DNA of 64,000 bases from Neodothiora populina (Eukaryota). Shown here one piece after another: positions 1-64,000 of this stretch. Below the pieces are notes generated by a model. That model saw only the letters and a list, made by a program, of their open reading frames with translations, did not search any database and was not told the DNA's origin. The first letter of the stretch is position 1, and every line of letters begins with the position of its first letter. The stretch covers positions 1-64,000 of the forward strand of contig NW_027191409.1 in NCBI RefSeq assembly GCF_041146345.1, written 5' to 3'. The position numbers were made by a program, and so were the translations under genes.

Positions 1-80
1 AACCCTAACCCTAACCCTAACCCTAACCCTAACCCTAACCCTAACCCTAACCCTAACCCTAACCCTAACCCTAACCCTAA
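1..80. repeat. Telomeric repeat (CCCTAA)n, left chromosome end
   Basis: About 13 perfect CCCTAA units at the window start, the canonical TTAGGG telomere of filamentous ascomycetes. Confidence 0.99.
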
Positions 81-258
81 AGCTCAACAACATAACGATT
101 AAGAACAGATATCCACTACCTAATATTGAGGAACTACAGGACCGATTGTCCAAAGCTCAATGGTTTAGCAAGATTGATCTAAAAGGAGCCTACAATCTTA
201 TCAGAATGAAGGAAGGCGAGGAATGGAAAACCGCGTTTCGAACGAGATACAGTCATTT

Positions 259-456
259 TGTCAGGGTTCTGAGTCAGGAATAAAGATCAGTACGTAGATA
301 TAAGTCCAAGCTATATAACGAGACGTAGACAGGGGAGGAAAGACAGTACTAGGTCGAGGACAGGGAAGTACGGCGTTGAAGCCACGAGTCAGGAGTATAA
401 GTCACGTAACCTATACTAACTCAGGTGTCACGGTGATCAACGACCAAACCGTGACA
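259..456. mobile_element. Solo LTR of a second family inserted in pol
   Basis: 198 bp bounded by TGTCA...TGACA. It interrupts pol exactly between RT (..RYSHF) and RNase H (DHKNL..). The flanks CATTT/GATCA do not match, so there is no TSD. Confidence 0.7.
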
Positions 457-767
457 GATCATAAGAACCTCTTGCACTTTACAACAACAAAAGTTCTTAA
501 CCGCAGACAAGTTAGATGGTCTGAACTCCTTAGACAATATAAGTTCAACATTTGTTACACTCCAGGACGCGACAACAGCAGGGCAGACGCGCTTAGCAGA
601 AGAACAGACTACATAGAAGGAAAAGAACAGATGCAGTATAGCATACTAAAAAAGAACAATGACAGAAGCCTAAGTGCTAACGCTCAGGAATTTAATGTTA
701 CTATAAAGATACGACGAGACAATATGGAACAATTTCCTATTAATACGGATAGATATTACATATCAAC

Positions 768-1141
768 TGTTAAGGATTGGTTGTGAGGCTACTACGAATA
801 ATAGTCTCTCCTGGGTTGGACTCGTGAAGAGGAGTATCAAGGCACACGTGAAGAGGTAATTCCAATCACTGGTAACGAATATGAAATTGAACACAATGTT
901 CCATAGGGGAACATTGTTTACTGCTATATACCTTTTGGTATCGTAAGTGAGAGTAGTGGATCACTCCTATCACTCGTGAGTAGAGTGATTGAATCACTGT
1001 GATCACTCGTGAGCCAAGTGATCCTGAATCACTGTGATCACTCGTGAGTCAAGTGATTCCCCTTGGGGGGTAACCCTGTCCAGGGATTGATCACTCGCCA
1101 AGCCAGTGATTCGTGCGGGGTGCACGTGTGGGATCGTAACA
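768..1141 (-). mobile_element. Solo LTR of the host element's own family, inverted, nested in pol
   Basis: TGTTA...TAACA ends, reverse-complement homolog of the LTR at 2972-3340, and a perfect 5-bp TSD TCAAC (763-767 and 1142-1146). Removing it restores the pol frame (..YIST-LQQEECIRSHHD..). Confidence 0.95.
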
Positions 1142-2357
1142 TCAACCTTACAACAGGAAGAATGCATTCGCAGTCATCACGACGACCTTATAAACGGACA
1201 CCTCGGAGTAACAAGGACAATAGAACTAATACAACGACACTTTACATTCCTAAGAATAAAGTAACAAGTCACCACTTACATCGCACAATGTCACAGCTGT
1301 CAAGTTCATAAGGCATCTAGACATGCTAAGTACAGCAGTATTCAGTTTTCCGAACCACTTACTACGCCGTAGGAAGAAGTCACGATAGACTTCATTATTA
1401 AATTACTAAAGTCAAAGGAGCCAGCGACGGGATTCCATTACGACTCGATTCTAGTAATCGTGGACAAACTAACGAAGTATGCGCACTTCATTCCATGTAA
1501 TGAAAGCATCAATGTAGAACAACTCGGATATCTAGTACTAGATCGACTAGTGCGATATCATGGGATACCAAGAACATTCATCACAGACAGGGACAAGCTA
1601 TTTACATCAAACTACTAGAAAACGCTAGTCGGAGCAATAGGGATAAAGCATAAACTATCGACAGCTTATCACTCACAGACCGATAGACAAATAGAACGAA
1701 TAAACCAGACCTTAAAGACATATTTGCGACGCTATGTAAATTACGCACAGAACAATTAGGTACAACTATTACTAGCGGCACAACTTGCACTTAACAACAA
1801 TATATCCGCGACCACGAAACATACACCGTTCTACGCAAACTACGGACGACACCCCAACTTGTTCAATGAACTAAGAACGCATCCTAATGCATAAAAGGCG
1901 TTACAAGATGTCAACGAACTACAACAGGTACATCGACACATTTAATAGAACATTGCGACTACACAAAACAAGATCTTACAAAAAATAAAAATAAGAAAAG
2001 ATCCTTAGCTTAAAGAGGGGGATAGGGTATATCTACATACGAGGAACCTAAAAACAAAACGACAAATAAAGAAACTCGACCAAGTGAAAGTCGGACCTTT
2101 TTGAATCACTAAAGTTAAGGGACTAGTTAATTACCAACTAAAGTTACCTAAGGACGCCAAAGTACATCCAGTGTTCCACATCTCCTTATTGGAACCAGCC
2201 GACCTAGAAACACCCTTGCAGGAAACGTTCCATTATCAGCTAGAGGAGGAAGACGAGTTTAAAGTCGAACGTATTCTAAAACAAAAGGGTTAGAGATATT
2301 TAATCAAATGGAAAGGATATCCCGAGACGGAAAACACGTAAAAACCAGTCACGAACC

Positions 2358-2870
2358 TTAAGAACTGCCAGCAGCTGTTACGGCAGTATCACTAAGAGGA
2401 GGATCGAAGTTGATGAAGTCATTCACCATGCTAATGGAACCCTAGATAGCAGGGGAAAGACCCACGAGAGCGTCGGTAGCAGGACAGTCAGGGTTCTTAT
2501 GATCAAGTTCGCCTTAAGCCTTTATTTCATTCTTAAGGCACTTGGCCATTTTCCGAGCACGCGCTTCGGCCTGCCAGAGTATTTTCTTATAACGCATAAG
2601 GCGAGCCAGCACATGAGCCAGCTCGGCCTCGTCATCATCGACTTTCTTTTAATACTCCTCGCGAGTACGGTCCAGCGAGGACCAAGACAGATTAACACAT
2701 GCGCGACTAAGCCGCACACACTCGGAACAGCGAAGACGAGAAGCACCGTCTATGACGATGCAAGTATAACCGGAAGAAAAACAACGATCATAAGGAATCT
2801 TAGAAATATGACCACTCCTTTCGATTTCTAATGCTAAGCGAAGACGATTTCTAGTGGCAGAGGAAGACAT
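2358..2870 (-). pseudogene. Antisense accessory ORF of the retrotransposon, ~170 aa, Zn(II)2Cys6-like motif plus predicted coiled coil; inactivated
   Basis: ATG at 2870. P[Y]DRC-FSSGYT-C-IVIDGASRLR-CSEC-VRLSRA-C is followed by the helical segment EEY*KKVDDDEAELAHVLARLMRYKKILWQAEARARKMAKCL. Three internal stops are each one transition from CAA/TGG, and the frame is preserved to TAA at 2358. Confidence 0.75.
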
Positions 2871-2958
2871 TGTTGAAAGACGATTGAAGAACAGGCGGTG
2901 GAACCTTATGTGGGCACATTTACGTAATAACACGAGGCTATCGGGACGATTAGCTAAT

Positions 2959-2971
2959 AGGAGGGGAATGG
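2959..2971 (+). promoter_or_regulatory. Polypurine tract (plus-strand primer) of the retrotransposon
   Basis: AGGAGGGGAATGG immediately before the TG of the 3' LTR. Confidence 0.85.
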
Positions 2972-3340
2972 TGTTACGATCCCACACGTGCACCCCGCAC
3001 GAATCACTAGCTTGGCAAGTGATTACTCCTGGACAGGGTCACTCCCAAGCAGGATCACTCGGCTCACGAGTGATCACGATGATTCACGAGTCACTTAACT
3101 CACGAGCGAGCAAGTTGATCGTGTCACCCGGCTCACGAGTGACGAGGGTGATACAATACACTCACTTACATTGCCAGGAAGGTATATAGCAGTAGACAAT
3201 GTTCCCCTATGGAACATTGTGTTCAATTTCATATTCGTTACCAGTGATTGGAATTACCTCTTCACGTGTACCTTGATACTCCTCTTCACGAGTCCAACCC
3301 AGGAGAGACTATTACGTAGCCTCACAACCAATCCTTAACA
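2972..3340 (+). mobile_element. 3' LTR of the chromovirus (369 bp)
   Basis: TGTTA...TAACA ends, preceded by the PPT, contains TATATA (~3183), and is homologous to the inverted copy at 768-1141. Confidence 0.93.
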
Positions 3341-3607
3341 TCTTGCAACTACTCGTCAGGAGCATTCATACCGCATGCTGCACCGCACTTCGAAGGACAG
3401 CGATCATACTCGTACCCCGTACCGGTAAGCTACTGATGCGTGGTCGGGCGATACCAGAATTGTTTGCACATGCGCGTGCATTCTGTGATATGGGATCTCC
3501 TCGTACGCCTGGCGTTAGCAGAATGATCTCCAGTATGATTTTGTGGGCTATCGGCCAGGCTGGGAGTGTCCAAGTTGATTAGATCTTGTATTACCATAGA
3601 CTGTGTT

Positions 3608-3767
3608 GGTCAGGGTTCTTGGATGAAGGAAATTGTAGTATGTGCTGGATATCTAGGAATGACGGAGAGATGGAGGAAAGCTCCCGCTATATAATGCAGG
3701 ATAGTACCGGAGTACTGCCGGTTGTCTTGTAGTTGCCTCCCGCATCAGGGCAGGTGCCATCCTGACA
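3608..3767. mobile_element. Possible degenerate solo LTR related to 259-456
   Basis: Begins (G)GTCAGGGTTCT like TGTCAGGGTTCT at 259, shares GCTATATAA and GGAGGAAAG, and ends CCTGACA. No TSD. Confidence 0.4.
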
Positions 3768-4183
3768 ACTGATAGGATTAAATTAGAGAGATGGAAGAGT
3801 ATGCTCTATGCTAGATCACTACCGCCCGATGTAACGACGCTTAAGATAATCGAGCCTTAGATTTGTTAGCGAGTATTGAACTAGCTCAACTCGCATATCT
3901 ACTTGCGTACATAATAAAGTGCTAAGATATTGCTGCGTTCTCTACCACATTGTATGCATAATTCGGGACTGGTGCCTGAAGTAAAGCAAGGGACCCTTGT
4001 TTCTGATAAGCGGGGTCATCATTGCTGCCTAGGTGGCCCGCGTCCAGTCGCGCTAGAATAGCGACTGTAAAAGTACGCGTCTCTACGCGCAACAGAAGGT
4101 TATAAAGAGTAAGGTGCAGTACCTAAGGTTGGTGATCAGGCTCCATACTTCTCCATCAACGAGCGTCATTGCGTACAAACAAA

Positions 4184-4228
4184 GACCCCTCTAAAAACAT
4201 CTTCTTGACCCCCTAAAAACATCTTCTT
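4184..4228. repeat. Short tandem duplication (2 x ~22 bp) upstream of the GFA gene
   Basis: GACCCCTCTAAAAACATCTTCTT followed by GACCCCCTAAAAACATCTTCTT. Confidence 0.8.
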
Positions 4229-4325
4229 GAAGCACAGCATCACTTCCTATTCAGACCCTGTCGCACGGAGAGGTATATCAGGCTTCATACTCAACTCCAA
4301 GAGATCAAGCCGTCCCGTCTTTGCA

Positions 4326-4667
4326 ATGACCGACCTCAGTATTACGTGTCACTGCAAAGCCATCTGCCTTACCTTCCCACCCTTGCGCGAGCCTGCTATC
4401 GAATGCCTATGCTCGATCTGCCGACGATACGGTGCACTTTGGGCGTATTACAAGCCAGATGAAGTCCAGGTTAAGGCTGAAGGCGACGCGATAGAGGCGT
4501 ACATATGGGGCAAGAAGAGGCTGAGTTTCAATCGTTGTAAAAGATGCGGGTGCATGACGCACTATACCGTAGTGGGCAATACAGAGCCACGAGTAGCAGT
4601 CAATTGCAGGATGTTTGAAAGGGAGGAGTTTGATGGGCTTGAGAGCGAGCAGTCTGATGGGGAGTAG
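4326..4667 (+). CDS. GFA/CENP-V (Mss4-like) glutathione-dependent formaldehyde-activating family protein, 113 aa
   Basis: CHC, CLCSIC..GALWAYY and CKRCGC zinc motifs plus C-terminal VAVNCRM. Intronless. Confidence 0.88.
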   Translation: MTDLSITCHCKAICLTFPPLREPAIECLCSICRRYGALWAYYKPDEVQVKAEGDAIEAYIWGKKRLSFNRCKRCGCMTHYTVVGNTEPRVAVNCRMFEREEFDGLESEQSDGE

Positions 4668-4681
4668 TGGTAGTGGCGATA

Positions 4682-6127
4682 TCATCCTTGATCATCTCTC
4701 ACGATTTCGCCTGACTCAATCAAGTCTTTCAGCAACCATTCATCGAAAAATATGTCTTGCCAATCACTGCGATCCTCTGGCTTCCAATGCAGCATTTTTC
4801 TTTTGAACGTCAGAAAATTATCCTTGTCTTGGCCCTCAAGACGCTGCTCGCAGCTCTCGAGACTTATATTTGGTATTGCTGTTTCATGTTTCCAATTACC
4901 TGGTTTCATGGATTAGGTCTCTATGAGGCTGTACAGAGTGGGCTGAGGTGAAACACCATCCTGATGCCAGTACTCCACGGCCTTCTCGGAGGCTCTGAGA
5001 AAGTCTACAGGAGGATTGCCTAAAATTGCCACCATCTGCGCAAGATGGTGGCTCTCCGAATACTGGCCCTTACGATTCTTAGCACTAAAAAGTATTTCTG
5101 GTTCGAATAGATCCCAGAGCTGTTTTGACATGTCAGCAATTACGGAACAGAAGAACAAAGAGATGTCAACACGTAAGAGCACCCGTGATAACGCGCTTAC
5201 TGTCGTTGCAAACCCCCATTTGTCCACAGGGTAGCCCCACTCAATTCCTAATACCACTTCGGGCGCTTCATACACACCCGGCATGATAAGTCCAGTGTGT
5301 GTGGGGTTTCCAAATCGGGCCTCGCTAAAGTCCGTCAAGGAAGGAAGTGCTTTTGTCAACGGCATCGGCTGCGAGACATATGTAGTACGATCTGGGAGCT
5401 CTTTCGCCGGCATAGGGCTATTGACTGCCATTTCTACAGGTGTATCGAGGACAGAAGTATCATGAATGCCTAAGAGCATATTTTTAGGTTGAAGATCTAG
5501 GACTATAAGCGATGGCTATGCAGTGCAACACCTCGATGCTTTTACCTGTATATATCACGTTGGCGTCTTTGTGCAAAAAGTCGAGTGCGGACAATATGTG
5601 ACGCTAGATCTGTCGCACCAAGTCCTCGTCGAACTTTCCTTCAGCTGTCAGATCCCTCAGCTCGTCAAAATTAATGCCAAGTGGTTCGTGGACAAGAGAT
5701 ATATGCCTGCCATCAGGGCCGTCGATCTCAAACGAGTCAAGAAGTTTCCTAACATGGTGACGACCATCGTTGCACGAATTTATACCTTGAATGTGCTGAT
5801 ATATACCAAGCTCGCGTTGTCTTTTCGAGCTGTTCACATAGATCTACAGAGTGGCATTTTTTTGATCTTGAATAGATCGCGGCAAAGCCAGACAGTTGAT
5901 GCTGATCCATATCCAAGTTTGCCGATAATTTCGTACCGGTCCTTTATGAGTTGACCGATCTTTACGGGGAAGAATTGTTCTGTTCTGTGTCCACGAAGAG
6001 TCTCTTCTTCAATGAGCATCGAGGGATTAAGCCGGTCAAGCATCTTGCTGGAGGATGCCCATCGATGGCGCACATTATATCGCGGATATGATCTGCAGAT
6101 CTGACGTGGCACCAAAACACGGTACAT
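4682..6127 (-). pseudogene. SRPK-like (CMGC) protein kinase pseudogene
   Basis: KLGYGSASTVWLCRD, LVHEPLG, (Y)TDLQPKN, DFSEA, YEAPEV and HLAQMVAILG across introns. There is a frameshift near 5855-5860, a stop at the expected catalytic Lys position (ATL*IYV) and an in-frame TAG at 5604-5606. Confidence 0.85.
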
Positions 6128-7011
6128 CGGTTGGTTCTGGTGCTTGACACAACTTTGCTGGAAGATGGGGCAGATCTACGCGTGGGCTTTGACTCACGGA
6201 TTCGAGGATCGCGGGGGCGCGGCCGGAAGCAATTTTTGGTGCCTTGACGCGTCGCAGGACTTGCACTGCTGTATGAGATGGTCCTCTTCATCAATTCGCC
6301 ACACGCGCCAGAATCATTCTACCTGAATTTCAAGAGTTCTTATTCACTGGTCCCGTCGCCAGCGGCACACCAACAGGCTGCCGCCTTGTCTGGCTGCGAG
6401 CAAAGCACCAATATGGGGCAATTGCAAGATACCAGCGATAGCCGCGACAGTCACAGCTCATTCTGCGACATGAACATGCATTATGTTTCTGTTCACAACA
6501 TGAAAATTTCCAAGGGAATCGCAAGTTGATGGGGTGGTAGCAATGTAATGCGCGCGTCTGATGTTAGATTCGCTACAATGCGCAGTGGACCTTGCTATCT
6601 ATCACAGTCGCTATATCTTTGTAGACCTCTGAGCTGTCTCTCTCATGGAAAACCTTATAGCGAAACAGAACAGATCGATAAACAATATAACTCCAGATGA
6701 TAGGAGGTATACAGTATAACTGATCTTCAAGTAGATAGCAAAACGCCGACTCACATGGTATTAGAGCGAAAACTTCTGTGCAAGGCGCTTTTCGGTATCG
6801 CATACTGATATATTGCGTCTGAACATGAACCACTCTCACAACAAGACAATGCCAATGGAGACCATGTCCCTTAAACGATACAGGTGGTCCCATACAAAAG
6901 CCTGGCTGCGGATTGTGCGGCAAGCCTTCAAATTCTTGTGATCTACTCGGTATGAACATTAGGGAAAGCAACTTTACCACTTCAATTATGCAATCTTTGC
7001 CTGCGCTAATC

Positions 7012-8925
7012 TCACACCTTCTCAATGTAAGTGTGTCCTTCACCCTTGGACATTGCTGAACCTCGTCTACCCTTGTGCCCATAGATAGATCCGGTCAAAG
7101 ATTGTCTCCGGCCGGTTGAATGCTGCGCTAGTCGTTCGCGGACCTCGGGGGAGCGTGCAAAGAGAATGTCAATCTCTTCTAAGGTTTTGCCAGTCGCTAG
7201 TTGGACGCGGTCAGCACTGATCTCATATTTGACGACCGTGATGCATGTAGCTGCATGAAAACTTTTGGAGTAGCGACTAACTTTCAGGGCAAAGGAAATA
7301 GACGTAGGCTGCAGCAAGGAAGCAGCAGAGCAAGGGCCAGATGAAAATCTTCGGACCGACAGCGTTGATGCCAGTCCCACCTCCAAATACCATTACCCAG
7401 GTTGAGAACCATTCACCGGATGCACCAAGACTACCAGCGATGTGTCGATATTTCAATGGTGCAATTTCAGGTCCGTAGACCCAGCATGTTCCGAGCCAGC
7501 CAAAGGCGAACACAACTTCGTAAAGAATAATTATGACCACGGCTGCCCAATTGGTACCAGTATTGGTAAGATGAGGCGGCAAGGTGGTGAGTACGATGTA
7601 GATGAGCATACAAATGCCACAACCAAAAGCAGACCTTAGATGGCGAAAAATGGTCAGCGAGTCACTTCATGGCTAAATAAGACTGTGGAACGCTTGGAGA
7701 CTGTGTGAGGGCACTAGCGCGTTCATACTTACCAGATCATCATGGCCCGGCGCCCGACCTTTTCAATGTACCAGATGGGAGGGTATGATGCGATTGCAAA
7801 GGCAGTGTTGAGCACACCGGCGAGAATTCCGGATAGCAATGGCGAGTAGTTAAGGTTGGTGAAGATCTGAGTGCTGAAATAAACAAGCATGTTGATGCCC
7901 AGAAATTGTTGTGCCTAATGATTTGGATGATCAGCAGATATATGTGAAAGTACGATACTCACATTAAAACCTACCCAATTGATAAGAAAGGATGTGCGGA
8001 GACGACGTCCAAACTGAAGCTCCGTGGTGTCCCATACCAAGCACCACCAGTTGAAGTCTCCTTCATCGTCTTCATCCTTTAGAGATCCAAGAATCTCGGA
8101 TCTGACAAGCTGGACGGATGGGTGGTCAATCGGTAGGCAATGAAGACGAGCCAGCACATCATCGCCTTTGTCGTAGTAATCGCGCGCATAGTACCAACGA
8201 GGCGTATCAGGTAACATGAACAATAGAATTGCAGAAAAGCACGCGAAGCAGCTTTGCATCGCTAATGGGATACGCCAGAGCCAAGGATGGCGGTCGAGAC
8301 CTTGTACGAAGCCTAGATCGATCCAGTAGGCCAAAGCAACACCTGTGATAAGGAGCGCAAGCTGGTATGATACTTCGGGTCCTCGTTCTGAAGCTTCCAG
8401 CGACATCTCAGCCTAGATTACTAGTTAGTGAGTAAGAAACGCGAGGGCAGATGAGATGATAAGTCAGACCATGTAGGTCGGAACAGCTGAAGCAATGCAG
8501 CCAATGCCAGAGCCTGTGACGATTCGCCCGACGATAATTTGGCCAACAGAATAGGTCGAAGCTTGCAGGAGAGCGCCAATATTGATGAGAAGGCATCCAA
8601 TGAGGATCGTGCCCTTCCTGCCCACTTTCATACCAAAAGCGCTTACGAAGAGTGACATGATTGCAGCAGCGAGGTTGTATATGGATGCAATGATAGGAAT
8701 AATGAATGGACCTGTTGGATTTCCGATAGCATCTCGGAATTGAGGCGTCTCTTGAATACCACCGAGGACTCCTGCAAATTTGATCAGATAAATTCGGTAC
8801 TGGAAGAACGACACGAGCTCACCAGCGTCCCATCCATAAAGCATGAATGCAGAGCCACATGCCGCGCTCATGATGCGGTAGAGCGTCTTACCCTGGACTC
8901 TGTCGAGAGCGCCAAACATCCCCAT
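7012..8925 (-). CDS. MFS sugar porter (Stl1-like clade), ~6 exons
   Basis: LYGWDAG, GRKGTI, GRIVTG.GIG, VPTYM/AEMS, PDTPRW, QQFLGIN, YGPEIAPLKYR and PETTGKTLEEID. GT-AG introns join in frame. Confidence 0.92.
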
Positions 8926-10256
8926 AGTGTACAATGAAGGGTCAATATGGAGGTAATCACAAAGAATTCCGATGATCCCGATTCGAGAAGAGCGGCGGCG
9001 AGTTCATGCACATCTGGTCCTGGTGACATCGAGGGAATGGTCTCAGACCTTATACTCCGTACTCCACTACCCCACAACTTTGTACCCCAGAGTTGTATAC
9101 CCCATATTGCAAGCCGACAAAACTTGATACTATACCATGTTAACGGGGGCAACACGTGCAGAGGAGTGGACGGAAAAAGAAAGGTTGACCACAAAACAGA
9201 AAAGCGTGGAAGCGGGGCGCGTATCGTTTCCCCATCAGGTCCACCGCACTGAAAAGACAGCGAAGGTTATAGAGACCCTGTACGACTTCGTCCACTCCTT
9301 GCTAGCGAGGGCACCATGTCGTTGTCAATGTCGAGGCAGGAACCGAGATCCGGTTGTCGTCTGATGCAATCTTGTGGGTCTTCACAAGCGTGGAGCAGAC
9401 ATAGAGAGGGTACCGTGTTCAGCGCCTAAAAGGCCTATTCTGGCTTTTACTTTCGCCAGTGATACACATCAGATTGCACCGCACTGCGATGATCGTATCT
9501 CAAAGCCTTCCAGTTGGACGTCACGATTCTAGAGCTATAGAATGAAATGTGAGATAAGATTTGACTCCCTTCCATCCAGCAATCTAGAATTACTACTCAA
9601 AGTCTGGCCGGGTGTTACTTATTCCCCGCACTTCCTCTTGAGGCACATTAGGTTAAACGCCACGTTTCAGCGACATGATGATTCCGGATGAGGAGATTTT
9701 AGACGCTGGGCTTGACAAAGGCTCTAAAGGTACTAGTCGTCCGTTCGACAATTGGTCCGGGAATGCTATTGCCTGGTCATACTTGTAGTACTGGTAAGCA
9801 TAGGGTCCGCCCTTCACGAGTTTCGAGATTCGTGCTACTTAACGTACAGTCTCGTCGTAGCGTATTAGGTGAAAATTGTATTGGGGGGTTGAAAAGGCAA
9901 TCCACAAGGCTTTCGTGACCTCATGATCTGCATCCGGAGATAAAACCGATTCGATCTCAGTGACAGCTGAGATGCATGAGAATGAAACAACCATCCCAGA
10001 CGAACAAAACCCATCACTGGATCCCGTGCAAGGGATCAATGCCACTTGGTAAGGAACTGATACTAGCAGACTCGTCCCTAGGCACCCATGTATAAGAACC
10101 CAAACGTGTACACAAGAGCTTATAGTGGAAGCAACTGGTGGGTAAAGTGGTACGAGTGATGGATTCTCCCAAACATGCTGTGCTCTGCCAAAAAGAAAGA
10201 GCTTGTACACTAAAAGAATCAGCCGATTACTGTAATACTCAAACTAACACTGTTGT

Positions 10257-11177
10257 CTAGCTGTGCTTTTCAACAAATCCCAAGACCTTCTTCACAAAGT
10301 CCTGTGGGTTTTCCTCAGCAGTCCAGTGCCCACTCTGATCCACAGTCACAATTTCTACCTTGTTATAATACTCGCGAGTCTGCTCCTCGGCCACCGCAAG
10401 CAACAGACTCATCTCTCCACACAGGGCGGATGCAGGCATTTTCAGCTTTCCACCTTCCTTCAACATCGCTTGGTTGTCCTTTGCATCTTGGGGGAATGCG
10501 CGATAAAGCTCGAATCCAGCTCTCATGCCACCAGGCTGGGCAAAGCTAGCGGCGTAGTGGTCTACATCTCGCGGCGTGATACCGACAGGGTTGAAGCAGA
10601 GTCGGTCGTAGAAGTGCTTGATATAGATCTTCTCCTTGCCTTGAGTGAGTAGTTCAGGAAGGTCAAGTTGTTGTTGGAAGGTGAAGTGCCACATTCCAGG
10701 GGAGTTCTTGAAGCCAGACTCGTATGGTTTTGCGCCCGGTAGGGGGCACTCACCAAACATGACCGACCGGGTATGGTTAGGGTGAGACGCTGCATAGGCG
10801 TGTGCGACCATGCCACCGATATCCTGACCGACGACATGGATAGGGGATTTTATGCCCAGGTGATCGTAAGCTACTATGTACAAATCGTTGGCTACAGTCA
10901 CTTTGTCGTAACCTAGCTTAGGGTGCGACGAGTCTCCTGCTCCACGGTAGTCTGGGGCGATGACCCTGTATCCAGCCTTGGCGAATGGAGTGATTACGTG
11001 CCGCCATTGATACGAGGTGTTCGGATAACCATGAATGAGCAGGATGACTCCCTTTTCGGTCCCACTAGAAGATGGACAGTCAATGTAGTGTATTCGGACT
11101 TCTCGAGCATCATCTACGAATGCATGGCCGTGTTTCCAAGTCTTATCCTCGATTTCGGTTGGATTTATAGACGGCAT
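10257..11177 (-). CDS. Alpha/beta-fold hydrolase, soluble epoxide hydrolase / dehalogenase-like
   Basis: HGYP oxyanion motif, APDYRGAGDS, nucleophile GQDIGG, lid Tyr (ELYRA) and catalytic His in SGHW. Intronless, 306 aa. Confidence 0.9.
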   Translation of the reverse strand: MPSINPTEIEDKTWKHGHAFVDDAREVRIHYIDCPSSSGTEKGVILLIHGYPNTSYQWRHVITPFAKAGYRVIAPDYRGAGDSSHPKLGYDKVTVANDLYIVAYDHLGIKSPIHVVGQDIGGMVAHAYAASHPNHTRSVMFGECPLPGAKPYESGFKNSPGMWHFTFQQQLDLPELLTQGKEKIYIKHFYDRLCFNPVGITPRDVDHYAASFAQPGGMRAGFELYRAFPQDAKDNQAMLKEGGKLKMPASALCGEMSLLLAVAEEQTREYYNKVEIVTVDQSGHWTAEENPQDFVKKVLGFVEKHS

Positions 11178-12211
11178 GTTGGGTCAGATTGACAAGCTGT
11201 GATTGATACGTGATTCGAAAATCAACAATGGCAAGATCCAGCTTTTGAGGTCTCAAGTTTGCAGCCTGTACCCCGCACATCACTTTTTTGAGTTCGGTGC
11301 CATGTGGATAACATTTAACGAGCTCAAGTAGCACCGATGACTCTGGATACGAACAAGCGCTGATGACGCGCGATCGTTTAGATGCTAGCCATGTTGGCAG
11401 CTACCCCGCAATGTTTCGAGGATCTCGACAATCTTCGCGCAAGGCATTTTCGTTACAATTCGATCTACCTTACGGTATACTGTACCTGAAATAAGGTACA
11501 TCAGATACGGTATAGAGAGGAAAGCACCTGCCTCGATGTGGGAGACAACCGGCACAACACCGGCAATGTCCTGCATCTATATAGTGGGGCTTTTCTCCAC
11601 TCCTCCATCATTCCGAGATATCCATGATCATACTATAATCTCCTGCTTTTGCCCTGCATCATCGCCCCTGCGCCTACATCGTCCCCGCAGTAATTATGTC
11701 ATCAGGTATCTTACTGTACCTGTTCGCGTGTCGGGTGAATCTTAGTGCCGTGTGACTTCTGAAAACCCCGTTGAAGTACTTCTTCATGTGGTTTCTTGCA
11801 CCGTTTCACGCGGCTTTCTAGAACTGGTTCAGGCTGAGGATGACAAAAAATACAAGAGACTGGTTCTCTCATACCTTATGGTATTCAAGGCTGTGCGGAT
11901 ATGGACTGTTCATATAGATACATTCTAGCCTTTCCATATGTGGAAATTCGTAGCGCGCGCTACACCCTAAATTTCCATCCTCGGCACGTTAAGGTACTTT
12001 AGTCGCACTCTTCATTGCTCCAATGTGGACCCCGCATATGGACTTGATCAAACGAAGCAGCTGTCCCACGTAAAACTTCGCATAAGAAGCGCACTTCCGG
12101 GTTGTACAGCAACGTATCTCTAGAGCATTACTCGTATAGCTTTCAGAATATTCGTTTGTTTTTTGTGCAGATGAACTCCGTCTCACATATACTTCTAGTG
12201 CTTAGTAAACC

Positions 12212-13357
12212 ATGTCTGAGGAAGTGAGACGATTCAAGGTCGTTATCCCCGAAGAGGAAGTCAAGAGATATTATCAGAAGATCAGAGATACACGAGTTCC
12301 TACCAAAGATATCGTTCCTGATGCTGGGAGTGACTACGGCTTCACCACTGAGTGGGCGACTGATCTTTACAGTGCATGGGCGGAAAAGTACGACTGGCAT
12401 TCTGAGCAGAAAATCATAAATCAATGGCCCCATTTCATCACAGAACTCGAAGGCATAGACATACACTTCATCCATCAACGCTCTCAGTCGCCTGATGCGT
12501 ACCCGCTCCTGCTTGTCCATGGTTGGCCAGGTTCCTTCTACGAGTTCAGCCGTGTCATCAATCCTCTGACGGATGCCAACTCCTCGCTGCCTTTTCATTG
12601 CGTCGTGCCTAGCCTTCCCGGATTCTGTTGGTCTTCTGGTCCGCCGCGCGGCTGGACGTTACAGGATACAGCGCGCATATTCGACGCACTAATGCGCCGC
12701 CTGGGTTATGAGACGTTTGCAGTCCAGACGGGCGACTGGGGCCACTGGGTCGGGCGCGAGCTCGGTGCTCAATACACCGACTCTTGCAAAGCCGTACATC
12801 TCAATTTTGCGCCCGCACCTTTGCCTGAGGGCGCGAAACTGACGGAACGCGAGGCCAAGGTCCAGGGCAGGGTCGACGATTGGCTCGAGAACCATATGGG
12901 CTACGCTATCATGATGCGCACACGTCCGCATACTGTTGGATGGATGTTGCAAGACAATCCTGTAGGGATAATGGTCTGGCTGGGTGAAAAATACAATGAA
13001 GCTGCCCATCCAAAGAAACAACAGCTGGACGAGTGGAAAACGCACATACTGACAACAGTGTCCCTCTATTATTTCACTAATTGTATCATGACATCGAGCC
13101 TGCCGTATTATGAAAATGTCCGGCATGAGAAATTTGCCCAATTTGCAATGAGACCGAAAAACAGGATACAGTGTCCATTTGGATATACAAGTTTCTACTG
13201 GGACACGGAGCCAAGTTCAAAGCGAGCAGTCGAGAGGACAGGAAACTTGGTTTTCTATCGGGAGAGAGATGATGGTGGACATTTTGCAGCTGTCGAATCT
13301 CCAGAAGGGATCGTCGAGGATGTAAGAGAATTGGTTAGGATAGCACTAGGTAGTTAG
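12212..13357 (+). CDS. Microsomal-type epoxide hydrolase (EHN domain)
   Basis: YDW..E..IN..PHF, IHFIH, HGWPGSFYEF, PSLPGF..S, GDWG and GGHFAA. Intronless, 381 aa. Confidence 0.94.
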   Translation: MSEEVRRFKVVIPEEEVKRYYQKIRDTRVPTKDIVPDAGSDYGFTTEWATDLYSAWAEKYDWHSEQKIINQWPHFITELEGIDIHFIHQRSQSPDAYPLLLVHGWPGSFYEFSRVINPLTDANSSLPFHCVVPSLPGFCWSSGPPRGWTLQDTARIFDALMRRLGYETFAVQTGDWGHWVGRELGAQYTDSCKAVHLNFAPAPLPEGAKLTEREAKVQGRVDDWLENHMGYAIMMRTRPHTVGWMLQDNPVGIMVWLGEKYNEAAHPKKQQLDEWKTHILTTVSLYYFTNCIMTSSLPYYENVRHEKFAQFAMRPKNRIQCPFGYTSFYWDTEPSSKRAVERTGNLVFYRERDDGGHFAAVESPEGIVEDVRELVRIALGS

Positions 13358-13982
13358 GTAGATAATTAAACGCAGTTCTTTCAGTGGGCTACAATGCTAT
13401 CTGGATGAAAACGAAACAAGAATGTGCAAAGATCTGAGATTACATGGTCTAGGCCTTGCTGCTTGGCGGTCCCCAGATATCACTCCATGATCCCTTGGCA
13501 TAACTAAGTTGGCTGTACTCTAATGCGACGTCGCCTCCTCGTTTACGTAAATTCAGAAATCTCTACGAGGCTAGCCACTCTTATTCCTGAACTCGCTTGG
13601 CAATATTTGAAATGTACCTACCTTATGGTTCTCCATGTATCTTGCTGCATTCCAATTCAGTGCATTCAGTATATCATGAGTGGAATAAATCATCTTAGAA
13701 GTAGTCGAGGATGGAATTGGCGTCCTCGATAGACTTGCCAGGAAACTTGCCGTTCTTTGGTGCGACAAGGGAAAATCTACCACCTTATAGGTCGATAAAT
13801 CCTTCTGTGAGCAGTGTATACCAAGATACTGTTGCCCGGTCTCCGTTGTCGGCTAGGACGACCCACATAGCGAAACGTGCACAAATAGTTTCACACCTTG
13901 GATCACTACATCTATTGTTCTTCCCCTCATTCTGACACTCTGTCTCGCTGCGTACATCCTTGGTTTCAAGATAGACTGCGCA

Positions 13983-15617
13983 ATGAACGACAAACACCCC
14001 AGGGAGATCTTTGACGATGATGATGTCGTAGATTATGACAAGACGAGTCAGCAAAGTAACGATGTCGTCCGCGATGCAGTCTTTGGTGAGCTGAATGAAG
14101 ATGGACCAAATTATAGAGACGTAAGGCGTATGACGAGACCCACTCAAATCCATGTCAGCTGAAGCAATATCAGGTTGGATGGTTGGGCACAACTGCTCTC
14201 ATGCTCAAGACAAACCTTGGTCTCGGTGTGCTCTCGATTCCAGCAATCTTTGATACGCTTGGCATGATTCCTGGCATCATCTGCATCATTGTTGTCGCCT
14301 TCATAACAGGCTGGTCGCAGTACATGATCGGGGTGTTCAAATGCCGTCATCCCGAAGTTTATGGTATCGAGGACGTGGGTGGCATACTGTTCGGACCTAT
14401 CGCTCGCGAGATCCTCGGTGCTGCATTTTTCATTTGTGAGTGACTATACTCTTATGAACCTGCACAACATCCAACAGCTGATTATCCCTGCAGTCTGGAT
14501 CTTTGTCTCTGCTTCTGGAATGCTCAGCGTATCAATTGCTCTGAACGCATTGTCGACTCATGCTACTTGCACTGCTGTATTTGTGGTAGTTGCGGCCATA
14601 ATTGCTTTCCTTTTTTCTAGCATTCAAACACTCGGCAAAATCACTTGGCTCGCGTGGCTCGGAGTAGCTTGTATCATCACTGCGAGTATGACAGTGTCCA
14701 TCCATTGACTTGCTGGGCAGTCGTATTGACGTCTAGCAGTTCTTACTCTCACAGTCGCCGTTGGTGTGCAAGGGCGACCTGATGGCGCTCCTGTTCGCGA
14801 TGGTCCATGGAGATCCGACTACAAGCTTTTTGCTACTCCATCTTTCACTGATGCTATATCTGCTTGCGGTTCGCTTGTCTTCGCCTTCGCTGGAACGCCA
14901 GGATACTTCAACATTATATCCGAAATGCGTGACCCCCGCGGGTACACTCGAGCTGTAATGATCAGTCAGGGCTTTATCACGGCACTCTACATAGCGATAG
15001 GCATCGTTGTCTATTATTTCTGTGGATCATATGTCGCATCGCCTGCGCTCGGCTCAGCCGGCACGACCATGAAGAAGGTCTGTTACGGTCTTGCTCTTCC
15101 CGGCCTGCTGGTTAGCACTATACTTCTATCCCATGTAAGCAACTTTTCCGCCTTTGATCGCACCTACTGGCATTTCTAACTTGCTCTTCCACAGCTGCCA
15201 GCAAAATTCTTGTTCCTCCGACTTCTTCGTGGCTCGAGGCATCTCACATCCAACTCCAAGACTCACTGGATGGTGTGGCTTGGCTGCACACTGACCGTTA
15301 TCATATGCGCATACGTTATCGCCAGCGCCATTCCAATCTTTGATGGTCTCATTTCGCTGATTGGCGCCCTTTTTGGCACCTTTTTCAACTTTCATCCGTT
15401 TGCTCTTATGTGGTACTATGACAACTGGCGCGAAGGCAAGGCTCAGAGGCGGCCAAGATGGATCCTTTTAGCTTGTTGGAGCTTTTTTGTCATTGCCATC
15501 GGCTCGTTCTTGCTCGTCGCTGGAACATACGGGTCAATTGTGGGGATCATCGACTCTTACCATGCAGCGGGCGGGTCAAGGCCGTTCTCATGCGCCGATA
15601 ATTCGCACTCAGTCTAA
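13983..15617 (+). CDS. AAAP/Aa_trans neutral amino-acid permease (Mtr-like), multi-exon
   Basis: DAVFGELNEDGPNYRD / VGW..T.LMLKTNLGLGVLSIP, FAFAGTPGYFNIISEMRDP, VASPALGSAG and a C-terminal FSCADNS. Several GT-AG introns. Confidence 0.92.
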
Positions 15618-17502
15618 GTTCAATATGATGAGCCATACATGCTTGGCACAACCCCAGATTATTTTACTGCTCACAACGGCATCCGAGTGGCGCATAATCT
15701 CTTGTGTACGAACCGTGCTTCTGGCAAGCTGGAAGCATGTGCACATCTTCGAATTCTTCTGATTGCAAAGTCCGATCCTGGAACTGGTGAATGCCGCAAA
15801 ATTCCAAGCTCTGTTGAATGCTTTCTGAAAAATTCCAAGCCTCGACATCACCATCACCAAGATTCGCAGAATTCCTCGTGGTACTATGACGGGGGAAAGA
15901 TCGCTTCCATAAGCAATGCGGCACCACTCCTTACGACTGTGTCGGTCCCTCAAGTGGTTTATCATGGAGCAATGGCATTTCAAGGCGTTGGACGCATTAT
16001 TTGACCTCAACAACATTTGGGTAGGAAATTATCGCAATAGAAAGACGAGTAAATCTTGCTTCTTTCTTTTCGATCATGCCTCATGGTCAAAGTTCACATG
16101 AATGAGTCGTACCCGTTGGTTCTACAATCCAGATTCTACCGAATGAGGAAGATCTACATGTGTGATATAAGTTGCTGGCGGTCATTACGAGATCGATTGC
16201 ATAACGAGCGGGTACTTTGCTTGTACAGACCTTCCGATGAAGGGCGCACATTAAGCGAGGCCACAGCCTGCAATCAATTACACGATATATGACATTCACT
16301 CAGCAACCTAAATGCAAGCTCAGTAAGAAGGTTCAGCACCACGAGCAAGATGCAGGCGTGCAATTATTGTGCCATCGTCTTGGCCACATTACACTAGAAA
16401 CCACACATATGTCTGAATTGTGGAGGCTCTTTTTCTCGGAGCAAAGAGGGTATTCTATAGTACTTAGCGAGGCAGTAAAGGTCGGATTTCTTCGTAGACA
16501 TGGGACCATCTGACGCACCTTCTAATGCTCTTCAGCATACAGCTCACTACACAGCATATCGAGTTCCGTGAGTCAGAACGCCCGGGATGTGTCATACTTA
16601 TAAGGCTAAGTCAGTATCATCGCCACGAATACATATGCAAGCGTACAGACTGTGAAAAACTTGTGCTATAGGTCAAGCAGCTGATAAGTCCATACAACTA
16701 AACAGTTGTCATGTTCAGTGCATCTAGCACACATCTGCGAACTTTTCCCTATTGCTCGTTATTGATGCTGAGATTGGCCAGAAAAGATTGACCAGAGTGT
16801 ATTATCATGTAACTTCGACAACTCTGCATTACATAAGCACAAACTTTACTTTGCGCGCTCTAGATGTCTCTACGTCCATATCTCAGGGTCTTGTATTCCT
16901 GATTGAAGATTAGTATTTTGAGGTTATAGGCCAATCTACCTTATTTATAGGATGGGAGCACCGCCACAGTGGCTTAAGCGAATGGCGCCTGCTTAGCACA
17001 TTCATAGTCAACGTGCGTCTATGGAGTACTGTAAGTAACGTCTCGCCAAGAACGATTAGTCAGGTCGTATCAGAGTACCTACCCTATCATATTAATCCAA
17101 CTTCCGGTTGATCCGGAAAGATCCGGGAGAATTTGTTCGGCTGCTATCCGATGATCTATTTTAAGATAGTTCCCAGCCGGCCTGATCTAGTCAGGTTTCT
17201 GCCACAGAGACACTGAGACAAGCTGATTGTTACTCCATACGCAGCATCGTAGTCATGGTAGGACTAGCATTCTGGACGATCATTTATGCATTGAGCACTA
17301 CCTGGATCGCGATCGTTGTAGTGTTTCGTATCATCAAATGGAGTGTGCTTCTAGCAGGGGTACGGTGAGAGGCACTGAGCAATCAGCTGAGATGATTTGA
17401 CCGTAATTAACTCTTTCACACCCCAGGAGGATAAGATGAGGTAAAACCGAGTTCAAGCACTCACTTCTGCAAATCTTCTATCGCACATCTTCTGTGTGTC
17501 AT

Positions 17503-18896
17503 ATGCTCCGCGCTATGTTGTTTGAGCGATCTCTTTCAGATGCCGCCTTCTCTTCGCTCGTGACATATGCGGTTCTGTTTCTAGTTGCAGTGTTCTCGCT
17601 GCATGCTGTCTCATTGCGTGACCCGACCTCTCTATTCTTCAACCCTGATCGCGCCTACGAGCCTTCATATTCTGCTGTACGGCAAGAGGAGGCTGAAGCA
17701 TTCGTATTTGCTGCACAGAATGCCTCCCTTGCCAAGGTCGATAATGGGCATGGTCTCCAGCAGAAAAAGCTCTGTGCGGGCATCCCTTCGGTAGCAAGAG
17801 ATGGAGCATCATATCTTCGAACAGCAGTCGAATCACTGATCGATGGCCTCACCGCAGAGGAACGTGACAGCATTTATTTCATAGTTTTCATACCTCACAC
17901 CGATGCGACCATGCACCCGGCTTATCAGGAAGACTGGCTCTCCAGTCTTTTAGACCGAATACTACTGTATGATCCACCAGAAGACAAGATGCAGCACATC
18001 ATAAGTCTCGAAAGAGACGCAGGGCTATTCAGGGAAAAGGGCCTTCTCGACCACACCTACCTTCTGAAAGCCTGTTATGCGAAAGAGACGCCATACGTTG
18101 CAATGTTCGAAGACGACATCCTCGCCATGGATGGGTGGTACCATCGCACGCTTGCCGGGTTGGAAGAGGCCGAGTCTAGATCGGCACGGAGTAGGACTTC
18201 GCGTGACTGTAAGTAACATTTTGCGCATTAAGCCCGTGACGCCATGTTCAGCTGACGTCTCACGTTGAAGTTCTTTACCTCCGCTTGTTCTACACCGAAG
18301 AATTCCTTGGTTGGAATAGCGAACATTGGCGAATCTACCTTTCCTGGTCGCTGCTGACAATGACTGTGCTGGTTACCAGTCTATCTTTGGTTCGATGTAT
18401 CTTTCCAGCAGGTAGGAAGGTGCTGAGTCAACAGGTACCTTACATCATTTGCGGCGTATGTCTACCTTTGTCAATTCTCCTCTTCTTTGCCGCTGGCAAG
18501 GTGACCGTCCTACCTTTGCCGATCGGCATCAACGAGATGAATAACTATGGCTGTTGCTCACAAGGATTGGTTTTTTCACGATCCAAGGCTGAAGAACTCA
18601 GCGCATGGTTCGAAACAAAAAAGATCGGCTTCGTAGACATGCTTACAGAAGAGTATGCGGACCAGTATGATGAGCTCCGCTGGGCATTGACGCCGAGTGT
18701 TGTTCAACATATTGGGCGAAAGAGCTCTAAAGGAGACGACTTCGGATCTGCTGCCAAGCATCATAGGTCTGTGGCAGAGAAGTTATGGAATTTCGCTTTT
18801 GAGAACAACAACGCAGCTGTTTTGAAGCAAGAGCATCTGCATGCTGTTGAGCAGAGTCCGTTGGCTTACATTACCGAGCACACATCTCTGTCCTGA
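17503..18896 (+). CDS. Integral membrane GT-A glycosyltransferase-like protein (PGAP4/TMEM246-like)
   Basis: N-terminal TM, LCAGIPSVAR, FEDD metal motif, intron 18209-18270 giving DFLYLRLFYTEEFLGWNSE, two internal TMs, then CCSQGLVF and PSVVQHIGRKSS. Confidence 0.7.
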
Positions 18897-19858
18897 CATT
18901 CATACCTACCTGGCTTATCGTAATCAGACCTCTATATCTTTTCAGTGCTCTAGAGGATAACATCATGTTCTTTGCAGAAGTCTATTATGAACAACATACT
19001 CTCCTTATGTATTGGCAGGCGCATGGAGCTTCATCGCGACTTAACGCTTCGGCCCCTTATCACAGCGAACAGTATGATTCGGACGAAGCTGTTCACTGTG
19101 GAGCGGAGTTTTGTCCGGTGTGCGACGGCTCATGTTATGTGGGCGACGTGCTTTGCTGGTCGATCATGCGCGCAAATTGTACAACACACCCTGATCCTGC
19201 TCGGACTGGATTTCTTGCTAATTTGAAGGTAGCTACATCAGAAAATTGAGTCGAGATGGAGATCTAGTACAACATACAATCTTGTAGATGTCTATAGAGG
19301 GCGCATTGTCTCAGATGCGTCTGCTCGCATAACACTTGCTCGTCTGTAAGTACAGATGAGTCATAATGGCCGATGCGCACGGTCAACGCCCAGCAGTTCA
19401 TATGGATAGCTTGCACGACATTGTACAACAGATTAATGATAAAGATCGGATCGAAGCAGGTCGAAGACCGCACGACGAAACTTGATCTGTTAGCAGCGCT
19501 CCTCTGGAAATGGTATAGGGATTCAAGTAATATGACGGAACCACGTCATGTAGTTCTGCTCGGGTGTAGAAGACTTATGACAGCCACGTATGCACTGAAT
19601 TTCGACTTTGTGGCAAGATGTATAATACGGTAATACGGTCATACGGTAGCTCTGGCTCCATATCACTGAGCATCTATCTTGTATCTGTTGATAAGAGGTA
19701 GGCTTAGTCGTGGGGTCACGCAGCCAAGCTCTTGGATAACCAAGCTCTCGGAAGCTCAACATCCTCTTTTGGTCCTCCACCCAACCCGACCGTCTCTTCA
19801 CCATCTCAAGATATAGCCTACACGTACTTAGTAACACTGGCTCCAACCCTTATCCACC

Positions 19859-22800
19859 ATGACGTGTAGTTCTGTTTGTTGCGGTCGGTCCGCAGATATA
19901 GCGGAGGAAATTTGTCCAAGTCTTGATCGCGGCACGAAGCACAGCTCAGGCGTAGATCGTAGTCAATCGAACGGAAGCAGAACCACGACTGAGGACAGAT
20001 CGTGTCTCGCTGAGGTTCCTGTACATTGCGCGTCGCGATTTGAGGCAGCGTCTGCAGCTACTCCATCTCGAAGCATAACTTGCTGCCCTGCAAGAGATAC
20101 CCTTAGATATGACGGCAGTCATCACGGGACTACTCCTGAATCTCCTACAGGCTGCCACGAAGTCGATACTGAAGTTTTCACTGGAGCCGAAGACGATGAC
20201 TCTATATATAAGGCCAACGTCACTGATACTGTTACAGCGGATGGAGACGATAATAGCATGTCAACTACACCTTGTGGTGTACCTAAACCCGAAAAGAAAT
20301 GTAGTAGCGCCGATGCTGGTAGCAGCTGCTGCAGGCCTATAGCCCCGAACGTCATCAGTATTCAGGATATGTCAGCATCTGAGAGCTCTCACTCAGCGAA
20401 GGCCACGGTGAACTTCGTCAAGTCAAGCGATGACCCCGTCGATAGATGTTGCGCCTCCGTGCCCGCAATGGAGATCTGGGCAACGCCCAAGGTCATGCTA
20501 ACCACAGGTGACTCCGCGCTTGCATCCACGATGGGGAAACCTGGAAAGGACTCTACTCTCAAGTGTCCAGAGTCTCCGATTAACGAGCCAGGCTGCTGCA
20601 ATGGTACTTCTTCACCATGTTGTGATGTATCCTGCATTGAACGCATCGCATACCGGGAATGTGCGAATGAGAAATCAGCAAACCAACACTCTGAGATGGT
20701 CTCAGGTAAGTTCCTCGTACATCAACCCGCCTGACATTGGATTTCATCAGACGCTGCGAAATACCTCCCGGGCCCGAGCTGACGCCAAGGTGCAGGAAAG
20801 AAGTCTTGCAGCCGACATTCTCGAAGGGCCAATATGAAGTACGCAAGGACCTTGGAAACTCTCGGTTGTATCTGCCGCGCTCTGTTGGCGCTTGGACAAG
20901 AGTCCTGTTGCGAATCAGGTAAACGCTCATACTTGCAAAAGAGGACCAGTTCCAATATGACACCTCGATGGCCTTCACTGTCTTCTTCAACTATCTGCTG
21001 TAGAACGGATGTCTCTCCAAGGCCGACCTCACAAAATGCCAGAAGTAAGCGCAGTCATGAGGGTAAAGCAGCGCCGCATCCTTCCGATGATTGTTGTCAT
21101 AAATCTCGTACCAAGACTACCGTCGCTCCTTGTGCGGATGCTTGTTGCGACCAGGGCAAATGCCACACTACAGTGCAGACGTGCGGAAAGGCTTACTATA
21201 ACTCCGAAATTGAACCTAACCAAGCAGAGCGAAATTCCCTTTGGTTTTCTCGCAACCCAGATCCTGAGAGGGGCTTGACTGGAAACGACAGCATAGTTCT
21301 CAGCATCTCCGGTATGACGTGTACAGGATGCGAGACTATACTTAAGCGAGCACTTACGTCGCTCGAAGCTGTCAAGGACCTCGAGACTAGTCTGGTACTT
21401 GGCCGGGCTTCCTTCACTCTAGACCCCAGTATCACATCAGCTCTGGAGGTCACGAAGTATCTGGAGAGAACCACAGATTTCAAATGTAAACAGATCTTCA
21501 CTCAAGACTCTAGCCTCGACATAATTGTTTCAGGAGAACCAGAAAAACTTGTCGCACAAGATCGACCAGACGGTGTAACAGGAATCACTATTGTTGATCG
21601 TCATACAATACAAGTAGCGTTTGATCCTGAAGTCATTGGGGCCCGTAATCTCCTTGAGAGAGACTGGAATGGCCCGGTCCGTCTGGCCTCTCGGCAGGAT
21701 CCCTCACTAGAATCCGCTGGCAGACATGTCCGCCATATCGGTTGCATGACTGTTCTCTCCGCGATCCTGACGATACCTGTTCTGGTCATGGCATGGGCTC
21801 CTATCCCAGAACGAGAGGTCGTGTACGGCTCAGCGTCTCTTGCACTTGCGACCATCGTTCAACTGGTCGTCGCAGGACCTCTATATCCTAGAGCTTTGAA
21901 AAGTCTGATGTTTTCGAAACTGATCGAGATGGATCTACTCGTTGTGCTTAGTACTACCGCTGCTTACGTATTCTCTGTCGTGTCTTTTGGCTATCTCGTT
22001 GCGGGAAGTCCACTTGCGACCGGCGAATTCTTCGAAACGAGCACTCTACTCGTTACTCTTATCATGCTTGGTCGCTGGATCAGTGCACTAGCCCGCCACA
22101 AAGCCATCGAGTCTATCTCGGTCACTTCGCTCCAGACGCCAACTGCTATGGTTGTAGATGCTATGTCGGGCAGTGAGCAAGAAATTGACGTCCGTCTACT
22201 CCAGTTAGGCGACATATTCAAGGTTTCACCTGATTCAAGAGTTCCAACGGACGGTACAGTGATCTCTGGCTCATCTGAGGTAGATGAATCGATGGTCACT
22301 GGCGAAGCCATACCAGTTGAGAAGTATGTTGGTTCCAGTATCGTCGCGGGTTCTATCAATGGCCCGGGAACGCTTATGGCCCGTCTCACGAACCTGCCAA
22401 ATAACAACACGATCGCAGCCATTGCTACACTGGTAGACCAAGCAAAGTTTTCCAAGCCTAAGATACAAGAAAGTGCTGACCAGGTTGCGACATATTTTGT
22501 TCCACTCATCATCGCCCTGACAATCATAACATTTGTCACCTGGATCGGTGTTGGCATATCGCTTCGAGACCAATCAGGTAGCGAGGCCACTATTCACGCT
22601 ATAACATATGCTATTACGGTCCTTGTCGTTTCATGTCCTTGCGCCATTGGTCTCGCCGTCCCAATGGTCATCGTCATTGCCAGTGGCGTTGCTGCCAAGC
22701 ACGGTATCATCTTTAAATCAGCAAACAGCATTGAAATCGCCCACAAAGCCTCTCATGTTGTTTTTGACAAGACTGGAACCTTGACCCAAGGTAAACTTGC

Positions 22801-23725
22801 GGTCATGCACGAAGAGCTCACCGGAGATGATCCAGAGTCTCTTTCATCAGTGCTTCTAGGTCTCCTGGGTAGCATTAAGCATCCTGTCTCTGTCGCAGTA
22901 GTGAAGCATCTTGAGGCAAAAGGAGTATCTGCAGCGGCTGTAACTGATGCCAGAAGTTTGACCGGTAAAGGAGTGGAAGGCACCATATCGGGCAAGGTAC
23001 TTCGCGCAGGAAACTCCCGATGGCTCGGAGTGTCTTTAGACCCTCGCGTTCAGTCGGTCCTCTCTTGCGGACATACAGCATTTTGTGTCACCGTAGATGA
23101 TGCACTTTTGGCAGTATATGGTCTAGCAGATTCATTGCGACCTGATGCTTTCTCGACGGTCACCGAGCTACAGCGAAGATCAATCAGCGTTCACCTCGTT
23201 TCTGGTGACGACGATGCTGCTGTTCGCGCCGTAGCGGTTCAATTGGGCATACCCGCATCCAACGTTCTTTCTCGCTGTACTCCTGGGGACAAACAGGCAT
23301 ACATTCAGCGGATAACGGATGTTCCGAATTCAGGTCGTGGTCATAGAAACTCGAAAGAACCCATCGTCATCTTCTTAGGCGATGGATCCAACGATGCAGT
23401 CGCACTGGCCCAAGCATCTATCGGTGTCAACATGAGTTCAGGCACTGACATTGCCAAGTCAGCTGCCGACATAGTATTGATGCATCCCAGTCTTTCTGGT
23501 GTGCTTACAATAATTGCAGTCAGCAGAAAGTCAATCAACCGAGTGCGGTTCAACTTTGCTTGGAGCTTCATCTACAATTTGTTCGCGATTCTACTTGCCG
23601 CGGGCGCATTCGTCAATGCGAGGATTCCACCAGAATATGCAGGGCTGGGGGAATTGGTCAGTGTTTTACCTGTTGTTGCAGCCGCCGTGCTCCTACGATG
23701 GTCAAAGTTCCGAATTGTTTTATGA
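19859..23725 (+). CDS. pca1: P1B-type heavy-metal-exporting ATPase with long Cys-rich N-terminus (Pca1/PcaA-like)
   Basis: HMA GMTCTGC, TGE, CPC, DKTGTLT, HP, GDGSND and the Pca1-type C-terminus PPEYAGLGELVSVLP. Full length (~1258 aa) requires intron 20706-20795. Confidence 0.88.
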
Positions 23726-24131
23726 TCATTTCTCAGGACTGATACAATCCTGCAACAATTCTCTGGGTAATCAAGCTACAGTTTGGCGATTAAACGTTGT
23801 CATTCTGTTCAGGTGTTATAGGAACAGGGGCAAATTCAACATTTGTCCTGCATGGTTGTCACGTGGGGCGGATCACGGTGGTGTTCCATGTCGGACCCCA
23901 TCAATATGGGTATCCCTTAGGCGTTAGGTGAATTCATTCGAAATTGGTATCGTTGATACCTCGCATGATGTCGTGTCTTTTCCGATCGTGTCATGAACAT
24001 GTGCAATTGCAATCATACAATTGAAGAGACTGGTGCTGATAGTTGGCTCGTTTATTCGTTTCTAAATGGACTGAATGCTAAGACAAATGAATAAGAACTC
24101 GGATCTCCGCGCTACCAAAGTCGATGCAGAT

Positions 24132-25128
24132 TTAGTTAACAGCGTTGACGGGCTCGGGGCCGAGCTTCTCCCAGCTACCAGAGCCGTAGGTGCTGTCCTG
24201 CTGGCCGTGGAATTGTCCATTGACATCTGGAACTCCAAAGAAGGCACGGGTCTTATCTTGGATTCTGCGCAATATTGATAAGCAAATGCCGGAGACGACG
24301 GGAAACGATGCACTTACTGGTCAATGGTCATGACAGCGAACGGAGGGTTGGAGGTTTCAGCGTAGCCCCAGCTCACATGGTGGAGAGAACCGGATGTGCA
24401 TGGCGCGTTCGCCCAGTTGCTCTTAGGACCTACGCCATTTGACTGAATGACGGTGCACTTGGTGCTGAAACCATCACTGGTCTTGATATCAAAGTTGTAG
24501 TCGCAACCAGAGCCGTCCTCGCCGCAGTCTGAGTTAAGGTTAGTAAAGTCATATGCGTGAAACTCGCAGGGAGAAACTTACATCTGCTGAGATTTTCGAC
24601 AGTCCATGTACCAAGCTGGGGTGCAGCTTGACCAGCGGGCGAAGGAGTGGCTGCTGGTGTGGCAAGGGTCAAAGCACCACTAACTGCAATGCAAACAGCG
24701 CCGTTGGGGTAGCTGTGAGCAGGGTTACATGCGTAAGAGGTGCTGGAAGACGCAGCAGGTGTTGGTGTGACGAGAGACAGAACTTCATTGGTAGAGACAC
24801 AGGCAGCTCCGTTGGGGTAGCTGTGCGCAGGATTGCATGCGTAGGCAGTGCTGGAAGTTGCAGCAGGCGCTGGTGTGACGAGAGATAGTGCTCCATTGGT
24901 AGAGACACAGGCAGCTCCATTAGGATAGCTGTGGGCAGGATTGCATGCGTAGCTGGTCGCTGCGGCAGGAGTAGGTGTGACTAGGGACAATGCTCCGTTG
25001 GTAGAGGCACAGGCAGCTCCGTTGGGATAGCTGTGGGCTGGGTTGCAGGCATAGTCTCGCTCAGCAAAGTTGTTTGGCAGAGCAAGAGCGCCTGAGAGGC
25101 CTCCAGTAATAGCAAAGGTAGTCTTCAT
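24132..25128 (-). CDS. Secreted protein with four N-terminal Cys repeats and a small 4-Cys beta-type C-terminal domain
   Basis: Signal-like N-terminus and 4x YACNPAHSYPNGAxC. Introns at ~24529-24581 and ~24265-24317 join GTWTVENLSRYCGEDGSGCDYNFDI..KC..WANAPC..VSWGY..FAVMTI..RAFFG, with stop at 24132. Confidence 0.8.
24655..25053 (-). repeat. Intragenic tandem repeat, 4 units of 102-108 bp
   Basis: Units of 34/36/36 aa plus a diverged fourth, visible in both protein and DNA. Confidence 0.9.
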
Positions 25129-26532
25129 TTTGTTGATAGAGGGGCTGGGTTTTTAGAGTGGAATGGTAATAGGTGTTGATAGTAGTGTTCTGATGAGAGG
25201 AGTGCTTGTGATGATATTGATGATATGTGATTCGGATGGTAGGATATAATATCAACTTGGAAGAGGTAGGATACTTATACCTGGAGAAGGCTTCTATCTC
25301 TTCGCATATGATCTCTATCACCGGCGCGTATGGTCTCTGCTCTCGCCACGATGACGATCTATACGAGACCTTAAGCACGAGAGTACTCAGAAGGGTTTGA
25401 CTATTTCACGATGGTAGATCTTTTGTCATCGTATAGATGCTTCGCGACATCTTCGCAGACAAAGTGCCTGCTCGTGGTCAGACTGGAAACAAAGCCCGAC
25501 GTCTTCGAAGTGTACAGTACAACGCGTTTCTATTCTTGTCTTATACGGGTCTTCAAGCGTCCCGCGAGAGACCAAGATGCCGACTTGGCACTTTAGATTT
25601 AACCTCGGCCAACTCTGAGTATGTTCTTCGAGGTGATCAGTGCCAGTGTATAGATGTTACGAGCACCTTGATGAACTCTACGAAAACAAAATTGCATACA
25701 TTTCCCCTTGGCGAGTGACGTCGCTTGGCCGTTCGGGCCCGGATTCTCAAACTCTCGACAACGCTTCTTGATATTTCTAGTATCAGCAGCAACCAAAGTG
25801 ACGCTCTATGCGATATCATCGATTCTGCACCAGCCAGTCGGTAGATCTGACACTTCGTGATTGACAATTGATCTGGTGCTGAGAATCTGTGGAACAATCT
25901 CCGCTCGAGCAGGACGAACACGATGGCCATCACCCAACCTTGTATAGAACAAAGAAGGTTTCCAAGCGGCATGTCAATTCCACAGTGGCTCTGTAGCCTG
26001 AATGGCTTTTCGCGATATTAATAGCATCAAATCGGCCTCACACTGAGACACTTTGTTTCAAAAAGATATCCATTAGCCTCACGACATTGAATGGCTACTA
26101 CATGATCACTATGACAGAAGCATCCCTTATGTGCGTGTGGCCAATATCTCAACTCCCAGCATATTGTGTACGACAGCATATTCGTATACGAAGATGTAAG
26201 TTCAGAACGTGAATTGACATAACGTGGCTCGAAAATCCCAGGCGCTCTAGCACAATTAATCAGGATCAGGTAGAGTTGGCATTCATTCGAGGAAAGACTA
26301 TTTTACTAGGTAACGTACCTCAGGAGATGCAAGCCCCGCTGTCGAGGTCCAATCTTCGTTTTTGTTGTAGTCCACTTTATGCTATCCTATAAAGGTGATG
26401 TCAACACCACTTGAAATTTTAGAAGTCACATCCAGGCGTCTACATTAATCATGAGGCAATACCCATCTTTTAGTGTGGTGTCTTTCGTGACTGAATTAGT
26501 CCACGTGCTCGTCACTACTACAAAACCTGCCG

Positions 26533-27831
26533 TCAAGCTATCGCTTCGTGTTCTAGAAAAGTCAGCGCGGCGACGCACAGTGCGTTGATGCCGGTCTCCA
26601 TTGTAGGATGTATGACTGGCGCAAAGTTGGATGAATGGTTCATCGGTATGTCCTGAATCAGCCGGTTTTGCTCTCTCTTTCGATCCCACAAATCCTCGTC
26701 GACACCCCCAAAATGCCAGAATACGTAAGGTCGACCTTGGGATGTAGCTAAAATTGGAAAGTCTTCGGCAACTGTGGTTATCGGGATGTTGGGGTTGAAG
26801 GCTTCGGCGAAGAATTTAGTGAATGAATTTGCCACTCTCTTCGTGGTGATATCCTCATTATCCAACACTGGAAATGTACGGGACGGTTTGAACTCGGGTT
26901 TTCGTGGTGAGCCGCTTGCCTCGCACTCTGCCTCGACGATTCTTCTTACTGCTGCCATCAATTTTGCTCTGCTTTCAGGGTTGATGGAGCGGAAATCGAT
27001 ACCGATCTCTGCGTCGTCTGCGATCACGTTTTCTGTTTGACCAGCCTGTAAGCTGCCCACCGTGACGACAGCAACATCGTTAGGATCGATCTCCCTACTG
27101 ACGATACCTTGTAGCCGCACAACGACGTGCGCAGCTAGTAGTGTCGGATCGATGGCTCTGTGAGGCTGCGACCCATGTCCGCCTCTCCCAAACAGTGTGA
27201 TTTTCATACTATCTGCCGCAGCCATAAAGGTTCCAGTCCTCAATCCCACACTTCCTGCCCGCATGGCCATGATGTGCTGTCCAAAGACATAATCAGGCAC
27301 TGGAACCTTGGTGTACAGTCCATTGTCGACCATGGCCTGAGCACCAGTTCCCCTCTCCTCGGCGGGCTGAAACAGCACGATCAATGTGCCGCTCCAGTGG
27401 TCCCGCATACGCACGAGTATCTCTGCAGCAGCAAGAAGACAAGTCATATGCATATCATGGCCGCAAGCATGCATGACTGGCTTCATGATGCCCTCGGCAT
27501 CAGGCATCACAACACTACTGGCGTACGGTAATGACGTTCTCTCCGCAATTGGCAAAGCGTCCATGTCCGAACGTAGCATTATTGTCTTGCCGGGGCCGTT
27601 TTCGAGGACTGCGGCAAGACCATAGCCTCCAATTCCGGAGTGAATGACGAATGACTTTAGTCCTGAAAGATGCTCGATAATCGTCTGCGAGGTTTGCTTT
27701 TCCTGATTTGAGAGCTCAGGATGAGCGTGGAAGTGCTTGTAAAGAGCTTCATAACGTGCAAGATCTACTTGATAACGTGGCAACTGCTCCATGCTGCTGT
27801 TCTGCTGCATGATGTATCTTTTGACTAGCAC
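26533..27831 (-). CDS. M20D metal-dependent amidohydrolase (hippuricase-like)
   Basis: HAHPELS, RSDMDAL, MHACGHDMH, FQPAEE, GRGGHGS, EDF and NHS motifs. Intronless; the true start may be one of the downstream Mets. Confidence 0.93.
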   Translation of the reverse strand: MLVKRYIMQQNSSMEQLPRYQVDLARYEALYKHFHAHPELSNQEKQTSQTIIEHLSGLKSFVIHSGIGGYGLAAVLENGPGKTIMLRSDMDALPIAERTSLPYASSVVMPDAEGIMKPVMHACGHDMHMTCLLAAAEILVRMRDHWSGTLIVLFQPAEERGTGAQAMVDNGLYTKVPVPDYVFGQHIMAMRAGSVGLRTGTFMAAADSMKITLFGRGGHGSQPHRAIDPTLLAAHVVVRLQGIVSREIDPNDVAVVTVGSLQAGQTENVIADDAEIGIDFRSINPESRAKLMAAVRRIVEAECEASGSPRKPEFKPSRTFPVLDNEDITTKRVANSFTKFFAEAFNPNIPITTVAEDFPILATSQGRPYVFWHFGGVDEDLWDRKREQNRLIQDIPMNHSSNFAPVIHPTMETGINALCVAALTFLEHEAIA

Positions 27832-28299
27832 CTGCTCGGACCCTTGTAGAGATCAATATTGCGTAAGATCTATTGTTTGTCTAATTCGTACTGTAGTTAC
27901 GATTGCACGAAAGAGTGATTCGTGTCATTTGTCACACTCGACAAGGCGGGGTGGTGACTTTGCCCTGACTGTACAATCATCAGCTTATAGTGATGACTTC
28001 TGACTCGTATTATTTTAGCCTATTCTTCCTAGTGGCTCTTATTGCGGGGCATTTCATTTCCCTTGATGTAAGCTCGAGGTAAGGTACATGTGAAGTATTC
28101 TGCGGTTGCGCCGCGAAGCCATTTACCACCTCGAATGGATGTTCCTGTTACTGCTCAGTCATTAACTAGAACCTGTCCAGCAGAACTCTGCGCGCTCATT
28201 GCTTGATGCTCTTCATTTGCACAATTGGACTCCAGGCTTCGAAACACTGGTTGGCATTTGTACATGCTTGACTCACGACGATAGAAAGGCGAGACAGGT

Positions 28300-28929
28300 C
28301 TAAAAGGACCAACCAGACACTTTCCTGTAATACTCGAGGACTGAAAGCCCACTCAATATCACAATACTCTCCCAATATTCCCCTGCGTCGAACTGTTGGA
28401 GTTGAAACGTGCCTCTTTTGGACCCCATGGATAGATGGTGCACAAACCGTGCGACAACCTCATCGCTATCCTTTGTGACCATCTTGAGGTTGAAGAAGTC
28501 TGTGCGATTTGCACTCGCATCGCTCTTCTCAATCTTGTGGGTTCTCTTCCAGTAAAACTCCTTTCGTCCCAGTTCTCTTCCCAGATCTATACTCAATTCG
28601 AAGCAGTTCGTCATCCACTTCTCAAGACACCGGAGATCTTCCCAAACCACCGTCCCCGAGGATGTTGGGTCACCCATTCCAATATGTATAGGTGTCGATA
28701 ATGAACTGAAGCAAAATTTACAGACCCCCACGACCCTGTTGGTGTCAGGACCAGTCGAGGTCACCCTGTTCAGTACAATGCCATATCGGCCTGCGCTTTT
28801 GGTCAAGTCGCTGAGGAGCCATGAGAGATCAACATTATAAGCCGGACGGTTTGAAGAAGTTTCGACGATTTCCGCCCTCGTTCGTCTTTTATTTGAAGAA
28901 GCGACATCAAAGGACTTGTAATGGTTCAT
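28300..28929 (-). CDS. Hypothetical fungal protein (209 aa)
   Basis: ATG-initiated intronless ORF with EFYWKRTH..LKMV..VVARF and a terminal hydrophobic helix, a pattern seen in fungal tubby/LURP-like proteins. Family not confirmed. Confidence 0.6.
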   Translation of the reverse strand: MNHYKSFDVASSNKRRTRAEIVETSSNRPAYNVDLSWLLSDLTKSAGRYGIVLNRVTSTGPDTNRVVGVCKFCFSSLSTPIHIGMGDPTSSGTVVWEDLRCLEKWMTNCFELSIDLGRELGRKEFYWKRTHKIEKSDASANRTDFFNLKMVTKDSDEVVARFVHHLSMGSKRGTFQLQQFDAGEYWESIVILSGLSVLEYYRKVSGWSF

Positions 28930-31057
28930 TTTTGTTTAACATGTGAGGCTGTGTGTCGTTGTTCACCGGTTTACCACAGCCAGGTCTTGCGACACTTATA
29001 TGCTGTGGGATTGTCTGAGAGCATCCTACAGTGCTCATGATCAATTCAGATACGAAGGAACTGTGATACAGGTCCGTACATGCTACAGTACTAGTAGATC
29101 CTATAGCATTGCATAAGGATGTTAGCGTAGGATTCTTGATACTCTACTCTCATCTTGGCATTACATCAATAAGGCAATACCAAGGCCTCTCGTTCTATGG
29201 TTCTGAGTCATAAGTGACAGAGCTTACAGTAGACACTGTCGACTGTGAAGCGACTATAAACTTCACCGTGAAAGAATTATTGCCCGACTCGTGCTAGGTC
29301 AATGGGGTTCCACCATTGCACGATGTTGAGCTTAGTGACAATGTTGTTGGTTACCTTACTGTTTCTAGACGCCAGGAGGGGCTGAACACAACGCACTGGG
29401 CGATGGAGAAGAGGTCAGCAATGATACAGCAAGCTTGGAACATAGTCGAGATCTACAGATACGAATATCCACCTTGGGTACCACTAAGACCACAATCTGT
29501 GCTGAATAAATAAGCTTCTGATAAGCCACAGTATTCGTTTCCAGGACAATCGACAGCCCAACTAGAGGATCCATTCTCGAAGCTGGGATTCAGAAACAGG
29601 TGCGGTCAAAACCTTGCATCATGAAGCCCAATTGCTGCGTGAACGACATTTCTGGAGTACGACACACGGGCTGGAACTGATCTTGTTGCCAAGATAACCT
29701 GCCATACACTGAGTCTGCCAGGAAATGCTATCCATCGTAGTAAATGTTATTCCATCACTACCTGGTCAAGATGGAGCTGTAGCGTCAATGGTTCATAAGG
29801 ATGTCGTTCAGCGTGTAGCGCAAGCGCATGTGACCCAGCTCGCCCCCGGAACAAGCGCAGTTGGTAGGTTTGTACAGTACTCGTCTAAAAAGCACTCCTT
29901 ACTCTTTCCTAGTGGCCACAAGCAATCGCTGTGCAGCGATTCAGAGCAAATTATTAAGGCCTGTGTAGTTCCAATGTATGATGTAAGGCGCATCTGATCA
30001 TCGCCGCAACGCCCTGCGGTACCATTGACAGCTGTGTTGGAACCAGGAGTAGGTTGGAAGGTGAAAGTGGCACAATCGAATGCCTTGTTACGCATGACAG
30101 AGAAGTTGATTTGAACCATCTTACACATGTAGAGATACACTTATACCGAGTCTACCCTTGAGAATGTCGGATTGAGCAAACTTGTGCCAGGATTCCGATT
30201 TTTGACTTTCTGACATTGGTAACTGTTGTCAGTACTCAGGGCGTCGTTCCAATTGTAGGACAACCTTCTTCTGGCGTTCAGGCCGAAAGTATCCTCCACG
30301 TGCTAGAGCGGTGAGCGGGGTGCGAGGTAAGCTTTCTACTCGTATCTTTATGTCCGAGCCAAGTCCGATGAAGATACATAGTACCCTGCGAAGGTACAGT
30401 AGGTAGTGTTTCATGCTCATGCATACTCTGTACAGTACCTTACCTTACCTGGACCTTGAGCTCTCTTTTGTGCCGTTGCGATGACGGTGCGAACGAACCC
30501 CGGCACAGATCACGTATCAACCCTGCTTCCTGCTTTGTATTTGTCGGATTTGCGAACCAATCGCCAACCTGCGTACTGTGTCATTCGCACCACGGCGACT
30601 CGATGGTACCTAGTCGAGTCTTGCAGCGACATTGGCGGACTGGCAACGGGTCCGGGCTGTCCGGAGAAGCATTCATTGGTCCCCTCTTAATTTTCTCCTA
30701 TCAGAGCCGCTTCATTTTCAATTCGGGAGCTATCATGTACGTCATATTGACGGTTGATCTAACACTTCGCGGACCACACGGCACAGCTTTGTAGAGCACA
30801 GCAGGTAAGGCAAGCTAAGCTCGTTCATTGTATGACATGTGAGTGAGGTATATCTCTTCACGTATGTACCGTCTGGACTGTCGCTTTCGTCAGTTCCCAC
30901 GTAAGCCGGGTCCCATTTCCTCCCTTCACAATTATTTCGTCTGTACAACACTCTGTGCCATCATCGTAATTGCTATACGACCATTCGTGACTAGACCAGG
31001 GTTATAGAGCTGCGAAAGACCAGTTGAAATAGGAAGACATTCATTCCTACCACAAAT

Positions 31058-32934
31058 ATGGTTCATAGCACCTCTGTGACGACCGAAAGCGGAAGCTTAG
31101 ATGCGTTTCCGCTGCAGGGCGAACAGCCGTATTTTGCTGAGGAGAGAACAGGATGGAAAGGCTATGTGGAATGGGAGGTTAGTCATTGCTGTTGGTAGAC
31201 AAGCATGAACGTGGTCTGATCATTTACACGCCAGAAATACCCAGAAAAGAAGAAGGAGGCCGAGGCGATCCTCTCGCGCTACAACTTTCCCTCCCCTCCA
31301 GAGTTCCAGCTCGTGCCCCTTCCAGACACCAACCCAATTCTAGAGGGGGTCAGATGGAAGCAGTACCACTATGCCATGGGCTCTAGCCTCAAAAGCATAC
31401 CAGACATCAGGTATCACTGGTCACTTTATCTTTCATTATAAACTACTGAATTGGGACGTTTAGCTGGGAGTACGTACAAAAGGAAAAGGCGCCCGATATG
31501 ATCCACGTCCTGCAATTCCCCTATAACGGAGAACCTCCTCGGGTAAGGACAAAATTTTGAGTCTCGCTTGATACGTTGCTGATAACTCAATTGTCAGGAT
31601 CGCCTAGTGGAGACTGAAATCACGAGAAACGAGGATTTCTTTGTACGAAACCATGGCGGTATCCCAGAGATTGATCCTGCAGAGTATTCGTTTGACATTG
31701 ACGGTCTGGTCAACAATCCGAAAAAGCTTACCCTAGCGGATCTGCAGAACGAGAAACTCTTTCCGCGTCAGACTAATGTAGTGTCTCTGCAGTGTTCAGG
31801 AACACGGAGAATCGAGCAGATTCACGAATATCCTGGAGACGGAGACGAACTGATCAACGCGCCCTGGGGCGAAGGAGCCATCGGTACTGCTCGGTGGACC
31901 GGCGTGAGTCTCAAAAAGGTAATCAAGTACTGTGGCGGTCTGAAGGATAACGGAGAGAACATACACCTCGAGTTCTACGGAGCAGACACGTACTTCAAGA
32001 AGGGAAAAGTGTACAACTACGTTGTGAGCGTTCCCTGGCGCAAGGTCAAGCTCAACGAGGTACTCCTTGCATGGGAAATGAACGGCAAGCCGCTGCCGCG
32101 CATTCACGGGTTCCCGCTCCGGACTGTCGTCTTCGGCTACATCGGTGCTCGTAGTTGCAAATGGCTGTACCGGATCAAAGCCATCAAGGGTCCCAGTCTC
32201 GCGCCTGTGCAAATGAAGGAATATCTTTACTACACGCCGCAAGTGGGTAAGCAAAACGCAATGTACTCGAATGGCTTTAGCATCCAGGACATGCCCGTGT
32301 CTTCGGCCATCATGAAACCAATCAACATGCAGCAGATCATACACGATGGCTCGATCAAGATGAGAGGCTGGGCCTACAGTGGTGGCGGACGCTGGCCGGT
32401 CAGAGTCGAGGTCAGTGGCGACGGTGGAAGCATTTGGTACGAGGTACCCTATGAGAATCTGTCCAACAAGTATTATCATGCATGGCGGTTGTGGGAGATT
32501 GATCTCCCTGTTGATGCCGAAGGATGGCTCGAGCTGTGCGTAAGGACTTGGGACAATGCGTTGAACACTCAACCCACTTATGTGAGATCAGCCTGGTACG
32601 TTGCTCCATGTCCTGCGTCTAAATTCGAGATCGATGTGCTGATACTCTGTCTGCAGGAATTTTGATCTACATGTAACATCCAGTTGGTGAGTACTTGGTC
32701 CCATGCATCCCGTAGACCATGTTTGATCAACGCTAATCACCCATATTCAGTCATCGAGTCAAGATCTACAGCATCAATAGATCAAAGCCTTTGACGGCGG
32801 CTAGATTACAGCTGCTGAAGGAAAAGAACATTCCCATGGTCCCCATCACACACCCTCTCGAAGTTGATCTGGAGTCCCAGGAGCACTATGATGAGGAAAT
32901 GGCAAGACGCGGCGGACGGGATCCCTCGGAGTAG
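31058..32934 (+). CDS. Sulfite-oxidase-family molybdoenzyme (no cytochrome b5 domain), multi-exon
   Basis: PYNGEPP, FFVRNHG, Mo-ligand LQCSGTRR, W.EGAIG, HGFPLR, GYIGARSCKWL, GWAYSGGG and AWRLW. Upstream exons were read from ATG 31058; a 30-nt exon lies at 32657-32686. Confidence 0.9.
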
Positions 32935-33056
32935 CTGTCCTATCCACACTTCCTTCCCCATAATTTACGACTTGCATTGCATTAAATACGTTACAACAAC
33001 ATCAATAATGAATCTTCATCTCATGCACCCCATCTAGTCTTGAGAATCAAGTCGAT

Positions 33057-33773
33057 CTAAGGCATAAGCGCAGTGCACAACCCCACGACTCCTCCAGCAC
33101 CGATCAAAACGGCCCTACCCATATTCATCCTGCCAAACTTACCCAACAACTCTCGAGCCCTCTCATCCTCCCGCGCAGTGGAGTCGTCGCGGGTCTTAGA
33201 CTGTGGTCCACTAAGATCAGTAATCTGATTCGCAGTACTATGGCTCTCAGACAGCAAATCATCAATCGGCCGCTCGCCGCACCCCTTTGCGCCCGTCGCA
33301 GCAGCCGCATCTGAGTTGCTCTGCTGCTGCTCAGCAGCCGCACGCGCGCTGCGCACCCCTCCCTCCTCAGCATTGAACCTGATGATCTCAAAATTCGTAG
33401 GCAGCATAACGAAGCGCGTGAACGGGGCGATAGTGAAACTCAGGGCAGCAGCGAGCAAAAACCCGTTCGTCCCGGTGGTGTTTGAAGCCGCGTGCAGCAG
33501 CAGCTGGGCGACATAGCGACGAGCCAAGGGCAGGGATTGGAAAGCCGTGTAGACGAAGCCTGCGGATGACAGCAGGCATGCTGTTGGGAAGATGTGGGAG
33601 CCGCGGGAGAAGAGCCAGCGGAGTTGGGGCAGGGAGCGCGAGGCGGGTTGGGATTGCAGCTCTGGGATGTCGAAGAGGGTTGGGCTTGCTATGCCGCCTG
33701 AGGCGACGAGGGAGATGGTGATGCTTAGGGCTTTGATTGCTAGTGTTGTTGTTGATGTTGATGGAGCTGCCAT
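33057..33773 (-). CDS. DUF1772 (anthrone-oxygenase-like) membrane protein
   Basis: Hydrophobic helices, LPQLRWLFSRGSHIFP, PFT..MLPTN and a C-terminal ELL..F...N..RA.L..AGG. Confidence 0.75.
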   Translation of the reverse strand: MAAPSTSTTTLAIKALSITISLVASGGIASPTLFDIPELQSQPASRSLPQLRWLFSRGSHIFPTACLLSSAGFVYTAFQSLPLARRYVAQLLLHAASNTTGTNGFLLAAALSFTIAPFTRFVMLPTNFEIIRFNAEEGGVRSARAAAEQQQSNSDAAAATGAKGCGERPIDDLLSESHSTANQITDLSGPQSKTRDDSTAREDERARELLGKFGRMNMGRAVLIGAGGVVGLCTALMP

Positions 33774-36449
33774 TGTGGAAGAGAGTGGTGTGGATGGTTT
33801 AGGTTGAGTGCTTCAATATTCAATTTGTAAAGAAAATGCAGATTGAATGTTTGATGGTCGATGTATAGATGTCGCGGATGGATTTATATCAAGACGTAGA
33901 TACGCTAGACAAGGATACAGCTCTCGATATTGTCCTGTCACCAGCTGCGTGACTGCACAGTATATATATAGTATATATCTCTAGCCATACAAGCTTCCTA
34001 CAAGCTCGAAATCGGACGCTTGTGAAGTACTTACAAAAGCCGAAGAAACCATAAATATGACCACCATTCCTCCAATGAGACCGACGTCTCTAAGGAACTG
34101 TTAGAAGAGCACAAGATGTGCAATTCATCGTCCGCGGGCCTTGACAATAGGTGTAGATCCTGTATTACTGCGTGTAGGAACAGTAAGGTACGGCAAAGTA
34201 GATATTGAGCATGATGGGCGACGTAGTCCCGAGGACGAACAGATCTCGGGACTAGATACAAAAGCCGCAGACCCCGACTACAGGGTACGAGAATTACAAT
34301 CCTTGACTTCTTCTAGATGTTCATCCAGCTGCGCTTGTTCGTGAGGAAAAGGTCAGACAGACAAAACTCGAGAGCGTTCGGGGGAAGGCATTGAATGTTC
34401 CCACGTTGGGTATACAAATAATAGAGTACCTTGTCATGGAAGGTAGAAGATTCGAAATACCATGACTCGTCTGCCGACCCTCCTTCTCGGAGCACCTTTT
34501 TGCTTGTACTTGTACGGAAGTACCAACCTCTAATCTTCAAGGTAGATATCTTGCCTTATCTCTATCTTTGTACCTTATGTGAGCTGCACATCTATGGGCA
34601 GCTACGATGATCAGATAAGAGTGCCCGGTCGTCAGTGATAGCCCGATCATGCGGGTATGTTCTGCGCTCACCAACCGGCGTAGTCTTCACAGGCTGTTTC
34701 GAAGTGCGCAACAGAGTATACATGCCATAAACAATTCTCAAACGACCACAAAACCTGCATCCAACGAGTGCGTGGCATCGCGATCTTGAACCAAAAGGCA
34801 ACCCCGACAGGAGAGTCAGCAGATAAGTACAATCCTCTCACTTGCTCATTCTCGGGTAATCGGACGATCGGACCTCCTATCAGACAGGAATAGCAGGCTG
34901 GACAGGAGAGCGGCGCTCCATTGTCTCTTTTCGTGGTGAGGGAGAACAGTATATTTGTATGTACGAGTACGTACCTCACAAAAGGCACAGTGCTCTGTTT
35001 AGTGTGGGTACCTTAGTCTCATATCAGTGCGCACGTGGGTGTGGGGCAAGATGTAGATAGGCGAAGAGGTCGGGGGAGGCGCAAGAGAAGAGGACAATGC
35101 CTCACAAATACAACAACTTTCTCCGCTAGCGACAAGCGTCGATTATAGGTATAGTAAATACCTTTCGGAGCTGAGTGCTTGAGGCGCAAACTTGTGGTTA
35201 TCGTAATCGGGGCTCCTACAGCGCTCCGCCGTCACCGCCGCCACCGCCGCCTCCTCAGCTTCGCGCGGCTCTGTGATTCAGGATGCGCTGAGATGTAGAG
35301 GATCCGCGAGGCGTTGTCCTTCTTTCATCCAACGAGTGGGTGCAGCAGCGATAGATGGTAGCGTAAGTCTGCCCGAGTTTGACCATATGTTTATATTCCA
35401 CGAGCCAGTCATGACGTGGTAGGCACGATACTCGTGATGGATGGATGGAGGGAGCGAACAAGATAGTCAACTTGATAATCCATAAGTCATGTCCAGCTAC
35501 ATGATACAGACGATGAAACCTCTACTGTGTGTTTCAAGAAGCCGTACGGGTTCTTCGCATACAGGTATCATGACCGATCCCGGATCGGCATCAGCAGTAG
35601 CATACCAAGTGAGAGAGAGTGAACCTAAGACGAAGAAGAACTAAGCCGAGAACACACGCGAAAGAGCACGGAAGAGAAAGCCAAGGTACAGTACATCTGT
35701 AACGATCCTGAGACCCCAACAAGCCACAAGGCAAGTGTACACAAGCAATGGTAAGAAACCCATGCACTGAGACCCTGCCGAGTCCCTTTTGTTCTTGTTA
35801 GCAAGAGTCGAAAAGACCCGAAGTCCAAGGCAGCCAAGGTACCGCAGTTGGCCTATCCATCCTGTCCCAGTAGTGCGGGTACCCAGGTACTAGTGGATCT
35901 CTTGGGGACGTCGGGGGAGGTCAAAGGCCAGGCTAAGGCAGGTAATAAATATCTCTCGAGACAAGGTGGAGTGGGGGGAAAAAGGAAGAGAGGTTGATTT
36001 GTTTCCGACAACGACGATCCGACCAAAACGGAGCCATTATCTCTTAGCTCGAGCTTGAGTCTCGGTCGAGCCTGCGGGGGAGTTTATGGCTCTTTAGACA
36101 CATTGATAGGTATGGCAGGAAACATTATCTTTGCTCATCGCATGCAATGCAATATCGAAGAGTACTGTGATCCATGTGCTTGGAGGCTCTGGTGGTTGAA
36201 TTTACTAGATAATCATGCAAATATCCCACCACATCTCCTCATCTCCTCACGCCTCTTGTCCCAGTCACATCTGACACTGCAATATTCACTCTTATGACAT
36301 GGGCCTGATTTGAAGTTGTCTTGATCAAGCATTGTTCATACGCTGCTCTACGTTGGGCTTGGTTTGATATCAATCGTGCCGTAGACAAGTAGCACTGCAC
36401 AAACACAAAACTACACCACATCAAGCCCCGCACTCCAAGCATCATCATC

Positions 36450-38193
36450 ATGGGGTTCAAGGACACAGATCTCTATCGGGAGATGACGCCGGCACTGGGC
36501 ATGGTCTGCATCTATGCATCTCTCGCCGGTGCTGGATTCGGCTTCGACAACCTCTACTGGGGTGGCTTCCTGGGCATGCCTCGTTTCCTCGAGGATTTTG
36601 GCAGATGGGACGATACGCTTCAGGCATATGCAGTAAGTCGATATAAGTACTGAAATGTGATCATTCACTACTGACAAGACACCAAACAGATTCCCACGCC
36701 GTGGCAATCGGCCGGTACAGGAGCACCCTTGGCCGGTGTCGCTTTCGGATGTCTGCTCTCTGGTTTCGTGGGTAACAAGCTCGGTCGTATCAAGACTTTC
36801 TTCCTGGCCGGCGGCATCGCCATTGTCGGCATCTTAGTCCAGGTGACATCATTCAAGAACTTCTGGCAACTCATGGCCGGACGTATCATCAACGCCTTGT
36901 CCATGGGTGTCATCTGCAACGTCGTTCCCACCTACCAGGGTGAGATTGCACCTGCTCGCATCAGAGGCGCAATGGTCAACTTCTATCAATTCTGGCAATT
37001 GGTGGGCGCATTGATGGCCACGACGGCCAACTGGGGATTCCAGTACCGCGATGACCAATGGAGCTACAGAACCACGCTGATCCTGCAGTTCATCATCCCT
37101 ATAGTGCTGATCTCTGCAGGACTGGTGCTGCCAGAATCTCCGCGATGGCTTGTGGAGAAGGGCAGGGTTGAGCAGGCGAGAAAGGTTCTGACACTGCTGC
37201 GAGGCAAAAAGGCAGCGCCGGCGATCATCGAGGAGGAGCTGGAGTTGCTCATCAAGGCTGACGCAGAACAGCGTGAGTTTCACGCGGCGACGTCGTGGCT
37301 CGACTGCTTCCGTGGGTCGAACCTGCGCAGGACCATGATCGGCGCCGGTGTACAGAGTCTACAACAGGCGCAGGGCAGCAGTTTCATCTCGAACTATGCC
37401 ATTACATTCATGCAGGCCATTGGCATCAAGCAGAACCATATGGAGATGAACGTCTTGTTCTCATTCGTCAACACCATGGGATCAACCTTGGCGTTTTACT
37501 TTGTGGACAAGTTTGGTCGTCGCAAGTGCTTGTTCGGGGGAGCGATCGTGCTGGGTTCATGCATGTACACGGTGGCGGGAGTGGTGGTCGGCGCCCCAGG
37601 GAACACGGCGGCCATGAAGGGTGTGCTTGCCGCGCTTTTTGTGTGGAATTTCTTCCAGTCCTTCGCGTGGTCCTCTTGGTGAGTTCATGCCGTTGATTCT
37701 ATATTTCATCTTGTCTACGAACGAAAAGCTGACGTGTGCCAGTGTATGGATTACCACGGCCGAGGTATCGACGCTGCAACTGCGCGAGAAGACGATGACA
37801 GTCTCGACATTCACGGGCTTCACCGTTTCCGTCATTGTCAGCTTCGTGGCGCCATACATTCAGGACGCCGGATACGGCAATCTCCAAGGAAAGATCGGGT
37901 TCCTCTGGGGATCCTTTTCCGTCATGTCTGCACTTTGGGTGTACTTCTTCCTGCCCGAACTCAAGGGTCGCAGCTTGGAGGAGCTGGACGAGCTGTTCGA
38001 GAAGAGGGTCGGCGTGTTCGCTTTCGGCAAGTACGAAGCGACTGGCTACGGCGCTCGTCTCACCAAGGTCGAGGACTTGATTGCGCACGGCGAGGTCATG
38101 GAGGGCGTCGACGTCGGTACAGACGCAGACACGAGCGGCAGGAGCTCCGAGGGAGAGAAGGGTGCCGCCGGTGTCAAGGCCCTCGAGACCTAG
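36450..38193 (+). CDS. MFS sugar porter (maltose/alpha-glucoside permease-like), 3 exons
   Basis: FGFDN, GRIK, VPTYQGEIAPARIRG, PESPRW, QQAQG, DKFGRR, AEVSTLQLREK and PELKGRSLEELD. Introns at ~36633-36689 and 37679-37743. Confidence 0.93.
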
Positions 38194-38351
38194 TGACTTT
38201 CCATGGCCTGATTATCGAGATTCCGTGTTTTCCTGATGAGATATTGATGGCTAATGATCCGGCGTTTGCGTGCAAGAGAACGAGAATTTCGATAGAAGAC
38301 TTCAGCTCCTCATATAGAATTGCATGCTTTTTTCTTTTTGCTTTCAGCGCC

Positions 38352-40210
38352 TCACCAGCCATCAAAGTTTCCAAAGCCGCCAGATCTGGCCTTCTTCTTG
38401 ACGGGCATCTCCGGCTCGTCCCATTCACCGACAATCTCGTCTTCTTCGACCGGTGGCGCAGGCTGGGCCGACTTGAGGTACTTGCCAACACCTGTGGATG
38501 GTTTCTCCGTGACAACAGTGCCGTCATTTCGGATGCGCTTGCCGGACCAGGTGGTCTTGTCGTCCTCGGTGCCGCCAGCCCTGGCAATGTCTTCCTTCTC
38601 TTTTTCTCTGACGTCCTTTTCAGATCGCTGTTTAAGCCACTCCTCAAAGGGATCGAGGTAGACGACAATGTCCTCGATGATACAGTCGTCCAACGGGTGG
38701 TTCGCATCGTCGGTCCGGACAGCCTCGAGCCTCGAGAGGGTGTCGTTGCCACCGACGACGCGGCCGAAGATGGTGTGTTTGCGGTTGAGGTGAGGCACAG
38801 GGCGGTAAGTGATGAAGAACTGCGACGAGTTTGTGTCTTTGCCCTTGTTCGCCATGGACAGAATGCCTCGGGCGTCGTGGGAGAGAGCCTGGTCGATCTC
38901 GTCGGGGAAGTTCTTGCCCCAGACGGACTGTCCTCCTCTTCCTGTGCCGGTGGGGTCTCCGCCTTGGATCTGGGAGTGTTGTGGTCAGTTCAGGAGCTTC
39001 TTCTTCAATGCAAAAGAACAAAGATACCATGAAGTTCTTGATGTTCCTGTGGAAGGCGACGCCCTTGTAGTAGCCCTTTTGCGCCAATCGAACAAAGTTC
39101 CACACGGCCTGAGGCGCCGACTCGGTGTGCAGCTCGAGGTTCAACTCGCCGAGGTTGGTCTGCAGCCGGGCATAGCCCTTGATCCTGACTCGCTTGGGCT
39201 TGAGCATGTACTCTTCGTCCGACAGCAGAGCGCGCTCGTCGCCCGTGTGGGGGGTGAGGCCGGTGCTCGTGAAGGACGCGGCGGCTTTTCCTGTCGTGTG
39301 TTTGGCCGCATTGTAAGGCACCGGCCTGCTCAGACTCGGCGCTCCCTTTGTTGTTGCCCCGCTCTTGTTTCCATTGCCACTGCTGCTCAATGCACCGCTC
39401 TTTGATTGTGAAGCTCCCGCTGCGGCGGCCGCTGCCGCTTTGCCTTCTCTCTCGGCTCGCGCTCGCGCCACGGCCTCTTTGGCCTTGAGGATCTTGGCGG
39501 CATTGCCCATGGCGTCTGTGTTGACGCCGGCCCCTCGTTCCGCCGCTTGTTCCGGAGTCAAGCCATTCTCGCCGTCCTGCTTGTACTTGAAGGCGCTGAT
39601 GTTGCGCGACTCGATGTTCTGGGGGTCCTGCAGGGTGATCATGTCCCTGCGACTGAAGTCCTGGTCCGTCACGAGATCCTTCCAATTCTTCGACTTGATG
39701 TTGAGGCGGTCTATCGTGTCGTAGGCGAAGACGTTGCCCGTGTTGGCGAGGGCGACAATGTGGGTGTTGTCGGTCAAGACCTTGTAGGTGACGGGGTCGA
39801 CATACTCGTTGTCGTCGTTCTTGGCGAAGTTGAGCTTGACGAGGTCGGCCGACTTGAGCCGAGTGCCGTCGACAGGGTTGGTGCCGTGCTTCTTGAGCCA
39901 AGGCAGGATGTTGGTGAGGTCGAAGATGGTGCCGTCAGCGGTGCACACGGGGTGCTCGAACGGCTGCAGAGAGAGGGCGCAGAAGTTGAAGGGGAGTCGC
40001 TTGAAGGCGCCGGGCACATTCTTCTTGCTCGAGTTCACATTGCTGCCTGCGCTGGCGGAGAAGGCGTCCTCTGAGGCCCATTCGCTGTGCGTGATCTGCC
40101 ACAAGGGTCAGTCTGCGTCATTGAAGAGACAAAAGAAAGAAAGAGAGAATGAAAGAAGGAAAGAAGAAGTCGTCGTGTCTTACATACAGCTTGTCCGTGC
40201 CCTTGCCCAT
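38352..40210 (-). CDS. cyp8: Peptidyl-prolyl cis-trans isomerase-like 2 (U-box + cyclophilin)
   Basis: MGKGTDKLY/ITHSEW, FKRLPFNFCALSLQPF, FHRNIKNFM/IQGGDPTGTG and SMANKGKDTNSSQFF. Two introns. Confidence 0.95.
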
Positions 40211-40670
40211 CTTTGTCGAGATCGATGGGTTCTGGTGATGGCCGTGATGAATCAGGGACAGGGACGATGAAAACTCGGAAAGTGGTTGAGAGAGAGAAGA
40301 GAAAGAAAAGAGTGAAAAGAAGAAAGAGCGATTTAGTTCGTCAATCTACCTTATCCTGAATAAATCCAGCAGTCGCGCGGGGGACGAATCAGATCAGGAA
40401 GGAACCTGGAGTCCTAGGGTACGAAGAGGCAGTCGAGGCAGTCGAGGCAGTATGACGCGCCTCGCGCAAAGGGCATCTCTAGCCGAACCACTTACTATTA
40501 CCACCACCTCATCATACTACCTCGCATTTTCATATCAAGTACAGTACCTTGCTTTGGTCTTTAGTTCATCTGCATTTGCATCATGCTCGTTATTTCAGTC
40601 TCCGATATCGTAGGTAATCATCATCGCAGCCGGCCTACCTAATCAAGCCAAGCCAGACCAAATCATTCTC

Positions 40671-42167
40671 TCATATCGTGCCTTGCCATCCCTCGCTGCG
40701 TAAATATGTCCTGAAACTCTCGTCCTCCATCTCCAAGTCCAGATCCCTGCCCTCTGGCAAGATGAAGTACAATGCGCATCCAATGACGCCGACTCCACCG
40801 GCCACATAAAACGTCGACGAAGGCCCCGCCGCGTCACGGATAGGTGTGAAGACCTGCGTGCCCACCGCTGCCCCCGCCTTGCCGAATCCTGCTGAGATGC
40901 CGTACGCAATGCCTCTGATCGCCGTCGGATACAGCTCGACTGACATCAGCCCAATCGTCGCCCCCGGTCCCATGTGTCCAAATGACTGCATCAGTCCGTA
41001 GAGGACAACGAAAGCTGGGATCGCGTTCGTCGTGAGCTTTTGGTAACAGCCCCCGACAATAAAGCCAAGCACAATGTAGCCCGTCCACCCCGCGATACCG
41101 GTCCATTTGCGCCCGATCTTGTTGCAGAGATACGATCCCAAAATCACCCCGGGCACTGCCAACAGAGCGAGAATGAACTGCCATATCGCCACCGTCCTGA
41201 TGTTGTGATCCGGTACGATGTTGTTGATGATCGCACTCGACATGATCGAGTTGGGGAAGTTGATGAAGTCGTAGAAGAAGAAGGCAGCGCTGGTCCCCAT
41301 CACTCTCCACCCGTAGCGTTTTGCGATTAGCAGATAAGGTATGCGCTCATTCTTGAAGTTGCTTTTGCGGAACAAAAGGCCGTCCTTCATGCGCAGACGT
41401 ATTAGCATGACCCCCAAGGGCAGAAAGATGGAAATGCCGTACATGGCATGGAATGCCACCTTGAGATTGTTGTTGGAGCCGATGAGGGAAAGCAGGTACA
41501 CGAGTGTGCAGATTGGTCCCGCACTCGTGGCCTGCATGGTCGAGGTAAGCACCTGGATCGGCCCTCGTCTCGAGTCAAAGTGTTCGTTTGAGCCTTCGAG
41601 CGCAGCAGCAGCCGAACTGGGATATTCCCCTCCCACACCCACACCAGCGATACCTCTGGCAATCGTCAAGTACCACAGCATTTTATCGACACCACCACTG
41701 ACCTGAAAAGTCAACGTGGCCATGAGGGAGCCGATAACTACCAAACTAGAAGTAATCCATAATCCGCCTTTGCGGGAGAAGATGTCGCAAAAGTAGCCGA
41801 GGATGACTATACCTATGACGGCTCCGACAAGCAGCGCATTAGAAATGCGGGTCTGCACAGTAGATGTGTACGCCTTGCCGACTTCATGTTTGAAGATGAC
41901 GTTTGTACTCGAGGACTGGTGGGGGGCGTCTTAGCATGCTGTGCGTGATTGCTTTGATCCTGATCGCGCTCTTACCAGACTGTTTTGATAACCATCTGAA
42001 AAATTGGCTAAAGCACTGGCGAAGAGGGTCCAAGAAGCCACTGATTTCGGATTCTTGACTATTTCGCCATCGCCATAGTCCACAATCTCGGGCTCGGCGA
42101 CCTTTGCCTCGCTTGGCTCTTCGAAAGTCTTCTCATTCGAGACCTGGTCGATCATGGAGGAAGTCAT
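40671..42167 (-). CDS. MFS glycerophosphodiester transporter (Git1-like)
   Basis: FSDGYQNSL, GVGVGGEYPSS, FFYDF and GPG.....S.E.YPT.IRG..YGISA..GK.GA.VG. One intron at ~41918-41975. Confidence 0.85.
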
Positions 42168-43508
42168 GTTCCCAAGACAATCACCAATGAACAGGAAAAA
42201 GATGGGGTCAAGGACACATTCTTATAAATGCAAGCTCTGGAGGACATTTGCCATGGAGAAATGGAGAACCCTACCTTGTTGGGTTATCTGCTCCACTTTT
42301 TCCGTGGTTGATATAGCAAAGCCCTATGCAATCCACGTACGTGAATGATAAGTGCGAGCATGTGTTACAGAGCAAGCCAGCCAGCGACATGGTGCTTAAT
42401 GAACATTCATCAGAGGCGGCCTGCTCGATGTAATTTTCTGGAGACAATTCATTCTTTTTGCATGCTGTCTTGTATCGCTTGTCAATTACGTGAGAAGCAC
42501 ATCCCACGGTTCTCTTTTTGATCGGTGAGAGTGTGGTGGACATGAATCCCTTGAGTCGACGTTCGGAAGCCTACCTTACCTACCTAAGGTAGTCACCGAT
42601 GTGAAGCCGGACAGCGACGGCGATCATTAAGGGTGGGTCTTCCTTCATCTTCACCAAGACAGCGGCTGAGATCTCGGGAGTCGACCGCAGTGGCAAGAGA
42701 ATCCTCTCAAAAGCTGCATAGTGTCCACTGAGCATATATATTTCTCTCTCTGTACATCTTCAATGTACGCTATACACAGACGCATAGAAACCATGTGTAG
42801 GTCGCGCCTGTGAGCAGCCCCTGTGCCAAGCGTTTCGTCGCGTTCGGCTTTGTTTTGATGTCACACACACACCGTTCTTGATGATTCGGGAGGTTCACAG
42901 ACAGGCGTCATTTCCGACAAACGTCCCGCCATGAGCACTGTCGACCTTGCTGCTGTACCGCTGTGCGAGATGCGACATGGCGAGCACATCTCAGCGATCC
43001 TAACGGTGAAGACAAAGAAATGGGATCTCAAGTGATCTTCATCGTCCTTTACAGTGCTTATGTGCGAAAGGAGTTCATGCACGGCAGAGGGAGACCAGGT
43101 AGAGTAATTATAGGACTGGCTTATCATCGATCATGCACACTTTGATACGGTGACAGGAGCTGAGAGCGCAAGCAAGGCCAAGCAACGGAGCTATTTTGGG
43201 TGCTAGATGACTCCCTTGATCCTTTCCTGACACTTTAATACGTGATCCACAGGCAAAACACACGCAGAGAACAAAGCAATAGGGTTACGGGACAGCGGGA
43301 CCCCCAGGGTGATCGACGCGCTAGTGCAGCGACCCGCGTCAGGCAAGGAACCGAGGGGTTTTGGGTATATCTCGTCGTGTTTCCCTTTTATTGTTTTCTT
43401 GGTTTACTGCTGACAAGATCAAATCCAAAACTCAATCCCGGCTGTCTTTTCCTTCCCGTCACAAAGATCATAATTCGTAGAGTTGTGTCGTGGCAAAGTC
43501 CGCAATAC

Positions 43509-44303
43509 ATGTCCGAAGTGATCGAGTCCGAGGCAAGGGAGGACTCTCCCTCCCCCAATCATTCAATCGTGCTATGTTCTGCGTGCCACAGCAATCCGGA
43601 AGATGCGCAACGCATACAGAACCTCGAGGAAGAAGTGCGCATGCTCAGAGATAAAGCCACGGCGGCGGGTATGCATGCTTCTCCATTCAATTTCTGGTCT
43701 CTTCCTTGGCAGGAGAGAAAGGATTCCATTCCATCCAAACGAACCCAATACTGACATTTCAATGGTAAAGCTGACAAGCTGGCTGATTACGAGGAAGAAA
43801 TTCGCCTGCTTAGGGGTCATCGCAACGATTCGCCAATGGATAACGCGCCGCTTCATCTCGCCGACGGCAGACCGGACTTGTCTCGGATGGCAAGCGCGCC
43901 CGAACACGAAGTATCTCCGCAGAGAGCCAGCTTTACTCGATTTTCCTTTCTGACTTCCAAAAAGGCTCTGCCATTACCGCCGAGTCGACCGATTTCAAGA
44001 GAAGGGTTTGCGGAGATGGAAGCCGCCTTGGCCAGAGAAACTCATCTACGGGTAGAGGCGGAGAAGAAGGCCTCCACGGTCGAGAACGAGATCGAAGAAT
44101 TGAGCGCGACCCTGTTCGAGCAGGCAAACGAGATGGTCAGCACGGAGCGCAGAGAAAAGGCGCAGCTCGTGGCAAGAGTCAGACAATTGGAAGACGACCT
44201 CTCGCGGATCCAGTCCAAAGATGGAGAAAGAAGCAGGAGGCTGGAGCGAATCGAGGAGGCCATGAAGAGGATCGACAGAGTCAAGTCACTATTGCATCCA
44301 TGA
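43509..44303 (+). CDS. Short Sec2p-domain coiled-coil protein
   Basis: LEEEVRMLRDKATAA/ADKLADYEEEI and RVEAEKK...ENEIEELSATLFEQANEMV (Sec2p GEF coiled coil). Intron ~43669-43770. Confidence 0.8.
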
Positions 44304-44365
44304 TGAAGATGCATCGAGGACCAAATCAGGAAAGAGCGACTTTGCCCGGAAAGAGGCAGGAATTA

Positions 44366-45480
44366 TCACTCAAGCTGCTCATCTTTACATCCACATGGGC
44401 CGTTTACTGGATTGCACCTGGCAACTTTCTTGCCCGGCAAGCGACAGACATAATCACTGTCGTATCTCTCGGACATACGGACAGCCGGGAAATCGGTCGA
44501 CACTATCTGCGCGCCAGACGCGAATGCCGCTTCTCTTCGTCTGACATCATTATGTACGACTGTCCAGATAGGTTGATCGGCTCGGGTCCGAACCATGTAC
44601 CCCGCTTGTACCAGCTGCTGTATCTCAGCAAAATTATGGCCGGTCGCAATATTGCGTTTGACAAAGGCGCAGTCCGCCCGACCGGGCAACGAGTTTGTGA
44701 AGATGATTCGTCCCTCCAGGTTTCCATGGCCTTCCATGCGGTATGCGTCACGCACGTTGTCACGTCCTGGGTTCGGACTGTTGTCCATCAGAAAAAACAC
44801 TTTCCCGCGAGACTCGTCCAGCGCTGGCCAGCCATATTTGAGCACTGATTGCTCGAGCGTTAGCCCATTCCTGCGAACGTCGTCTGGTGTAATCATCCTT
44901 TCCTCTGGGAACACTGATCTGATCTCTCGATCCAAGAATGCCAAGTTGCTCGGGTTCCACTCCTCAGACTGGACCCCGCCAATGGCCAGTGATGGCGTTC
45001 CAGCAGTCTTGAACTCAAGTAAGATGGGGATTGGTACATGTGCGGGATGTGCATCGGACCACTCTTTCACCTGCTGTAAGCAGTCAACCAGCGTGTAGCA
45101 TGTCGATCGTACATCGAGGTCCGAGATGTGGAAGACTTTGGCTCCAGGCTGATCCATGACGCTTGATGCAGCACCCCCTGGTGTCCCTCCATGTGTCAGT
45201 TGCCGGATGATGGGCGCGGTATATCGCCCGCCAGCTGAGTCAGCCCATATGTCAAATTCGAACCCACGCACTTGCTGATGATCAAGCTGATCCCGCGGCG
45301 GCGCATGTGTGTAGTAATAGTCTTCAGGGTGTCTGATCAAATGTCTGAAATACTCCTTCTCTGTCGCGTTATTCTCGATGTGATAGCTGTTGTGTGTTGC
45401 CACAATCTGGATCTGGTTCATGCGAAGCAGGCTGGTGCCGTTGATGCCTGGCTGGCTTGTTGTCGCGATAGTGGAGATAC
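44366..45480 (-). CDS. PLC-like phosphodiesterase, bacterial-type Ca2+-dependent PI-PLC family (N-terminal exons uncertain)
   Basis: LRMNQIQIVATHNSYH, VRGFEFDIWAD, VFHISDLD, HPAHVPIPILLEFK, YMVRTRAD and SGAQIVSTDF. An upstream acceptor at ~45481 and an exon encoding SWLPTLAC suggest a signal peptide. Confidence 0.85.
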
Positions 45481-48400
45481 CTGGAGGCCGAGGATGTACA
45501 CGTCAGCTCTTCCTTCCTTACACGACTAATCGTCCATAGAGAAACCAAAACTAGATCAAGTACATACAGGCGAGCGTAGGCAACCAGCTTATGTGGCGAA
45601 AGTCTTGCCGAAACAGCACCTAGAAGCGATCAGCCCATGTCAGCATGACCATATTTATTGAATGCTTCGGCTGCCTCCTCAGCATTACTACTCCTCAACA
45701 CGCAAGTATGATCGTAGGTTAATAGCAAATACTACGCAAAGACACTTACACTTGCAATGTCGAGAAAGATTCGATGTAGAATGTCGCGAATCTCATATAA
45801 GATCCCTAGGTCCAGGTGATCGTGAAACCCACTGTACGCCGCCATTCTGTCGTCTTGTCACAGCCAAATGAGTATGTGCTTGAGATCCCAACAATAGTAT
45901 CTCGACGGGACAGATATCGAGAAACAACCCAAGCACACACACAAGCGCGCACACACACTAAACCGCGCAGCAGTGTGTCAGGTGGTCTTGTGCAATCATG
46001 AACAGCAAAGCAGCACCCAAATAAAAGTGAATCACCACTTCTCATGTCGAGCGACCGCAACCATCACGTCTTCAGTTATAGAGATAGCGCAAGACACCCC
46101 TGCACGCACCTACCGTACCCCGACTTCGGTTTTGACGCGAACCTACAGCACATTTTAGACCGATGCGACTCAGATAATCTGCAATTGGTTTAAGTCTGAG
46201 CAGAGTTTCCACTTCTTTACTTATTTGCACTGCAGACGGGGGTTCTTTACCGACACTTTGACGACTTGGCCAAGCCACGCGCGCCATGGCAATGTCTTGA
46301 TTGGTTCTTCAGGTGTGGTCTCGGTGCTCCGAAGCAGAAAGTGTGGCTATCCCCGTATCGAGAGTCGGATGTGGGGAGGGGAAGTCGAGGAAAGAGGAAA
46401 GGTTGGGGTTGTCCGCACGGTTCTAGATCGCCCTAGGCTTCGCTTAGGCACCAGCACTCTCCGGGCTTGCTAAAGCATATGTGTTAGAACGATATATTGC
46501 ATCTCCATCTATTTGATATGATAATTCGAGAAGAAGTTGTATTGCAGTGTGAGCTATGAGATGTTTCGGATGTGCTGTCATGTTATAGTTGAACTCCGGA
46601 AACAATGATCGTATATCTTGCGTGCATGTCCTGGACAATCACAACTGAGATCTAGTCATATCATGCTCTAATTTAAGGTTCAAGTAAGAGATGTTATTGA
46701 AATCCAACAAAGGACCTAACAAGCACAGGTACGTGCACAAATAACACACCAAGTAACGGACACATATACCAAAACCAGGTGCAAGTCAATAAAATACATT
46801 GTTCGACCAATGGCACTGTTGATGCACCACATTGTTGTTGTCCATTAAGGATATTCAAAGTGGACAGGGTCCCCGTCGAGCTTCAACGTCTGCATCCCAT
46901 GACTTGAACTCCTCAATCTCAATGCTCCTAGTCCATTTGAAAAAGAATTGTTCGAATACACTTTACGAGCTGAAGCTTGCATCTCATTTAACTCTTCCAT
47001 CATAATTAAGCATGATCGAATGGGGAAAGTATGATAACATAGCACGACGGACTAGTGGATATATATCTAAGGTATGCGACTATTACAATGTAATCGCATC
47101 ACCAAATTCTTAGACTCTACCTTATTTTATGATGCTGCTTGAGCGCAGTAACAAGTTTCACAGGACAACACGAAAGTGCAGATACGGGTTGCCGCTTAAC
47201 GATAAGGTCTGCCATGTCAGCTTCCCTGTCGATAGTAGACTGCACACACATTCTCACTCATTTCATAGGTCACCCCTGTTGCAATATGTCGGTACTGTCA
47301 TCCAGACCGGATTTTCACAGAGACAGCATGCAAGGTGGCTAGAACCACTGTATGCTACAAGATAATCAACTCAAGCGTGTTGATATAGACACAACTTCAT
47401 GACCAAGATCGTGCGTCTGCGTAAAAAAGGGCGCTTTGGACAATAACAGACTAGGTAAACAAACAGCATGGCCATCGATCCGGCTACCTTAGTGTTGACG
47501 TTTTGCAACTCCATCGTATCTTATCCTGTCTATTGTGAATAAAAAACTCGTTGAAAACCGGAGATTGTTATCACGCTTGATCGATGAGGCCTTACGATCA
47601 AGGGGGAGATTGTAGCGGATAGATCAAAGCACACAGACGCACCGATCGCCGTTCACATCAAGCTGCTGTTGGAAGGGGGAAGGAGTGCAGAAGCACGGTG
47701 GTTCGAAAACATTCGCCAACGTCGCACGCAATTTTGTTATTTTTGTCGTCTGGTCATCCTGCACGATCTTCTCGAACAAAGATGGAAATGAAAAAGAAAA
47801 GGAGCAAATAGGACAGCGGGGTCGTGATGCTATGCAGATGCGCTAGCGTTGCACATCAACACGTGCTTTGCTTTGCGTTGCATTGCATTAAGCTATCATC
47901 TCGACATGGTGTGGTGACCATAGGGCTATGCAGCCTCAAGGTTGATCATACGAATATTGTAAGCTGCGAACTTTTTGATAGTCTTATGGAGACACGAACA
48001 GAAATCTTACTGAGCTCGATCACTGGAACCGTACTCGCCATGGCCAATGAGGCGCAAAGCAGAGGGCTAAACACCCCCAGGCCCGAAAACCTTCGTCGAA
48101 ATTCTCTTCGAAACACGCAAATCTCGTGGCGAGCATGTGGCGTGTAAGTACCAAGTACTGCTCCTGCAACTACCAGTTATTCATTTCAACATGCACCTCC
48201 CTCTTCCTTCGCAATATCAAAGATCTTCTAGCTAGGTCTCCAGCGGCAAAGGTACTCGTCATAGGTAGCGTCGCAGAATGGCGCCGACCGAACCGCCGCT
48301 CGCATCGCTGCCAGAACGAGTCGACACATGTATCGCTGTGCCGCAAATGCAACGTTGCCAGCGGTCGCCTCTGATAGTCCTCTCCCGTGGACGTCGATCT

Positions 48401-50999
48401 AGACCTTTTCATCTGGTGCGAGATGCAGAATGGAGAATTTCAATGACCAAGCGAGGACGGCATGTTTGTATTCGACCGTGTAGTGGTGGAAGATCCGTGT
48501 CAGGACAGTCGAGTTCAGAGACGAGGACAATAATACCTCAGGCAGGATTAGTACCTTGACTCCAGCGAATGGACATACCTAAGAACGTAAGACGCTGCAC
48601 TTTGCCGTCGCAGACCAAGACAACGACGTTAGAGTCTGCCAATCGCACACGCCATTCACAATTCTCTCAGCAGTGGTGATATCATGCCTAGTGGGGTTCG
48701 AATCATGAGAGTGATCCTCATCGGAGAAATGCTTTCTCTGTTGGCCGAGACGCCGATCAGCACCACCTATTCCACTCGCACTTTATTAAGATGACTGAAG
48801 ATGCGGCTCGTGGTAAGACAGCGGGAAGCGTGCGGTAAACATCACCAGATGCGTTACAGATAGCTACGTAAGGTATGGAGATCGCGCGAGATGGACTGGA
48901 CGGGTCACACTCTGAGAAATCGATATATTGCGAAGCGGTCTAGCGCCATGTAAAAATAGCTTTCTTGACTTGCTGTGCTCACGAACGCCAGCGAGCGGCA
49001 TGGATCGTCAAACCGACCATCACTAATGCAGCAAGTCTGTCACCGTCTATATTCGATTGACCTTGCACCTAAGCCGGATTGGCTGCCAATGCCTTCTGAG
49101 ACATTGGTACTGTGGGGATAAGGATGGGGCATACCATTCGAAGTGCGGAACCTCAACAAACGATGATCGAGGATTCCATCGTGCCATGTCTCTGCACAGT
49201 CATGCTGCGAAGATTGGTCAAGATACAGCGCAAAGACCACTTCATCACAATAAGAATATGACACAAGATTGATGGCAAATGAAATGAAACGAAACGATGA
49301 CTAGAAGGGAGACAAGGCAACGAAGACCTAGACCAACGAGTGTGAACATGTTGTGCTGGATATTTTCGGGGTCCCCTCAGCAAATGTCGTAAACAGCGCT
49401 CTTGCAGTTTGGCTGCTCGACACATCACACCGGTGTAGAAAGTTGGTCATGTTGAATGTACACCCATCCTTTGCACCAGCGACTCCACATGGTTGGTGGA
49501 TATGAAAACTCGAAACATCGAACCTCTCAACCAATCAGATGTAGCGCCGGGCGGCTATCGCTGTGATTTCACGAGGGCAAGTATTGGAGAAGTGACATAG
49601 CTTGTCTCATTGCAGGGCGACGTTTGCAAGATCAGTGGGATCGCTTAAATGATGGTCTTGACGCTGCAATGCTACTGCCTGGAGATCAGAGCAGAAAGAC
49701 GTTGTTGACTCAAACTCAGAGTGAGACAAGTGATGCTTGGGTATACGAGTCTAAATTCGAAGCCAACTCATAAAATAACCCCTGCGAGGGAAAACGAGAA
49801 GGAAATGTAGCGGCCAGGAGGAGATTAGGTACCTACCTGTATGGCAGGTAAGAAGGTCAATTAGGAACATTCACCATCACTGTGATTTACTGAAGGCCTC
49901 CTATTCCCAGGCGGATAGTGTTACGGGATCAGCTGGAGCTGATAAGAGTGCGCCACCCGAAAGTACCTTGGTGAAGGAGGTAATGAAAGATTCTGCCAAA
50001 AGACGTTGCCTGTAGACCTACCGCCATGGCATGACGGCCTCTTTCGGTGTGCTAAGGACTTCGCCGAGAGGCAATGGCAGCCATCGCACGATTCGGTTAA
50101 GTCTCGCCGTACCTGTACCTTCTCCCTGAGCGCCCTCCGGGCCAAGCAATAACGCTCGAGTCTGGATTAGGGAAAGATCTGCATACCCACAACGACGTTT
50201 ACTCCCACGACCTGTACCTGAGAGAAAATAACAACACGCAAAACGGTTGATAGAAAGTCAGAACTGGCGGAGCAACACCGCACGTCAACAAAAGCATAAT
50301 CTAGCAGTGCTAAGTTCCATGATCTGTTGTAGCTTGAAGACGAGCAGATTTTCACGGGAGCTGATCGTTCCTCGCACGCTGCGTCTACTAGATTTCGATT
50401 GTAGCGGAAGCCATGCAAACAGGATAACACCGCTTCGAAGAGAGAAGCTACTGCAACGGCCAGACGTTCTCGCAATCATAGTTGCTACGGCCGGCCATGA
50501 ACGTTTACTGAGCCGTAATCACGCAGGAACAATTAAGTGATGGCCCTAGGCGACAAGACTGGTGAGCGGGACGGGCGCCGCCACGCTTGCCCAGTATGAT
50601 AGAGACGCCGTTATGATACAGAATTGAGCTATGGGGTAGGTCATCTAACGTATGCAGGTACACGGTGGATCTAAATGATCCGGTGCAGGCAATAATGATC
50701 TACGCACCCCAAGTCTGCCGTTTTACACTCTCAAGAAACGTTTTCATTGTTTCTATCCAAGGATGAGATGTCAATCTGTGAGGCGGGGGATCCGAGAGTC
50801 TCTAGCCAGCAACAAGGACTACATATACAGCTCCAATGCCCCGACATCAATCAATCATCCAACAGCGACAACAGCTTAATAACCATACATCCAATCTAGA
50901 AGTCCTTCGTTCAGCTTCCAGATTTCCCCCTTGCCGTCTCTCGGCTTTTCTTTCGCTTAATCGTCCCTTTTGTATCAAACCAGAACACCAACTATCATA

Positions 51000-53105
51000 A
51001 TGTCTCGATCAATCTTCGCCTCCGCAGCAGTCGCTGCGCTTGCGCTGACCAATGGCGCAGCTGCTCAGCTGTTCCCTCTTACTAACACTACCACCGCCTC
51101 CATCATCCCTGGTACTGTCTCTTCTTCCACCACTTCCCTGACCTCCAGCAGCAGCCTCAGCGTGACTGTGACCGGAACCACCACCAGCACCGGTGGTCCT
51201 TCCGCTACCACTGGCACTGCTGCTCCCACTGCCAGCGACCCCGTCTTCTGCCCTGCTCTCTCGGGCGAGCTTTACGCCGGTCCTCTTGATGTCACTTACT
51301 CTATCTCTTGCGATGTCAACTACGGTGGTGTCCTCATCGACATCTCCATTGCCAAGAGACAGAACAACGCTGTCGACTCTCTTCAGGACTGCTTGACTCT
51401 TTGCTCTACTCTCGCCACCTGCAAGGCCACCGCCTTCGACACCAACAACCCTGAGTGCTTCTTCTACAGCTCTATTGGTGAGGCATTCACTGCCAACGGC
51501 TTCGAGTTCGCAACGGTCGAGAGCCGTGGCGCTGTCTCTTCCACCTCTCTGTCCAGCACTCGTCCTGTCTCCAGCAGCAACGGTACTATCAGCGGTGTGA
51601 CCTCAGGCTCTGGCCTTCCCACTGGTCTTCCTACTGGCACCGGTGGCAGCGGCCCTGGCTTCACCAGCACCGGCAGTGTCCCTTACCCCACCAGTGGCAA
51701 CAGCACCACTAGATCTATCCCCAGCACCTCTGGATCGTCTGCTACATCTGGAAGCGGTGTCTCCACCTCCGGTTCCAGCTCCGGCTCTGCCACATCTGGC
51801 TCTGCCACTGGCTCCGGTACCACCTCTGGCACTGCTCCCTCCTCCACTTTCGCTGGAGACCAATTCTGCCCTGCTCTCAGCGGAAACATCTTCATCGGTA
51901 ACATCGGTATCCAGTATCTGATCGAGTGCGGTGTAAACCACGTCGGTATCATCATCGATGTCACTATCGCTAAGCGTCAAGGAACCGTCGACAGCCTCGG
52001 TGACTGTATCAACCAGTGCGACGTCAACACTGCTTGCGTAGCCACCTCTTTCAACACCGCTGCCGGCACTTGCACTCTCTTCAGCTCGGTTGGTGCTGCT
52101 TTCGAGGACCCCAACTCTGAGTTCGCCATGCAAGTTGCCCCCGCCACCACTGCCACCGCTGGCCAGGAGCTCACCTCCACCATCCTCTCTACCACCGTCC
52201 GCACCATCTCCTCTTGCGCTCCCACCGTTACCGACTGCCCTTACGCTGGCGGTGCCGTTGTTGTCACTGAGGTCATCCCTGTCTCCGAGACCACGTACAT
52301 CTGCCCTACCGCCACCTCGTTCGCTGCTGGACCCGTTGTCTGCACTTCGTGCCCTTACGCACCTGTGACTGCCACTTGCTACAGCCAAACTGTCGAGACC
52401 ATCTACTCGTGCGCTCCTACCGTCACTGACTGCCCCTACAACCACGGTGTCAGCACCGCCGGTGCTTACGGCCCCGGTCCTACTGAGGGCTCCGGCATCA
52501 CCAAGGTCATCACCACCACCGTCACCCCCGTCAACACCGTTGTTGTCAACTACCCCAAGCCCACTGGCAGCGGTGAGGCTCCCCCTACCATGGTCACTGC
52601 CACTGGCTACGTCGGCCCTGCTCAGGACACCCCTGCCCCTGCTGCTGGTTCCGGCTCAGCTGCCTCTGGCTACGTCGGCCCTGCTCAGGACACCCCTGCC
52701 CCTGCTGCTGGTTCCGGCTCAGCTGCCTCTGGCTACGTCGGCCCTGCTCAGGACACTCCTGCCCCTGCTGCTGGTTCCGGCTCAGCTGCCTCTGGCTACG
52801 TTGGCCCCGCTCAGGACACCCCTGCCCCTGCTGCTGGCTCCGGCTCAGCTGCATCTGCATCCGTCGGCCCTGCTCAGGACACCCCTGCTCCTGCTGCTGG
52901 TACCGGCTCCGGATCCGGCTCCAGCGCTGGCAACGGTGGCGCTGTTGTCACCCAGATCGGTGACGGCCAGATCCAGGCTCCTGCCACCGGCACTGCCACT
53001 GGCACCGCACCCACCATGTCCAGCTACACTGGTGCTGCCAGCCAGCTCAGCGTTGGCGCTGGCATGGCCGGTGCCGTCGTTGCCGGTCTTGCATTCCTTC
53101 TTTAA
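51000..53105 (+). CDS. GPI-anchored Ser/Thr-rich cell-wall protein with two PAN/apple-like Cys domains, CAPTVTDCP motifs, tandem repeats and a PIR repeat
   Basis: Signal peptide MSRSIFASAAVAALAL, two FCPALSG...C...C...C modules, VTQIGDGQIQAP, a C-terminal YTGAA plus hydrophobic tail, and strong C-ending codon bias. Confidence 0.88.
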   Translation: MSRSIFASAAVAALALTNGAAAQLFPLTNTTTASIIPGTVSSSTTSLTSSSSLSVTVTGTTTSTGGPSATTGTAAPTASDPVFCPALSGELYAGPLDVTYSISCDVNYGGVLIDISIAKRQNNAVDSLQDCLTLCSTLATCKATAFDTNNPECFFYSSIGEAFTANGFEFATVESRGAVSSTSLSSTRPVSSSNGTISGVTSGSGLPTGLPTGTGGSGPGFTSTGSVPYPTSGNSTTRSIPSTSGSSATSGSGVSTSGSSSGSATSGSATGSGTTSGTAPSSTFAGDQFCPALSGNIFIGNIGIQYLIECGVNHVGIIIDVTIAKRQGTVDSLGDCINQCDVNTACVATSFNTAAGTCTLFSSVGAAFEDPNSEFAMQVAPATTATAGQELTSTILSTTVRTISSCAPTVTDCPYAGGAVVVTEVIPVSETTYICPTATSFAAGPVVCTSCPYAPVTATCYSQTVETIYSCAPTVTDCPYNHGVSTAGAYGPGPTEGSGITKVITTTVTPVNTVVVNYPKPTGSGEAPPTMVTATGYVGPAQDTPAPAAGSGSAASGYVGPAQDTPAPAAGSGSAASGYVGPAQDTPAPAAGSGSAASGYVGPAQDTPAPAAGSGSAASASVGPAQDTPAPAAGTGSGSGSSAGNGGAVVTQIGDGQIQAPATGTATGTAPTMSSYTGAASQLSVGAGMAGAVVAGLAFLL
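52605..52905 (+). repeat. Intragenic minisatellite, ~5 x 63 bp (GYVGPAQDTPAPAAGSGSAAS)
   Basis: Units start at 52605, 52668, 52731, 52794 and 52857, nearly identical. Confidence 0.95.
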
Positions 53106-54912
53106 GCAATCTGAATATTGTCTTGTATAACACGCAAGCGTCGATGGTCAGATCTCTAAAGATCTGATTGATCCGAATATGAGCAATAATTTTTATTACT
53201 TTTTTCTATATTTCCTTTGTCTCTTGCTAATTCTTCTACAACTACGATTTCGTATCTTTTTTCTTTTATCACGTCTCTCGAACTCGAATGAAAATCCCCC
53301 CAAAGTCGGGGCAGTCTTTTGGGTTACTCACTAGACTGGAGGAAGTACATACAAAGTAATGGAGCGGGACAGCAAAGCTAGCGGTGCTCTTTCCTTCGAC
53401 AAGAGGGAAGAAGAGTTTCTCTCATCGGGAAAAACTAGTAGAATCTACAAAACAAGCCAAACAATCCATATACCATTTAATCATCTCAACCCAACCCATC
53501 GAACCAAGTGTTTGCTCTAGTGAAATCGTCTTCGTATAGTATAAACGGTCGAGTCTGTTTCCCAAGCGACTCGAGTCTGAAGTGGCGATGATACGATTGA
53601 TACGATGAGGACGGGAGGGGTAAGAAGAGTGGGAATGGGTTGGCACCGGTGAAAAGAAGGACAGGATAGGCTAGGATAGGACATGACAAAAAAAAGGCGT
53701 TGTGATGCGAAATGAGCATTCTGCAACGGTTTCATTATATCGATCCTTCCTCTCAGTGTACTATTTTCGACTGAAAGCACAAAGTAAGCGAGCAGGATAA
53801 ACGGGGGGCCCAAGCTTTTTCTGGGGGCCCTTTCGTCCAGCTGACCGTACCTTAATTAGCTTAGCTTCGTTTCGGTAGCTCTCTGGTAACGGGGACTTAT
53901 TCTGTTGTTCTCTTGGAAGATCTGAGAATGAGTCCTCTTTCCATTCTCGGCGCTTGAATTCGGATAGGTGTCGCGTCGTCAATCAAAAGTTGCTCGAAGA
54001 AAGCTACTACATGTAAGACACTCTTCTGGGTAGGTAGATGAAATCTGTAAGACCAAAGCAGTGCGGATGATGGTTGAGTGTCTGTAGAAGTAATACGGCG
54101 AGTCGGAAAATGTCATCATAGCTCGAGTGCACAGTTCAATACTGTGCTTGTACTCCGTACTGTATTGTGTGACCATGGTCTGGAGGGACGCAAATAAAAG
54201 GCACCTTAAGGTAGGCAAACTAAGGTACCTCAGATAGAGCTCGAAGCTCCCAAGCTCTACAGCTGTAGGTACAAGTCGAAACAAGACAATGGTTCAGAGT
54301 ATATAGACAAAATGGGATTCAGGTACGAGACACAAGTCTTGCGTACCTTGATCGCTCTGGCCCGAGGTATGATTAAAGGCAAGAAGAAGAGAGAGTCACA
54401 GACACGGGGAGAGAGACAAAAGGCCATGTTCAGCCTAAAGTTGCCCTTTTATTTTGTGTCTTGTCAACTAGGCACGGTGCCTGCCCTGCACAGCTCACAC
54501 AGTATTGGACGTGTTGAGATATTGTGCAGATACACCGTATCCGACCCCCAAGAGGATCTGCGATATTTTCGTTAGACCAAGATGATCGAATCAGACTCGA
54601 AGAAATGCCGTCCGACTTCTCTTTTCGTCTCTGTCCTTGACCAATAATGCATCCTTCGTACCAGTCCGCTGGGATTCGAATCATCCACCTCAAATCAGGC
54701 CCCCTCGCGATTTGTCTCAGAGCTTGCAAGGTCGACATTCTCGCAAGGATGGCATGATTGACTCCGTAGACACCGCGGTCGGCTTGAGTGCGCTTATTGG
54801 ACTTGCGGTCCCACTTTGGGAGGTGTGCTCCAAAGACGTGAACTAGTCTTGGACCATGGCTGCTCTCGTGAGGAACAGCACGGATCGAGGTGCATGACTA
54901 CCTTTTCAAGTC

Positions 54913-56130
54913 TCATGGATCAAATCGCCGTCTCTTCTCGTCTCGCCCATCGTGGCGGGCATCGTCGTGCCTGCGTCTCCGGTCTCCCACGGCGGCAGCA
55001 TTTGCGCCCGAGGGACCTTCTTGGTCGCGTCTGTATCGCTCGCCTGCACCGCCGGGATTGCGCATGTCCCCGTAGTCAGCCCATCGGCCCGTGTCTTCGC
55101 TCTTCATGTCTCTGTATTTGGTCCTGCCCTTCTTGCCCAGCTTGGTCATGTCGCGGATCTGCATGTACTGCGGCAGCAACTCGCGATTGACGGCGTCGTC
55201 GGCGTAGCGTGCACCCATGATGTCTCGCCTCTTGGCCGCCTCTTCCGCCTCTCCTCCCTCTCCCTGGAAGAAGGCGCCCTTGTGGAAGTATTTCTGCATG
55301 AAGCCCATCTGGCCCTTTCCTTCTCTTTCTGCCTTTTGTGCGTCGATGAACTGCTTGTCTTCTGCTTCTCTCTCGGCGGCGCCGAGGTTCCGTCGCCGCT
55401 CAATCTCCTCGCGTTCCCTTTCAGCCACTTCGATGGCTTCGCGCTCGCGCTTGATGCGTTTGAGCTCGCGCAGCTTCCAGGCCGCGCGTTCGGCTTCTGG
55501 GTCGAGTCCGTCCGTGTCGTCGACGTCGTCCTGGATGGCATCGTCGTCGTCGTCCCATGCCTTGCGTGCAGCTGCTCGTTCCGCCGCGTCTTTCTCCAGT
55601 TGTGCCTGCAGCATCTCGTCTGCCTTCTCATGCCGTCGCCGCTCCTCTTCCTCGGCCATCTGCTCCTGTGTCTTTTCCGGGGCTGTGGGCTGTATGCGCT
55701 GACTCTTTCTGATGAAGGTGGGGGCGACGAACTTCCTCTGCGGTGCTTCGTCTTCGTCTTGTGATTCTTCTTCTTCCGAGTCTTGTTCGTCTTCTGCTTC
55801 TTCGTCGCTGCCAGCCTCTTCGCTCTCTGACGCTGTCTCGAAGCCGTCTTCTGCCTTCGAGGCCAGTTCTGCCTCTCGTGCCCTCGCTGCAACTGCCTCC
55901 TGTCGTCGTCTCTCTAGTTCGTCCTTGCTGAGTCCAGCGGTGATCTTGGGGAAGGTGGTAGCTGTGGGCGCGGGCGCTTTTGCCTGCTGTTGTCGCTGCT
56001 GCTCTTCTCCTTCTGACTCTGACTCTGACTCTGATTCTGACGACGACGACGGCTCTTCGGCTCCCACTGGCTTGCCTGGTCGGTAGCGCAGAGGCGCCAG
56101 CGGGTTGGCCGTCATCTTCTTGGGAGGCAT
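54913..56130 (-). CDS. MFAP1: MFAP1 / Spp381-like spliceosomal protein
   Basis: RYRPGKP, DTDGLDPEAERAAWKLRELKRIKRERE, FMQKYFHKGAFF and GKKGRTKY. Confidence 0.93.
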   Translation of the reverse strand: MPPKKMTANPLAPLRYRPGKPVGAEEPSSSSESESESESEGEEQQRQQQAKAPAPTATTFPKITAGLSKDELERRRQEAVAARAREAELASKAEDGFETASESEEAGSDEEAEDEQDSEEEESQDEDEAPQRKFVAPTFIRKSQRIQPTAPEKTQEQMAEEEERRRHEKADEMLQAQLEKDAAERAAARKAWDDDDDAIQDDVDDTDGLDPEAERAAWKLRELKRIKREREAIEVAEREREEIERRRNLGAAEREAEDKQFIDAQKAEREGKGQMGFMQKYFHKGAFFQGEGGEAEEAAKRRDIMGARYADDAVNRELLPQYMQIRDMTKLGKKGRTKYRDMKSEDTGRWADYGDMRNPGGAGERYRRDQEGPSGANAAAVGDRRRRHDDARHDGRDEKRRRFDP

Positions 56131-56728
56131 TTTGATTGCTGTTCTGAGAGTTGATTGATGAGAAACACTAAAGATGTCGATGCTGCATGCTATAATAATA
56201 ATGATAGAGAAGATGATGATGATCTAATAATAAATCGTCATCATCCTCGAGCCAAGGGAACCTGGAACTTTTGGTCAAAACGTGGGGAAGGTGCGGGTAC
56301 GGAGCACAAGTACAAGTACAAGTACAGGTTCAGGCAGGTGCAGATGTCTTGGCGTCCATGTCTGCCTCGTCGCCTTGATTCGGTCCATCCTCTCTGCCAT
56401 CGGCATCACCGGGGTGTGCGGAAGCTGACATTCTCTGGTCCTTTGCGGTCTAGGACGCCTCATCTCCAACGTTTCTTGCTTGTTATACATCTCTCACTGT
56501 CTGCCTGAAATACCCTTGAAAACTCTATATATTCGGGAAGGCGAAGTCGACATACGCAATCGCCGCATAGCCACTCTCTTGATCATCGCGAGGTGCATTT
56601 GAAGGAACCCTACCTCCCGTTGCTTATATTATTTTCTTGTATCTCTATATAGCCTGCTACTGTTGTCTATTTTCCTCTTCAAGACCAAACAGAATCAACA
56701 TACAATTCATCAAACTGATCAATTCACC

Positions 56729-57162
56729 ATGGGCTGCCTCGTAAGTCTTGCCCACCCTTTCCTCATATTCGCAAAGAAACCCACATCTACCCACCTTACT
56801 CACCACTCCACCAGATCGGATGCTGCCTCGCTCTCCTAGCAGTGGTGGCACCCCCCATCCCTGTCCTCTTCCGACGAGGCGTAGGCTCAAGCCTCCTGTT
56901 ATGCTGCCTGCTGTGCGTTCTAGGCTGGATCCCCGGCGTCTTTTACGCCTGGTATGTCATCGCGCGCTCCCCGGATCGAAGCCTCACCGGAGACAGAGGC
57001 AGAGGCAGAGAGCCTAGGGTCGTCGAGGAGGGACGCTATGCCACTGCTAATGCTCCTCCTGCTGCCGGTTATGGTGCTTCGCCGGCGCCGCCTCCGCCCG
57101 CTGCTCAGGGGCTTTATTATCCGCCTCCTCCTCAGCAGGAGACCGGTCGTGTCAGGCACTGA
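56729..57162 (+). CDS. Pmp3/UPF0057 proteolipid with Pro-rich tail
   Basis: MGCL, intron 56741-56814, then IGCCLALLAVVAPPIPVLFRRG...LCVLGWIPGVFYAWYVI. Confidence 0.85.
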
Positions 57163-57366
57163 GGCTGGGGGGCTTGTTGATACCGTAGTCCTTTCTTGAA
57201 AGTCGCACAGCGGAGAAGCGAGCATGTGCCGCAGGAGTAATTGTCTCTCCTCTGTTCAAACATCTACCATTTCAAGTATAAATGCTCGTCATCAATATAC
57301 TTGCGCTCTCAGGCATAAATCACAGAAGAGACACGAGAAATAACCCCCCTGTTTATTGACAGCTTC

Positions 57367-59189
57367 TCAGTTCGACTTGACCCCGCCTGACTTCAGATAC
57401 TCCAACGCCGCCGCCCTCAGTTCAATCTTCATGACTTTGCCAGTGGCATTCAGCGGCCAACTCGACATGCCCAACTGCTGCAACGTAAAGACGCCACCGA
57501 GCGCATACTCTTGTCCGAACCGTCGCACGATGACTTCGTCGACCTCGCGTCCTTGCACGCCAGCCGGCAAGGCTGCCACCACCGCGAAGGGCTCCTGGCC
57601 CAGTCTCGGATGCGGCATGTCGATGACAAAGGTCTGATCCATCATAGTGTAAGAACACGACTGGCAGTAATAGTTTGGTGGAACTGAAATTTCCACTTAC
57701 CTGAATGTCGAAATGTGATGCCAGACAAGCTTCCAGCCCTGCCGGCGAAATGGGCACGCCCCCCCCCCCTCTTCATAATGTCCTTGCTCCGTCCCAATAT
57801 GTACACCCACCCTTCTTCGTCGACCAGGCCTCTGTCGCCCGTGACTAGCCAGGGCGACCCGTCTCGCTCGTAGAAGAGCTCGGGCTTGACTTCGCCGAGA
57901 TATTTCTTCACTACAGACAGTCCTCCTATATGCACTTCGCCCATCTCGCCTCTACACAGTATCCGTTTGCCGTCGTCTCCTATAATACTTAACCTTGAGC
58001 CAGGAAGCACGTGGCCCAAACCGACAATGTCTTGATACTTGGGCAGCGGAGCTCGGTGCAGGTCCATGTCGGTCGGCCAACTCATTATGCCTGTGCCTTC
58101 TGTCATTCCGTGCAGGTTGTACGCCACACATTGAGGAAAGACTTCATGCAGCTTGTCGAGGAGAGCCGAGGTCGTCACGTCTCCGCCGACTTGAACATGG
58201 CGCAGTGAGGCGATGCGTTCATGAGAGTAAGTGGGGTCTTCGGCGATAGCAAACACCATCGGTGGCATACACAACATGTCAGTGGCCTGACCAACCTCGA
58301 TTGCGTCGAGAGTGGCTCTAGCTGAAAAGGTAGGTGAAGGCATGATGATCGTTGCCCCGCGGTACCAATGAGCCAGCGACAGGACATTGCAAATGATGCG
58401 GAAATTAGCATAGTGGACGATCGATCTCGTGGATGATGTGAGATGCCACACGCCACTGCCGTTGGCGGCACTGTTGGCCAGTGTAGTCACAGTGTGGGGA
58501 CATCCCTTCGGCACGCCACTTGATGTGCCGCTCGTGAAGATGATTGTCGCAATACGCTCTGGATCGTTGTCGATCAGATTATCCATTCTGTCAAATCGTC
58601 TGGTAGAATCATGGTCTGCAAGGTCTTCAAACTTCAACCAGGCTGGATCAGAGACACCTTTTGCTTGCATGCAGACACGAACAACCCCTTCCCTTCGGTT
58701 AGTGAGTATGTCGTCGACTGCATTGACTCTGTCTTCGTCGTTTATGATGATACACTGAGGACGAAGGGTCTCCAAAAAGTAAGCAAGGTCTTTGCGACGC
58801 ACAGGGTCCATATATCGCGAATCCAGAGGGACGAGCGTCATGTCCAGAATGGCCGCAACCCAGAACATCAGACACCACTCCACGCCATTTGGGATCATTG
58901 TGACAACAGTAGATCCACGCTCGAGTCCCAGGTTCAAGAGTCCAGATGCAAGTCTTGTTGCTCCGAGTCGCAGCTGCGCATACGTCCATTCCAATTGAGC
59001 GCCTTTGTGTTCTGGTATGGATCCGACGAAGGATGCCAAGTAGTCTGCTCTCTGGTGCATCACGATGACAGCAGTGTTGTCCGGATACTCCTCTGCACCC
59101 TTGAGGAGGATAGACCAGAGACTCTGCTCTAGACTTGATGGTCCGCCATCAATGTCTGCCCGAGGGTTTGGATTCGGAAATGAAGCCAT
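57367..59189 (-). CDS. ANL-superfamily AMP-binding enzyme (acyl-CoA ligase-like), apparent +1 frameshift in a G11 tract
   Basis: FTSGTSSGVPKG, HGMTEG, TGD and GRSKD..KRGG. The continuation VPISPAGLEACL is in another frame. Intron ~57635-57700 precedes the terminal exon with NATGKVMK. Confidence 0.82.
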
Positions 59190-60256
59190 GATTGTCAATT
59201 GTCCAATTCACAGATGAGTAAAGCAATTTTGAACCGGTTCACTAAGTATGCCGCTTATGTACCTGCCTTGATCACCTCATGAGATCTAACCAGCGTGATC
59301 AAATCTTACTCTGCATCCTTTGAGCATACAGGATGTACTACAATAAGCGGCCTCATCATCTCACAGTCTTCAAGATACGGCACGGTTGATGTTGCTGCCA
59401 AGGAGCGCGATTGTACTGAAGCAGTGAAGTAGCCGACCGACTTTCGAAGGAAACTCTAAATTTCCCTTGGAAGCTCGCCTTGGAGTCGTTCCAGATTAGG
59501 CAAGCGATTCCGCAAATGCCGTCCAGTAACATTATCTCAGATGCTGTACAGACAGGCGGCACAATAACGTAGTCACGTTGCAGATGCTGACGGACTTGTA
59601 TGCTTGAACGTCATGCCTGATCAAACATTGATCGTAGGGCGTAGGGCCGCGAGCAGAAGACGTCGTGTCGCACGACAGGATGAAAGGTGTAACTTCCTCG
59701 CAGTTGGTCGCCTATCGTCAAAATGCTCGGGTCATCCGGCAGAACAATCATAGCGTCGGCCATCTGACCATGGACATGGAGTACTCGATGATGTGTATAC
59801 GAAGAGAGAAGATTACGCGACTTCGATGCATTTCTGGGATCTAGGAGGAATAGACTTGCAATGTCGATGAAGCTGCATATTCCCATCACGGCAAGGTACA
59901 GTAGATGTTGTAGTGATGTCTTCTATCATGGTGTAACTCGCGATGGTGGCTCGTGCGCGTGAAGCCAAGCAAACCACAACTTTTCGTGTCAAGACTGCAG
60001 TACTTCGACATACTCTACCATATCTAGGTATAGGCTGTATATGTAAGTGATTCGTACGCCATACCATCTCTCTGAAGGTCTCGAGCAGTCGAAAACAAAT
60101 TGAAGTAATGATTGTGCGGGTGGGTGACAGAGAATAATTCGCCTTTCCGTTCAAAGCTTGCGTGGTGGTGGTATAAGCTTGTACGGTGGAGATAAATTAT
60201 TCTAAATTCGATTCCTGGTCTCGAGTCTCTCTTAGTTGTACAGAAGAACATCTCAT

Positions 60257-61306
60257 ATGCCCATGATGGCTTCAACCATATCCCGGCTGCCGTCCACCAA
60301 CAGTTCTGGTCCGGTACCACAACTGAAAATATCACCTCAGGTCCAAGCAGATCTCCAACACCTGTCTGATCTGTCGCACCTTCTACATCACAGAAACAGG
60401 AACCAGCATCGACGGTCAGCGTGGTATCGACACTTCTCCATTTTCCGGCGCCATGTAGCCATTCTCTTGTCTTACCTTTCTGTTCTCGCCGAGCAACCTA
60501 CGACGCATCTTGGCAAGCATCGCAAGAAGGTCACTGACGCCAAAGTGCAAGCGCAGATCCAGGCTGAATTGGAGTTCTGGCGAGATGTCCTAATGCCCAA
60601 ATGGCATTTTGCCTTCTCTCAAGTCGTGGCGGACGGGCGCTTCGCCGTCATCGGGGTCGTCCTCCTGGCCATGTTGGCACAGGTGGCGAGAGCAGTAGGA
60701 CTTGTGGGCGCATATGAAGCTATAGGTGAGGAGGAAGTCCGTCGTGTACTGGAACAATTTGCGCAGGAGCAGTGGGCTCGGGATGAAAAGGGGCGTGGTG
60801 CAGCCTCAGCCCATGACCATGACCAAGGCGTCAGACTACGCAGGAACGACGACCCGGAAGCTGATGAAGACTTCGGCGAGGCCTTGAAAAGGACCGTCAG
60901 CGACGATGATGATTCCACCGATAATGTTGGCAATGCGAAAGCGCTCGAGAGGGAGATGCGACAAGGGGCTAGCAGTAGCTGTATGGCCCCGGAACAAGAC
61001 ATCCTGAGCAAAAGTCGCGACGCTATGAATCCTTCACGGGCGCATTCTTCACCACCGTCAACGAAAGACGATCTATCGGGTGCATTTCCTTCTGCATCCT
61101 CTCGAGACAAGAAGAAAGTCCTGAAGAAAAGGATCGAAGAAAGTGAAACACAGAAACTCACAGACAGGGAGACTGAGGTCGGAAGCCTGGTCAAGACAGA
61201 CAAGAAAAGAAAGCCCAAGGACAGAATTCCGCCGTCTTCGTCTTCTAAACCAGTAAAGAAGAAAAAGAAGAAGAATGCAATTGATGATCTGTTTAGTGGT
61301 CTCTGA
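60257..61306 (+). CDS. RMP1: RNase MRP subunit Rmp1-like
   Basis: LHHRNRNQHRRSAWYRHF, AFSQVVADGRFAVIGVVLLA and a Lys-rich tail ending AIDDLFSGL. Confidence 0.85.
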   Translation: MPMMASTISRLPSTNSSGPVPQLKISPQVQADLQHLSDLSHLLHHRNRNQHRRSAWYRHFSIFRRHVAILLSYLSVLAEQPTTHLGKHRKKVTDAKVQAQIQAELEFWRDVLMPKWHFAFSQVVADGRFAVIGVVLLAMLAQVARAVGLVGAYEAIGEEEVRRVLEQFAQEQWARDEKGRGAASAHDHDQGVRLRRNDDPEADEDFGEALKRTVSDDDDSTDNVGNAKALEREMRQGASSSCMAPEQDILSKSRDAMNPSRAHSSPPSTKDDLSGAFPSASSRDKKKVLKKRIEESETQKLTDRETEVGSLVKTDKKRKPKDRIPPSSSSKPVKKKKKKNAIDDLFSGL

Positions 61307-61732
61307 ACCCACGGTCTGACACTGAGACTGTCTTTGGACCGATGCTTCGACGCCCTTGGCACCTGCCTTGTGGTGCACGCCTGCCTTGATAGTCGTCACT
61401 TGGACCGCCATAATGACTTTGCCAACCTCATCTCGACTTTCACTTACATCTACACAACACAAAGCACTCCCTACCTAAAGATAGCAAATGACGAAAGACA
61501 CTTCTTCGGCATCAGCACACCTCTAATAAAGGTATATCGAAACACTACGCTGTGCGTTCCACTTGCATGGTAGGTCTATCTACTCTCTCAACTTAGCCCT
61601 TGTTGTCGTTCCTTGAACGCTGCTTCTATAGAATCGCTTCCCCTGTGGCGGCATCATATCTTAAGCATTGCATTCATCAGTACTATCGCTTTGATAAAGT
61701 TGCGTACTGACATGGTCTACAGCAAACCGGCC

Positions 61733-62038
61733 ATGTCTAAATACATAGCCGCAGGTCGCGCCGCTATCAAGTTCGGTCGCGAAATTCATGCTGGCAAACA
61801 CCCTAATGCGCTTCTCTGCATCAAGGCCTCTGCTGTCACCGCTGGTGTGTATACCTTCATCCTTGGCTGTGCCATCTACGGCATGCATCGCAGAATTCAC
61901 GATGGCACAATCAAGACTTTCATGTGCGTCCCCCCTATCCCTGAGGTTGCGGCCAAGCGTGCAGCTTTCAAGAAGTACTGCAAGGACAACCGTTGTAAGT
62001 TTGTCCATTTTCATCACAATCTCTTCGTCCCTTCTTAG
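61733..62038 (+). CDS. Possible small orphan membrane protein (3' end uncertain)
   Basis: Coding-like codon usage and one hydrophobic segment (AVTAGVYTFILGCAIY). An upstream branch/acceptor CTGAC..TACAG precedes it, and there is a possible donor GTAAGT at ~61995. Confidence 0.35.
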   Translation: MSKYIAAGRAAIKFGREIHAGKHPNALLCIKASAVTAGVYTFILGCAIYGMHRRIHDGTIKTFMCVPPIPEVAAKRAAFKKYCKDNRCKFVHFHHNLFVPS

Positions 62039-62681
62039 TTGAAGCTGCTTTCGGCGCCGGAAAATTGAGGTCATGACCACGAGAGGACGAGAGAAAGCCC
62101 AGCCTCGCATTACGACTTGTGTCGCGAGCGGGCTCCTTTCCTATGCCTAAGTAGAGAGAGTAGAAGTGATCGAACGACTGATACATTCCATAGCCATCAT
62201 CATGCCCGGCTTCCAGTGTGGTTGAACCATCCACGAGGGAACCTCAGCATACGGAGTGGGAGAAAACTGCATTTCTGAAGAATCCCAGCGAACAGGGAGG
62301 TGAGAGCTGTACATGGGCCTCTATTGGAGGTTTACACACTATGGGTCGGGGAACCTGGGCAAGTTTAGCTCATGATATGAAGCAGTGCCGGACACATGCT
62401 TCGGAGGATATTCCATAACGCTCACAGATATCGCAAGGCGAAGAGGGGTGATGAGCGCAGAAATGAAAAGTACCATCAAACCTGATCCACAGCTGACAAA
62501 ACACGCGCATCCAGCCTCAGTGAGTGTGCACGAGACGTGGCTATCTGCAAGCTCTCAAGCTCTAGACGTTCGATTGAGATGGAAAGTCATACGATTACAA
62601 ACAACTTTTAGCGAGTACGACTACTCCACACTCGAATCCATCTATCGCAATTCTGATGTCCGGTCTCACCACCTCTTCCAA

Positions 62682-64000
62682 TCATCTCCTACCTAACCTG
62701 TACAACACACTGCCCAAAGCGATATTGATGATCAAATGCCACGCGAGCCCCCAAGCCATAGCATACAGATACTTGGGACTAAAGACAGTCCAGATGAACA
62801 AATGCGTCCTCAACGCCGTGCAAGCCGCCATGACAGCGACCAAGCCGGCGCAAACAAAGATGGTCAATGTAGCGAGGTGATCCGCCCACAGACCCTTCTT
62901 GTCCATTTCCCTCTGTTCAATCTCTGCCCGTCTCGCAGAAGAAGAGGCAGAAGGCGGCTGGACGGACTGCTGCGCGAGATGATTCCTCTCCATCTCGATC
63001 CACTTCTTTCTCCTCTCCATCTTGATCCTCGCCTCTTTTTCCTCCGCAGTCTCGTTTTTGAGCATTGCTCTCACGACAGCATCATCGTCTTCCAGATCGT
63101 CGTAGTCGTCGGCGGCATCGCCGTCCCTGAGCCTCTGGATCAGCATGACCGAGCCTAGACTCCACCATATCGGTCCCGCCCAGTTGGAGCAGAAGAGAAG
63201 GACTCCGACTGCCAGCACGTTGTAGCCTGATATGCCGTTGTAGGCGTTGCCGAGATCGATGCTGCTTATTGCGTTGGACCCGCCGAGAGCAAAGTAGGAT
63301 GTGTGTGCCATTAGGAGGATCGAAAGTGTTGCCGGGAGAACAGAGGGGATCGGGGCAGCGGTGGTATAAAATTTGCCAGTGATGGTCGAAGGAGAGGCTT
63401 GCGAAGACGGCAGTGCTCCGCGGTCATGACTGCTGCTTTTAGTCTGTGCCAGAGCAGGTTCTTGAGATGTCAGGGTTGTATCGCTTTCTTCGATTGCAGA
63501 AGAGCTCGGAGGAGCCAACAGGTACTTGAGAAGCTGAAGCTGGATCTCAAAAATGAGGTACAGCGGTATGTTTTGTGCACGGGTCTGCGTCATCAGGAAG
63601 ACAGTCAGAAGATCATGCAGACGCTGAGGAAGAGGCACAACTACCACACGCATTCCCCGTTAGCATTGGTCTATCAAAAGAGTACACAAATTCGATGCAG
63701 ACTTACTTCTTTGGTTATCATCATCATCGCTGAGCCATTTCTCCCGAAGATGCATAAGCAAGATGATGGCGACGACAGCCACACCCATGCCTGAGAACGT
63801 CGCTCGAGCTTGCGACACCAGGTCCCATTGCGCAGTGTAATCTCTGAAACCCTGAGCCAAGTCCTGAATAAGCTCCGGAGCGTCCGCCTGGGTGAAGTTG
63901 AGTTTGAAAATCAGACTCGGCACCGTCAGACTAAGAGAAGTCATAACGGCGAGCTCTGGAGAGGCCATTTTCGAAAAAGTGCGACGAGCAAAACGGTACG
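62682..64000 (-). CDS. GPI7: GPI ethanolamine phosphate transferase 2 (PIG-G/Gpi7/Las21), 3' part
   Basis: YFALGGSNAISSIDLGNAYNG, SNWAGPIWW and ACTALRTHLFIWTVFSPKYLY. Intron ~63641-63705; the gene runs off the window end. Confidence 0.92.

Follow-up and report, generated by a model that had tools for sequence, protein, structure and literature searches.

The minus-strand frame at positions 2358–2870 of the window (the whole stretch of DNA analysed, 64,000 nt) did not arise by chance but is an inactivated copy of a genuine accessory gene. In the ascomycete chromoviruses of one clade, this gene lies on the antisense strand, behind pol and before the 3' LTR, and in its intact form it is a single exon of about 157–179 codons. 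Its product is Zn2Cys6-like, probably a divergent relative of the Zn2Cys6 proteins and not a demonstrated member of them, and a structural model supports its pairing as a coiled-coil homodimer. Considered as a whole, descent from an antisense chromovirus gene is very probably the correct explanation of the frame, the mechanism of the protein being graded separately.

The window copy, here called the antisense accessory ORF (aORF), extends from an ATG at 2870 to a TAA at 2358–2360, and its features are collected with those of the surrounding element in Table 1. The N-terminus of the aORF is MSSSATRNRLRLALEIERSGHISKIPYDRC, followed by C-x6-C-x10-C-x2-C-x6-C and then by a helix-like stretch. Re-reading the minus strand over the same interval, 2870 down to 2358, returns exactly the 170-residue frame, with the cluster spacing and the three stops that the sequence-only reading had described. 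Codon 27, a TAT at 2790–2792, encodes Tyr at the place where C-x2-C would require Cys, and the proposal that this Tyr replaces a Cys is borne out by the Cys found there in 21/21 distinct intact relatives. It had also been proposed that each stop reverts by a single transition. The homologues support this for the TAG, which stands at a Trp place in 15/16 of them, and for the first TAA, where several have Gln, but the reversion of the second TAA is uncorroborated because it aligns with a variable position (S/A/N/G). The window copy cannot make the protein and is without function itself.

Table 1. Features of the aORF and of the chromovirus remnant that carries it (positions in the window)
Feature	Position	Strand	Basis or remark
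Telomere repeat (CCCTAA)n, directly adjoining the truncated RT	1..86	+	Repeat reading
5'-truncated, stop-riddled pol of a Ty3/gypsy chromovirus	87..2413	+	Pfam and comparison with intact pols
RT	80–283	+	Part of pol
RNase H	376–786	+	Part of pol
Inverted solo LTR between RNase H and integrase	768..1141	-	LTR comparison; same family as the 3' LTR (86% identical)
Integrase to chromodomain	1157–2413	+	12 in-frame stops in 418 codons, no frameshift
Chromodomain	2267..2392	+	Pfam Chromo, E 8.5e-10; last ~35 nt overlap the aORF 3' end
Decayed aORF, 170 codons	2358..2870	-	Reading-frame translation and homologues; three in-frame stops without a frameshift, Tyr in place of the first Cys
In-frame TAG, codon 143	2442–2444	-	Conserved Trp place in 15/16 homologues of alignment A1; Gln in P0012
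In-frame TAA, codon 119	2514–2516	-	Just past the end of the long helix
Long helix (predicted coiled coil), codons ~63–118	2517..2684	-	Aligned to residues 62–117 of the modelled relative P0002
In-frame TAA, codon 74	2649–2651	-	Inside the long-helix region
Six-Cys cluster region, codons 27–58	2697..2792	-	Y-x2-C-x6-C-x10-C-x2-C-x6-C here; C-x2-C... in intact relatives
Spacer from aORF ATG to LTR, 101 nt	2871..2971	.	Immediate upstream region of the aORF on the minus strand
3' LTR, 369 bp, TGTTA...TAACA	2972..3340	+	LTR reading; contigs of other copies break off at 2972 and 3340
CACGTG	2985–2990	+	U3 of the 3' LTR
Dyad repeats in U3	3003–3023, 3054–3074, 3123–3143	+	3054–3074 has arms of 8 and a 5-nt spacer
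TATA box GTATATAG	3182–3189	+	U3 of the 3' LTR

The host of the aORF is a chromovirus remnant. On the read-through frames of the window, Pfam recognizes RVT_1, RT_RNaseH, Integrase_H2C2, rve, SH3_Tf2-1, and Chromo in this order; RT, RNase H, integrase, and a C-terminal chromodomain are thus followed by the polypurine tract (PPT) and by an LTR of the TG...CA type, which is the plan of a chromovirus. The integrase–chromodomain frame is 51–56% identical to intact related pols over 414–431 aa, up to their last residues. Truncation by the telomere has removed gag and the 5' LTR, and the solo LTR that splits pol is flanked by a 5-bp target duplication, TCAAC (763–767 and 1142–1146). The element is therefore triply dead, being telomere-truncated, solo-LTR-interrupted, and stop-riddled. 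At its 3' end the pol frame closes with a TGA at 2411–2413, so that the pol tail overlaps the 3' end of the aORF by 56 nt, and the earlier placement of the aORF between the chromodomain and the PPT, overlapping the 3' end of pol, is confirmed. On the other side of the aORF, the spacer contains a short inverted repeat (ATCG GGA CGAT, about 2940–2950) and the PPT, GGAGGGGAATGG, at 2960–2971. Among the contigs placed on the window, the internal part (2100–3001) has the depth of unique sequence (34.6), and only the 3' part of the LTR reaches a high summed depth, about 600–720 (run X1), a contig depth that is not a copy number. No intact copy of the subfamily of the window's element was seen among these contigs.

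Both the aORF and pol have been inactivated by point changes only. At the 223 columns of the aORF where at least 6/7 relatives agree, the window differs at 35, with 16 C>T or G>A changes versus 5 T>C or A>G changes; in the intact relatives the two directions are balanced at such columns (4–8 versus 3–11). The TpA/ApT ratio of the element is 1.07 versus 0.67–0.71 in the flanks, and the (CpA+TpG)/(ApC+GpT) ratio is 0.88 versus 1.26–1.32. The change to Tyr had been placed in a CpA>TpA context of RIP. The excess of C>T and G>A agrees with RIP, but the context agrees poorly, and RIP is plausible and not sharp for the aORF because only 5/16 of these changes lie in CpA/TpG.

The aORF belongs to a large family of short fungal proteins. 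The read-through frame, with its stops replaced by X, retrieves 16 protein matches with E from 1e-53 to 1e-27, the majority being intact, with lengths of 166–175 aa. A profile built from 28 intact members finds 472 cluster representatives at E≤1e-3 (217 at ≤1e-10 and 34 at ≤1e-30), and the same profile matches 378 proteins in a second protein collection. All 150 representatives listed among the 472 are short (≤407 aa), with no long host-type factor among them. The named matches among the 120 listed come from Dothideomycetes (Cercospora, Elsinoe, Periconia, Sporormia, and Macroventuria) and from the lichen-forming Xanthoria and Variospora, and are called 'hypothetical' except for one UniRef name, 'Zn(2)-C6 fungal-type domain-containing protein'. 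The protein atlas returned Ascomycota clusters only, none of them named. Ten distant representatives were also looked up: three have a source name, all 'hypothetical protein', and one is recorded under Quercus suber, probably as fungal sequence that entered the assembly of a plant.

A metagenome scan provides the genomic loci of the family. It yields 33 loci, and at 23 of them the ORF is intact, with 157–179 codons; 21 of these intact ORFs are distinct. From its N-terminus onwards the protein comprises a basic helix, the six-Cys cluster, a conserved linker (SW-SLD-TR), a ~55-residue helix, a stretch rich in acidic residues, and a conserved DCPAA...SP..W motif. Conservation is strongest outside the cluster, in SW-SLD-TR, the helix, and DCPAA...SP..W.

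The family is bound to the element in both place and orientation. Since 2 of the 33 loci end at a contig edge, 31 are testable, and at 31/31 the C-terminus of a chromovirus pol lies on the opposite strand directly downstream of the aORF, in keeping with the demand of the sequence-only reading that homologs be element-associated. Pfam on 48 long ORFs at these loci identifies RVT_1, RNase H, Integrase_H2C2, rve, SH3_Tf2-1, and Chromo. On the other side of the aORF, gag and PR-RT appear in the relatives' contigs past an LTR-sized gap, and these contigs were therefore assembled through the shared LTR. The overlap between the aORF and the pol tail is about 30–60 nt at most loci and absent at six, and the spacer from the ATG to the LTR is 82–106 nt in most relatives. 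The window has the same anatomy as the loci of its relatives.

The antisense frame also behaves as a coding frame. It is open in 21/21 distinct intact relatives, and none of the other five frames is open in more than 1/21. The NG86 dN/dS has a median of 0.26 and a range of 0.07–0.43 over the 34/210 pairs that are usable at 0.05<dS<1.5. The sequence-only reading had expected purifying selection, and intact copies relieved of the Tyr and of the stops; a dN/dS of 0.14–0.26 with all six Cys kept, together with six Cys and no stops in 21/21 relatives, agrees with both expectations.

The class of the protein is less clear-cut than its existence. The spacing C-x2-C-x6-C-x5-12-C-x2-C-x6-8-C fits 20/21 distinct intact relatives, the exception being L006 with 13 residues between C3 and C4, and the six Cys are invariant in 22/22 N-terminal segments. 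None of the 17+92 members reaches the gathering score (21 bits) of Pfam Zn_clus (PF00172), the best being 18.7 bits. Matches to Zn_clus at E≤10 occur in 8/17 members of alignment A1 (best E 0.002), and matches at E≤0.01 in 4/92 representatives; Bunya_G1, an unrelated family, matches 9/17 A1 members equally, which places the Zn_clus matches at noise level. The window's own frame has no Zn_clus match at E≤10. Against PDB sequences, the N-terminal profile finds at E≤10 only Pho7 (two constructs) and Ppr1, weakly (hmmsearch E 1.5–6), with all six Cys in register in the Ppr1 alignment, and the whole-length profile finds 0 matches at E≤10.

Fold comparison points weakly in the same direction. The models compared were built without zinc. 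With Foldseek, the whole model places Zn2Cys6 domains at ranks 1, 2, 3, 5, 6, 7, 9, 11, and 12, at weak E values of 0.8–8. The N-terminal model has 16 chains with Z≥2 among 48,161, five of which are Zn2Cys6, at Z of only 2.2–2.4: Gal4 (Z 2.3, rmsd 2.4 over 36), Lac9 (Z 2.3, 2.0 over 33), Leu3 (Z 2.2, rmsd 1.6 over 35), Pho7 (Z 2.2), and Ppr1 (Z 2.2). In solved complexes, basic residues between C2 and C3 lie on the DNA. The six residues at this place include 0–2 Lys/Arg in the 22 family segments, versus 4 in Ppr1 (RLKKIK) and 3 in Pho7 (QKDNKK), and canonical base reading by this stretch is doubtful because so few basic residues stand there. Hence the earlier label of a GAL4-type Zn(II)2Cys6 protein holds for the spacing and for the weak PDB sequence and fold matches, but not for the Zn_clus cut-off or the basic C2–C3 stretch.

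In the AlphaFold2 model of P0002, predicted from the alignment with a mean pLDDT of 78.4, an N-terminal helix precedes a small knotted six-Cys region, which is followed by a long helix and a poorly defined tail. The long helix covers residues 62–117 (56 residues) at a pLDDT of about 95. With two copies and 4 Zn, the homodimer model scores 0.54 versus 0.00 for the best of 3 controls, with at least 62% contact agreement between runs, a partner pLDDT of at least 68, and contacts along residues 60–107; the dimer mark was calibrated on solved structures, being reached by 21/30 proteins solved as one-chain pairs and by 0/23 single chains. The coiled coil proposed earlier thus reappears in the model as a long confident helix after the cluster, paired as a homodimer. 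The predicted contacts have i+j of about 166–172, corresponding to an antiparallel coil, and the two clusters would therefore sit at opposite helix ends; Gal4-type dimers have parallel coiled coils. For the whole model, VIA-align returns only generic coiled coils (Z≤6.7).

Beside the gene lies an LTR rich in repeats. Every LTR compared follows one plan: it begins with TGTTAC, often contains a CACGTG (14/22), and then, immediately before GTATATAG, carries 2–5 repeats that often have dyad symmetry. The repeated 8-mers are reached by at most 2/200 dinucleotide shuffles in 19/22 distinct U3s, and the 6+6 dyads by at most 2/200 shuffles in 12/22. Judged by eye, the type of repeat differs between protein subfamilies, a match that is confounded because common descent explains it too. 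In the 3' LTR, the repeats separate the sense TATA box from the antisense gene, whose ATG is about 150–300 nt away from them, and they could therefore serve both directions. Many spacers also contain a TATA-like GCTTATRA motif 35–45 nt from the aORF ATG, a distance so short that the motif is unconvincing as an antisense core promoter.

The most economical reading of these features is that a dimer able to bind nucleic acid acts on the U3 repeats, a reading to which we give somewhat less than an even chance. The protein may tentatively be seen as a zinc-binding homodimer that binds nucleic acid, with the dyad repeats of the element's own U3 as its most likely target. Such a homodimer would recognize the subfamily-specific form of the repeats, which would act as a shared divergent control region, governing the genomic RNA from the 5' LTR and the aORF itself from the 3' LTR, and the acidic, Trp-containing tail could act as the effector part. 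In the window copy none of this proposed mechanism can operate. It is rather unlikely that fungal chromoviruses are 'complex' retroelements in the full sense, with their own zinc-cluster transactivator dimer reading the U3 dyads and a feedback loop coupling genomic RNA and regulator; if that transactivator reading were true, new repeat/regulator pairs would mark new subfamilies.

Other explanations concern both the origin of the frame and the role of its product. The open frame might be due to chance, or be a mirror of the opposite strand whose conservation stems from sense-strand signals (the pol tail, the 3' UTR, and the PPT region). In a six-frame control on 15 chosen pairs, the third-position mirror frame does have a low dN/dS, 0.24–0.30, and several loci contain open frames of 130–220 codons on the pol strand; but the aORF frame outside the pol overlap has 0.14, the lowest of the six frames (14/15 chosen pairs), with the remaining frames at 1.3–3.0. 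Furthermore, the mirror frame is stopped in 20/21 sequences versus 0/21 for the aORF, the overlap with pol is only about 30–60 nt in most cases, and the six Cys are invariant among sequences 43–91% identical, in a family of hundreds of members. Because the aORF is open in every relative, the mirror is nearly always stopped, and the dN/dS is so low, a chance or mirror origin is rejected as extremely improbable. A host zinc-cluster gene or fragment, either adjoining the element or captured by it once, is very improbable as well. Zn2Cys6 genes abound in ascomycete genomes, and at one locus (L029) host genes (CCDC47 and P450) lie upstream on the same contig; L029 too, however, has a pol remnant downstream, and the constant place and orientation at all testable loci, at 36–63% identity to the window frame, speak against a host gene, as does the shortness of every listed representative. 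No exon with the complete six-Cys pattern was found in the 64,000-nt window, nor any canonical Zn2Cys6 gene in a single exon.

The role of the protein is a more evenly balanced matter. It could be a real element-borne protein without being a sequence-specific transcription factor, its six-Cys knot and coiled coil serving another step of the element; the candidates are RNA or cDNA binding, bridging of the integrase/chromodomain or of the capsid to a host partner, and the blunting of host silencing. Such a role is itself only a possibility, and nearly as likely as the U3-binding dimer. The lack of Pfam-level Zn_clus membership and of the basic C2–C3 stretch of Ppr1 and Pho7 argues for it, as do the antiparallel modelled coil, which would hold the clusters far apart, and the location of the strongest conservation outside the cluster. 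Nevertheless, DNA-binding Zn2Cys6 domains are the only sequence and fold neighbours found in the PDB, albeit weak ones, the dyad repeats in the LTRs would suit a dimer, and the arrangement of cluster, linker, coiled coil, and acidic tail is the order of small fungal activators.

In the usual view, gag and pol are all that an LTR retrotransposon needs, and its transcription depends on host factors. In this family, hundreds of fungal elements keep a third gene under purifying selection, an apparent dimeric zinc-cluster protein beside repeat-rich LTR enhancers, which would be a testable transposon-encoded regulator. The family also matters for annotation, since its genes are called 'hypothetical protein' or omitted, and mutated copies are mistakable for host zinc-cluster pseudogenes. 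The value of the window copy is that of a confirmed member, for which a reconstruction from sequence alone proved right.

Compared with the DNA-binding domains of Gal4, Ppr1, Leu3, Pho7, and Lac9, the protein shares the pattern C-x2-C-x6-C-x(8-13)-C-x2-C-x6-C and the succession of cluster, linker, and dimerising helix. It differs from the Gal4-type factors in being a stand-alone, retrotransposon-encoded protein of ~170 aa without a middle homology region, and in its sub-cut-off Zn_clus scores, its 0–2 versus 3–4 basic residues between C2 and C3, and its antiparallel modelled coil. Complex retroviruses encode the transactivators Tat, Tax, and Bel1/Tas, to which the aORF is analogous as an accessory gene near the 3' end that could act on its own LTR; there is no homology to them, the fungal gene is on the opposite strand, and the action on the LTR is only proposed.

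The closest known parallel is brtn, described in PMC8365987, PMC7264820, and PMC4227169 (citing Zhao et al. 2011, Virology 417:248) as an additional antisense gene of the Boty-like Ty3/gypsy elements of Botrytis cinerea and Sclerotinia; the earlier statement that antisense accessory ORFs are known in some fungal gypsy elements is thus correct. By these descriptions, both are extra genes of fungal chromodomain gypsy elements, situated between the end of pol and the 3' LTR on the strand opposite to gag-pol. No Botrytis or Sclerotinia names occur among the 120 profile matches listed, and the literature search found neither an account of brtn as a zinc-cluster or coiled-coil protein nor a description of a zinc-cluster/coiled-coil antisense gene in fungal retrotransposons. 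In plants, the Ty3/gypsy elements Grande1, RIRE2, Retand, and PvRetro13 possess an antisense aORF-3R between pol and the 3' LTR that is conserved within families, according to the review PMC7264820. The aORF resembles aORF-3R, as described there, in position, orientation, and conservation within families: it lies antisense inside the element between pol and the 3' LTR, with a coding frame conserved across copies and families. Those are plant elements, however, and the fungal protein combines a six-Cys cluster with a coiled coil, with no sequence relation expected. Among these systems, the aORF belongs to a genuine gene family whose position in the element was known before and whose protein is of an apparently undescribed type.

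Beyond the six cysteines of the cluster, the proteins of the antisense-gene family share several further positions, numbered here after P0002, an intact relative. Both the Cys of the DCPAA motif (C128) and a Trp (W142) are invariant in the family alignment A2, and a Cys within the helix (C110) is nearly so. The conserved tail in A2 has no match in Pfam. In the homodimer model of P0002, the coiled coil is predicted to be antiparallel; in such an arrangement, the two Cys clusters would sit at opposite ends of the dimer, separated by a distance of roughly 80 Å as estimated from the helix length. The family also includes a 407-aa match, P0039, filed under Quercus suber (POE89773.1), the source of which is most likely fungal DNA inside the plant assembly.

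In the U3, a CACGTG core, frequently within GTCACGTGAC, is situated immediately upstream of the variable dyad repeats and is kept in 14 of 22 U3s. This core looks like a conserved host-factor site adjoining subfamily-specific repeats. In the upstream regions of the metagenome loci L001–L033, most elements carry a short hairpin-like inverted repeat, e.g., GATTCGAGGACGAATC, immediately 5′ of the polypurine tract, and many contain a GCTTATRA motif 35–45 nt from the antisense ATG.

Coordinates and loci of the features described
Feature	Location	Remark
Telomere repeats (CCCTAA)n	window, end at 86	directly abut reverse-transcriptase coding sequence of the retrotransposon
Inverted solo LTR, same family as the 3′ LTR	768–1141 (within 763–1146)	86% identity to the 3′ LTR
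Inverted repeat 5′ of the polypurine tract	window 2940–2950	
CACGTG core in U3	L006, L008, L009, L013, L015, L019, L021–L023; window 2985–2990	
AT-shifted, stop-riddled copies	L007, L010, L026, L027, L029, L030	

The pol of the window is interrupted between RNase H and integrase by the inverted solo LTR, which is flanked by a 5-bp duplication, TCAAC. Alignment to the pol of metagenome locus L006 runs across the solo LTR without loss, passing from L006 residue 696 to 698. The arrangement at the beginning of the window (1–130) looks like a chromosome end that was healed within the retrotransposon.

In the DNA sequencing run X1, the 3′ part of the LTR (3200–3340) has a summed contig depth of approximately 600–720 and the internal part of the element (2100–3001) a depth of 34.6, contig depth not being equivalent to copy number. 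Many LTR-ended contigs pass into dissimilar sequence at 2972 and 3340. Together, the depth excess and these contigs suggest many solo LTRs or other copies of the element, yet perhaps just one internal region, that of the window.

C-to-T mutation is a common death of copies in this family. At several metagenome loci, the copies resemble that of the window: they are AT-shifted and riddled with stops, and Tyr replaces Cys. The GC content of L026 is 30%.
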